DNA of 64,000 nucleotides from Ascoidea asiatica JCM 7603. Taxonomy: Eukaryota; Fungi; Ascomycota. The DNA lies in the NCBI GenBank assembly GCA_001600695.1, contig BCKQ01000003.1, forward strand, positions 652,003 through 716,002, given 5' to 3'. Every line of letters begins with the position of its first letter. Positions within the stretch are counted from its first letter, which is position 1. Positions 1 through 64,000 of the stretch are shown here, in pieces. The notes under the pieces were generated by a model that saw only the letters and a list, made by a program, of their open reading frames with translations, was not told where the DNA came from and ran no database searches. The position numbers and the translations under genes are program-made.

Positions 1-400
1 TAAGCTCATTAAAGATTCTATCTAATAATTTATTATTCATTTCAATTTGATAATTACTATTTGAATTTTTATTATCATTAAGAACAAAATCTTGAATAAG
101 TTGTTCATTTACATTAATAACCATCACTTCAATCAATTTTTCAATCCCATTTTTATCTTGTTGTTTTAAAACATCTTTTAAATTTCCAATATATCTAGGA
201 GTTTCTTCTTTTTTTTCTTGTAATGTATTATTATCTTCAATTGATTTGAAATAATTATTGATTTCAGACTTAGAAGTATAATTTCCACCTAAAATTCTTT
301 CAATTTTCTTTGATTCATAATTTTCATTCAATAGGTTTTTTTTAACAGGATTTGAATCTTCAAATCCAATAAGTATATGTGTTTTAATATTTTCATTCAT
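1..400 (-). CDS. Hypothetical protein, 5' part only (runs off the window edge)
   Basis: AAAA-ATG at 400 opens a frame (MNENIKTHILIGFEDSNPVKK...DRIFNEL) with no stop down to base 1. Reb1-type CCGGGTAA at 882-889 upstream. No recognised domain. Confidence 0.55.
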   Translation of the reverse strand, partial: MNENIKTHILIGFEDSNPVKKNLLNENYESKKIERILGGNYTSKSEINNYFKSIEDNNTLQEKKEETPRYIGNLKDVLKQQDKNGIEKLIEVMVINVNEQLIQDFVLNDNKNSNSNYQIEMNNKLLDRIFNEL

Positions 401-1446
401 TTTTACCACTATATTATTTTATTTTATATGTATATATTTTAATACAGTATGCAAAGATTACCAAACTATTTATTTTCTTGTACAGATTTAATTTTAAATA
501 ACTCAAGCAAAATAATTTCCTTCTTCAAATATATGTTTATTAGTTCTTAGAGAAAATATATCACTTATATTACTTTAAATCTACCCATAAAAGAAATCAG
601 CCATTTTCAAAATCGCAAGATTTCCAAAAACCACAAAAACAAATTGCTTTCAAAGTTGTTAAATAAAGTTTGCCTCCAACAGAGTAACTCAAAAATGTAA
701 ATAAAGCCACCAAAGGACTAAAAAGTAAAGAAACCAGGTAGAAAGAGTTTGATTGTTTAGCTTATTATTGAATTTAAACAATAAAGACTTATATAATAAT
801 TTCAGTAATGGTATTTCAATTAACTTCAAATTCAGCTCTAGAACTTCAATCGTTGAAAAAAGCAAATTTAAAACTGCCGAGCCGGGTAACTATTTTGGCT
901 TTTTGTGGTTTCCAGACCTAAACCTTAATTAACTTTAAAAATTGCGGAAATAGCAGAAAGATTGTTAAGAAACTTCGATTCTTTATTTTGGTGACTTACA
1001 TTTTCACTGCAAATCCCTTGAGATCTTTATAAAGAGATTCATAAGTAAAAAAATAACTTGGTATACTTGCATATCCAGTTTTTACTTATATAAATTTGAT
1101 ATGAAAATTAGCTATTAACTGTTATTTAAAAATGAGAATAAAAACAAGATTAATCAAACACTAAGTTTTAAGGTAAAAAAGTTTAACAGAAATTAATTAT
1201 ACAGTTTAAAAAATTGGCCCCTCTTGTTATTAGCATTGATTGAAGCAAGTTTTGTTTTGACAGTTATGACTTTATACATCCTCGTTTAAGTTAGTGACCA
1301 AATGATAAAGAAAAATAGAAAATTCAGTATTCTGCTATAAATTATTGTAATTGATATAGTTTTATATATGTAACATTTCTTAAATCTGTCTCAAACTTTG
1401 TTCAATTGATAACCTTTCTGATAATTCATCTTGAATTGCAAGTTCT

Positions 1447-1998
1447 TCAAATATTTTCTGGAAGATTGAAATATATCAATAAGCTGTAACCTATTATAAA
1501 CATTATAAATAATACTATTATTGTTTGTTGTGATATTTCAATATTTATAGCCTGTATCATAAACATTACCTTATTATTATTACAATTATTATTAATAAAA
1601 TTATAATAATTGAAACTAATTTCCAATTTTTTAGCAAATATTAATATAGCAATTAATCCAATAAAATCTTTTTTACATTTTATAAGTTCTGAACCAAATA
1701 CAATTAAAATAAATATAAATCCAATAAATATATCAAATTCAATATTCAGTTGTTTATTGATATGTAAAGAAATATTATTAAAATTTTGATAAATTTTAGG
1801 ATTTAATAATGGAACCATTGGTGGAATTAATATAAAAAATATTGTCAAAGCAATAGGAATTGAATATATTTTTTTAATTCGATGATTTATTGATGATTTT
1901 GTTAAATACAGATATAAATAATTTAAAATTATATTTATATTTTCTTTTGGTGAATTATATATAAAATTATTTAAATATCTTGAATTATTGTCAATCAT
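1447..1998 (-). CDS. Hypothetical small membrane protein (orphan, possibly degenerate)
   Basis: 183-aa ATG ORF with 3-4 hydrophobic stretches. No recognisable family, and hydrophobic ORFs arise easily in AT-rich DNA. Confidence 0.3.
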   Translation of the reverse strand: MIDNNSRYLNNFIYNSPKENINIILNYLYLYLTKSSINHRIKKIYSIPIALTIFFILIPPMVPLLNPKIYQNFNNISLHINKQLNIEFDIFIGFIFILIVFGSELIKCKKDFIGLIAILIFAKKLEISFNYYNFINNNCNNNKVMFMIQAINIEISQQTIIVLFIMFIIGYSLLIYFNLPENI

Positions 1999-2667
1999 AT
2001 TTTCAAAACATGGAGTTAAAATATGAAATGATTATATTTTAATAACTTTTACAATTGAAATTTATTGTATTTATGTAATTTAATAGTAAAATTCAAGTTA
2101 TTTAACAATGATTTTTAATTCTTTATAAATATTTATTTGATATAATGATAAAAAATTGTTTATATTATTAATTCTTTTCAAAAATATCAATATTGATATT
2201 TTCATCTCTTTTGAATTAATATTAGAGTAAAATTTGAATATACTATATATGAAGAGAAGAAAGAATTACAAATATTAATTTAAAGATTAAAAACTAGGGA
2301 ATAGAATCTTACTTATTGAATAATATTTTGAATAATCATTTACATTGTACTTTAAGCTTATTGTTGTTAAATACTGAATTAACAATTCCTTAAAGAATTT
2401 CATAACATTTTTTTGCCTTACATTAAAGAAAACACATGAAAAATCCAAGGATTCAAAAGTATTCAAAATTACTTTAAAGGAATAAAAATCTAGGTTTATG
2501 ACATTATTCGCTAAGTAATACAATAAAAGAATAAGTTTTGTAATAAAATGAAATAAGAATATACAATTTAAATAATTACAAATTATTAGTATTATTTATT
2601 TGAATATATACAGAATATATATAGAATATATAGATTATTATAATTATTATAAATATTATAAATATTA

Positions 2668-4401
2668 TTATAAGAAATTAAAATTATTAATTGGATCATA
2701 TTTTATATTATAAATATTATCTTTTAATTTCCATTCAATTAAGAAATTTTTATTTTCAATTGAATAAAAAGTTGGAAAACCAAGAAATTTTTGAAAATTA
2801 TTATTTGAAAATAATTTTAAAATTGGTAAATTAAATTTTGATAATTTACAATTTTTTAAGAAATTAAATTCATTATTTAATAAATATTTTGAATCAATTT
2901 TATGATTATATAAAGAAATTTGTAAAAATTGATTATCAAAGTTATTTTTTTTATTTTCATTATTAATATATTTAATTCTAAACCAAAATCTATTATCAAA
3001 TAATTTCCAATTTGAATAAATTTTATTATTTTGAATAGAATTTAAATTATTTATATTAAAATTAATTTTTAAATTTTGAATATATTTCCAATTTTGTCTA
3101 TAAATTTCAAAATATATAAAATTTTTATCAATTTTAATTTCAAAAATTAAATTTAATATATCAAATTTTAATTTATTTGAATTTGAAATTGAATTTGAAA
3201 TTGAAATTGAATTTGAATTTGAATTTGAATTTAAGTAATTTAAAATTTTTTTATATAAATTTAAAATTTTTTTAAATTTAAAATAATATTTTGTTGATGG
3301 AGAATAATTCATTAAAATTTCAAAAAATAATCTATTAAATATAATTTCACCATAATTTGAATTATTATTAGAATTTAAATTTATGAAATCAGAAATTTTT
3401 AATTTTATATATAATGAACCAAGTGAATAATTTTCAGAAATTTTTAATTTTTTTTTAAAAATTTTAATTTGAATTCTTAAATTAATTAAAATTAATTTAT
3501 TTTTTTTTAAATTTTTTATAATTTTAAATTTAATTTTATTATTATTTTTAATTAAATTATTTCTAAAATTATTTCTTATAGTTAAATTTGAAATTAAATT
3601 TGATTTATCTTCAAACCATTTTAAATTATTTAAAATTGATAAATTATATAAATCAGATTTATAATAATTTAATAAAGGTCTATAAATGAAAATAATATTA
3701 TTTTTATTTGAAGAAATTGGATAAATTGAAGGTAATGGTAAATAACTTTTAATTTCCATTGAATTTAAATTAAAAATGTTTTTTAATAATTCATTTTCTT
3801 TTGTATTTTTAATAGATTCTTTTGAATATGAATTTCTAATAAGATAAGTTTCAATTAAATCATCAAGAGTATGACCTAAGAAAAGGTAATTAATTTTATT
3901 TTCATTACATAAATTTCTAATTAATTCATATCTTTTAATTCTTGCAATTTCTTCATAATTTTTTAAATTAATTAAAGAATTTTTAAATTTATTATTATTA
4001 TTTTTTTTTTCTTCTTCCCAAATTATTGAATCTTTTAAATGATTTATTGAATTTATATTAAATTGATTATATAAAATTTTAGATAAATTTTTAAATTCAT
4101 TTAAACTTTCAATTCTTAAATTATGATTAATTGTGATTGGATAAATATTATTAAAATTAATTAAATTATTATTATTTAAATTATTTAATTTTATATAATT
4201 TAATAATAAATATGTTAAAGATATTGAATCTACACCACCAGAAACTGCAATACCTATTTTTATATTATTATTATTACCATTATTATTATTATTATTATTT
4301 ATAATTTTATGATTATTAATAATTGAATTAAAAATATTTTGAAATAAATTAATTTTTTTAAAGTTTGAAGAAGTTATTGAATTGATTGAATTAAATGACA
4401 T
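2668..4401 (-). CDS. tilS: TilS-like tRNA(Ile)-lysidine synthetase (PP-loop ATPase), probably mitochondrial
   Basis: TilS motifs in the right order: AVSGGVDS, INHNLR, EEIARIKRY, GHTLDDLIETYL, RPLL, WFEDKSN, RNNFR. The N-terminus is S/N/K-rich and lacks acidic residues. Confidence 0.85.
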   Translation of the reverse strand: MSFNSINSITSSNFKKINLFQNIFNSIINNHKIINNNNNNNGNNNNIKIGIAVSGGVDSISLTYLLLNYIKLNNLNNNNLINFNNIYPITINHNLRIESLNEFKNLSKILYNQFNINSINHLKDSIIWEEEKKNNNNKFKNSLINLKNYEEIARIKRYELIRNLCNENKINYLFLGHTLDDLIETYLIRNSYSKESIKNTKENELLKNIFNLNSMEIKSYLPLPSIYPISSNKNNIIFIYRPLLNYYKSDLYNLSILNNLKWFEDKSNLISNLTIRNNFRNNLIKNNNKIKFKIIKNLKKNKLILINLRIQIKIFKKKLKISENYSLGSLYIKLKISDFINLNSNNNSNYGEIIFNRLFFEILMNYSPSTKYYFKFKKILNLYKKILNYLNSNSNSNSISISNSISNSNKLKFDILNLIFEIKIDKNFIYFEIYRQNWKYIQNLKINFNINNLNSIQNNKIYSNWKLFDNRFWFRIKYINNENKKNNFDNQFLQISLYNHKIDSKYLLNNEFNFLKNCKLSKFNLPILKLFSNNNFQKFLGFPTFYSIENKNFLIEWKLKDNIYNIKYDPINNFNFL

Positions 4402-5009
4402 TTAAATATTATTTGAAGATTAATATATTTATTAAAAGATTAAGATGTTTCACTTATATGTTTCACTTATATATTTCACTGAGATGTTCATCAACTTGAT
4501 CTATTTCATTAAATTCATTAAATTCATTAAATTCATTAAATTCAATGAATTCATTGAATATTTTAATAAAAATAAAAAAAAGAAGGTGTAGACACGTGAC
4601 TCGACTTTATAAAACACGAAAAGAAATAAATTAAATTGGCGTAGATGATTAAAAGAAAAGAGTTGTTTCATGGTAAGTTAGTTTTAAATAGAGAAGACAC
4701 TTCTTTGCTTGAGTCTATTGAATATATATATATATATATATATATTGAGTCTATTGAATATTGAATATTGAATATTGAATCTATTGCAGAGCAGCAGAGT
4801 GTGAAAATGATAAAGCAGTGGTAAATCAGAAGCAGAAGAGAATAAATCAGAACAACTTTCACGCGCCTGGAGAGAAACACAAAAACAACACGAAAACAAC
4901 ACCAACAATAATAGTACCACTACAAATATATATATATAAATGCAAATATATCTTCTTATCTTATATTATCTTATATTATATATCATATATATCATTCAAT
5001 CATTCAATC

Positions 5010-5360
5010 ATGTCAATAATTTCAAATAATAATAATATTAATAATATTAGTAATATTAATAATAATAATATTCAAATATTTAATGATGATTCTTTAAATT
5101 CAATTTCAATTTCAATTTCAATATCAATTTCAAGTATTAAAAATATTAAAAGAAATAAAAATAAAAGAATTAAGAATAAAACTTTATCAAATAAAGAAAA
5201 TATTTTAAATTTAAATAAAATTAAAAAACCAATGAGATATATAAATACAACTACAAATAATAATAATATTAATAATAATATTAATAATAATATTAATAAT
5301 AATATTAAAAGAAATCGTATTCCATTAGCTGATTTAACTAATTCATTCCTATTTAAATAA
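5010..5360 (+). CDS. 116-aa low-complexity protein with KEN box and C-terminal D-box (putative APC/C substrate or inhibitor)
   Basis: The ATG at 5010 is a better start than the GTG at 4818. KEN at 5193-5201 and RIPLADLTN (RxxLxxxxN) at 5316-5342. SCB-like CACGAAA at 4615 and 4889 upstream. Confidence 0.6.
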   Translation: MSIISNNNNINNISNINNNNIQIFNDDSLNSISISISISISSIKNIKRNKNKRIKNKTLSNKENILNLNKIKKPMRYINTTTNNNNINNNINNNINNNIKRNRIPLADLTNSFLFK

Positions 5361-5665
5361 ATTTACTTACTTACTTACTTACTTACTTATTCATTCTTTC
5401 AATTCTATCTTATATCTTTACTTACTTATTATTTAGCCAAATATCACATCACTTCTCTTATTCAAATACTGTAATACTTTAATATTCTTGTAGTTTTGTA
5501 ACTTGTTTTTTAAAATTTTAGAATAATTAAGGTTTGCAGACGTCTGCAGTGCACTGCCGTGTCCAGTCTTAACACTCAGACGCACGCACGTCTCACACAA
5601 AACCTAAACTTTATTCTTACAAAAAAAAAAAAAAAGAAGTTCCATCAAATTGGTCTCTCTTTTTT

Positions 5666-7165
5666 TCATTTATTATTATTATTATTATTAAATAATTTAC
5701 CAAAATTATTTTTAATATTTTCATTAACATTCTTAAAATTATTTTCACTATTTATTGCAAATTCTTTTAATGCAATATCTGGTGATTTTAAATTTGATAA
5801 AATATTAAAATTATTAAAATTTAATTCAACATTTGAATTATTAATATTAATATTTTTTATTCCATTTGAAATTTTTAAATTAAATTCACTTCTCTCAATT
5901 CCACTTAAACTTGTTCTATTATTTATTGTTTCAATAATAACTGAATCTAAAATAGATTTCTCATTTCCATTTCCAATTTCATTTCCAATTTCATTTCCAA
6001 TTTCATTTCCAATTTCATTTCCAATTTCATTTCCAATATTATCTTTATCAGTTTTATTATTACCTTCATTAAATTCATAATTATTTAAATAATTTGAAAA
6101 AATTATTTTATATTTCTTAATTTCATTTTTATTTATACCTTTTAAAATTAAAATTTTTATAAAATTTTCAAAATTTTTATCTTTAAAAATTAAAAAATAA
6201 TTTTTTATAAAAATTTCTTTATCTTCAATTTTTATTAATAAAATTTTTAATAATTTCTCAAATTTATAACTTTGTTTATCAATATTTTTAAAATATGATT
6301 TTGATAATTTTTTTAATTTTTCTTTATTATTTTTAAATATTAAATTTGGTAAATTTTTAAAAAATTCTTTTAAAATTGATAAATCTAATAATATTTGTTC
6401 TGACATATTTATATTTATTGGTTTTAAATTTAAAAAATTTTCAAAATATTTTAAAATTATTTTCTCAATTAATTTATCCATAAAATTTTTTATATAAATA
6501 TCTTTTTTAATTTTATTTAAACTTATAATTTTTTTTAAATTTTTAAATATTACTTCTTTTAAATCAATTATATATCTACTTTGATCTAAAAATTCATTAT
6601 TATTATTATTATTTATTGAATTATAATTTAATTTCCAATTTTTATTAATCATTTCTTTCCAACTTAATTCACAATCCATTTCAATTTTTATTAATAATTT
6701 TGAAATACAATTTTGAATTAAATTTATATAATTATCTTTAATTTCAAAAAATTTTGAATTTATATCTTTTTTTAAATTTTTTAAAATTATTAAATTTAAT
6801 TTCTCATTTAATTGATCTATTGTTATATTAATATAATCTGATGTATTTAAAACTAAAGAAATATAATCAATAGATTCATCATCATTTTTATTTAAATCAT
6901 TATTATTTATATTAATTAATGGTTTTAAAATTTTATTTAAATAATTATTTAAATATTTTATAAATAAATCTGTTAATTCTAATAATAATGTACCATTTGA
7001 TAAATTTATTGCTTGATTTAAAATATTTCTATAAGTTCTAAATAAATCTGCTGATGATGGTAAAACATCAGTATAAATAACTTTATCATCTTCTTTATCA
7101 ATTTTATTATTATTATTATTTTTAGGTATAGTTGTAGTTATTGTTGAAGATTTATTAATAATTGA

Positions 7166-7198
<33 letters not shown>

Positions 7199-8126
7199 TG
7201 AATCATTTGATTTAATTTCTTTATGAATTAATTTTGGAGCTGCTAAATATTCTAAAAATTTATTATTTAAAATTTTTGATTGTTCTTCAATCCAAATTGA
7301 TAAAAATGGTTCAAAAGAAATTGAAATTGTTTTTGAAAAGATTTGAAATTGATTATCATCATTATTTTCATTATTATCTTCATTATATTCATCATCATCA
7401 TTACCATAATCTTTTTTATTTTTATTTTTATTTTTATTTTTATTTTTATTACTATTATCTTTTGATGGAGTATTTAAATGTTTAAAAGAATTATTTAAAA
7501 AAGTTTCAAATTCTAAAGTTTGATGTAAAGAATTTAATAAAAGTTCAACATTTGGTTTTTCTTGATTTTTTAAATTACTATTATTATTAAAATTATTTTT
7601 AAAATTTTTTAATAAAATTTTTAAATCTTTTTTAGTAAAATCTATAAATCTATTTGTAATTTCAAGATCTAAATCCCAATTTTTTGGAAAAAATTTATAA
7701 TAATAATTTTTAAAATTTTTAAAAATTTTTTTAAAATAAATATATCTTCTTGATAAATTTTCTAAAGAACCAGCTTCATCATTAATATTAAAAATTTTAA
7801 AAAATTCATTAAATTGATTATTTATAAAAAAATTAATTAATTTATCATGATATTGATTACCTAAAAGATCTAAAATTAAACATGCTTTTAAATATTGATT
7901 ATCATTTAATTTTAAATTATTATCATAATTTATATTTAATAAATTTTTAAAATCTTTAAAAATTTGAATTGATAATTTAATTTTTAAATTTGAAATATCA
8001 TTTGATAATAAATTAATTTCATTAATATTTTTATAATTTTGAAAATGAGAAATTAATTGAATTACAACACTTATAAGATTATAAATTTCATTATAATCAG
8101 TTTTATATTCTAAATTATCTAAAGAA

Positions 8127-8164
<38 letters not shown>

Positions 8165-8590
8165 TGATAATAAATTATTTAAATTATTATTTGCATTTAA
8201 TAACATTTGTAATCTTTTTAAAACAGTCATTGAAAGTACTAAATTTTTTTTTGCTTCATCTAATTTTTGAATATTTGAAGTCATTTTACTTATTGTTAAT
8301 TCAGTTTTTTTTGATAATAAAGTTGTTTGATTAATTTGATTAATTAGATTCAATACATCATTATCAGCATCAAAAATGTCATTATCATTAGTATCATCAT
8401 TAGTATCATTGGTGTTATTATTTAATTGATTATAATCATTTAATATTAAATTATCTAAATTTGATTTATAATTATTTAAGAAATTTAATTGATTTGAAAT
8501 TGTTAATAATGAATCAGGAGTATCAAATAATTGATTAAGATGATTAATTGGATCATAATCTTTAGAATATAAATCATCAGAAGAATTCAT
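5666..8590 (-). CDS. VPS53: GARP complex subunit Vps53
   Basis: N-terminal DYDPINHLNQLF, LDEAKKNLVLSMTVLKRLQML, EAGSLENLSRRYIYFKK and LPSSADLF are typical of Vps53. Confidence 0.92.
5969..6037. repeat. 12-bp coding tandem repeat (ATTTCCAATTTC) x5 plus a partial copy, encoding GNEI repeats in Vps53
   Basis: Directly visible in the sequence. Confidence 0.9.
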
Positions 8591-9098
8591 TTTTAATATT
8601 TATATAAAAAAGAATGTATTGATATTTTAACGCTGATAGAAATTTGAAATTGATTAAATTATTTATCAGATTCAAAATTCATTCATTAATTTCTAAAATG
8701 GTAATTTTTTAAACCTTTATTTTTTTTAAATAAAATGGATTTAATTTCGTTACGTATCAATATTTGTATGTGTATTACGTAATCATTATTATATTTGTAA
8801 AAAATAAAATTAAAAGTACCACAAAACTGGTCTCGTTTCATAACGGTCACACTTTATTACGTAATAAATAGAGATGCTCCAATTTGTGTGAATGCAGGAT
8901 GTATTCTGAAATGTACCACCGAAATAAACCTACGACAGTAGTTAAGCAGTTGCGGTGCGTGTAAATACGATACCACTCAGATTTCAACCAATTGATTGTG
9001 ATTCAATCTTTATTACTGAAGCTCCATTGCTGATACTAACGGATATTGAATGAAAAATATCAATAGATATATACAAAAGGTATATATAAATATAATCA

Positions 9099-9131
<33 letters not shown>

Positions 9132-9212
9132 GATATTTCATATAACTTACATATATATTTCAATTTATATTCCAATTTTATATTTTAATTCAAATTCAAA
9201 TTCAAATTCATA

Positions 9213-9587
9213 ATGGGAGGCCATGGTGGAAAAACATATTTAGGCTGGTGGGGTCATTTAGGTAAGTAATATATATATATATATATTGTATATTGTATAT
9301 GTAATTATATATATGATAAAATAATAAACTAACAAGATAATATAAATAAAGGATCACCAAAACAAAAAGGAATTACAACATATTCAGTATCACCATATGC
9401 ACAAAAACCATTAAAAGGAGTAGTACATAATGCATTTTTTAATACATTTAGAAGAGTTAAAAATCAAGCAATATTTGTTTTAATTCCAGGTAGTGTAATG
9501 TGGTATTGGTGGTCAATTAATAGAGATTATAATTTATATTTATATACTAAAGCTGGTAGAAAAGAATTAGAAAGAGTTAATGTTTAA
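9213..9587 (+). CDS. QCR8: Cytochrome bc1 subunit 8 (spliced; absent from the ORF track)
   Basis: Exon 1 9213-9261; intron 9262-9351 (GTAAGT, branch AACTAAC, AAG acceptor); exon 2 9352-9587. Product [37 protein letters not shown]...YTKAGRKELERVNV. Confidence 0.96.
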
Positions 9588-9645
9588 GAAATGTTTATAT
9601 AAATATATGTGATTTGCTATTCAATTCAATACAATAATTCAATAC

Positions 9646-9646
<1 letters not shown>

Positions 9647-9688
<42 letters not shown>
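9647..9688. repeat. (AAT)n microsatellite between convergent QCR8 and metallothionein
   Basis: About 14 consecutive AAT units. Confidence 0.85.
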
Positions 9689-9840
9689 GAACTACAAAGA
9701 TTTTTCAATAATATATATACAGTATATCATAAGTAATAATGATTATTTATTTATTTAATAAGTTTAATAAGTTTAATAAGTTTAATCTAATATAATGTAA
9801 TAAAAGAATAGAATGAATTTATAATTTGATTAATATTTGA

Positions 9841-10010
9841 TTATAATCTATGAAAATGTTAGTAAATTGAAATTTTATTAATACTTTACTTATTTTTTTA
9901 TTTATATTATATTATACATACTTTGTTGTATTACAAGAAGGACATGAACATGATGAACCACATTTACAACTACTTCCACAACATTTAACAGATTGATTTT
10001 CTCCAGCCAT
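9841..10010 (-). CDS. 31-aa fungal copper-type metallothionein (spliced; absent from the ORF track)
   Basis: Exon 1 10010-9922; intron 9921-9848 (GTATGT, TACTAAC at 9864-9858, TAG); exon 2 9847-9841. Product MAGENQSVKCCGSSCKCGSSCSCPSCNTTKL has 7 Cys in CC, CxC, CxC and CxxC motifs. AAAA precedes the ATG. Confidence 0.88.
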
Positions 10011-10385
10011 TTTAAAAATATTTATATTTATATTTATATTTGATTATTTGATTATTTGATTTATTAGTTATTTAGTTATTTACTAGTTATTTGATTTATT
10101 TGTTTGATAGACTAATTGATAATTTAAGAGATTAAATGAATAAAGTTTAAAACTGAAATTGAAATAAAGAGAAATTGAATATTTATATATCTTTATTGAT
10201 CTTCTTTTATCATTTATCATTTATCATTTATCATTTATCATTTATCATTTATTATTTATTATTTATTGTATCTAATTATTCTATTTATTATATTCAATTA
10301 AATCGAATCATTCAACTTACTCAATATCCCAATCAGGCAACAAAATCCCCTTCCCCAGACCTCTGATCTTGAACAGGGGTTTCAG

Positions 10386-10422
10386 TGCTCACGTGTCTGC
10401 TCACGTGCCCTGTTTTTGCTGT
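10386..10422. promoter_or_regulatory. Divergent metallothionein/INO4 promoter: two TGCTCACGTG E-boxes and an Ace1/Cup2-type element
   Basis: TCACGTG at 10389 and 10401. TTTTTGCTGT at 10413-10422 fits the Ace1 consensus HTHNNGCTGD. Confidence 0.5.
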
Positions 10423-10599
10423 TTTCTTTCTTTTCTTCTCCGCTCGTGTCACCTGACCGCAGCGTCCGATAAGCAAAAGCATGGTGAATATAATATAATA
10501 TAAATAGATACTTAAATCATCATCTTTAATATGATAATAAATCAGAAATACTATCAATAAATAATAATAAAACACATAATAAATTACAAACACACCACA

Positions 10600-11250
10600 A
10601 TGGATAATCCAACTTCTTCTTCTTCTTCTAATTCTACTCCTGTACCTATTCCAGTGAAAGCTTTACCTAAAATAAATAATGATGATAAAAATAAATTAAA
10701 TGAAGAAAATAAAGAAGAAAACAATGAAAAAAATATAATTAAAAATGAAATTAAAAATAATAATTTAATTCAATCAAAAAAATTAAAAAATTCATTTTTA
10801 ACAGAAGATGAAAAAAAAGCTCATCATATAGCTTCTGAACAAAAACGTAGAAAAGCAATAAGATCTGCTTTTGATAGAATTGTAAATTTAGTACCAAATT
10901 TAAATAAAAATGAAAATAGAACTGAAGTTATAATTTTAAAAAAATCTTCATATTTTTTAAATTTTTTATATAAACAAAATTCTAAATTAATTAATAATTT
11001 ATCAAATATTAATAATATTAATGAAATACCAAATATTTCAAATGATTTAAAAAATTTTAAAATTCCAAATAATTTAAATGATCCTTATTTTAATCAATTA
11101 CAAATTTATATTGATGAAATTAATAAAAAGGGTAAAAAAAAATCAAAATCAAAATCAAAATCAAATTCATCAACTAATAACAATAATATAAACAGTAATA
11201 TAATAAATAAAGATGATAATAAAATTTCAAAACCTACTCAGAAAAAATAA
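10600..11250 (+). CDS. INO4: bHLH transcription factor Ino4
   Basis: LTEDEKKAHHIASEQKRRKAIRSAFDRIVNLVP...NRTEVIIL matches the Ino4-type bHLH. Confidence 0.8.
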   Translation: MDNPTSSSSSNSTPVPIPVKALPKINNDDKNKLNEENKEENNEKNIIKNEIKNNNLIQSKKLKNSFLTEDEKKAHHIASEQKRRKAIRSAFDRIVNLVPNLNKNENRTEVIILKKSSYFLNFLYKQNSKLINNLSNINNINEIPNISNDLKNFKIPNNLNDPYFNQLQIYIDEINKKGKKKSKSKSKSNSSTNNNNINSNIINKDDNKISKPTQKK

Positions 11251-11265
11251 TAATCTTTTATTTTC

Positions 11266-11703
11266 CTACTCATAATCCTCTTCTAATCCTTCATCTTCAT
11301 CTTCATCATCATCATCTGCTCCATCTAAAAGTCCCTTTTCAAACTCTTCTTCTTTCTTCAATTTCTCTTTAATTAATGACTTATTTTTTTTATAATTTAA
11401 TGAACTACTATTCTTATCAATATCAACAACCTCTTCTTCAATTTCTTTAATCTCTAATTTCATTTTCTCAGTTAAATATATATTAATATTATCTTGTAAT
11501 GTAGTTAATTCTCCACGTAATTTACCTAATTTACTATCTTTTATATTCTCAATATTCTTATCTTTATCAATTGCTCCTGCATTTAAAACATATTCACTTG
11601 GTCCATTCGTTTTACCATTTATAAAATGTTTACCTTCTTTAATAATAAATTCTTTAATTATACCTTTATTTTCATTCTTATATATTCCATATGGTCTCTC
11701 CAT
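11266..11703 (-). CDS. GON7: EKC/KEOPS subunit Gon7
   Basis: GPSEYVLNAG and LGKLRGELTTLQDNINIYLTEKM motifs; acidic tail. Confidence 0.88.
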   Translation of the reverse strand: MERPYGIYKNENKGIIKEFIIKEGKHFINGKTNGPSEYVLNAGAIDKDKNIENIKDSKLGKLRGELTTLQDNINIYLTEKMKLEIKEIEEEVVDIDKNSSSLNYKKNKSLIKEKLKKEEEFEKGLLDGADDDDEDEDEGLEEDYE

Positions 11704-11824
11704 TTTACCTATCTTCTTTCTTCATTTCTTCATTTCTTCATTTCTTCATTTCTTTCATTATCAATTTAAAGCTTCATAAAATTCAAAATTTATTTCAATT
11801 CAATTTTTATTAAATTTAATTACA

Positions 11825-11858
11825 GTCACGTGTCTCTTTTTTTCATTTTCAGACGCGT
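11825..11858. promoter_or_regulatory. Cbf1 site (GTCACGTG) and MCB (ACGCGT) in the GON7/MPH1 divergent promoter
   Basis: GTCACGTG 11825-11832 and ACGCGT 11853-11858. An MCB suits a DNA-repair gene. Confidence 0.6.
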
Positions 11859-12167
11859 TAACGTTAATTACTTTAAAAAGATACTGAAATATTGAAAATA
11901 AAGGTCTATCAATAAACCAAAATAATGAATAACAAACAAGATCAAGAATATTAAGAATATCAAGAATAATAAGAAGTCAAAAATAATGAAAGTAATTCAA
12001 TAAATCAATAACATAATAACATAATAACATAATAACATAACATAATATAATTCAATTAAATCATAGACTTAAATAAAAGTCTTAAGTCATGTAAATAAAT
12101 AAATTCTCATCATCATTTAAATCTCTTTTTATTTTCTTTTTTTTTTTTATACATTATATAAAAAATT

Positions 12168-12272
12168 ATGAGTGATTTTGAATCAGATTCATTTGGTGAT
12201 GATGATGATGAGGAATTTGCAAGATTAACTGATTCTTTTATGGATCCAATTCATTCAATTAATCAAAATTTT

Positions 12273-12303
<31 letters not shown>

Positions 12304-15300
12304 CCAAAACTAATACCAAAACTAATAATATTAATGATAATAGACTCAATATTTATAATAACAATAACAATAACAATAACAACAACAACAACAAAAACAA
12401 TAATAGTTTTACCGATAATAACTCGAAATATATAGAAATTGATAATACACCTGTTGTAAAAATTGGTCCAACTAATCATATTTTAAATTATGAAAATTTA
12501 AATAATTATATCTATCCAACAAATTTACAACTTAGAGATTATCAATTTTCTATTGTTAAACAAGCTTTATTTAAAAATGTTTTATGTGCTTTACCAACAG
12601 GTTTAGGTAAAACTTTTATTGCAAATACTTTAATTTTAAATTTTTATAGATGGACAAAAAATACAAAAATTATTTTCATGGCTCCAACAAGACCATTAGT
12701 TGCTCAACAAATTAAAACTTGTATTTCAATTACTGGAATTTCAAAAAATGAAATTTCTATACTTTTAGATAAATCAAAAAAATTTAGAGAAGAAATTTAT
12801 AAAAAAAATAGAATTTTCTTTGCAACTCCACAATTAATTGATAATGATTTAAAATATGGTATTTTAAATCCAAAATCAATTGTTTTATTAATTTTTGATG
12901 AAGCTCATAGAACTAAAAATAATTATGCTTATAATAATATTATAAAATTTATTACTAGATTTACTTTATCTTTTAGAATTTTAGCTTTAACTGCAACTCC
13001 AGCTTCTGATATCTTAGGTGTACAAGAATTAGTTGATAATTTATTAATTTCAAAAATTGAAATAAGATCTGAAAAAAGTAATGATACAAAAAAATATATG
13101 AAAAATAAAGAAATTGAAACAATTATTGTTGATCCAAGATCTGAATTTATTGAAATTGATGAAATTATTACTCATATTTGTTCTGCTGTTGATCCTATAC
13201 TTAAAATTGCTGTACAAAATAAAGTTTATGAAGATGTTCATCCTTCAAGAATTAATTCTTTTCATCCAATGGAATCCGCAAGAAAAGTTATAAGTAATCC
13301 AAATTTAAATGAAGCTTTAAAATGGTACCTTTATTTTGTTTTACAAATTTTATCTCATGTTGGTCAAATGTTTAGAAGAATTAATGTTTATGGTATAAAA
13401 ACTTTTTATTCTTATCTTTTAAATAAACAAAATGAAGTTTCAACAAAATTTGATACTGGAAAATCAACAAATAAAATTTCTGCTGATTTTTATAATAATA
13501 TTAGAATTAAAAATGTTTTAGGAAAATGTGAAACTTTACTTTCAGATAAAAATTATATTTCTCATCCAAAATTAAAACTTTTAATTAAAGAATTAAATGA
13601 ATTTTTTAGTGATAAAAATAAAAGATTAAATTCAAGAGCAATAATTTTTACTGAATTAAGAGAATCTGCTTTAGAAATTGTTAAAACAATTGAAAATCAT
13701 AATAATTCTAATTTCTTAAAACCACATATTTTTATTGGTCAATCAAAAGAAAAAGAAAAATTTGATGAAGTTGAATTTCGTAAAAAAGTTGCTCCAAAAA
13801 AAAGAGGTAGAAAAAAAAAAGATAAAGAAGATGAAAAATTAAAAAAAAAAGAAGAAGAAGATAATGCAAAAAAAGAAAGACAAAAAGAAAAGCAAGAAAG
13901 ATTAAAAACTAGAGTTGGATCTTCTGAAGAAGCTCAATTAAGTGGAATGTCTCAACAAGTACAAAAAGAAATTATAAGCGATTTCAAATCTGGTAAATAC
14001 AATATTATTGTTGCGACTTCAATTGGTGAAGAAGGTTTAGATATTGGTGAAGTTGATTTAATTATTTGTTATGATGCAACTTCTTCTCCAATTAAAAATA
14101 TTCAAAGAATGGGTAGAACTGGTAGAAAAAGAGATGGAAAAGTTTTATTATTATTAACAAGTGTAGAGAATACTAAATTTAAAAAATCAATGGATAATTA
14201 TGATTTTATTCAACAATCTATTATTAAAGGAAATTTAATTGTTTTACATGAATCAGATAGAATAATTCCAAAAAATATAGTACCGTTTTGTGAAAAAAAA
14301 TTCATTGAAATTCCTGAAGAAAATAAAGAAATTGAGGAAGCAGATTCAAATGATAAAGTTATCAAATTAATGGCTAATACTGCAAAGGGTACCAAGAAGA
14401 AAAAGAAAGCTGAAAAAATTCAAAGTACCGGAAGTTCTATTGTAGATCTTTTATCAAAAGGAAAGAAAAAATCTAAAAAACAGTTTTTTATGCCTGATGG
14501 TGTTGAAACTGGATTTAAATCTGCTTCCAAAATGGTAAAAAAAGTTGGAAATGAAAAAACAAATAATAAAAGCATTTTAGATGATGAAAGTGAAAATAGT
14601 CCTCTTGAAATCTTTGATATTAGTAGTACTTCAAGTGAAGATGGTTGGCGTGATATAACACCAAATACGTCAAAGAAAAATAAAGAAAAAATTAATAAGA
14701 AAAAAAGACGATCTGAAGTTATTGATTTCTCTGACTCTTCATCGGAAGACATACCGTTAATAAAAAGAACAACAAAAAAAAACATAATTATTAGTGAAAG
14801 TGAAACTTCTGATCCAGTTTCTCGTAAGCCTACTAATGAGGTCATTCCTAAAAGCTTAAGTAATACTCCAGTTAAAAATAACAATAAAAAAAAAAGTAAA
14901 ATTGAGCCTAAAACTAAAGTTCCGAAAGAAAATTTGGAAAAGATAATTTCTCGTGGAGATAAAGTCAAATCAACTCCCGAAATAAAATCTAAAACTACTA
15001 ATAGTTATATAGACTTTTCCGAAGATTCATTTGATCTGGATCTTGACCTTGATGAATTAGGAAAATTGGGCACCAACAGAACAGTGATAGATAACCCAGA
15101 CAGTAAATTGGCAGCATACCAAAATCAGAATTCATTTAAACCTTCCTCTAAGTCTTCTTTCAATATGTCCGCGTCGACCTTAATTAGTGGATCCAAGCAA
15201 GATACTATCCTGCCTAACAAATCTGGGAAATTAGATAGTTTATTTTCTTATAGTGATCTTGAAGATGATGAAATTTCACTTCCTGAATTGGATGCCCTTA

Positions 15301-16640
15301 TTGATACATCTGGATTCAGAACTGATATTCCTATCGAATCTCAAACACATACTGAACCCATATCCAAGCCAAAGGATGTTAAAGATAATGATAATACCTC
15401 AAGAATGCTGATAAATACTAGTAATCAGGTCGTATCAACAAATAATCATTCAATAATCACAGTTCCTTCATCTACTAAGAATAACTCTCAGGTTTCTGCT
15501 TCAGATTCAGCTTTGCTTGATGATGAAGACGATATTAAGATTGAGAAAGTTGTTAAAACAAATATTGGTCGAGATATAATGAGTATGATAAAAGCCACAA
15601 TTGGAGCTATAGGAATTAAAAATAATAGAATTACCAGTAATACACTAAAATTTCAATCTCTTGGTCCTCGAGCACGAAGATTGTTAAATCAAAGGAGAGC
15701 GAAAATGAATGAAACTGCAATAATTGTTCCTTCTCAGATTTCCCACTCTCAAATCCAACGTCGTTTGGAAGGTGACGATGAGGGAGAATTCAATGATGAA
15801 AAGGTCATAAATATGATTGATGAACAGGAAGCAAGGCGAGTGAAAATGGAGAAAGAAAGCCTTGATGAAGAAAAAAGAGTGGCGAAGGAAAGAAAGGATA
15901 GAGAGGCTGCAGAGAAATTGAGAATACAGAAAGAATTAAGAGCACAAAAAAAAGAACAGAAAAAGAGAGAGGCGCGTGCTGCAAAGGAACTCGTTGACCC
16001 TTCAGTACTCAAAACAAATACCAATATCAATAATGTTTGTAATGACTATTCTTCAGTCACTACTCCTAAAATGAACAAATATTCTAGGAATACTCCCAAA
16101 TCGATCATAAAAAATCAGACAAATCAATCTTCAAGTTTCATGCCAAGAGGCGGGTTAAATAAAATGACTTCTAACAAATTATCTATGCCTCCTCCGAGAA
16201 TTCAATATAATATGAGATTAAAAAGCTATTTATATAAACGAAAAGAAAATTTGAAAAAACAAAGGTTTGGAAATATAGATGAGTTATATGGAGCGAACTT
16301 TGGAGATCATACAAAGATTGGATTCTTGAATGAGAATGAAGAAAAAGAATTGTATTCTAAATTTTTTTCCAATCTTGAAGTTTCTTTGAATGTTGAATCT
16401 TGGAATCCATCAATGGCTGCAATAAAAAGATTGCCTTTTGGTATGATTAGTCATAGCAATACCATGGAAAGGTTTTGTGATCTCAGTCACAAAATGGATG
16501 GAAATGCTGAAGATAATGCTGGCTTCAAAAAGTTGCATAAAGTAATAATTGTAAATAAGATCGCTGAGTATCAGATGAGTAAAAAAAGTTTTACTGAAGA
16601 ATCTGAATCCTGGAAAACTATGGTTGTAGATGATATTTAA
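12168..16640 (+). CDS. MPH1: FANCM-family DEAH helicase Mph1
   Basis: YPTNLQLRDYQ, LPTGLGKT, APTRPLVAQQ, FDEAHR, LTATP, TSIGEEGLDIGEVD and QRMGRTGR, followed by a long disordered C-terminus. Confidence 0.96.
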
Positions 16641-16870
16641 CTCACATCATTATATAATGTTTTTATAATATATCTTTTTTTTATAATATCTCATTTTTTT
16701 TTTATAATTGCATTTTTTTTTCTATACTCTAATGACTCTACAATACAATAAAAAAACTATTAGTTAAAAAAAGAAATTACAAATTTGTATTAAAATAACA
16801 GTAAATGAAGAAATGAAATAACAATAAAATTCTAAAATAATAAAACATCTATATAATCTTTTCGAATTGA

Positions 16871-19222
16871 TTACCATTCTGGAACATTGACTCCATATGC
16901 ACTTTTTTTGGATCCTTTAATTGGTTTGATTAATTTGGAACCATTTTCTAAGAAAGAAAATTTGACTTTTCTTAAGTTCTCATATTCACTAATGAATTTT
17001 TCTTTTTGTAAAGTTATTCCAATATCATCTAATCCATTAACTAAACAATGTTTACTGAATGGATCAATTTCAAATTTTTCAACTATTATATTACCATTTT
17101 GATCAGAAATGGTTTGATTTGGTAAATCAATTATTAATTTATTTTTAGTATTTTGAACAATTGGATAAATTTTATCTTGAATTATAGATTGAGGAACTCT
17201 GATTGGTAATAAACCATTTTTTAAAGAATTATTATAAAAAATATCACCAAATGAAGGAGCAATCATACATTTTATACCAAAATCTTTTAAAGCCCAAGGA
17301 GCATGTTCTCTTGAAGAACCACAACCAAAATTATCACCATTTATAACTAAAATTTCAGATTTATTATAATAAGGTTGATTTAAAATAAAATCAGTTTTTA
17401 CATCTTTATTATTTGCATCTTTTACACATCTTAATTCATAAAATAAACCATTTTTAAGACCAGTTCTTTTAATTGTTTTTAAAAATTGTTTTGGAATTAT
17501 GCAATCAGTATCAACATTTGTTCTATCTAAAGTTGCGGTTATACCCTTTAAGACAGTGAATTTTTCCACATTACTTTCATCATCGGTAGATGGTTCGGAA
17601 TCCTCGGAAATAGGAGAAGAATCTGATAATTCTTCTTCTTTTTGTTCTTCTTCTTCTTCCTCTTTTCGTTCTTCTAATGATTGTTTTTGATCTTTCTCAA
17701 CTTGTTTGTAAAGAGAATAATCTTCATCCTCATCAAAAATATCAGGTTGAACATTTAATTTTGGAGAGCTTGGATTTTTAAATTTCCAATATCTTATATC
17801 AACGAATTTTCCAGCAATTGCAGCAGCAGCAGCCATTGCAGGTGACATTAAATGAGTTCTTGATAAAGCACCTTGTCTACCTTGAAAATTACGATTTGAA
17901 GTAGAAGCACATCTTTCTTTTGGATTTAAAATATCTGGATTCATTCCAAGACACATTGAACAACCAGCTTCTCTCCAATCAAAACCTGCATTAATAAAAA
18001 TTTTATCAAGACCTTCTAATTCTGCTTTTTTTTTAATTAAACCTGAACCAGGTACAACTAAAGCTAATTTAATATTTTTATGAATATGATAACCATTTAT
18101 AACATTTGCAGCATTTCTTAAATCTTCAATTCTTGCATTTGTACAAGAACCAATAAAAACTTTATCAATTGGAATATCAGTTAAATTTGTATTTGGTTTT
18201 AAACCCATATAATTTAAAGCAGTTATCATACTATTTTTTTTAACTAAATCATCATTATAATCATTTGGATCTGGAATTTTAGAAGTTATTGGTAAAGCAT
18301 CTTGAGGAGAATTACCCCAAGTTATAGTTGGAATAATATCATCAGCATGAATTATAATTTCTTTATCAAATTTTGAATTTGGATCAGATTTTAAAGTTTT
18401 CCAATATGCTAAAGCTTTTTCCCAATTTTTACCTTTTGGAGCTAAAGGTCTACCTTTAATATAATTAAAAGTAATATTATCAGGTTGAATCATACCAGCT
18501 CTTGCACCAGCTTCTATAGCCATATTACACATTGACATTCTTGATTCCATTGAAAGATTTGAAATTGCTTCACCGGTAAATTCAATTACATAACCAGTAC
18601 CACCAGCAGTACCAATTTTATTAATTATATATAAAATTAAATCTTTTGAAGTTATAAAATCATTTAATTTTCCAGTAACTTCAATTTTCATATTTTTTGA
18701 TTTTTTTTGAATTAAAGTTTGAGTAGCTAAAACATGTTCAACTTCACTTGTACCAATACCAAAAGCTAAAGCACCAAAAGCACCATGAGTTGAAGTATGA
18801 GAATCACCACAAACAATAGTTGCACCAGGTAAAGTAAAACCTTGTTCAGGACCAATAATATGAACAATTCCTTGTCTTTTATCATTTAAACCAAAATATT
18901 TCAAATTAAATAATTTAACATTTTTTTCAAGAGTCATAACTTGTAATTTTGAATTTTTTTCTTTAATAAAATTATCAATTTTTTTAAAATTAAGTCTTGA
19001 AACTGTTGGAATATTATGATCAATTGTAACTAAAGTTGAATTTGGACTTCTTACTTTTCTATTTTTTTTAATTAAACCTTCAAAAGCTTGTGGAGAAGTA
19101 ACTTCATGAACTAAATGTCTATCTATATATAATAAATATGAACCAGAATCATCTTGATGAACAATATGAGATTCAAAAACTTTATCATAAAGAGTTTTTG
19201 GTTCTTCAAGTGAGGCAGTCAT
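16871..19222 (-). CDS. LEU1: 3-isopropylmalate dehydratase
   Basis: [42 protein letters not shown] and [15 protein letters not shown]; fused large and small subunits. Confidence 0.98.
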
Positions 19223-19620
19223 TTTTTTTTGAAAGAAAATTATTTATAAAAGTTATTTTGAAGAAAGTTAGTCAAAAGAAAAATTAAAATATAATTTGAA
19301 TTGAATTGAAATAAGTTTGAAATTGAATATAATAAAAGAGATAATTATATGATTAAACAATGAGGAGAGACAGAGAAATTTGTATATTTATATACTTATT
19401 AAATATAATTCACAATATTAATAAAATTTATAGATTATGAATCATTGAATTAAAGAATTGGAATTTGTAATATTTCTAAGAGAATAAATAAATTTTTTTT
19501 TAGTTAACATTAACCAAAAGATTTATTTTCATTAAATTTCAAGATTACACTGAAAAATCGGGGAAATTGTCTCAGACAAAAAATACCAAAAAGGAAAAAG
19601 AAGAAAAGCAGCGATGGGCT

Positions 19621-19896
19621 CCGGTGGCGGAGGTTTGGACAGCGGAGACAGGCCGGCACAGGCCACCGCCACATTTTGTAAAACAACTGGCCAATCAGCA
19701 GACGAGAATTAGTCACGCCGGTGCATTAGGCTGGGTGTTGAATGGATCCTAGGTCCTCGGTCAAAGAGGGCCGGCAGCTGTCCGGAACAGTTGCAGCTCT
19801 CTTCCGCTCTCTTCCGTTCCTCTGCAGCGGTTTCCGGCACGCTGGCCGCTAACGGGCCCCAAACAAGTCACGCGACACATTTTACTCCGGTACCGG
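19621..19896. promoter_or_regulatory. Three Leu3-type CCG-N4-CGG sites in the GC-rich LEU1 promoter
   Basis: CCGGTGGCGG 19621-19630, CCGCTAACGG 19846-19855, and the perfect palindrome CCGGTACCGG 19887-19896. Confidence 0.8.
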
Positions 19897-20111
19897 AAAC
19901 TAAAAAAAGTAGTGGCACGTGGTTTTATTTATTTGTTTGATTATGTAATATCACGTGTTATTCAAAAGGGTATAGACAGCTTTTCATCGCCCGATTAGGA
20001 AACTACAAGTTTTGTGTAATTTTACAGGCTTTTTTCAGCCTTTTTTACTGTTTGTTTTTTTAATGTTCTTTTGTGTATTGTATTTTTTTTCTGTTTTAAC
20101 TGAAAATATTC

Positions 20112-23100
20112 CTATGCCAAATAATGATAAACATTCAAAGCCTTTTCATCTCTTTTAATATATTCCCTTTCTAATAAACTCTCTATTCTTTGCTTGATTA
20201 ATGACAATGACGGTTCAAATCTATCATTTAATAATTTAATAATCTCCATTATTAATTCATTATGATAAATTTCTTTACGTATTTTCATTATTTTTATAAT
20301 AACAGAATCAATTTCAAATTTCCTACTTAATTTTAAATCATTCAAAATTTTAAAATCTTCATTATATTCATTATATTCTGCCAATTCTTTTCCATTAATT
20401 TTATTATTATCATCTTTATTTTTGGATTTTTTATCATTACTACCATTACTTGAAGATATTGTTAAAACTTTAATTTTATTATTAGAAGATTTAAACTCTT
20501 CATTAAATGAAAATAAATCATCTTCATTAATATTTTTTGACATTGGTTCTTTTTTTAATAATCTTGTTCTTGGAACAACACTTATACTTTGTAAATATCT
20601 TATTAATTCTTTATCATCTAATTTTATCTTAATTAATTCTTTTATTTCTTTGAATGTTAATTTGAACTGTTCTTTTTCTTCTTCTCCATCTTCTTCCCCT
20701 TTTCCTTCTTCATTTCCTCTTTCTTTTTCTCTCTCTTCTAAAAATATTACCAAGATTAAATATAAATATATATTCAAATTAAATTCATATGATTTATTAT
20801 TCTTATATTCAATTTTCAAATCAATAAAACTAAAATTCAATATCCATTTCAAATATCTACCACTATGTTTTTGATAATAGAACTTATTAAACTCTTCTTT
20901 TTTTAATCTTAATTCTAATGGTAATATATCATCATCATCTTCGTCATCATCATCATCATCAATATCTTCATTTTCTTCGTCATTCTCTTCTGTTCCAAAT
21001 TCATTTTCATTCAGTATATCATTTAAATTTTTATTATTATTATTTTTATTCTTATTACCAGTTTGTAATTGAGGTAATTCAGGCCAAAATGTTCTAGTTA
21101 ATACATTAATTTCTAATTCAATTCCACTTTTTTTACTACTATTACTATTATTAATATTATTATTTTCAATTGATAATAAATTAAATTCATCACTTAATTC
21201 TTTACTTATTTTAATATCTCTTGCAATTCCTTCTAATTTACTACTAAATGAATTTCCAACTTTTTCTTTAAATTTATCAATTATTGTTTTTTCAATATTA
21301 TTACTTAAATCTCCAATTATTGATAAACAACTATTTTTATTTGTTAATAATCTTTTACCTAAATAATTTTTATAATATTTCTCAAATAAATCTTTATCTC
21401 TAATATAAATAAATACATTTAAACAATTTTTAATCCATTCATTACTTTTTGATTTATCAATAAAATTTAATTCATTCATATTACCATTATTATTATTAAT
21501 TTTATTTTTACTTTTTAAAGCTTTTGATTTTGTCGAAGTTGATAATTTTAATGATTTTTTAATATAATCATCCATATAAATTGTTAAATATTCTGAAGAT
21601 TTATTATTTATATTAATAAATTCTTTAAAACTTTTTTCAATTGTATTCATTATATCATTATTATTTTCAAACGATTTAACTAAAATTTTTTCAAATTTTT
21701 CTTTAAAGTTTATTATTTTTAAAACCCATAAATTTGAAAATTCAATTAAAATCTCTTTACTGGTTTTATTTTTAGCCTTATTTTTTATTTTAACTTTACC
21801 TTTAGTTTTAATTTTCATTTTTCCTTTAAGTTTACTATTACTACTATCTTTATTTTCTTGTTTATTTTCTTCTTCATTTTCTTCATCATTTTCATTTTGA
21901 TTTTCATTTTGATTTTCATTATTTTCATTTTGTTGATTGTTTTTAATTTCATTTTTAATTAATATTTCAAAATTTTTACCATCTTTAATAATTTTTTTAC
22001 TCAATTTTTCTCTTAATAAATTAAATTCTTTATCAATTCTTTTAATCATATTAAATAATAAAGATAAATTTGAATAATCATTATTATCAATCCAATAATC
22101 AAAAGAATCATTTTCAAATTCTAAAAAATAATTAAATTTTTTAATTATAAAAATATCATCAATTAATGAAATTAATTTTGGATAAGTTTCATTTGGTAAA
22201 ATTAATAAAAATCTATTTTCCTCTTCAATTATTAATTTTGATATTGAATTTAAATAAATTTTACCATTTTTTGTTGAAATTAATTTTAAACTTATATTAT
22301 TATAATAATCACTACTTTTTTGTAAAAAATATGGTTCAAAAGTTCTTAAATAATAATTATCAACACCTAATTCATATTTAAATCTATTATTATCGGTAAT
22401 AATATTACTATTGTTATCATTATCATCATTATCATCATCACTTTCATCATTATTAAAACTTAAATGTTCTTCTTGTAAAGATTCAAACATTTTAATTACA
22501 GATTTTATTAAAAAATTTTCAGAAATTTGACCTTTTCTAATTAAATAAAATTCATCTAAAACAATTTCATTTAATAAATTACCAATTTCATTATTATTAA
22601 AATTTATTACATATTCTTTAAATAAAGCAATTCCAACATCATAAATTAAAGGTAATGAAGATTCTTTTGCATAAACTCTATCTAAATACATTAAAACATC
22701 AGAAATCATTCTCATTGTTAGAATATGATCTTCCCAAAGATTATAAATAGTTAATATGAATCTTAAATTATTTTCTTCATTCTCTTTATAAATTATAACA
22801 TTTTTTTCAATATAATCAAAAGAGTTTGAATTATTATTATTATTAATATTATAATTATCTGGATAAATAATAATTTTTTTATAATTAAAATTGGATAATA
22901 ATTGATTTCTAATTTTTAAAAGATGAGATCTAATTTGATTTTTAACATTTTTATATAATTGATCACCATATTTTTTAAGTACTAAATTATATGCTTTTCT
23001 ATAAAGTTCTTCAAAAGATAATTTTGAAGCATTTTTATTTTGAATTTCATTAATTGCTTTTGATAATGCATTCCAAGTTTTTTGAAAATCAACTTGTTTC

Positions 23101-23245
23101 ATATAACTCTATAATTAAACATATTATTATAGATGGATTTTTTGTTAGTTTAAAGTATTAAGGATATATTATTAAAAAATAAAAGTATTTAAATCTTACA
23201 TACCCTTTTGGGAGGTCTTATTTTAGCTCTTCTTGGAGGAATCAT
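20112..23245 (-). CDS. CUL3: Cullin 3 (spliced; true start upstream of the ORF-track start)
   Basis: Exon 1 23245-23204 (MIPPRRAKIRPPKR); intron 23203-23109 (GTATGT, AACTAAC, TAG); exon 2 from 23108. Motifs LSFEELYRKAYNLVL, ISDVLMYLDRVY, DKDLFEKYY and IKQRIESLLEREYI. Confidence 0.93.
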
Positions 23246-26200
23246 TGAATGAAATGAATATTAAAGAATAAGTATCAAAATAAATGTGCTCCTCATATAG
23301 TTTATTGATTTTTCTATTTGATTGAAAAATTAGTTCGATTTCTATCTTTACTAAATCTTAAAATACATTATACTTATTTCAAAAAAAGAAAACATTCAAA
23401 TTGATAATTTTTAAATAACGTTACCTTTTTTTCAATGGACAATCATTTAATTGTTTATCAGCCATCGAAGACAGAATTTGAAGTGGATAAGAAAAGAAAA
23501 CACGGAAAAGAAATCCACAAAACTGGGTTCAAACTACAGAACTAGGGCTCTAAACAATAAAAAGGTCCCGTTGCCCCTTGAATAAAAATGGGAATTAAAG
23601 CAAAATTATGGGTTCTGTTTAAAAGACCCCAAAAACATCAACGGTTCAGTTAGGTATTGAGCGCGCAATATCCAAATTCAAATCACGTGTTATTTTTATT
23701 ACAAATTCTAAATTTCCTAAAATAATTGCACATATTGTTACGGCTGCTGTACAGCTATCTACATCATGAAGTTGTTTTTTATAATATTTGATTTACTGAA
23801 ATAGGAAACTAATAAGGTTGTTTTAAGTGTATACAGACATTCATTTTTTTTTTGTTCGTTAGTGTAGGATTTCTGTTTTACTGTTCGTTAATATTGAAAT
23901 AAATATGCATTTTGATGTGTAAGTACAGTAAGATGGTGACTCGGAAAAAAGTACTGCTACCAAAATATGGTTCCAACTAGTTGCTCTTCACGACCTCTTG
24001 AGGTGAAATTTGTTTTTACGAAGTGCATTAGATCTGGAGCTTGCAGATGAACCTTAAACATGGTAAAGTCCGTACCGTCTCTGAGTTTTCCTACTCAGAA
24101 GTACAGCGTTACGCGTCGGGTAGACGGCAGAGGGACCCGGAAGAGGGCCAGTGTCTAGCTGCCTGCTGCAGGTGGCATTGGAATTTGGAATGGAGTCATT
24201 ACCAGGTTGTTTTGGGTAATTTTGGCTGAGATGTAGTTTTGTAACTGGATGTAATTCAGATAGTTTGTTAGAGTGTTAGATTGTTAGTCTGTTGAGTGGA
24301 ATGAAAGCCTTTTCAGATGAAAATCACACTGATTATTTGCTTCTGAAAATTGTTTCGCCTTTTGATCTTATGATGATGCTGAATGATTTACGTTTTTGGT
24401 GACAAAAAGAAAAGGAAATAAATCTTGTGAATTATAATAAAACAAAATATATTATTGAATATTGTGATTTCTTTTACCGGAATGGCAAATGGTGAGGATA
24501 ATCATTTAATTGATAATCTCTTTCATATCAGCTCAGAAAGTACATCTAGTAGATTAAAGAACCGTATAGAAATGAAAGTATTAGAGAATATTGACAAGGT
24601 TAAACATTCCATTACGAAAAAATAATCCATTAGAGTAATTAACCAGTTTTATATATTGGTTGTTTGGTTTTATATGGTATTTATAAAATGTTATTTTCTT
24701 AAATTATCTAAATTGATGAAAAATTGTAGTTTATTGTTATTCTGGGGAAGATTGAATTGAAAAATGTTTGTTTTTAAACAAATTTTTAATTTTATCTTTA
24801 ATGGCATGATGTTTTCGTTCAGTCGAAGTGATGATATACTCCTAATACTCCTACAATTCTCTAGAATTATCTCTCATTCGCTTTCATATATAATAATAAT
24901 ATTATTATTATTACTAATAGTAGTTTTATGTTTCATTAATTTTAGTAGAATAATTGAGCTTGTTTCTCATATTAATTTTGTGAGACTTGGGAAAAAATTA
25001 AGTCTGAAATAAAAAAAAAAAAAAATGGAAACTATTTTTTTCACTTTACGAAAATTTACAAAATTTCATATAGATTATTTTATTATTTTATACTAAAAGT
25101 AAAAATATCAATCAAATTTCAGATAAATAAATCTACTAAATAATCTACTGATTATTTCACTAATTAATTTAAAAGTTGATTCCTTAAAAGAATATTTCAA
25201 ATAAAACTAAAACTAAAATATAAATGAACCCATATTCATTACTTCATACATTATTGTCTTAAATAGAAGTTCAAAAATTTAAAATAATGTTACTCAAATA
25301 GAAATTCACTTGAATTATAACCATACAAATTTAAATATTTTTTGGTAAGCTTAAATATTTTTGAAAATTTATTACTAATATAGCTTTATGTAATAATTTT
25401 TTCATATTCTCGTTATATCTTGAACGTTAATCATTGAGTTTCAATAAGTTTTATTATTAAAAACAAAAAATCTTTTTTTTTTTTAATATCACTACGGTAT
25501 ATATTTGTAATAATATTAATTATTAATGAGATTGATTCAGTTCATTTGAAACTGATAATATTACTCAAATCAGAAATCAAATTGTTTTGTTTTATGTTTA
25601 ATATTCTAACATTATTCGTATTGTATCAAACCGGATTGTATTGATAATTATTGTACATTAATTTACACTGAAAACCATTACTAACTGAATTAAATATTCA
25701 ATTATTAACCAAAAATTCAAGAATTCAAGAATTAGAGATCTAGAAAATAAAAAATATAATTATAATTTTATTGAAAAAAGTATTATCACGAGTAAGAATT
25801 TGAATATTGTTCATATAAAATAAGTAAAAATTAAATTTACTACTCTGGTAAGATATTTCTAAATGTGTCAGAGAAAATTAATAATAAATGTACTTTATTT
25901 TCGTAAATATTCATTTTAATTGCATTCCATTTCATCTCAGTTGAAATGAAGTGAACTTGACTTCTTTTACAAAGCCTACAGTATACTCTTTTCAATAAAA
26001 CATCCAGACTACAGGAATTTATATGAAACTTATTCATTATTAATGTATTTTTTTGTATTAATCTATATAGGTGTTAAAAAGAATAAGGAATAAATAGGGA
26101 AATAAATTCTTCAAAAGATTAAAAATGAGGTATTTTTCAAAAAAAAAAAAAAAAAAAAATTGTTAAATCATTAACTTTTATAAAAAAAGCAAAATTATAT

Positions 26201-26486
26201 GAAAAGACTAACACTAACTAGTAAATTAAGAGAAAAACTGAAAAAAAAACTAAAGATTGAAATAAAAAGAAATAGTACAACACACAAGTTACTCACTCAC
26301 TCACTTAGTAACTTTTGAATAAAAAAATCATAACACACAAATGATAAAAAAAAAAAAGTAGATAGAATTATATATATGTATAGATATAAAGATAAAATAG
26401 AAATTAAAATTAGACACTTGTCATTAAATAAAATACACTTATTATTATTAGAAAACAGAAATATTCATTATATTTATTTTTGTTTT

Positions 26487-27662
26487 TCATAAGCTATTTT
26501 CCAATTTTGAAATTTTTTGAAAAGTAATTTCCAATTCATTATTAAATTTAGCTTCCAAAATATTTATTTCATATAAAAATTTTTGAAAATTATAATCATT
26601 ATTCTTGAAATAAGATTGATATTGATCTAAAATAATTTGGTTTTGGTTTTGATTTTGATTTTGAATATAGTTGTTATTAGTATTAATTGAAGCAGTGGTA
26701 GTATTAAATTGATTAATTATTGGACTTGAGTTTTGATTTAAAGATTGATTAAAATTTTTATTAAATTTTAATTTACTTTTTGGAGATTTTTTATTCATTT
26801 TTTTAAATAATTTAGATTCTTTCTTTCTTGATTGTGATCTAGAGGTTTTTGTAGTTTTTGAGGTCTTTAAAACTTTGGAAATTCTATTATTATTAATTTT
26901 ATTACTATTGTTATTAATGATACTACCGCTATTATTATTACCAGTGATATTATTATTAATATTATTTGTTATAGAACTTGAAGATTTCAAGATTGGAATT
27001 TGAGGAGAAATAGGTTTTGAAATTTTTTTAGTTTTATTAATATTAATACTTAAATTTGAGTTATTAATTCTATTAAATTGTGATCTAGGTTTAACTTGAA
27101 CTTGTTGTATTTGATGAATCTGATTATTTTGTTGTTGAATTTGTTGTTGTTGCTGTTGAAAAAGGTATTGTTCCATTTGAGGAGATTGAAATTGGGAAAC
27201 AGGTACATATCTATTTTGAACACTATCATAAGACATTGGAGGACTTGGAATTGAAGTTGAATTTATATTATTATTAGTTAAATTGTTATTAATATTATTT
27301 TGTAAATTTAAAGATTGAGAAGGATATATATTCATTTTATATTGAGAGATTGGAGAAGTTGAAGAAGAATTTGTTAATGGAGTATATCTTCCATTTATAC
27401 TTGAATATTTATTAGAATTATTAGATATTATATTACTGTTATTGATTATATTAGTACTCATATTCATATTGTTATTCATATTTACATTACTATTCAGATT
27501 CACATTCATATTATTGTTCATGTTCATGTTCATGTTCATTATAGTATTACTATTGCTATTATTACTACTATAGTTATAATTATTAATACTGTTATTGATC
27601 ATATTTTGTTTATTATTTGAATAAACTGGTGATGAGGTTTTGATATAATTTGTTTGATACAT
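26487..27662 (-). CDS. N/Q-rich disordered protein with a basic patch and short helical C-terminus; function unknown
   Basis: 391-aa ATG ORF with a TATA-like element about 140 nt upstream, many SP/TP sites and PSPPMS. No recognised domain. Confidence 0.75.
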   Translation of the reverse strand: MYQTNYIKTSSPVYSNNKQNMINNSINNYNYSSNNSNSNTIMNMNMNMNNNMNVNLNSNVNMNNNMNMSTNIINNSNIISNNSNKYSSINGRYTPLTNSSSTSPISQYKMNIYPSQSLNLQNNINNNLTNNNINSTSIPSPPMSYDSVQNRYVPVSQFQSPQMEQYLFQQQQQQIQQQNNQIHQIQQVQVKPRSQFNRINNSNLSININKTKKISKPISPQIPILKSSSSITNNINNNITGNNNSGSIINNNSNKINNNRISKVLKTSKTTKTSRSQSRKKESKLFKKMNKKSPKSKLKFNKNFNQSLNQNSSPIINQFNTTTASINTNNNYIQNQNQNQNQIILDQYQSYFKNNDYNFQKFLYEINILEAKFNNELEITFQKISKLENSL

Positions 27663-27910
27663 ATTATTGAGGTAAGAATTTATTTAATCTTATTAAAGAG
27701 TTTGAGATTATTTTATTTTCTAAAGTTATTTTTAATTTCAAATTTCCTTTATCAAAGAAATCAGGAAAATAAAAAACCAAAAAAAACAGCAAAATCAAAA
27801 GGCTTTATATATATTAGTTTATTTGATTAGATTTACAAATAAATATATAAAATACAAATTTAAATCTAAATAAGAGGAAAAAGTTATTAATAATCGTCCC
27901 GCCTCATAAG

Positions 27911-27950
27911 TAATTAATTGCTAATTAATTGCTAATTAATTGTTAATTAA
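27911..27950. repeat. Tandem 11-mer TAATTAATTGC/T (about 3.5 copies)
   Basis: taattaattgc taattaattgc taattaattgt taattaa is directly visible. Confidence 0.8.
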
Positions 27951-30900
27951 TAACAAATTTAAGAATACACCAAAATTTAATTATGAATAGTTCAATTTAA
28001 GCTCAGAAAAATAAAATTATTAAAAATGATTAAAATATTTTAAACTACGAATTTAGTTCTCAGTTCGTACTGAAAATGCTTTTATCCCAACTTAAATTCC
28101 ATGAAACTTTGTAAAACTTTAGATTTGCCAGTACTGTTATTAATCACCGTAGTTAATTAATTAATTATTTAATTAATCAGTTAATTTATTAATTAATTGT
28201 AATTTTAGTTAATTAGTGTTTGTACTAATTAGTAAACACTAATTTATAAATTACTACTATCGGCAATACTAACTGGCTTTTAATTAGCTCATGGTAAATT
28301 AAGTTGGTCAATTAAGTTTGTTTTTACTTTTTCTTTTTTCATATTTTTTTTGAATTTGCAAATGTTTTTGCAATAATAGTTAACTTTAAAATTGTATACA
28401 AGGAAAATCAAAAGAAAAAAAAAATGAAAGGAAAAAAAAGGAAAAAAAAGGAAAAGAAAAGGAATGAGAATGAAAATGAAATTAAAAAAAAAAAAAAAAA
28501 AAAAAGGAAGGAAGGAAGGGTACACGTATTATATATATCCGTGTAAACAGTATGGGCAATAAATGCATTTATTAGAAATTTCCTAAGTTAACGTATCTTT
28601 TTCATTATCTTTTTTTAACCTGAATCATTAATTAATTAGTTAATTAATTGATTAATTAATATTTGAATAACAAAATAGGTCCATTACCATATTATTAACC
28701 TACCATTTTAAAACATTACCACATTTAAAAAGTCACTTTTGAAGAAATAGACGAAGATACAAAATTACAAGGTACAAAAAATATAAGAGTACTATAAATG
28801 GTAATCAATTCATAGATTTATTAATAATTATTACAATATGGTAGTGATATTTCTAATTAAACTAATTAAATTAAAAAACAATTAATTAATAAATAATTAA
28901 TTAATAATAATATATTAATTAATAGGAAGAATTATTAATTTCATTTCGAATCTTAATCAATCAGGTTACAAAATTTAATTTAAGGTTCTCTTAAAGTTAG
29001 GTTAAATCTAACTTAAATCAAATCAATTGAACTTAATTAAAATTTATTTTACATTAATTTCGTGATTAGGAATGATATTTTGATTTGTAAGTTACTGTAG
29101 AGTTGTAAAGTGCTGTAGTTTATATGTTAAAACTGCTAACATTTTACCATTAGTGAATATTTTTCTAGGATACACTCTGTGTTTCGGTGTAGTACTCGGT
29201 ACAGTAATTAGAAAAGTATTCACTAGACTGACTGCTCACCATAATTTAAAAATATTCACTAAGAAATTTTTATAATTCGGCTCTTGTTAACATCTGCCGA
29301 GTCAAGTATGGTATACTTTTAGAATTAAAAGTTAAGAAAATGTGAATTTAATTTAATAAAATGCAAAATTAACAAAATGTGAATTTAAGCTTAACAAAAA
29401 AAAGAAAAAATTCAGAAAAAAAAAGTCATTAACATTTATGTTTTTAAACAAAAAAATAGTTACAGAGAACGTACAGTAACAAGTTTTAAATATATTAATA
29501 AACCACAAGTTTAAATATTTATTCTTTCCAAAAAATTGCATAGAAAACATTGAATAAACACTGTTGGCGAAAAAATTTGAGGAATAAACTAAAACCAGTT
29601 CTTATCTCGTTTATAAATTAGAATTTATTTGAATCTTTTTGCTATATCAGCTTTATATATATTTGAAATTTAGTGAATATTAATCTAATATTGTGATAAT
29701 TGTAAGGATTGTTGAATTCTCAATATTAGCCCCAATAGCCCCAATAGATCAATAATCATATGAGAATCTTGAAAATATAAAGAATCCTAACGTTGGACAA
29801 AATTACGTAAGAAAACAATATCTGAAACTATGTGAAATTGATTGATTTACTCCTGAATACAGGGTTTATACATAGATTGTGCTTAGAGTACTAACCCTGT
29901 ACTGTAAAATACTGCTGAAAACTACGCTGTTGCTGTAGAGTTTTTTATTACTGTAATAATGTTACTATTGATATCAACGCTATTTGTAATTATTTTTAAC
30001 GTTAACACAACATTGCCCAAGTAATATGAGGCGTAAATTATTGAATTTATTGAAATACGTACAGAAAAGTAACGTTACTGCGAGAAATTTTGAACTGCAA
30101 AGAATTTGAAAACTTGAAAAATGTAAAAGAACAACGAATTGTGGAAATTTTGAAAAAAAAGGTTAAATTGAAAGTTAAATAGAATGTTTAATAAAACTTA
30201 AATTCAAATCATAATTTGAAATCATTTTTTGAATCAATAAAGTCAAGATTAAAATAAAAATAAAAATAAAAATACAAATACAAATTTGTATAAATTTTGT
30301 AAAATTACAAATTTACAAAATTATAGCAACAATTTCATCAATCAACATACTCGAAGGGATTTTGTAATTGCTGTTTTAAAACTCCCCAATAAAAATATAT
30401 TTTATTAATAGACCTTATTGTAGTTACCCTGTGAAAAGGCCTCACCAAATCTCTCATCTGAAAATGCACTGTTTTTGTTTGTTTTGTGGATCATCTTTTG
30501 TTTTTGTGGTATCCGCGGAATCCGTGGTGTCCGCTGAGGATTAGTATGTGTGGTTGCACGCGGAAAGACTGTGCCCCTGTGCTACGGAATTTTAAACAAT
30601 TTCCAGGCAATTCTCAGGCTTTGATTAAAGTTTTCTGGTCACTAATACGAAAAATATTACAAATACTAAAAATATTAAAAATATTAAAAACAAACAGCAG
30701 TTTTGAATAGTTTTTGAAGACTCTTCAAAGACCTCAGAGACTTCAAAAAGACTTCAAAGAGACTTTAGAGAGACTTCAAAAATGTATATCAAACTCCCGA
30801 GAGAGAGCTCTGTTTAACTCTAACATAACGATTGATTCGTAATTCTGATAGTATTATTTCAATCGATTGACACTAATTTAGATTCATTTGATATCACTTT

Positions 30901-31884
30901 TTAAATATAACAACTTATCAATGAAAGTGATAACAAATTAATTAACAATTCAGATTAAAATCAAACTAAGAAAAAATAATAATAAATATTATTCAATAAA
31001 CATCAAAGCTTATTAACTTACACTAATCAATAATTATTATTTGATGTTTATAGATCTAATTCACTACGTAACTATTCCAAACGTGCTAATTCTATTATCT
31101 TGAATACAACAGTTTCATTACTAGTACTGTTATGTATTAAATACAATAAATAATAATTCAACAACACAATTCACCAAGACAAATTTATCAAAAGAATTTG
31201 GAAGAACAATTTTTGGTGACAGTGAAATTGAAAATCATGTCCCAAAAACTGTCCAATAACCTAAAATGGAATTTCTTTTATTATTAAACTACAGAATTCT
31301 TTATCGTGGAACAAAATTGGTTAATTTTTTTTTTCTACGGTCAATAAAAATAGTACTTTTCTTCAAAGTGTTTGATTATTTTTTTAGTAAAGGTACATCT
31401 ACAAAAATAACACTCTTACAAAAATTTGAAAAGGTAAATCATGAAAATAAAATAAATATTTTTTTGACTTTTTAATATATTTAAGTATTCATGTACACAA
31501 AAAATATATACGAAGAGATGTGCTTTAAGGTATGCACTGCGACTGAAGTAGTGCACATACTTTACAGTACTTGTAAGCACGTTTACTTAACAAAATTCTT
31601 AAATGGGTAATTTTGATTATCTAGAACGTGACCAATCCGGAAAATATTCCCAAAACGGGAATATGAAATAATATTTAAAAATTTTAAATTTATGAAGCAA
31701 TAAATTATATTATTGAATTATTTTTATATTTCTTTCTATTTCTATTTTTATTTCTATTTTCATTTATATTTTCATTTATATTTACAATTGATTACATTCA
31801 TATTTGAATTATAACTTAAATTTTCATTACATTTCTATAAGTAATTCTATTTGTATTTATAAGTAATTATATTTCTATTTATAA

Positions 31885-33288
31885 TTACATTTTTGGACCA
31901 ATCATTTTTTCAGGTTTTACCCATTCATCAAATTCTTCTTCACTTAAATAACCTAATTCTAATACAGATTCTTTTAAAGTTAAACCTTTTTTATGAGCAT
32001 TTTTTGCAACTTTTGAAGCTTTATCATAACCAATTTTAGGATTTAAAGCTGTAACTAACATTAAAGAATCATTTAAAGATTTATTAATTTTTTTTTCATT
32101 TGCTTTTATACCATTAATACAATGTATTCTAAAAGATTTACAACCATCTGTTAATAATTTAATTGAATTTAATAAATTAAATATCATCACAGGTTTAAAA
32201 ACATTTAATTCAAATTGTCCAGAAGCTCCTGCAAATGTAATTGTTTGATTATTACCAAAAACTTGTGTACAAATCATTGTTAAAGCTTCATTTTGTGTTG
32301 GATTAACTTTACCTGGCATAATTGAAGAACCTGGTTCATTTTCAGGTAATGATAATTCTCCATAACCACATCTTGGTCCAGAACCTAAATATCTTATATC
32401 TTGAGCAATTTTAAATAATGATACAGCTAAAGTATTTAATGCACCACTTGATTCAACAATTGCATCATGAGCTGCTAATGCTTCAAATTTATTTGGTGCT
32501 GCTAAAAATTCAATATTTGTTAATCTTGAAATTTCTTTTGCAATATCTTTATCCCAACCAATTTTTGTATTTAAACCTGTACCAACAGCTGTACCACCTT
32601 GAGCTAAAAATTTTAAATGATATAAAGTATTTTCAATTCTTAAAATACCATTTGAAATTTGTTGAACATAACCAGAAAATTCTTGACCTAAAGTTAATGG
32701 AGTTGCATCTTGTAAATGAGTTCTACCAATTTTTATAATATTTTTAAATTCTTCACTTTTTTTATTTAAAGAATCTTTTAATAAAATTAATTCAGGTAAT
32801 AAATTTTGAGTAATTTCTAAAACAGCAGAAATATGCATTACAGTTGGAAATGTATCATTTGAAGATTGTGACATATTAACATGATCATTTGGATGTACAG
32901 GTTTTTTACTACCTTTAATACCACCAAGAATTTCAATAGCTCTATTTGAAATAACTTCATTTGCATTCATATTTGATTGAGTACCAGAACCAGTTTGATA
33001 AACAACCAATGGAAAATGGTCTGTTAATTTATTATTTATAATTTCATCAGAAGCTAATTTTATTGAATTTGAAATTATTGGATCTAAATTACCATAATTT
33101 TCATTAATTTGTGCACAAGCTTTTTTTAAAATTCCAAATGATTTAATTATTGGAAATGGCATTCTTGAATGTGGTTGATCAATATTAAAATTTAATAAAG
33201 AACGTTGAGTTTGTGCACCCCAATATTTAGAATCATCAACTTCAATTTCACCAAATGCATCAGTTTCTATTCTTGTTTTTATACTCAT
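31885..33288 (-). CDS. FUM1: Class II fumarate hydratase without an N-terminal mitochondrial presequence
   Basis: [31 protein letters not shown] and [13 protein letters not shown]. An in-frame TAA lies four codons upstream of the ATG. Confidence 0.95.
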
Positions 33289-34833
33289 TTTTATTAATTA
33301 ATTTATTTGGTTAATTTATTTATTTAGTTGATTTGGTTTTTTTTATTGTATTTGTATCAATGTTACACTACAATTATGAAAAACAATGAAAAAAAAAGGG
33401 AAAAAAAGAGAGGATTTTATAAAATATGATAATTAATTATATAACCTGATGGTTTAAAAATGTTTAAATAATAAAATGGTGGAGAATTAATAACCTTTTA
33501 AAGAACTTGTCAAAGTAAAAGATTAAACAAAGTAAAGTAAATAAATATTAAAGTTATGAAATTAGCCATTGAGAAAAGAACCATTGAAATTAAAATAAAA
33601 AGATGAAAATAAACAAGAATATTTTCGGGTTCAGGCTCCAGTTGATTTCGGGAATGAATTGAAATAAAAAACGGTCATGAAAACAATAATCTCGGTACAC
33701 TTGTTTCTGGTCCGCAGCTGTTGACAGATGTGGAGGCAAAATGATTGGTGGGCAGGCAAAGAAAAGAGACCCTTTCAGGCAGAAATAGGTAATAGTCTGT
33801 GGTACTAAGCTACACAAGATTGGGTAAGGTATGGGCCAGCGGATCCCGGGAATAAATAAAAAATGTGGTAAGACCCACTGATCTGGAAATGGGATTTATA
33901 CTTTAATGTGCGGCTAAAAGCATTGAATCCATACCAGTGGAAAATATTTATTTTTAGATCCGTATTTGGTAAGGTGTTACGTAAGCCATGCATTTCCGAA
34001 ATCAGGTTTTAAAAATAAATTTAATTTTTACGGACGTAAAGGAAATTGTTACGGATTGGCATAAAACCAGCAAGGCGGTGCAGATTCTGGTCAGAAACAG
34101 AAATATGTGGCAGTGGCGAGGCGGTGGTACCGCAGCCGCGGTAAAGATACAGTTTCTTGGTAAGCTGATTTTTATTTTATTCCATAACTCCACTGAATAA
34201 TCATAATCATAATCATAACATTAATTTAAGTGGTTTGGAAATTTATTTTTTTTATAACCTTATGAAATTCAGTCCAAACAAAATCGAGATAATTGAAAAT
34301 AATTATAAAAATTGAGATAAATGAGCAGATGAAAAGATTAAATAATAAGAAAATGAATAGAAAGACAACATATCACATCTTTGGAAGATGACTTCTGTAT
34401 TTCTATGGGCATATTACTGGATTCCAATACACAATCATGATACTTTTTTTATTTTAAACTTATCTCTCCATTATTTTTAGGGCTCATAATAACAATTAAT
34501 TAAACAAAAATTGATGATTATTGATTAATGATTATTGATTATTGAATAATGATATGTTGATACTGTAAATAATTGAAAATTAATGTGACCTGAGTTTGGG
34601 TTCCTTAAATTTTAGAATCACCTTAATTAACTTTATTATTCGCTAATAAAATTGTTTATTTATTTATATTTATGTTTATATAAATATTTGTACATATATT
34701 TATTCAACTGATTTCTCTTAATTATCAACTATCAATTATCAATTATCAATTATATATACCCAATTATTCAATCATTCAACTAATTCTTATTAAATATCAA
34801 CAAAAAAATATAGACAAATTATTATTAATCAAA

Positions 34834-36813
34834 ATGGATAATTCCACTTCAGTGATGGTCAATTCAAATAATGATCTAAATCCAGAAAATGATATTGATC
34901 ATGATGTAGATGGAATTGTGGATGATATCATAGATGAAATAGATAACGATATTTCAATTAGTTCTATTCATCCAATTGATAAACAAACTCTATCAAATAA
35001 TTTAAGTTCCTCAAATGGTATTATTCGACTTGGTTTATTTAATCCAAATTTTAGAAATATTATAATGAGTGATACTGATAATAACAAAGAAATTAATAAT
35101 AAAAATAAAATTGAATTGAATGATCTTAAAGAACAAAATGAAATTTTTGAAAAAAAAATCATTGATTTAAATTCAAAATTAAATAATCAATCAATTGAAT
35201 TAAAAACTTTAAATGATCAAATTTTAAATAATGAAAAATTAAAAAATAATAATTTAAATAAAATTAATGAATTAAATGATTTAAATTCAAATTTAAATAA
35301 AAGAATTGATAAAAAAAATCTTGAAATTTCAAAAACTAATGAGAAGAATCTAAAAACTGAAAAGACTTTAAATTTAAATGAAATAAAATTAAATTCAATA
35401 ACTGAAAAAAATGATAATTTATTAACTGAAAATGATAAATTGAATTTAAAGATTTCATTATTGAATAAAGATATTGAAATTTTAAATAAAGAAATTGAAA
35501 AATTAAGTAATGAAAAAAACTTATTAAATAAAAAAAATGAAGTTTCAATTAATGAAATTGAAAATTTTAAAAAAAATATAAATGATTTAAATTTCTTAAA
35601 AGATAATTTACAAATTAAATTAGATTCTCAATTAAAAATAAATTCGGAATTATCATTTAAATTAGAAAATGAATCTAAAAAAGTAATTGAAATTTCTAAT
35701 TCTATTCCTCCAGAAAAAATAATAACAAAAGAAGAATTAATGGAAAAAGCTAAAAAATTGGGTTATATTTTAATTAAAAGAATTGAAGAAGATGATATAA
35801 ATGATAGTAATCACGACAATAATAATAATAATAACAATAATAATGATACTCATAATGATATTCATAATGATAAGAATAGTTTAAGTCATAGTAATTATAG
35901 TGGGCTTACACCAATTCAATCTAAAAAATCAATTTCTCATTTAAGAAGTCCCTCAAGTAGTATTTCAACACCAACAAAAACTAATCATGATAGTCATATG
36001 ACAAAAGATGAAGCAAAAATATTATTAGAAAAAATTGAAAAAAGTTATGGAGATTTAAATTATAATAATTATAATAATTATTCTTATAAACAAAATGAAA
36101 ATGATTTAAAATTAATTTCAAAAGAAGAAGTTAATCAAATTAAAGATCTTCAAAAATTTTCAAAAGAATCAATTATGGAAGCTTTAGGTTATACAATCAT
36201 TGGAGAATTTATGTTCAAATCTTTTAATAAAAATTCTAATGAATTACATAAAAGATATTTTTCTTTAATACCATATGGAATAAATGGATTAACAATATAT
36301 TGGTGTGAAGAAAATTTTATATTAAATCAATTTAATAATAAAAATAATTTAAAAATTAGATCAATGATAATTGGTAGTATTGAAACTTCAAATATTAATG
36401 TTATAACAAGTAAAGATTCAAAATTATATAAAAAAGAAATAATTATACATTCAAGTGGTTTAAATAAAGAAAAAAATAAAGAGTTAAGATTAAGATGTGA
36501 TAATGAAATAAGTTTTAATATATGGCATAATATAATTAAATATTTAATTGAAGAAAGTAATGGAAAATTAATTTTAAATCATGGAAATAGTAATAGTATA
36601 TCAAGTGATAGAATTTCTTCAAATTCAAGTGATTCAAGTGATTCAAAAAGTATAAGTAAAGTATTCAAAGAAAGTAAAATGAAAAGAATTAGTTTCATTG
36701 GAAGAAGATCATCAGTATTAAATTCTAATAGAAAAAGTTCAATTGGTTCAAATCATCAAATTGATGGAAGTGCAAATCAAAGAAAATCCTCTTTGAATAG
36801 TCTCATAAATTAA
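34834..36813 (+). CDS. Short Num1/Mcp5-like cortical protein (coiled coil plus Mcp5-type PH domain)
   Basis: Long coiled coil, a Num1-repeat-like EELMEKAKKLGYILI, and EALGYTIIGEFMFK...HKRYFSLIPY..LTIYW resembling the Num1 PH domain. Confidence 0.65.
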   Translation: MDNSTSVMVNSNNDLNPENDIDHDVDGIVDDIIDEIDNDISISSIHPIDKQTLSNNLSSSNGIIRLGLFNPNFRNIIMSDTDNNKEINNKNKIELNDLKEQNEIFEKKIIDLNSKLNNQSIELKTLNDQILNNEKLKNNNLNKINELNDLNSNLNKRIDKKNLEISKTNEKNLKTEKTLNLNEIKLNSITEKNDNLLTENDKLNLKISLLNKDIEILNKEIEKLSNEKNLLNKKNEVSINEIENFKKNINDLNFLKDNLQIKLDSQLKINSELSFKLENESKKVIEISNSIPPEKIITKEELMEKAKKLGYILIKRIEEDDINDSNHDNNNNNNNNNDTHNDIHNDKNSLSHSNYSGLTPIQSKKSISHLRSPSSSISTPTKTNHDSHMTKDEAKILLEKIEKSYGDLNYNNYNNYSYKQNENDLKLISKEEVNQIKDLQKFSKESIMEALGYTIIGEFMFKSFNKNSNELHKRYFSLIPYGINGLTIYWCEENFILNQFNNKNNLKIRSMIIGSIETSNINVITSKDSKLYKKEIIIHSSGLNKEKNKELRLRCDNEISFNIWHNIIKYLIEESNGKLILNHGNSNSISSDRISSNSSDSSDSKSISKVFKESKMKRISFIGRRSSVLNSNRKSSIGSNHQIDGSANQRKSSLNSLIN

Positions 36814-36994
36814 TTTATTTGATTTATTTAATTTATTTTCCAGATTATTATGAAAAAAAGAAGACCCGCTGCTTTGGTCTCAAAAATAAGGCACGCATGC
36901 TATAACATAACCATGAAGCTAAGTGCATAAACCAAAAGTGGATTCCCTAAAAACATATATAAAATATAAAAAATATATAACTTAAAAAATATAT

Positions 36995-37661
36995 TCAAAT
37001 TAATGAAATTATTTCACCGGACTTTTCCCCAGGCCTTTTGAAAGAAGAACAAGTACTTTGAATAAAATGGGTATTATTTTCAAAATCAATCAAGAAATGA
37101 TCACATTTTCTTTTCATTTCATAATTAAAAACAAATTTGAATGAATTAATAAATAAAAAAAATAATGATTCAATAATCATAAATGAATAAAATTTAGAAT
37201 TAAACATTTTTATTGATTGAGAAATAAAAAAATTGAAAAAAAACAATTTTATGATAGAATGTTGAATATAAATTTCATTATAATCTAATCCAGGTATTAT
37301 GATACAATTATTTAAATCTTTTTCATTTTCTTTATAAGTTCTTAAATCTATACATTTTATAGAAATTGGAAATTGATTAGAAATGAAAATATTTGTAAAA
37401 TTCTTATCATCATTATTATTTTTATCAAAGTATTGAAATGATTCACGATTTGGGTAATTAAAAATATGAGATATATAAACCAATTTATAATTCCAAGTAG
37501 TTATTGAAATATCTGATTTTGTAATTAAATAGTTATTTTGATTTATGAAATTTATTATATTCAAGATTTTTTTATCTTTTAAAGAATTTATAATTTCAAA
37601 ATTTTACTAAACTAGTACCAACCATTAATAGTAAAACTAATTCATTATTAGATTCTGCCAT
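36995..37661 (-). pseudogene. Orphan ORF, apparently frameshifted near its 5' end
   Basis: The 189-aa frame starts at TTG with no upstream in-frame ATG. An AAAA-ATG at 37661 opens a short frame that would join it through a 1-nt shift around 37600. Confidence 0.3.
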
Positions 37662-37827
37662 TTTTGATCTTATTATTCATGTTATTACTCTTTTTATTCT
37701 CTTTATTCTTTTAGAAACTTTTCATTTATATTTATATAAAATTATTGATTGTTATACATATACAAACAATAGTTGCTCACTCAATAAAAGCAGGCTCCAC
37801 AAAAACGGTCTCGCAATTTTTTTGAAT

Positions 37828-37882
37828 TAGAGCCCTGATGGAAAGATGAAAAAACTCGTGACACGAAATTCAGCCCGGGTAA
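37828..37882. promoter_or_regulatory. snoRNA-cluster promoter: Tbf1-like AGCCCT and Reb1 CCGGGTAA
   Basis: TAGAGCCCT 37828-37836 and CCGGGTAA 37875-37882. Tbf1 and Reb1 sites typify S. cerevisiae snoRNA promoters. Confidence 0.6.
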
Positions 37883-38219
37883 ATTCATCTTTACAAGTTT
37901 CTGCTTCGTTTTCATCTCTTTTTTTCATATAAATTTTTGTTTCTCTTTTCACTTCCAAACTATTTTAAATGAAGAATAAAGAAGAATAAAAACAATAATA
38001 TTTGATTATCGATTATTTAATAGTCTTTGATTATATAGTTATCAGGATAATTTAGTCTTTTTTATAAGATTATTACCATTAATAGCTTTATTTATCAATT
38101 GATAAAAATGGGATATAGCTATGCAGATTATAGTAATTTAATGGAATAAATGGTATGTTTCTCAACTTCTTTTCAATCAAATAATAATAGTTAAATAAGT
38201 TTATTTTATGTTAATTTCG

Positions 38220-38294
38220 AAGATTATAAAACAATTGTTCCGACTGAATTTCATTGAAGACACAACATTATCGTTAAGTTTCAGCCTTGTATGA
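38220..38294 (+). ncRNA. SNR41: Box C/D snoRNA snR41 (18S Am541 and Gm1126)
   Basis: Guide CAATTGTTCC before D' CTGA (38244) is antisense to 18S GGAACAAUUG. Guide AAGTTTCAGCCTTG before D-like ATGA (38291) is antisense to 18S CAAGGCUGAAACUU. The +5 rule lands on the expected A and G. Confidence 0.88.
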
Positions 38295-38457
38295 GTTATT
38301 ATTAATCAATTATTCTTATTATTTACTATTAAATATTCAAACCTATTTTTTCTTTTTTTTTTTTTTTTTTTTTTTGAAATCCAAAACTAACATTAAATTA
38401 ATAGTATGTTTAAAAATTAATTTCAATTTGCTTTTATATTTTATCTTTTTTGTTTAA

Positions 38458-38590
38458 ATGAGGAAAGAAAACTTAGTGTCGGGCGGACATAATTTAGTTC
38501 TTTATCACTATTTCTTTGATTTAGTAGTCGCATCCTAAGTGTACAAAATTGGGTGTTGGTAGAGAATTATTGATGAATGACACATTCTGA
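38458..38590 (+). ncRNA. SNR70: Box C/D snoRNA snR70 (18S Cm1639)
   Basis: C-like ATGAGGA 38458. GGGCGG (38481) and GTGTACAAA (38539) are antisense to 18S UUUGUACACACCGCCC. C' TTGATGA 38570, D CTGA 38587. Lies between snR41 and snR51, as in S. cerevisiae. Confidence 0.82.
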
Positions 38591-38820
38591 TTCAAGATTT
38601 ATAAGGTTTATTAAATTTCAATTAATAACTTATAATAGTATTATGGATTATTAAATTTCTTCAATTATCAGAATCAAATAACTAACAATTCAATTTTCTT
38701 TTAGATTAGAGTATGTTAAAAATCAATCAAATCACGAAAAAGTTGCTTAATAGAAATATAAATGAGTTAGTTTGAAAATTTAGTTAATTTGATTATTCAA
38801 TCTTATTAACTGATTTCTAA

Positions 38821-38896
38821 ATGATGAACATTTTTATTCACACTGTATGATAATCCTTGATTACAAAAACAAAAACAACTGATTTAATGAATCTGA
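38821..38896 (+). ncRNA. SNR51: Box C/D snoRNA snR51 (25S Um2729 and 18S Am100)
   Basis: C ATGATGA 38821. Guide TATTCACACTG before D' ATGA is antisense to 25S CAGUGUGAAUA. Guide AACTGATTTAATGA before D CTGA (38893) is antisense to 18S UCAUUAAAUCAGUU. Short terminal stem. Confidence 0.92.
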
Positions 38897-39822
38897 TTTA
38901 AATAAACTAGCTCATTTATATTCCTAAGTGATTTTACTTTTTAATTTATCTTAAAAATGATTTTCTAACATTTTAGTTATAGTTTATATTTTTTTCCCTA
39001 TATATTTTGTCTCAATATAATTATCCTTTCTACATTTACAATTTTTACTTTCGGAGGAGTCATTTTTTCACTGCTTATTAAAATTTGACACATTTTTTGT
39101 ATCCATACTTTTTTTTATTACAAGGAGTTCTTTCTCTTTTTCATCTTAACCAAGCCAATTAAAAAAGCAATTGACTCATTTAAATTTCAGTTCTTATAAT
39201 CTTACTTCTCTTTATTACAATCCTTTACTTCTTTATTTATTATATCGCAAAATACTCATTAAATCTACATTTTTTCACTTCTTTTTTCTTTGTTTTCTTG
39301 TCTTCTCACTAACTATTTAAGCCGTTTTTGGCTTTAGATAAATTCTGGCCGCTTCTCGATTTCTATTGGCTGCCACCGTGTAACTCCCCAATCAATGCCC
39401 AACCACACTTTTTATCAAAACAACCATCAAAATTCAGTGAATATAAACAATTATCGAGGATTTTATCAGTAATTTATCAAATAATTATATATCAAAATCT
39501 ATATGTCAAGATAAGTATTGATATGAAAGCAACATAAAGATACTCATCTTACATTTTTCTTTCTTTGCTTACAGATTCCATTTATTTCTATTTTTTCCTC
39601 ACTTTTATAAAGTTCACTTCTAATTTCAATTTAGTTTCATTTACAAGTTTTGTTTTAAAGATAATTATTTACTTATATTTTATCTAAAGTAAACATATTA
39701 TATATAAACAAAGTGTCTTCTTTACTAAAGTATACCTATTATACCCTTTATACCCTTTATATCTTTATTTCTTCAAATTCTTATACCAATAATTATTACT
39801 ATTATTATAATCTATTTTAAAG

Positions 39823-41775
39823 ATGTCTATAAGTAATGCAAATGAATTGCTTGAAGCAAATTCAAATAATAATCAAAATTTTACTGAATATCATTTAGAC
39901 CAATATCCGGATGAATTAAATTCATTGAATAATTCTACAAATATAAATAATTATAAAAATGAAGCTGATGTTGTAGCTGAATCTTTATATGGAATTGTTG
40001 ATATTGGTTCAAATGGTATACGATTTTCAATATCTTCAACTGCTCCACATCATGCAAGAATAATGCCATGTTGTTTTAAAGATAGATTAAATCTTTCATT
40101 ATTTGATTCTCAATATAATTCGAATTCTTTAAATAATTCTGATAAAATTCCAATTCCAAATGATGTAATTAATGAAATTTGTAAATCTATGAAAAGATTT
40201 AAATTAATTTGTCAAGATTTTGGTGTTCAAAATCATAATGTTAGAGTTGTCGCAACTGAAGCAACAAGAGAAGCAAGTAATTCTGTTTTTTTCAGAGAAT
40301 CTATTTTCAATTCAACTGGTTGGAAAGTTGAATTATTATCAAAAGAAGAAGAAGGTAGAATTGGCTCTTTAGGTGTTGCATCTTCTTTTGATTCTGTAAA
40401 TGGTTTTTTTATGGATTTAGGTGGTGGTTCATCTCAATTAAGTTGGATTACAACAAAAAATGGTGTAATTAATATATCTAAAAATCCAATTTCATTACCA
40501 TATGGTGCAGCAGCTTTAACAAGAAGAATGAAAAATGAATCATTAAAAGATATTTTTTTAGAAATTAAAAATTCATATAAAAAAGCTTTAGAGATTTTAA
40601 GTCATGATATACCAGATTCATTAATAAAATTAGCTGAAAAAAATGATGGATTTGATTTATATGTTTGTGGTGGTGGTTTTAGAGGATTTGGACATTTATT
40701 ATTATCAGAAAATAAAAATTATCCAATTTCAACAATTATTAATGGTTATGGAGTTTCGTATAATGAATTTTTAAATTTAAGTAATTATCTTTTTGTTAAA
40801 CAATCTTTACCCAATAATAAAGATAATATAAGTTTATTTAGAATTTCTGAAAGAAGAAAACAACAATTACCTTCAGTTGGTTTATTAATTTCTGCAGCAT
40901 TTGATTCATTACCAAGATTTAATTCAATTTATTTTTCTCAAGGTGGAGTTAGAGAAGGTGCACTATTTGAAAAATTTTCTTCATCAATAAAAATTGAAGA
41001 TCCATTATTGATTTCAACAAGACCATATGCACCATTATTAGTTAATCAATATCTTAAATTATTAAGATCATCATTACCAAAGAATTATATACCAAAAGAT
41101 GTTTATAATAGGGTTGCACCAGGATTATGTAATTTAGCATTTGTTCATTGTGTTTATGCAAAAGAATTACAATCAACAGCAGCTTTACATGTTGCAACAA
41201 CAGGTGTGATTGCAAGTGCACACGGTTTATCACATAATATTAGAGCATTGATTGGTATAGCATGTTGTGAAAGATGGGGAGGAGATTTACCAGAAAATGA
41301 ATCAATTTTTAGAAATTCATTAATTAGTTTATGTATTGAACAAAATTCAAATAAAAAAGAAAGTTATCAAACAATATTTTGGACATTATTTATTGGTAAA
41401 ATAATGCATATAATTTGTGGTATTCATCCTGGTGGTAATATAAGAGATAGTCCATTAAAATTTAAAGTAAGTATTAAAAAAGATAATAAAGAAAATGATA
41501 TTAGTGAAAAGGAAAGTGGAACTGAGAAAGAAAGTGGAAATGAAAATGAAAATTCTAATGCAAATTCAAATCCAATTTTAGAACCATTACCAATATATTC
41601 ACCAATTAATCAAGATTATAAAATTGAAATTAAATTTATGATTATTAAAGATCATATAAAAGTTGGACAAAGTGTTAAAAATCGAATTAAGAAAGAAATA
41701 AAAAGAATACACAAATTAAGTAAAGTTTATAATATAAGGATTAAAGTTGAGACTGAATTTTTACAGAATTTTTAA
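39823..41775 (+). CDS. RTG2: Retrograde signalling protein Rtg2 (Ppx/GppA family)
   Basis: GIVDIGSNGIRFSISS..PHHARIMPC, ATEATREA, DLGGGSSQLSW and CGGGFRG; adjacent to HXK2, as in S. cerevisiae. Confidence 0.95.
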   Translation: MSISNANELLEANSNNNQNFTEYHLDQYPDELNSLNNSTNINNYKNEADVVAESLYGIVDIGSNGIRFSISSTAPHHARIMPCCFKDRLNLSLFDSQYNSNSLNNSDKIPIPNDVINEICKSMKRFKLICQDFGVQNHNVRVVATEATREASNSVFFRESIFNSTGWKVELLSKEEEGRIGSLGVASSFDSVNGFFMDLGGGSSQLSWITTKNGVINISKNPISLPYGAAALTRRMKNESLKDIFLEIKNSYKKALEILSHDIPDSLIKLAEKNDGFDLYVCGGGFRGFGHLLLSENKNYPISTIINGYGVSYNEFLNLSNYLFVKQSLPNNKDNISLFRISERRKQQLPSVGLLISAAFDSLPRFNSIYFSQGGVREGALFEKFSSSIKIEDPLLISTRPYAPLLVNQYLKLLRSSLPKNYIPKDVYNRVAPGLCNLAFVHCVYAKELQSTAALHVATTGVIASAHGLSHNIRALIGIACCERWGGDLPENESIFRNSLISLCIEQNSNKKESYQTIFWTLFIGKIMHIICGIHPGGNIRDSPLKFKVSIKKDNKENDISEKESGTEKESGNENENSNANSNPILEPLPIYSPINQDYKIEIKFMIIKDHIKVGQSVKNRIKKEIKRIHKLSKVYNIRIKVETEFLQNF

Positions 41776-41971
41776 ATAAATAATACATAAGTTCTTCAAT
41801 AGAATAAAAAAATAATATATATAATATAAATTTAGTTAATGATCAATAATTAATTGTAATTATTCGATTTATTCAGGACATCTTTGAAAAAAGGATTAAA
41901 AGGAATTATTTAAATATATTCTGATGATTAAAATCATGGGGTAAATTAAAGATAATTCAATTACGGATATT

Positions 41972-42360
41972 CGGAGAAACTATTTAATGGAATTAAGGAG
42001 AATTAATTCAAGATAAAAGGATTAAATGGATTGAACGGAAAAATTATTTTCTTATAATAACTTATATTAAATTAAATTAGATAATCAGGTCATGTATTTT
42101 AAAATAAAATTGTACTTTAGTTTGTAAAATACTTTTTTTATTCAAATCAAAAAATGGGGTTAAGGATTATTACAATTTTTGATTGGTTATTCTAGAAAGA
42201 TTGAGAGAATATGGAAAAATAAAGTTCAAACCAAATCTTGAAATATTTATCCGTCCGGAAAAACCACAAAAAGCTTAGTTTCAATTCAGTAGTGAAAAAA
42301 GTGAAATGATTTTTTCCGGTAATTGAATTGATCCGAAAGTTTAATAATGAAATTAATCCG
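41972..42360. promoter_or_regulatory. Cluster of seven Rgt1-type CGGANNA sites upstream of HXK2
   Basis: Plus strand: 41972, 42036, 42256. Minus strand: 42247-42253, 42312-42318, 42329-42335, 42354-42360. Confidence 0.65.
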
Positions 42361-43020
42361 CCCATTTTGAATTTAATATTCTTTAAAAGAATAAAAAAGG
42401 AATTAGAAAAGTATGATAATGAGAACTAAAACTGAAAATCATTTGCATGGAATTGAATTATTATAACATTATGATGATATTATGATGATATTTCAATAGA
42501 AATTTAGTTATTAAGTTTACTCTTTGTTTTTTATTTTAAACTCAAGTGAATTGAATATGGATATGAACATGAATATGAATAGCTATTTATCATCGACAGG
42601 TTAATGTAATGTACGAATAAGAAAATAAAGTAAATTTATAAATGACTTTTTTTGATAAAGGAGAAGTAAATTAAAGAGAATATCAATATTACTGTAGTGT
42701 AGTTCAATAAAATTATGGGGTCGTTAACTTGATTGTAAAAAGTAATTGACCCAATAAATGGGAAAACAGGAATTGATACTTTTAAAAAAAAATTACTCAA
42801 CTACAAAAGTCAATCGCAATAATTTAAGTGGTTTAAGTGGCTTAACCAGTCTAATTTAATTGAGATTGTGACAGCTGGCCAATAATCTATCTAAAGTTAT
42901 ATTTCTTAGCTCAATAATAATAATTTTTCAGATCCAAAACGTGGAGAATTTACTTTTTTTTATTATTTCAAGATTGAATAAGCACACAAAGCAGCTTATT
43001 CTTACCAGACTCTTTGATTT

Positions 43021-43091
43021 TCTTTCTGTTGCTTCTTATACTTCTGCTGCTTCTTCTTCTTCTTCTGCTTCTGCTGCTCTTGTTGCTGTTC
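43021..43091. repeat. Degenerate (CTT/CTG)n trinucleotide tract in the HXK2 upstream region
   Basis: Visible run cttctgctgcttcttcttcttcttctgcttctgctgctc; it explains the poly-Leu ORF at 43014. Confidence 0.75.
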
Positions 43092-44223
43092 TTTGAATCT
43101 TTCCTCTTTGTGACTCACTCGCCACATCCCACATTCATTCCACATTCAAATAATGCTTCACATTGCACTGCCACATATGCACGGCTGCTGCTTCCGTCAA
43201 GTGCTGTTCTTTTCCGTGGCCGTGGATTTCCCCCAAAATCCCCAAACCTCTCCACAAAGTACTACAAAATCTCACAAACCTCCAGAAATTCCCCACGGAA
43301 CCTCTGCGGATTCTCGGCCGACAACTCCTCCGGCTGCAGTATCACACGTCTTAAAACCTCCACAAACGCCAGTTTTTTCTCGTGGGGAGCTGGCAGCGCA
43401 GAGCTGAAAATGCCGAGATTTTTGTCATTTTGTCATTTTGTAAATTTGGTTTTTTGATAATTTTCTCATTTGCAACAACGAAACAACAAAACAACAAATG
43501 ATAACTCCAGCTGGCTTTGATTTGAATAAATAAAATGAGTAAAAGAAATATAATCAATAAATTATTTTAATTCACTTCTATCAGAGTGACGCTTGATAAA
43601 CAACCATTGAAATTTAATTTGAAATTGAAAAAAAAAGTAAAAAAGAAACTGAAATTGAAATATTTTTGAAAAATTTCCCATTTTCCATATTAATTTATTT
43701 CCCAAAATCCCAAACATATTCAAATATTCAAATAATTTTATTCCCTTTCACTTCTTTTGATTCTTTTATGTTTTATTCAAAAAAAAAGAATAAAGAAAGA
43801 TTAATTTGAAACTTATTTTCAAAAAGAAATACTAACATAGTTATTAATTATTCATTATTCATTATTCATTCATTGGAATTTTAATTTAAATTTTAACGTT
43901 AATTTTTTAAATTTAAATTATTTTACTCTTAAAATCTTAACTTTACTTAATAATATTTTTAAAGAATATTATAATTTATCATATATCATAAAATATCATT
44001 AAATATCATAATATAATATAATATTTATTATAATTTATATAAAAAGATTTTAAATTGTCTTATTATCACTCTTTACATAAAATATAATATTATTCTTTAC
44101 ATCTCAATCAAATTATTTATATCTCATAATATCTCATATTATCTCATTCAAACTTATATATTACAATAATAAGTTAATCAAACAAACAAACTATCAATCA
44201 ATAATCAATTAATCAATATTAAA

Positions 44224-45684
44224 ATGGTAGGATTAGGCCCAAAAAAACCTCAACCAAGAAAAGGTCTGAGTGATGAAATTCCAAAAGATTTAGAAAATCA
44301 ATTAATTCATTTTGAAAAATTATTTAATGTATCTCCATCAACTTTAAAAAAAATTACAAATCATTTTGTTAATGAATTAACAAAAGGTCTTTCAGTTAAA
44401 GGTGGTAATATTCCAATGAATCCAGGTTGGGTACTTGGTTATCCAACTGGTAAAGAATCTGGTAAATATCTTGCAATTGATTTAGGTGGTACTAATTTAA
44501 GAGTTGTTTTAATTACTTTAGATGGTAAAAGAAATTTCTCAACTTTACAATCAAAATATCCCTTACCAGATAATATTAGAACTTCAAAAGCTGAAGATTT
44601 ATGGGATTTTGTTTCAATTTCAATTGATCAATTTTTAAAAACAAATAAAATTATAAGTAAAGATCCAATTCCTTTAGGTTTTACATTTTCTTATCCTTGT
44701 ACTCAAAATGCAATTAATATTGGTATTTTACAAAGATGGACAAAAGGTTATGATATTGAAAATGTTGAAGGTCATGATGTTGTACCAATGTTACAAAATT
44801 CTTTTAAAAAATTAAATTTACCTGTTGATGTTGTTGCTTTAATTAATGATACAACTGGTACTTTAGTTGCTTCTCATTATACTGATCCATTAAATGAAAT
44901 GGGTCTTATTTTTGGTACTGGTTGTAATGGTGCTTATTATGAATTAATTAAAAATATACCAAAATTATTAACTAAAAATTTACCAAAAGATATTGATCCA
45001 GTAACTCCAATGGCAATAAATTGTGAATATGGTGCTTTTGATAATGAACATTTAGTTTTACCAAGAAATAAATATGATTTTATAATTGATAATGAATCTC
45101 CAAGACCTGGTCAACAATCTTTTGAAAAAATGATTTCCGGTTATTATTTAGGTGAAGTTTTAAGATTAATTTTAGTTAATTTATTTGAAGAAAATTTAAT
45201 TTTTAAAAATCAATCAATTGAAAAATTAAAAATTCCATATATTTTAGATGCTTCATTCTTAGCACAAATTGAAGAAGATCCATTTGAAAATTTAGAAAAT
45301 ACAAAAGAATTAATATTAAAAGAATTAAATATTGTTTCAATTGTTGATGAAAGAAAATTAATTAGGAAATTAGCTGAATTAATTGCAACTAGAGCTTCAA
45401 GATTATCTGTTTGTGGTTTAGCTGCTCTTTATAAAAAAAGAAATTTCGATAAAACTCCAGAAAGAAAAGTTCATGCTGCTGCTGATGGTTCTGTTTTCAA
45501 TAAATATCCTGGTTTTCAACCTCGTGCTGCAAAAGCTTTAGCTGATATTTTCGATTGGACTATGGCTCCTGAAGATCATCCATTGAAATTAGTTCCTGCC
45601 GAAGATGGTTCTGGTGTTGGTGCTGCTGTTATTGCTGCTTTAACTGAAAATCGTCTTAAAGCTGGTTTATCTGTTGGTTTATAA
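44224..45684 (+). CDS. HXK2: Hexokinase
   Basis: MVGLGPKKPQPRKG N-terminus, AIDLGGTNLRV, LGFTFSYP, INDTTGTL and EDGSGVGAAVIAAL. Confidence 0.96.
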   Translation: MVGLGPKKPQPRKGLSDEIPKDLENQLIHFEKLFNVSPSTLKKITNHFVNELTKGLSVKGGNIPMNPGWVLGYPTGKESGKYLAIDLGGTNLRVVLITLDGKRNFSTLQSKYPLPDNIRTSKAEDLWDFVSISIDQFLKTNKIISKDPIPLGFTFSYPCTQNAINIGILQRWTKGYDIENVEGHDVVPMLQNSFKKLNLPVDVVALINDTTGTLVASHYTDPLNEMGLIFGTGCNGAYYELIKNIPKLLTKNLPKDIDPVTPMAINCEYGAFDNEHLVLPRNKYDFIIDNESPRPGQQSFEKMISGYYLGEVLRLILVNLFEENLIFKNQSIEKLKIPYILDASFLAQIEEDPFENLENTKELILKELNIVSIVDERKLIRKLAELIATRASRLSVCGLAALYKKRNFDKTPERKVHAAADGSVFNKYPGFQPRAAKALADIFDWTMAPEDHPLKLVPAEDGSGVGAAVIAALTENRLKAGLSVGL

Positions 45685-46186
45685 TTAAATTAATTAAAAT
45701 CAAATATATATAGTATATAAAGTTTTTATATGCTTGTTCATTTTTTATGATTATTTTTATAATTATTTCCTGATTTCAGGGTATTTTTTCAAAAGATTTT
45801 TTTTTTAATTTACTAAATTTTAACTACATGTGATCTTTTCTTTATCTTTTATAGTTCTTCTTTCTTTTATCTCTTTTCTCTTATATTTTTTCAATTTTTC
45901 TTTTTCTTTTCTTATTTAATGATACATCCTATAGAATTCATTTTAAAATTAAGCTTTTATTTGTTTTTATATGTAATCATAAAATTTTGAAGTAATCACA
46001 ATAATATTATCATACTAATAATAAATTCTTTACTTTTTTTTGTAAATAATTCAAATTTTAGGTTTATCTCAAGAAAAATTATGATTGGGTGAAAAAAGAT
46101 CAAAAAAAAAGGGAAACGAAAATTTATTATAAATACATAATAATTAATGATATTTCGAGATTTGAAATATAAATAAAACGAATGAC

Positions 46187-47896
46187 TTAACTTATTACTA
46201 TATCATCATCAACATCATTTGTACTTTTGAATAATGCATCCAAATCAAATTCTTTACTCCATTCATTAACAATTGTAACTTGATTTATTTTTGCAGATTC
46301 TCTTTTAAATTCACTTTCAACAATTTCATTTGTTTTATTTTTTGGAGGATTTGTCCAACATATAATTTTACCATCTTTCCAATCATTTAATATACTTATT
46401 GCAGAACTATCAAGATTTGGTACACCACCTTTACCTAATCTACCTCTTTTTCTTGCAGTATGAATTAAAATTTGTTTAAGATATTCATCTAAATTAGATC
46501 TTGGTATTGAAGGTAATTCATAATATTTTTCAAAATTTTTAATAAATTCTTCATAATCTTTTTCTTCACTTAATTTTATTATTCTTTTAAGTAATAGTTT
46601 AACGGATTCAACTGGAAAATTAATATATTTATTTGGTAAAGCATTTAATAAAGTTAATTTTGCTTCTGAATCAATTTTATTTTTCTTTATAGACTTATTA
46701 CTTTTACCTTTAATTGAACTATTTGGAAAAATAATACCAGGAGAATCAAGAATTTTTAGTTTATTATCAACTTTAATTTCACGTAATGAAGTTGTTACAC
46801 CAGCTTGATTACCAACAGGACAAGCTTTTGAAGAACCTCCTCTTCTTGAAATTAAAGAATTTATTATTGATGATTTTCCAACATTTGGATAACCTATAAC
46901 CCCAACAACAATTGATCTTTTTAAATTACTTTTATTTGCAAAAGTTTTAAGACATTGTAAAAGATTTTTAGATGTAACAGATTGTGATAATTTTCTATTG
47001 AAACTTAAATTTACAGTTGCTCTTGACATTGAATTACCAGATGCTGCTTTTAATGGAATTGTTGGAAATTGAGTTTTGAAGAATGATAACCAAGATTCAA
47101 GAACTTTATCAGGTATCAAATCAATTTTATTTAAAATAAATATCAATCTTTTAGTTGGAGAAGCTAAAACAGCTTCTTCAACTTTTTTGGATCTTGTAGT
47201 TTCTGGATCTCTAGCATCAAGAACATATAATATAACATCAGATGCTTCTACAACTGCTTTAAATATTTTATCATAAGCTTTTCTTGATCTTTCAAGTTCC
47301 ATCGCATTTGAGTCAGGTTCTGTATCATCATCAGAAAATTCAATTTCATGATCAACTATCTCTAAATCTTCATCAATTTTCTCATTTTCATCATCATCAT
47401 CTTCTTCTCCTTCAAATTCTTTTGCAGCAGCTTGAGCAGAGGCTAATAAAGCAGCTAATGGATTTCCACCTTCTTCATTTTCATCATCCATTTCATCATC
47501 TTCTTCAGCAATTCCATTACTATTTTCTTCTTTTTTTAATTTTCTGGCTGCCAATCTCTCTTGTTTTCGGTGTTCTTTTATTTGTTCATCTTCTAATCTT
47601 TTTGCTTCGATTTGTTCTAAAATTTTTTCTTTATATGGAAAACTAGATGGAATTCCGGGATCTTTTTTAGCAGATCTCCAAGTTACATCTTTTTTAGCAG
47701 CTTTTTTATTCTTTCTACCTTGTGCAGCTGCTTTCTTTTTAATTCCTTCTCTCATACGAGTTGAAGTTCTTTTACTTGTTGGTTCTAAAGAAGAAAAGGA
47801 AAAAAAAACACAATATTAGTAAATGGATTCTTTATGGATGTTCATTTATAATAAAAACAACAAACAATATAATCAATACATACTTCTCACTCTCAT
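46187..47896 (-). CDS. NUG1: Nucleolar circularly permuted GTPase Nug1 (spliced)
   Basis: Exon 1 47896-47884; intron 47883-47785 (GTATGT, TACTAAT, TAG). Spliced N-terminus MRVRKPTSKRTSTRMREGIKKK. Motifs KKDPGIP, VLDARDP, NKID, GYPNVGKSS and DSPG. Confidence 0.96.
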
Positions 47897-48432
47897 CCTT
47901 AATATTTTACTGAAAACTATAGGTATATAACTTCAAATACTGTATTGAAATTATAGATATTTAGCAAAATAAATAGCAAAACTTGGAAATATTTATTTTT
48001 CCTGTGAAATATTTACCTTTAAATTTTTTTTTAGAAAAAAAATATTTATAGTGGCGCGGTATCCAAATGAAGATAGTGGCTAGTTATGTGGATAGTTATA
48101 TTTAGAGCCCTTTAATGAGGGCTTTTATCTTTTGCTTCTTCTTCAGCTGTTAACAATGAGGCTGATCAAGAAGCGAGCCGAACTCGAGTAAATCCAGAAA
48201 TCCAGTTTATTTAATATGGTGTCAAGAACTGAGCTTCTGTCTGGAGTTAAATCAGGAACTGATTTGAAATTGGAATTGAAATTGGAAATAGAAGTAAAAG
48301 AGATTGATTTGATTTGTGATAATGAATTCAATGGAATCCCAAGTAATTCGATAAGAAGAAGGTAAAAAGGCTCAAAGAAACGAGAGATTTAGATTCAGTA
48401 TTTCGTTGGTGAAGATAAAGAAGACATAAATA

Positions 48433-50865
48433 ATGCCAGATCATGAGAAATATGGTATAGTTATTGATTCAGGTTCTTCTGGATCAAGATTACAAATTTA
48501 TAAATGGGAAGATTCTTCATATATTCAATCAAATTCAAATTATGATGATATTTGGAATTCAGTTCCAAAAATTATTCAAGAAAAAAATTGGTCAAAGAAA
48601 ACTTCACCAGGAATTTCAAGTTATGAACAAAAATATAAAAAAATTTGGTCAAAACATCTTAAACCATTAATTGAATTTGCAGAAGATAAAATACCGAAAG
48701 ATAAAATTTCTGAAACTCCAATTTTTTTACAAGCAACAGCAGGAATGAGATTATTGCCTGAAAAATCTCAAAAGAAAATATTAAATCAAATTTGTTATGA
48801 TTTAAAAAATCATAGTAAATTTCTTATAAATAATTGCCAAGAACAAATTCAAATTATTGATGGAGAACAAGAAGGTATATTTGGTTGGTTAGCATTAAAT
48901 TATTTAACAGGAAATTTTGATAATTATGATCCAAGTTCTGAAACTCATTCATCTTTTGGATTTATGGATATGGGAGGAGCTTCAACACAAATTGCTTTTG
49001 TACCTTCAAATAAAACTGATTTAATAAGACATAAAGATGATTTATCATCAATATATTTAAGAACTATTAATGGTAATATACAAGAATGGAATATATTTGT
49101 GACAACATGGTTAGGATTTGGAGCAAATCAAGCAAGAAAAAGATATTTAAATCAACTTATTTCTTTACAATTATCAATTAATTTTGATAAAGATAATGAA
49201 AATTTGAAATTCATCAATGATCCCTGTCTGCAAAAAGGTGTTGAATATGATTTTTATTCAAAAATTGATAATAAAAATCATAAAATCAAAGGTATTGGAG
49301 ATTATGAAATGTGTTTAAAGACTCAATATCCACTTTTATTAAAAAATTTATCATGTAAAGATCAACCATGTTTATTTAGTGGAATTCATGTGCCAAATAT
49401 AGATTTTGAAAATGATAAATTTGTTGGAATTTCTGAATATTGGTATACACCAAATGATATTTATAAATTAGGTGGAGAATATAATTTTATAACATTTAAT
49501 GAAAATGTTAAAAAATTTTGTGAAATTGATTGGACAATTGCTTTAAAAAATAATAAAGATGGTTTATATAATAATATACCAGAAGATTATTTAAGAGATT
49601 CATGTTTTAAAGGTAGTTGGTTAATTAATATTTTACATGAAGGTTTTCAATTACCAAGAATTGGAATTGATATAGAAACTTCAAAAGATTTAGAGAATAA
49701 AGATATTTTAAAAGATGTACCTTTTCAAAGTGCAGGTTTAATTGAAGGTTCAGAATTATCTTGGACTTTAGGTAAAATTTTGCTTTATGCTTCAAGTCAA
49801 ATTCCAATACCTGAAGGTTCAAAAAATAATATTCAAAAGGTTGGTATTATGCCAAGTGAATTATCAAAAAAAATTAATAATAAAAGTTTTTATTCTGGTG
49901 GTGTTGATTTATCAATAATTACTGGAATTAACGAAGGTAATGTTTTAAGTAATTTCAGTTTCTTAATTTTTTTATTATTAATTTTTTTATTCTTTATTAC
50001 AATTATTAAAAAAAAGGGCTCATTATTAACAAAATTTAGATTAAATTCAAGAACTTTCAATAGTTTAAGTTTTGGATTAGTTTACATTGTTGAAAAAATT
50101 GAATATTCATTTTCAAAATATTTTAGAAGTCAACATATAGTTTCTGTACATGGTGATATGGAAGAAGGTTTACTTTCAGTTCCTGGACAAATGCAATCAA
50201 ATATTAGTAATATGGGAAATTTTTATAACAATAGTGGATTTAATATGAGTTCATCATCATTTTTAAGTACAAATCCAAATAATGAAAATTCTAGACAAAT
50301 TTCTAGACAATCATCATCACTTTCATTTTATGCAACAAATACACATACAAATATAAATACAAATAGAATATCATCAATTAATACAACACATCATTTAAGT
50401 AAAATTGATGATATAAGTATTGATATTAAACCACCAAGTCCAATGTTAGATAAAAGTCAAGTGTCATTTTATACAGGAGTTAATAGATCAGTATCTTCAT
50501 TAGGACTGTATAATTTACCAATAATTGATGGATCAAATGAATATAATGAAGAAAATAAAACTATATTTATACCGAAATTAAGATCAAGAGCAACAATTGG
50601 TGGTAGTAGTAATCTGACAAATATCGCAATTAAGGGAAATGAAAAAAATGAAGATAGTAATTTTAACAGTAATAGTAGTAATATGAATGGTAATGGTAAT
50701 AATAATGGTACAGATAACAATAATGGTGGTAATAATAAAGAGAATAATAAAATTGATGAAATGAATTCTAAGAAGAAATCAACATCTCCACCATTTTTAG
50801 GACCTGGCGGTTTAAGAAGAAATTTTTCAATGGGAGTTCTTGGTGGGAATGGGAAAATGATATAG
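48433..50865 (+). CDS. YND1: Golgi apyrase Ynd1
   Basis: VIDSGSSGSR, QATAGMRLL, EGIFGW, DMGGASTQ and SWTLG apyrase conserved regions, then a TM segment and cytosolic tail. Next to NUG1, as in S. cerevisiae. Confidence 0.95.
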   Translation: MPDHEKYGIVIDSGSSGSRLQIYKWEDSSYIQSNSNYDDIWNSVPKIIQEKNWSKKTSPGISSYEQKYKKIWSKHLKPLIEFAEDKIPKDKISETPIFLQATAGMRLLPEKSQKKILNQICYDLKNHSKFLINNCQEQIQIIDGEQEGIFGWLALNYLTGNFDNYDPSSETHSSFGFMDMGGASTQIAFVPSNKTDLIRHKDDLSSIYLRTINGNIQEWNIFVTTWLGFGANQARKRYLNQLISLQLSINFDKDNENLKFINDPCLQKGVEYDFYSKIDNKNHKIKGIGDYEMCLKTQYPLLLKNLSCKDQPCLFSGIHVPNIDFENDKFVGISEYWYTPNDIYKLGGEYNFITFNENVKKFCEIDWTIALKNNKDGLYNNIPEDYLRDSCFKGSWLINILHEGFQLPRIGIDIETSKDLENKDILKDVPFQSAGLIEGSELSWTLGKILLYASSQIPIPEGSKNNIQKVGIMPSELSKKINNKSFYSGGVDLSIITGINEGNVLSNFSFLIFLLLIFLFFITIIKKKGSLLTKFRLNSRTFNSLSFGLVYIVEKIEYSFSKYFRSQHIVSVHGDMEEGLLSVPGQMQSNISNMGNFYNNSGFNMSSSSFLSTNPNNENSRQISRQSSSLSFYATNTHTNINTNRISSINTTHHLSKIDDISIDIKPPSPMLDKSQVSFYTGVNRSVSSLGLYNLPIIDGSNEYNEENKTIFIPKLRSRATIGGSSNLTNIAIKGNEKNEDSNFNSNSSNMNGNGNNNGTDNNNGGNNKENNKIDEMNSKKKSTSPPFLGPGGLRRNFSMGVLGGNGKMI

Positions 50866-51227
50866 CATATAATTAAATAGTATTTCAGTTGTCAACTACT
50901 GATGATCAATCATCATTTCAATGTATATTTCAATAAGCAGTTCAATAGACCTTTTTTTATCAAAGCTTGTTTTTATTGTTTCTTTATTGATTAAATTTGT
51001 TTATTTATTGAAATTATTTGATAGATAAGAATGTCACGTGACCACTATACATTAATTTTAAGCGGCGATAATTGAAAACATCTGTGAATAATGTTGGTTA
51101 TTAGAGTATTAAAAGCGTAATAGTGAAATAATATCAGAATAAATATCGATTATTATCAATTGAATAAAATAATACCAATTGATATTGAATAAAGAAAGAA
51201 AAAATAAATTAATAATAAACAATAATA

Positions 51228-52451
51228 ATGTCAGATACAACATTGAATTCAGGGGTTTCAAAGATTCCAGATTTTGATCTTTCTCAAAATGCATTTATAT
51301 TAAAAGATCCAAGTCTTACATCTCGCCACCCTTCAGCATTAGAATATTTAAAAACAGAAATAAGTAAAGAAAAATTAGCACCATATTATTATTATCTTTA
51401 TCATGATTATTTTCAAAAAAATGATAATATATTAAAATGGGATGAAGATTTATATAAAGAATTGAAATCATCAAATGATAAAGAAATTTCAAAAATTGAA
51501 AATGAAATTAAAGAAGCAGAAAATGATGATGAAGGAGAATTAGAAATTGTTAAATGTTATACAAAATTAGGTGAATATTATGCAAAAATTGGAGATAAAG
51601 AAAAAAGTATTAATACATTACGTAAAGCATTTAAATTAACACCATCAACAGGATCAAAAATTGATATATTATTAACAATTTCAAGAATTGGATTTTTTTT
51701 TAATGATTTAAAATTTATTGAAAAATTATTAGATGAAACAAATTCATTAATTGATAAAGGTGGAGATTGGGAACGTCGTAATCGTTATAAAACTTATAAA
51801 GGTATATTTTTAATGTCAATTAGAAATTTTAAAGATGCAGCACCATTATTAATTGATTCTTTAACAACTTTTACATCAACAGAAATTTCAACATATGATC
51901 AAATTGCACAATTTGCAGCAATTTGTGGAGTTGCATGTTTACCTAGAATTGATTTAAAAATTAAAGTTATTGATTCATCAGAAATTTTATCATTAAAATC
52001 AACATCATTAAATTTATTACCAATTATAAATTTAACAAATTGTCTTTATAATTGTGAATATTCAAATTTTTTCAAATATTTAAAAGAAGTTGAAGAAGAA
52101 ATTTTAATTCCATGTAAATATTTAAAAAGACATTCATCATATTATTTAAGAATTTTAAGAATTAGAGCTTATTCACAATTATTAGAAAGTTATAAATCTT
52201 TATCATTAAAATCAATGTCAGAACAATTTGGAGTTTCTATTGAATTTTTAGATAATGATTTATGTAAATTTATTCCAAATAATAAAATAAATTGTGTTAT
52301 TGATAGAGTTAATGGAATTGTTGAAACTAATAGACCTGATAATAAAAATGCTCAATATCAACTTTTAATTAAACAAGGTGATGCATTATTAACAAAATTA
52401 CAAAAATATGGTGCTGCTGTAAGATTAAGTGGTACAGATAGAGTATCTTAA
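51228..52451 (+). CDS. RPN7: 26S proteasome lid subunit Rpn7
   Basis: GGDWERRNRYKTY, AYSQLLESYKSLSL and IDRVNGIVETNRPDNKNAQY. Palindromic GTCACGTGAC at 51033-51042 upstream. Confidence 0.97.
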   Translation: MSDTTLNSGVSKIPDFDLSQNAFILKDPSLTSRHPSALEYLKTEISKEKLAPYYYYLYHDYFQKNDNILKWDEDLYKELKSSNDKEISKIENEIKEAENDDEGELEIVKCYTKLGEYYAKIGDKEKSINTLRKAFKLTPSTGSKIDILLTISRIGFFFNDLKFIEKLLDETNSLIDKGGDWERRNRYKTYKGIFLMSIRNFKDAAPLLIDSLTTFTSTEISTYDQIAQFAAICGVACLPRIDLKIKVIDSSEILSLKSTSLNLLPIINLTNCLYNCEYSNFFKYLKEVEEEILIPCKYLKRHSSYYLRILRIRAYSQLLESYKSLSLKSMSEQFGVSIEFLDNDLCKFIPNNKINCVIDRVNGIVETNRPDNKNAQYQLLIKQGDALLTKLQKYGAAVRLSGTDRVS

Positions 52452-53046
52452 GAAATTATAATTATTTAATATTTAAAATTTAATCAATAAATAAAAATGA
52501 ATATTTCATTGAAAATCTTTATCTATTTGTAGTTATTTCAATTATTATTTAATTTTATCTTTTTTTTAGAAATCTGAATATATTGATCCAATTTCAAAAT
52601 ATTTGAGTGATCAAACAAGAAACTATTCAGCTTATTGTAAAAGCACCAAACCGATCATTAACGGGACAGTTTTTACGTTCTAACGAGACCACTCAAACGA
52701 AAAGAAAATACGCAATCTAAGTGAAGAGACATGAAAATTAGCTTAAGACAATTTTTTGAAGAGAAGAAAATACTGTGAATAAAACAGATTGATCAACGAA
52801 ATGAAATGAAATCAAAAATGATTTAGAGTTTAGATGAATAGATAGTTAAATTGAAAAAAAAAAGAAAATGAAATAAAGTATTTAAAGAGAGCAAAGTTAA
52901 TGAAAAAAAATAAATAATATATAAAATGGAAAAAATGCAATATGAATTATAGCTAAATCATTATTTTACAAAAAAAAGAATTGTGAAATGAATTAATAGT
53001 TAGAAGTTTTCAAAAATTAATACAAAAAAGAAAGTTGGAAAAAAAC

Positions 53047-54769
53047 TTATTCTAATCTTCTTTGATGTTCTTCATCATCATAAGTACCCCAAACGTCAAA
53101 ATATGATTTTTTACCTTTAGTTTCAGGTATAAAAGAATAAACAAAAATTGCAAAAAGTGAACACATTAAAGCGAAAATAAAATAAACAGAACCACCGATT
53201 GAATCATTTAAAATTGGAAATAAATAACCAATTAAAAAAGTTGAAGACCAATTCATTATTGTACCATAACTTTGAGCAATACTTGAAGCATTTAATTGAG
53301 TTACTTCAGATACAATTAAAAATGGAATTGGACCAACACCTAAAGCAAAAGCAATAATATAAAGAAAAGTTGCAAATACAATTAAAATTGATTTTGAGAA
53401 AATTATTGCAATTGCAATTAAAAAACATGCAATTGACATCACAGACCTTGAATAAATTAATAATGGTTTTCTACCAAGTTTATCAACTAAAGTTCCTGAT
53501 AAAAAAGTCACAATAACATTTAATATTGAAATTGTACAATTTATTGCAACAGCATAATTTGGTAATAATGAAGCAATTACAGAAACTCCATAAAAAATTA
53601 TTGAATTTATACCACAAAATTGTTGACCAGTAAGAACACCAGTTGTAACAATTAAAGATTTTAAATAAAAACCTGAAAAAATATAATCATAAAATGAAAC
53701 TGAAGATTTTTTTTCTTTTAAATCAATTGAAGAATCATTAATTATTTGATTTGAATCACCTAAAGAATCATCAATAGAAATTGGATTATTATTTAATAAA
53801 TTATCAGTTTCTAGATTTGAATTTAAATTTGAAGTTGAAGTGGAATTTGAATTTGAAGTAGAATCAGAAGTTGAAATTGAATCTTTTGATAACCATTCAG
53901 TTACTTCAATATCAGAAATATTTTTATTGCCACCTCTTAATTTATTTAAAACAATTTTAGCTTCAATAATTTTATTATTTTTAGCTAACCATTTTGGAGA
54001 TTCATCAATTAAATAAAAACCTAAGATATTTAAAAATCCAAGAATTATACCAATTAATAATAAATATCTCCATTGATAATCATTTGCCCATTTTAAAGCT
54101 AAAGATTGAGTTAATAAAATACCTAAATTAATTGAAACTTGATTCATAGTACCTAAAAGACCTCTTAAATGAATTGGACTAATTTCATTAATTAATAATG
54201 GAGTTACAACTATTGAAGCACCAGTACCAATACCAATTATAATTCTGCCAATTAATAAATGAATAAAAGTATTTGAAAAAGAAAGTATTAAAGAACCAAG
54301 AATGAAAAAAAAACAATTGATAAAAGAGGAACCTTTTCTACCTAATTTATCAGATAATTTACTTGCAATTATTGAACCAATTAAACCACCAATTGAAATC
54401 ATTGAAGTTGCCATTCCAACATCTTTTGAATCCATTGGAATACATTGTTTATAATCATGTTTTCCAAACCAAGTATCTTCATATTGAATATCTGGAAAAC
54501 CTGGACCAGGTACTGATTGTCTACAAGATAATATACTTTCTGGAGCATTTAATTCAGACTGTAAAAAAAAGAAAAAAAAGTAAAAAAGATATTAGTAACT
54601 GGATTTTCTTAATAGAATAGAATCTTTTGAGTAATTTTCTAATAAAATTTCCAAATAGATTAATTCAAATACATACCATATGATAACCAAATTGAATACT
54701 TCCTAGACAAGCTACAAAAGTGGTGAACACCAATCTAGAAGTCCAACCGGTAGGATTTGAATTCGACAT
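53047..54769 (-). CDS. MFS sugar-porter family protein, YBR241C/VPS73 type (spliced)
   Basis: Exon 1 54769-54677 (...CLGSIQFGYHM); intron 54676-54559 (GTATGT, TACTAAT, CAG); exon 2 SELNAPESILSC... in frame with the 462-aa ORF. Motifs DKLGRK, ESPKWL, QQFCGINSIIFY and PETKG. Divergent from RPL28, like VPS73 in S. cerevisiae. Confidence 0.9.
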
Positions 54770-55159
54770 TATGAAATTAAACGAGTCTGAAGCTGTCAAC
54801 AGATAAAACAATTAATTAATCAATTAAACAATTAATAAAATTATCAATTACTCAATCATTCAATATATCTATTAATCAATTATATAATTATTGACCAGCT
54901 CTATCAGTTCAATCAGCTCAACATTGACTAAATCATATCAAGGTTATCAAGGTGGAAGTGTTTTGGATAGATCTGGCTGATATCGAAGGAGGCACACTCA
55001 TCATCTTCGAGTTGTTTATCCCCCACAGTACTGGTAGCAAACTTCTCAGCGATTATCCGGGGAGTAAAGGATCCCTTTCAGTGGTAGATCCTTATTAGTG
55101 GTATAAACAGCATTATACATTGAACAACATTACAATACACTAAAATACAGCCTGTTGTT

Positions 55160-55292
55160 TTAGGGCTTTGAGTCGGCAATATCACATGTTATATGTAAGG
55201 GCTCTAAATATAGTTTATACATATGACTGTTTTTGAATTCTTGCAATGAATGAATTGTCACAATGTACTCCTAGTAGTACTTTACTCACGTG
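55160..55292. promoter_or_regulatory. Tbf1-like and Cbf1 sites upstream of RPL28
   Basis: TTAGGGCT 55160-55167, AGGGCTCTA 55198-55206, TCACGTG 55286-55292. Confidence 0.6.
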
Positions 55293-55609
55293 CAAGAGTG
55301 CTTTTCAGAACCACGAAAAGCAGACAATAATATAAAGTGGATGCAGGATGGGTGTGCTATGCGGTGCTCTTAATAAATCCTAGCAGACAAGGCTCGCTGT
55401 GAGAGTGCAGTGATTTCCATCATCTCAGTGCCAGAGCCAGACCCAGTGATTATTCGTAGTGTGGAAAATGAAGCTAACACCTGAATCAGAAAATTCATCA
55501 ATTAATCAATAATTAATTCTATATTTTAATATATTGAAATTTAATATTTCATAATCTGTTTCATTGGTTTAAAGTAGAAGATTAATCATAATATAATAAT
55601 AATATCAAA

Positions 55610-56808
55610 ATGCCTACCAGATTAACAAAAACCAGAAAACACAGAGGTAACGTCTCAGGTATGTCTATTTATTTCTCTCTTCAAAAAAAAAATAAGAGAA
55701 AATTATATCACCTATTGATTGAAATGGAAAGGAATTAATTAAAACTAGTGAATTAGTATTTAATGAGTAAAAAAGAACAATATAGAGCAAATTATGGAGA
55801 AGTATTTTATGGAAAAACAAATATATATCAAATAATCTGGAAGAATTATACAAAATCAATCATAAAATATTTTACTGTTTATGTATAAATGCAGAAAGGA
55901 CATTAAACAATTGGAAATATTTAAAGGAGAAGAAATTGTCCAATTCCAGTAGTAAGAAATAAAAGAACTTCTAGTGAATTTGAGAAAGAAGAAAAATTTA
56001 TAATCTAAAAGAAAAAATTTCATTATAATCGAATTTTCAAAGGAAACTTTTTTTTATTCCAATATTTTTTTAACTGAGTTTTAAATGTTTTTCAAAATTT
56101 ATTCCAATTATCTTAATCGATTCAAAATGAAAATAGTAAAAAATAACAATACACATTATTGGGTTTTAAAGTATCTAGTTAATTTACTTATTTCAAATAA
56201 TTTAAAAAAAAGTCATCATTTACTCAAGCCACTCATTTTACTTCAGAATTCAATAATTCTTTTCTTCTCATTATAATCTTACTTCAAATCTTAAAAAAAA
56301 AACCAAATCAATTTGATTTCTTTCTGAAGGCTTTTTCTTTCAAAAAATATTTAAATAGTGTAAAGATTCATTTACTAACTTATTGTTCATTTTTATTATT
56401 ATTTTAGCCGGTAATGGTCGTGTCGGAAAACATAGAAAGCATCCCGGTGGACGTGGTAAAGCTGGTGGTCAACATCATCATAGAATTGCAATGGATAAAT
56501 ACCATCCAGGTTATTTCGGTAAAGTAGGTATGAGATTTTTCCATAAACAAAAAAATCCATTCTGGAAACCTGTTGTAAATTTAGATAAATTATGGACTTT
56601 ATTACCTGAAGAAAAAAGAGAGTTTTACTTAAAAAATTCAACTTCTAAAAAAGCTCCAGTTATTGATACTTTAGCTGCTGGTTATGGTAAAGTTTTAGGT
56701 AAAGGTAGATTACCAAATGTACCTGTTATTGTAAAAGCAAGATTTGTTTCTCAATTAGCCGAAGAAAAAATTAAAGCTGCAGGTGGTGTTGTTGAATTAA
56801 TTGCTTAA
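55610..56808 (+). CDS. RPL28: 60S ribosomal protein L28 (uL15), spliced
   Basis: Exon 1 55610-55658 ([16 protein letters not shown]); 749-nt intron 55659-56407 (GTATGT, TACTAAC 56373, TAG); exon 2 [17 protein letters not shown]...GGVVELIA. Confidence 0.98.
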
Positions 56809-57161
56809 TTATTTTAATTATACTATTAAATCTAAATAATAAATACTAAATGATAAATAAATACTATAATTTTAACAATTTTGTTACAGTTTATTTATTA
56901 ACTCTATTCTATAACTAAAGGAATAAAAATAGTTTGATAAACTTCTAAACTAATATAATATATATTATATCTTTAATTTTTGATATTCTATCTATAAAAA
57001 ATTGATCCTAATCAAAATTAAATAACGTTTAAATTTGTTTAACTTAACTTTCATTATAAATTGTCAATTCTAATAAGCTTAATCTACTTATAAGCAATTT
57101 GTTATTGTTCATATATTTAATACTTTTTAGTGAAACATTTTTTTTAGTTTCAGTTTCAGGT

Positions 57162-58325
57162 TTAACTTTCTTCTTCTTCTTCTTCACTATCACTATCACT
57201 ATCATCTAAATCCGGCACAGGATATTTTAAAATACATCCAATTCCAGTTAATCTATTTAATTGTTCACCAGATTCATGTAAACTTGAGAAAATATTAACT
57301 TTACCACCTAACTTTTCAACTTCTTCAACTAATTTAATATATTTCTTTCTTAATTTAACATCATCATTTTTAAATAAATTTTCTGTAATTAATAGATTTT
57401 CAACTGCACCTAATTCAACAGCTTTTGCAACTTCTTTATTACCATACCAAGATTTATCATTATCATTATTTAAATTTTTAAAAAATTTTTCTAAAATTAA
57501 AATATCTTTTGAATATTTTGTATCTATAAGTTTTTTAATTATTGAAGGAGATTTTAAAGCTTCTTCTAAACCTTGTAAATAACCAGTAGAAGAATGTGCA
57601 ATAATATATTTTGACTTTGATTTAAATATTTCTTCATCATGATTTAAAAGAGCTTGATTAAAAATTACATCATATAAATTTTGTGCAATAAAACCAGGTG
57701 ATGCAATTATTATTGCTTTTAATTTATCCAATTTAAATATTCTTTTCATTGATTCATTAACTAAAAGCAAGAAATTTTTCATTGATTTATCATGACTTGA
57801 ACTATCACCTCTTTTTTTTTTAGGTATTTGTTTTTCAATTTTATTCATTAAAATTGTCATATTTTCAGTAATTAAACAAATATGAGCAATTCCTTCTTCT
57901 AAAACAACAGCACCAATTTCTGCTTTATTTTCAACAGAACATGCTTTTGAAATTATTTCACAAGCAATTGTATCCCAATCATCTAAATATAAAGTAAAAG
58001 GATAATTTGTATCAATATCCACAGTTTGATAAGAATTTATTGGAACATCAGGATGTGCAACTGTTGTTCTACCTTTTACTCTCAATGAATTTGAATTTGG
58101 AGTAAAATCAACATTTTCAATACTTAGTCTTAACTTAATTAATTTTCTTTCAGTTTTCTTACTTGATTCAGAATATGATTTCTTGATATTTCTTAGAGTC
58201 TTTACTTCAATCTCACAATCTTTTTGAATCAAATTATATAATGCCCAAATATCATCCCCATCTTGAGCTTGTAAAGTGGCATATCCACTTGAATCCTTTT
58301 CTATTTTCTGTTTGATTAATTTCAT
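57162..58325 (-). CDS. DOM34: Ribosome rescue factor Dom34/Pelota
   Basis: DDIWALYNLI, IPKKKRG, IIASPGF, HSSTGYLQGL and SSLHESGEQL..LTGI. Confidence 0.96.
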   Translation of the reverse strand: MKLIKQKIEKDSSGYATLQAQDGDDIWALYNLIQKDCEIEVKTLRNIKKSYSESSKKTERKLIKLRLSIENVDFTPNSNSLRVKGRTTVAHPDVPINSYQTVDIDTNYPFTLYLDDWDTIACEIISKACSVENKAEIGAVVLEEGIAHICLITENMTILMNKIEKQIPKKKRGDSSSHDKSMKNFLLLVNESMKRIFKLDKLKAIIIASPGFIAQNLYDVIFNQALLNHDEEIFKSKSKYIIAHSSTGYLQGLEEALKSPSIIKKLIDTKYSKDILILEKFFKNLNNDNDKSWYGNKEVAKAVELGAVENLLITENLFKNDDVKLRKKYIKLVEEVEKLGGKVNIFSSLHESGEQLNRLTGIGCILKYPVPDLDDSDSDSEEEEEES

Positions 58326-58923
58326 TATAAAGTCCTTGTTTTGTAATTATCTTTTTGAATAGAGTTGTAAGCGAGTTCTTGTTAATTCTATAATTCCTCT
58401 ATCATTTTCTTTCTACTTATTTCAGTGTTTCCACAGCTATTCATTCATTGCTTCTGTCTGTTTATTCTATTTCAAACTACTCTTCAGATGATTTAAAATA
58501 ATTTTATTTCATTTTAAATTTATCAACGAGTGAAAAAAGCTCACCAATTGGAGATAACACCGCCACGTTGAGGATAGTAATCCATATACAGGTAATATGG
58601 CGCAGCACATGACCTTGGGCCAAAAACATTTCCAACCACTCACAAAAACCAGAAGCTGCTGCTGGGCATAGAAAGCAGTTGATGAAGCTGAAATTACATC
58701 AAGGCAGTACTTGGAGTGCAGATAAAATAATCTATATCTATTGAAAGAGATCAAATACTACTTTCTAGGATGCTGAAATGTTATAAAAACAGCGATGGAA
58801 ACTTGTCATAACGTAAAGCTCAATTTTATTTATTTTTATATACTTTCCGAATCTATTTGAGTCTTTGAATCAATTGATCAAATAATGTTTATGATAAAAA
58901 ATATTTTAAAAAAATGATTAAAT

Positions 58924-61278
58924 CTAGCCTAACTGATTCATTTTTTTATCATGGCCTGCTTTTCTATTATGATTTGCCTTTTTGCTTTTATTCTTTTCAT
59001 TTTTAGCATAATTTCTTTTGGTTTGTTGCTCATTTCCACCAGAAGTTTTTGTACTGTTGGGCTTAGCTTTGCTATTGGAATTACTTGAACTATTGGTTGG
59101 TTTATTAGGCATAGTGTTATCTTTCTTCGAACCTTTTGATCCATTATTATCCTTGTTATTATTATCTGCATTGTTGGCATTTCTTCTAGGCCTATTTTGA
59201 TTATTACTATTGCTTTTAGTTGCTTTACTATTATTATTATCATCATTACTATCATTATTTTTGGTATTATTAGTATTATTCTTATCTGTGCTCTTTTTAT
59301 GATTATTACTTCTAATATTCTTGTTATCTTTTTCTTCCACTTTTTCTTTCTGTTTATTCATTGTGTTACTCGTTCGATCATTATTACCAAAATTATCAGT
59401 TTTATCAATTGATTCAATTTCGCTTAACCCTTCTTCTATAATTTTTCTTCTATACGACGTTGAAGGAAGTATAAGTTCCTGCTTACCATCAAACATGTAT
59501 TTATTTTCTAAAATTTGTGCTCTTTTTGGACTTTTCAAAATCATTCTACTCCATCCTTCAATTTGTTCATCCGACCAATTAGTACTATTTTTTAATTTTT
59601 TTCTTGAACTTGAATTTCTTGAAGTTTTTAATAATTGATCTGGATTACTTTTGAATACATTCCATAAATTTTTTTCAATTTTATCATATTCACTTTCTTC
59701 TTTTTTTGGATATTTTTGATCATTTAAAGCTTTTGAACCCGAATATATTTCTGCATCAAGATATGTATCATCTGGTTCATCTTCATCTGCTTCATATAAT
59801 AATTGTAATGTTTTTTTACGTAATGCTTCTTGAGTTTCTTCACTTTCTTTATCTACAAATTTTTTTTTACCAATTGAAAAATCATTTGATGTAAATTTGG
59901 AATTAGATATATCATCTCCATCATATATTGATCTTTTCTTAATTTTATATTCAGGTTTTTTAATTTCTTTTGGTTTAATATGTTCTATAGGTTCTTCTTT
60001 CGGTATTCCTGAAAGTAAATTAGGATCTTCAAATAATTTGTTTATAATCATTTCCGAATTATTATCAAATTGTTGTAATAATATTTTGGCTTGATATTTG
60101 GAACACTCTGGAAAAATTTCAACAATGGAATTAATATCATCTTCTTTTATTTGAATTTGAAATTCGTTATTGTTGAAAATTTCGCTTTCAGTTTCAATTT
60201 CTGTTTCCTTTTCATTCTCATTTTCATTTTCATCATCTAGTTTAATTAAATTATCTAGATTTAAAAATGGTAACCTTTTATCTAAATCTGGTTTGTTTAA
60301 TTTAAAAAAATCAGTTAATACTACACCAGAAAAAAGTGGAGATAACTTTAATGAATAAGCATTATTTATATTTAATTCAACAAATAATTTCAATAATTTA
60401 TCTAAAGAACAAGATAATAAAGATAAAAACATTAATTGCTGAGAAATATTTGAATTTACACCTTGACCATCAGAATAAAATTTTTCTAAAATTTCAATCC
60501 AATTTAAAGTTACAAATTTATCAATAAATTTTTCAAAATTATCATTTCCTGAATTACTTATACTTTTATAGCTGAATTTATTTTTCCTATTATTTTTGAT
60601 AATTGTTTTTGATTGATCTTTTTGATTATTTTTATTATAGTCTTTATTATTATCCTTATTATTAACAATTTTACTATCACTAACAGGCTTAAGATTAACA
60701 ACTCCTAATAGAAAAGCTAAAGTATTTAAATCTTCTTTATCAAATTTTCCATTACCAATTATTAATTGCAAGTGTTTTTGCATTGATGGAATTGAATTAA
60801 TTGAAATTTTACTGTAACTACCATCTATCAAGCTTCTTACTACGGATGTATTATCTTTTACATAAACTCGTACTAAATCCCAGCAAGAGCCTCCGTTAAT
60901 CTTTAAAGATATTAACCCATCTTTTTTAATCAATTGAAAACCCCAATACTTCAATAATTTAGAATTATCTCTGATCTGAGGATTAACTGCACCTAATGTA
61001 AAAATCTTTCCTTGTTCTTGAGATATTTCGAATAAATAACCTTTAATAAATTGGTTCAATTGCTCCTGAGAATTCTCACTCAATTTTCTATCTAATTGAT
61101 CAAGACTCAAAAGTTTCAATAAATCAATATAAATTTCAATTAAATGAACCCATATTACAGGATCTTTATCATATAATGAAGATCTTAGTTTAAAAGGTGG
61201 AAATGCTACAATAGGAATCTCCAATGGCTCTTTTTCTTCTACTTCGAATACCTTTTGTTTTCTCTGACTGGTTGCCAT
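58924..61278 (-). CDS. CUE3: RQC-trigger complex subunit Cue3/Rqt3 (ASCC2-like)
   Basis: PIVAFPPFKLRSSL..KDPVIWVHLIE N-terminus, CUE-like IVEIFP, EADEDEPDDTY, WSDEQIEGW, and C-terminal NHNRKAGHDKK. Confidence 0.9.
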   Translation of the reverse strand: MATSQRKQKVFEVEEKEPLEIPIVAFPPFKLRSSLYDKDPVIWVHLIEIYIDLLKLLSLDQLDRKLSENSQEQLNQFIKGYLFEISQEQGKIFTLGAVNPQIRDNSKLLKYWGFQLIKKDGLISLKINGGSCWDLVRVYVKDNTSVVRSLIDGSYSKISINSIPSMQKHLQLIIGNGKFDKEDLNTLAFLLGVVNLKPVSDSKIVNNKDNNKDYNKNNQKDQSKTIIKNNRKNKFSYKSISNSGNDNFEKFIDKFVTLNWIEILEKFYSDGQGVNSNISQQLMFLSLLSCSLDKLLKLFVELNINNAYSLKLSPLFSGVVLTDFFKLNKPDLDKRLPFLNLDNLIKLDDENENENEKETEIETESEIFNNNEFQIQIKEDDINSIVEIFPECSKYQAKILLQQFDNNSEMIINKLFEDPNLLSGIPKEEPIEHIKPKEIKKPEYKIKKRSIYDGDDISNSKFTSNDFSIGKKKFVDKESEETQEALRKKTLQLLYEADEDEPDDTYLDAEIYSGSKALNDQKYPKKEESEYDKIEKNLWNVFKSNPDQLLKTSRNSSSRKKLKNSTNWSDEQIEGWSRMILKSPKRAQILENKYMFDGKQELILPSTSYRRKIIEEGLSEIESIDKTDNFGNNDRTSNTMNKQKEKVEEKDNKNIRSNNHKKSTDKNNTNNTKNNDSNDDNNNSKATKSNSNNQNRPRRNANNADNNNKDNNGSKGSKKDNTMPNKPTNSSSNSNSKAKPNSTKTSGGNEQQTKRNYAKNEKNKSKKANHNRKAGHDKKMNQLG

Positions 61279-61706
61279 AATATTCTTCTTCTGATAACCT
61301 CTTGAAAATACTTTCTGATTTTTTTTTTTTTATTCTTTTATTTAAGTTATTTAGTTCTTCTCTAAGAAATTAACCTTCCAATATTTATACCAGTGAAGTA
61401 TTAACTTTTTATAATTAATGCTCAATGCAGTAACTAAACTTCGCGCAGATTTGAAATCATTGTAATCAATTCCGACCATTTGCACGTGTATTTGGCACCT
61501 TTCCGGTGAAATGTTTTTTAAAAAAAAAATTTGAACTTTCTCAAAAAAGTTTAAGATCTGAAAAAAATAATCAAAGAATATTGAAAAGTTCAGAGAAACT
61601 CAAAAACATCAAAATAAACATAAATAGTAAAAAAAAAAAGCGGAAAGAAGTTTTTGGGAAGTTGATCAGAACACTATTTATAGTCTTATTAAATTAAAGA
61701 TTAACA

Positions 61707-64000
61707 ATGAATATTTCTACACCTCTTGGGTCTGATATATCCCATGTGGATTTCAGTGTTTTAACTCCCCAAGAAATTAGAAAATTATCTGCAAAAAGAA
61801 TAACTAATCCTACTGTTTTTGATAATTTAGGCCAACCAATTCAAGGTGGTTTATATGATTTAGCATTAGGAGCTTTTTTGAGACATTCATGTTCTACTTG
61901 TGGTCTCGATGAAAAATTTTGTCCTGGTCATCAGGGTCATATTGATTTACCAATTCCAATCTATAATCCCTTATTTTATTCTCAGATGATTCTTTTATTA
62001 AGAGGTTCTTGTCAGCATTGTCATTGTTTCAAGTTAAAAAAACGAATAGTCGATGAATATGCTTGCAAATTGAAGCTTGTACAATATGGGCTCTTAAAAG
62101 AACTTACAGAATTTGAAGAAAAAGCTATTAGTAATAGTGTCGAAGCCGATGAAGAAGATGGAAAAGCAAATAAGGCAAAACTTCAAAAATTAAGAGATTA
62201 CACTGAACAATCAATAAAAAATGCTTTAGATGAGGGTAAAACAACAAAAAGTGGTCTTTTGAGTTCAACAATTCAAGAAACAAGAAAACAAATAATTAAA
62301 GAATTTTATACTCTTTGTAAACTGTCTAAAAGATGTTCAAATTGTAATAAGTTTTCTCCACTTTATAGAACTGATGGATTTTCCAAGATTTTTGAATTGC
62401 CTTTGAATCTTAAACAAATGAGCCACAATAATTCAATTAAAGACACTGAGGATGTTCTTGAAGGAAGTAATATTGCTAAAAAAAAAGCCGAACTAGTTAA
62501 AGCTAAATCAAGATATGTATTATCCACTGAAGTGAGAGATATTTTAAGATCTGTTTTCAAAACCGAGCAAGATGTAATTCAAATGTTGTATAATTCTAGA
62601 CCTGCAACTTGTAGAAAAAAAGAATATATAAGTGCTGATATTTTTTTTCTTCATTGTTTAATTGTTCCACCAACAAGATTTAGACTTCCTTCAAAAATGG
62701 GGGATGAAATTCATGAAAATGTTCAAAATACTATCCTTTCTGGAATTTTGGCTGCAAATATTCAAATCAAAGAAATTAATGAAAGAATGTTAAATTTTGA
62801 AAAAGATAAAGACACTGATGAGGATAAAAGATTACTTTTCAATAGATTAATGAATGCATTCATTTCCTTACAAAATTCTGTTAATGGTTTTATTGATGCC
62901 TCAAAGAATTCAAACAATATTAGAAATCCTCCACCTGGTATAAAACAAGCTTTGGAAAAAAAAGAAGGTTTATTTAGAAAGCATATGATGGGTAAGCGTG
63001 TCAATTATGCTGCCAGATCTGTTATTTCTCCAGATCCACTTATTCAAACCAATCAAGTTGCAGTTCCACCTGTGTTTGCTAAAAAATTAACATTTCCGGA
63101 GCCAGTCACCTCATATAATGCTACTCAGTTACGTCAATTTGTTATTAATGGTCCAGATAAATGGCCAGGTGCTGTACAAATTCAAAATGAAGATGGCTCT
63201 TTAATATCTTTAATTGGAATGTCCTTAGAACAAAGAAAAGCCTTAGCCAATCAATTAACAACACCTTCCGTTTATAATCCTGCTTATAGTACCATTAATA
63301 AAAAAGTTTTTCGTCATATTAATAATTCTGATATAGTTCTTATGAATCGTCAACCAACTTTACATAAAGCTTCTATGATGGGTCACAGAGTTAGGGTTTT
63401 GGCAGGTCAAAAAACAATCAGAATTCATTATGCTAATACTGGTGCTTATAATGCTGATTTTGATGGTGATGAAATGAATATGCATTTTCCACAATCTCAA
63501 ATGGCAAGAGCTGAGGCTTTCAACTTAGCTAATACTGACTCTCAATATTTAACACCCACTTCAGGTTCTCCTGTTAGAGGGTTGATTCAAGATCATCTTT
63601 CTGCAGGTGTTTGGTTAACTAAGAAAGACTCTTTTTTTGATAGAGAGAAATATCAAAATTTTGTGTATAATTGTTTAAAACCTGAAGATGGACATACCAA
63701 CTCTAATAGAATCAAAACTCTTCCTCCCGCTGTTTTCAAACCTGTCCCATTATGGACAGGAAAACAGATAATTTCTACTATTTTATTAAATGTTAAACCC
63801 ATTGAAATGCCTGGTATTAATGTAACTTCCAAAAATAAGATTAAAAATGATTATTGGGGTAAAGGATCTCAGGAAAATATGGTTTTAGTCAAAAATGGAG
63901 AATTATTATGTGGTATTTTAGATAAATCACAATATGGTGCTACAAAATATGGTATTATTCATGCCATTCAAGAACTTTATGGACCTGACATTGCAGGTAA
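61707..64000 (+). CDS. RPA190: RNA polymerase I largest subunit, 5' part (runs off the window; absent from the ORF track)
   Basis: MNISTPLGSDI..., GGLYDLALGAF, CSTCGLDEKFCPGHQGHI, KKEGLFRKHMMGKRVNYAARSVISPD, NRQPTLHKASMM and catalytic YNADFDGDEMN. Confidence 0.98.
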   Translation, partial: MNISTPLGSDISHVDFSVLTPQEIRKLSAKRITNPTVFDNLGQPIQGGLYDLALGAFLRHSCSTCGLDEKFCPGHQGHIDLPIPIYNPLFYSQMILLLRGSCQHCHCFKLKKRIVDEYACKLKLVQYGLLKELTEFEEKAISNSVEADEEDGKANKAKLQKLRDYTEQSIKNALDEGKTTKSGLLSSTIQETRKQIIKEFYTLCKLSKRCSNCNKFSPLYRTDGFSKIFELPLNLKQMSHNNSIKDTEDVLEGSNIAKKKAELVKAKSRYVLSTEVRDILRSVFKTEQDVIQMLYNSRPATCRKKEYISADIFFLHCLIVPPTRFRLPSKMGDEIHENVQNTILSGILAANIQIKEINERMLNFEKDKDTDEDKRLLFNRLMNAFISLQNSVNGFIDASKNSNNIRNPPPGIKQALEKKEGLFRKHMMGKRVNYAARSVISPDPLIQTNQVAVPPVFAKKLTFPEPVTSYNATQLRQFVINGPDKWPGAVQIQNEDGSLISLIGMSLEQRKALANQLTTPSVYNPAYSTINKKVFRHINNSDIVLMNRQPTLHKASMMGHRVRVLAGQKTIRIHYANTGAYNADFDGDEMNMHFPQSQMARAEAFNLANTDSQYLTPTSGSPVRGLIQDHLSAGVWLTKKDSFFDREKYQNFVYNCLKPEDGHTNSNRIKTLPPAVFKPVPLWTGKQIISTILLNVKPIEMPGINVTSKNKIKNDYWGKGSQENMVLVKNGELLCGILDKSQYGATKYGIIHAIQELYGPDIAG

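Follow-up and report, generated by a model that had tools for sequence, protein, structure and literature searches.

The window, i.e. the whole 64-kb stretch of DNA that was analysed (G+C content 24%), carries on its + strand at 38153-38976 three abutting yeast-type introns, each of which could be read from the sequence as a perfect GTATGT...CTAAC...AG unit. Three C/D box snoRNAs, snR41, snR70 and snR51, lie one each in these consecutive introns. This part of the original prediction was borne out by the three complete intron units, by Rfam matches for snR41 and snR51, and by conserved sequence blocks for snR70. No open reading frame of at least 100 aa was found to overlap 38100-39000. The downstream gene is RTG2, for which the best named homologue is that of A. 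rubescens (66% identity), followed by that of Saccharomycopsis crataegensis (55%). We take the lineage of the window to be the Ascoidea-like CUG-Ser2 group, and this lineage is placed on the Saccharomyces side of the yeast tree. The features of the locus are as follows.

37830..37882, + strand: putative promoter elements of the host, with GAGCCCTGATGG at 37830-41 and CCCGGGTAA at 37874-82
38100..38152, + strand: exon 1, non-coding, 3' part, ending in ...AAATG; G38152 would complete the regenerated donor
38153..38404, + strand: intron 1, the internal intron of a [D1,2] layout, with GTATGT at 38153-58, AACTAAC at 38385-91 and TAG at 38402-04
38214..38299, + strand: snR41 C/D box snoRNA (Rfam RF01218, 70.2 bits, above the gathering score)
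38404, + strand: shared G, which closes the acceptor AG of intron 1 and also opens the genomic GTATGT of intron 2
38405..38704, + strand: intron 2 body, with AACTAAC at 38680-86; the first AG past the branch is 38703-04
38461..38592, + strand: snR70 C/D box snoRNA (Rfam just 18.9 bits; identified by position and conserved blocks)
38705..38710, + strand: 6-nt micro-exon ATTAGA, containing AG 38708-09, to which intron 1 could resort as acceptor in case intron 2 leaves before it
38711..38976, + strand: intron 3, with GTATGT at 38711-16, TTCTAAC at 38963-69 and AG at 38975-76; an alternative AG lies at 38981-82
38817..38898, + strand: snR51 C/D box snoRNA (Rfam RF01214, 63.5 bits, above the gathering score)

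The blocks that identify snR70, CGGGCGGAC and GTGTACAAA, are invariant in about six loci and are common to the window, A. rubescens and other yeasts, including a S. cerevisiae-like locus. Its boxes could be assigned as a variant C box (ATGAGGA, 38458-64), a C' box (TGATGA, 38571-76) and a D box (CTGA, 38587-90), and the weak Rfam score of this snoRNA is explained by the variant C box together with length differences. The C box reads TGATGA in A. rubescens and other yeasts. Further upstream, both of the motifs listed for 37830-37882 recur 5' of the cluster in A. rubescens (L038, about 8555-8585) in the form of GAGCCCTG(A/G)TGG and CCGGGTAA, and the pair likely represents promoter elements of the snoRNA host. 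The motif at 37874-82 resembles a Reb1 site, reading TTACCCGG on the other strand.

The splice signals at 38153-38976 are more than chance. GTATGT is depleted on the + strand of the window (6 seen versus about 18 expected from base composition), and half of these six fall within 560 bases at this locus, where they alternate one-to-one with the only three CTAAC in 37900-39300. Taken genome-wide, CTAAC-N(3-30)-AGTATGT showed no enrichment, with 30 matches against 52 in a reversed control, and the same held for AGGTATGT (6 matches against 11 in the control). An Rfam scan of 34 of the 36 motif-match loci, from which the window's own two junctions (L008 and L009) were left out, found solely snoRNA cluster II (L017) and a tRNA. 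Since the bare motif is not enriched, the case for the introns is one of context and not of motif. Elsewhere on the + strand of the window, GTATGT...CTAAC...AG units occur just twice, at 8766-9066 and 30544-30851; these may be introns, and no Rfam family inside either of them reached the gathering score.

At the first junction, between snR41 and snR70, the acceptor TAG (38402-04) and the donor GTATGT (38404-09) overlap at G38404 (TAGTATGT at 38402-38409), and our script classified the exon between them as having a length of -1. This agrees with the earlier observation that acceptor and next donor share one G and leave no exon. Because introns 1 and 2 overlap by this single G, removal of intron 1 rebuilds the start of intron 2 from an exon base, such that the intron 2 donor consists of G38404+TATGT in the genome, or of G38152+TATGT once intron 1 is gone. 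Regeneration of the donor by the terminal G of exon 1, as originally proposed, is correct as sequence logic and matches a mechanism that was shown on RNA at analogous loci (PMC5033589, PMC3596301). The 6-nt exon ATTAGA that had been reported ahead of the third donor was likewise read at 38705-10; extra AGs at 38708-09 and 38710-11 had been missed there, and the second of these again overlaps the donor G. The acceptor AG of intron 3 at 38975-76 lies just 8 nt from the branch A, a point that we counted against the explanation favored below. An uninterrupted run of T23 is present in intron 1 at 38353-38375, between snR41 and the branch site, and is absent in A. rubescens.

Splicing routes were enumerated by coordinates, with each GTATGT donor paired to the closest CTAAC 3' of it and to the first AG that lies 7 nt or more beyond the branch A. 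When only adjacent sites were used, every one of the six possible orders of intron removal freed each snoRNA alone in its own intron. If intron 1 leaves before intron 2, the junction 38152^38405 makes a new GTATGT (38152+38405-09), and 38151^38705 follows; the joining of 38151 to 38705 predicted for a later product was thereby reproduced. If intron 2 leaves first, intron 1 loses its own AG and finds AG 38708-09 instead, with 38152^38710^38977 as the product, and this AG can substitute for the re-formed acceptor because the host is non-coding. Both routes are viable, so that the overlapping sites exclude each other at any one moment, yet do not impose an order. In this sense the original prediction was right about mutually exclusive sites, but its ordered splicing did not follow from them. 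When skipping was allowed in an unrestricted enumeration, 6 of 12 routes placed two or three snoRNAs in one lariat.

Rnt1-type processing of the cluster was also considered and was rejected. We found no Rnt1-type AGNN-capped stems in the spacers, and the spacers were neither more structured nor more stable than shuffled sequence. With spacers that lack such hairpins and are not unusually structured, splicing-dependent release of the snoRNAs is the best reading.

The layout of junction 1 has close counterparts in other yeasts. By RNA-seq, Donovan et al. 2016 (PMC5033589) described 'nested splicing (internal exon of negative size)', in which splicing out the snR57 intron abolishes the following donor and restores it by means of the G of the upstream exon, together with a minor second pathway. 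The snR57-snR55-snR61 host is known to undergo nested splicing across a -1 exon in C. parapsilosis, C. orthopsilosis, L. elongisporus and D. hansenii (PMC5033589, PMC3596301). For D. hansenii cluster II, a figure legend of Luo et al. 2013 (PMC3596301) speaks of a 'shared nucleotide by two introns', and RT-PCR in this yeast gave stepwise 5'-to-3' products; overall, their ESTs and RT-PCR were consistent with stepwise 5'-to-3' removal, with alternative acceptor use not excludable. For C. albicans, Donovan et al. (PMC5033589) credit Mitrovich 2010 with a related case of a 5' splice site that is newly made. In common with these hosts, the window has a non-coding polycistron with one C/D snoRNA per intron, a single G shared by AG and GT, a terminal G of the upstream exon that regenerates the donor, and a possible second order via a tiny downstream exon. 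The features that define nested splicing, i.e. a non-coding host with intronic C/D snoRNAs, the shared G and an exon-1 G regenerating GTATGT, are thus all present at the sequence level. The window differs from the published hosts in that the junction concerned is snR41-snR70 (cluster III), in that the lineage is CUG-Ser2, and in that the fallback acceptor is an AG inside a 6-nt exon, whereas theirs is a single-base G exon.

In the terminology of stwintrons, the same junction has a [D1,2] layout, which is defined by a 'G upstream of the most 5' donor' (Fekete 2017, PMC5587772). It can be written as G38152 / GTATGT...snR41...TAG / TATGT, with 38153-38404 (own donor, branch and acceptor) placed between donor nucleotides 1 and 2, i.e. 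between G38152 and TATGT at 38405-09. As in [D1,2] stwintrons, a G precedes the 5'-most donor and two alternative internal introns overlap by one G. An alternatively spliced [D1,2]/[A2,3] form has also been described (PMC5587772; PMC12403724); the [A2,3] type has a G directly after the 3'-most acceptor, and in the window this position (38705) is an A. Described stwintrons are mostly found in protein-coding genes of Pezizomycotina, where the frame must be kept, whereas the host in the window is non-coding and has a functional snoRNA in each of the two introns involved. Metazoan ratchet-point recursive splicing uses AG-GT. Such a zero-length recursive splice site, with AG abutting GT, is not what junction 1 holds, as its AG and GT overlap by one base, although it would act in the manner of this family. 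Stepwise splicing across zero-length exons (Luo et al. 2013, Table S3) shares with the window the sequential 5'-to-3' removal and a donor that forms anew where exon 1 is joined; there, AG and GT stand side by side and leave the exon bases untouched, whereas the overlap in the window spends one exon base.

Altogether, we consider it probable that the locus is a non-coding host of the conserved fungal snoRNA cluster III (snR41-snR70-snR51) with one snoRNA per spliceosomal intron, a nested junction 1, and a main route that starts at the 5' end; its internal exons would have contracted to -1 nt and 6 nt. The main route would most likely be co-transcriptional and run from 5' to 3', with removal of intron 1 (38153-38404) as the first step. 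G38152 would then meet T38405 and create a new perfect GTATGT. In the second reaction, the RNA would be cut between T38151 and G38152 and 38151 joined to 38705, which would free snR70, after which intron 3 (38711-38976) would be spliced out conventionally. Every lariat would be debranched and trimmed down to the snoRNP. In a minor route, intron 2 (38404-38704) would be removed first and intron 1 would use AG 38708-09, giving the 38152^38710^38977 product. What the analysis shows is the anatomy of the sequence, its departure from chance, its conservation and the fact that both routes are logically viable; in-vivo use of the sites, and the share of each route, we infer.

That the intron-2-first order is instead the main route, with G38404 as donor, intron 1 relying on AG 38708-09, and G38152 retained in the mature host RNA, seems unlikely. 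The enumeration shows this order to be logically viable and the equivalent 'pathway 2' operates in the C. parapsilosis group, but it is a minor route there (PMC5033589), and the 5'-first pathway was predominant or the sole one seen in the published cases. Moreover, intron 1 is transcribed earlier, and the strict [A2,3] feature mentioned above is absent. From transcription order and the published cases, we infer that the 5'-first route dominates.

We regard it as rather improbable that donor 38153 is joined to acceptor 38704 or 38976 by competing or skipping choices, in which case partial snoRNA sets would be made and the overlap would tune their ratios. Half of the routes belong to this class when the enumeration is unrestricted, alternative acceptor use was not excludable for Luo et al. 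(PMC3596301), and alternative splicing of such polycistrons in C. albicans was described by Mitrovich et al. according to Donovan et al. (PMC5033589). Against this, two or three snoRNAs in one lariat would have no evident way of being separated, given spacers without Rnt1-like hairpins, and all three snoRNAs guide conserved rRNA methylations. The 5'-first nested reading has each snoRNA released from its own intron.

The cluster is syntenic in A. rubescens, where it is followed by RTG2 and then by hexokinase. Donor, branch and acceptor are kept around each snoRNA in this relative, and the intron flanks have diverged. Its junction 1 reads TCTAG-A-GTATGT, i.e. a 1-nt exon with a second AG that overlaps the donor. 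The exon between snR70 and snR51 measures 81 nt in A. rubescens (L038:9230-9310) versus 6 nt in the window (38705-38710), showing rapid shrinkage of this exon in the window/A. rubescens lineage. The host in the window had been proposed to be an intermediate in intron loss. This is not supported, because what has been lost is exon sequence with the splice signals intact: all three introns have consensus signals, and it is the exons that shrank (1 and 81 nt in A. rubescens versus -1 and 6 nt in the window). Mitrovich et al. are said to have treated the compaction of exons seen in Candida-type yeasts as a trajectory distinct from that of Saccharomyces, in which introns disappeared through decay of their signals.

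By scanning metagenome contigs with a 23-nt snR41 word, we obtained 13 yeast loci. The length of the snR41-snR70 junction was -1 in L049 and L053, 0 in L045 and L055, and +1 in L057. By the rules of our script snR41 was not intronic in 7 of the 13 loci, six of which resemble S. cerevisiae or Saccharomycetaceae and have no introns between the snoRNAs; in the seventh (L051) the donor ahead of snR70 is still present. In L054 (oriented 12120-12200), snR41 is intronic and no donor precedes snR70, so that snR70 appears to be exonic. In L057 (oriented 5395-5420), the snR70-snR51 junction reads TATAGTATGC, with a one-G overlap that comes after a single-base G exon. These two loci illustrate polymorphism in the presence of introns and exons. 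L049 belongs to a Saccharomycopsis-like genome, as judged from its Inn1 homologue, and three independent assemblies give exactly the same junction for it. In Saccharomycopsis crataegensis, the cluster is absent from the neighborhoods of both RTG2 (L039) and Inn1 (L058). In the literature, the snR41-snR70 junction is zero-length in C. albicans, C. tropicalis, D. hansenii, Y. lipolytica and many Pezizomycotina (Luo et al. 2013, PMC3596301) and 1 nt long in the C. parapsilosis group (PMC5033589, PMC3596301); Luo et al. counted 61 cases of lost internal exons in these snoRNA clusters.

AGTATGT occurs at the snR41-snR70 junction in all three CUG-Ser2-type loci (window, A. rubescens and L049), with exon 1 ending in G in each (TAACG in A. 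rubescens and ATACG in the Saccharomycopsis-like L049). Our pattern search further revealed a second case in the genome of the window. At L017:1320-2005 (G000:C9, about 494380-495060) lies a snR57-snR55-snR61 host with the same one-G overlap: exon 1 ends in ..AATGG before GTATGT, TAG and GTATGT share G1520, and the snR57-snR55 junction is therefore -1. The next exon is ATAA (4 nt), and AAG 1757-59 again overlaps the donor that follows. The corresponding host of A. rubescens (L044:8660-9440) has ordinary exons of 4 nt and 39 nt, with an A as the last base of exon 1 ahead of GTACGT. Co-occurrence of an exon-1 G with the overlap had been proposed as a point to check in relatives, and the G was present in 5 of 5 cases (clusters II and III of the window genome, L049, L053 and junction 2 of L057), a count that is not significant at an exon-1 G background frequency of about 0.8-0.95. 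This G ends exon 1 in 58 of the 61 rows of Table S3 of Luo et al. (PMC3596301), non-overlap junctions included. Since it is near-universal in the gene family, its co-occurrence with the overlap is consistent, but it does not discriminate.

These comparisons also bear on the quality of the sequence at junction 1. It is unlikely that the assembly is in error at the GG, and it would take a one-base error, with AGGTATGT as the true sequence, for the exon to be zero-length as in C. albicans or D. hansenii. A GG read as G is a common type of indel and zero length is the commonest published state of the snR41-snR70 junction, but the five ORFs checked in 31-46 kb, which together span about 7.5 kb of coding sequence, are long and unbroken and fit the Pfam families to which they belong, the same genome has another -1 junction (L017), and AGTATGT also occurs in A. 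rubescens and in the three independent assemblies of the Saccharomycopsis-like yeast, which together make such an error very improbable. Processing without splicing by an endonuclease and exonucleases as in S. cerevisiae, with vestigial splice signals, is hardly credible even though the S. cerevisiae-like loci L046, L050 and L056 are entirely without these introns, in view of the three perfect GTATGT and three CTAAC in correct order on a GTATGT-depleted strand, the maintenance of these signals in A. rubescens despite its diverged flanks, and the lack of AGNN-capped stems in the spacers.

For the nested host of cluster III, the work of Luo et al. 2013 and Donovan et al. 2016 and the definition of the [D1,2] stwintron mean that the mechanism is known, and it can therefore not be presented as a discovery, since it was already published for yeast snoRNA hosts. 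The finding in the window opens no new mechanism, and what is new is modest, namely the snR41-snR70 (cluster III) junction and the CUG-Ser2 lineage only. A full-text literature search for Ascoidea snoRNA gave nothing beyond one general review. It is conceivable, though doubtful, that the one-G overlap is an ancient and stable state of the snR41-snR70 junction across CUG-Ser2, and that the lineage of the window subsequently drove snR57-snR55 to the same minimum. If true, this would point to exons being eliminated in one direction, as far as the exon-1 G permits, and it would provide a natural system to study whether snoRNA stoichiometry is governed by the order of splicing and by competition between sites. 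In non-coding hosts, exon length appears to vary freely between +1, 0 and -1 nt, the last being the lowest value that a terminal exon G allows. For genome annotation this serves as a warning, as gene models with non-overlapping introns cannot represent such hosts. A published curiosity, that of nucleotide-sharing introns which regenerate their own donor, is hereby extended to a further junction within a conserved snoRNA host gene and to another lineage.
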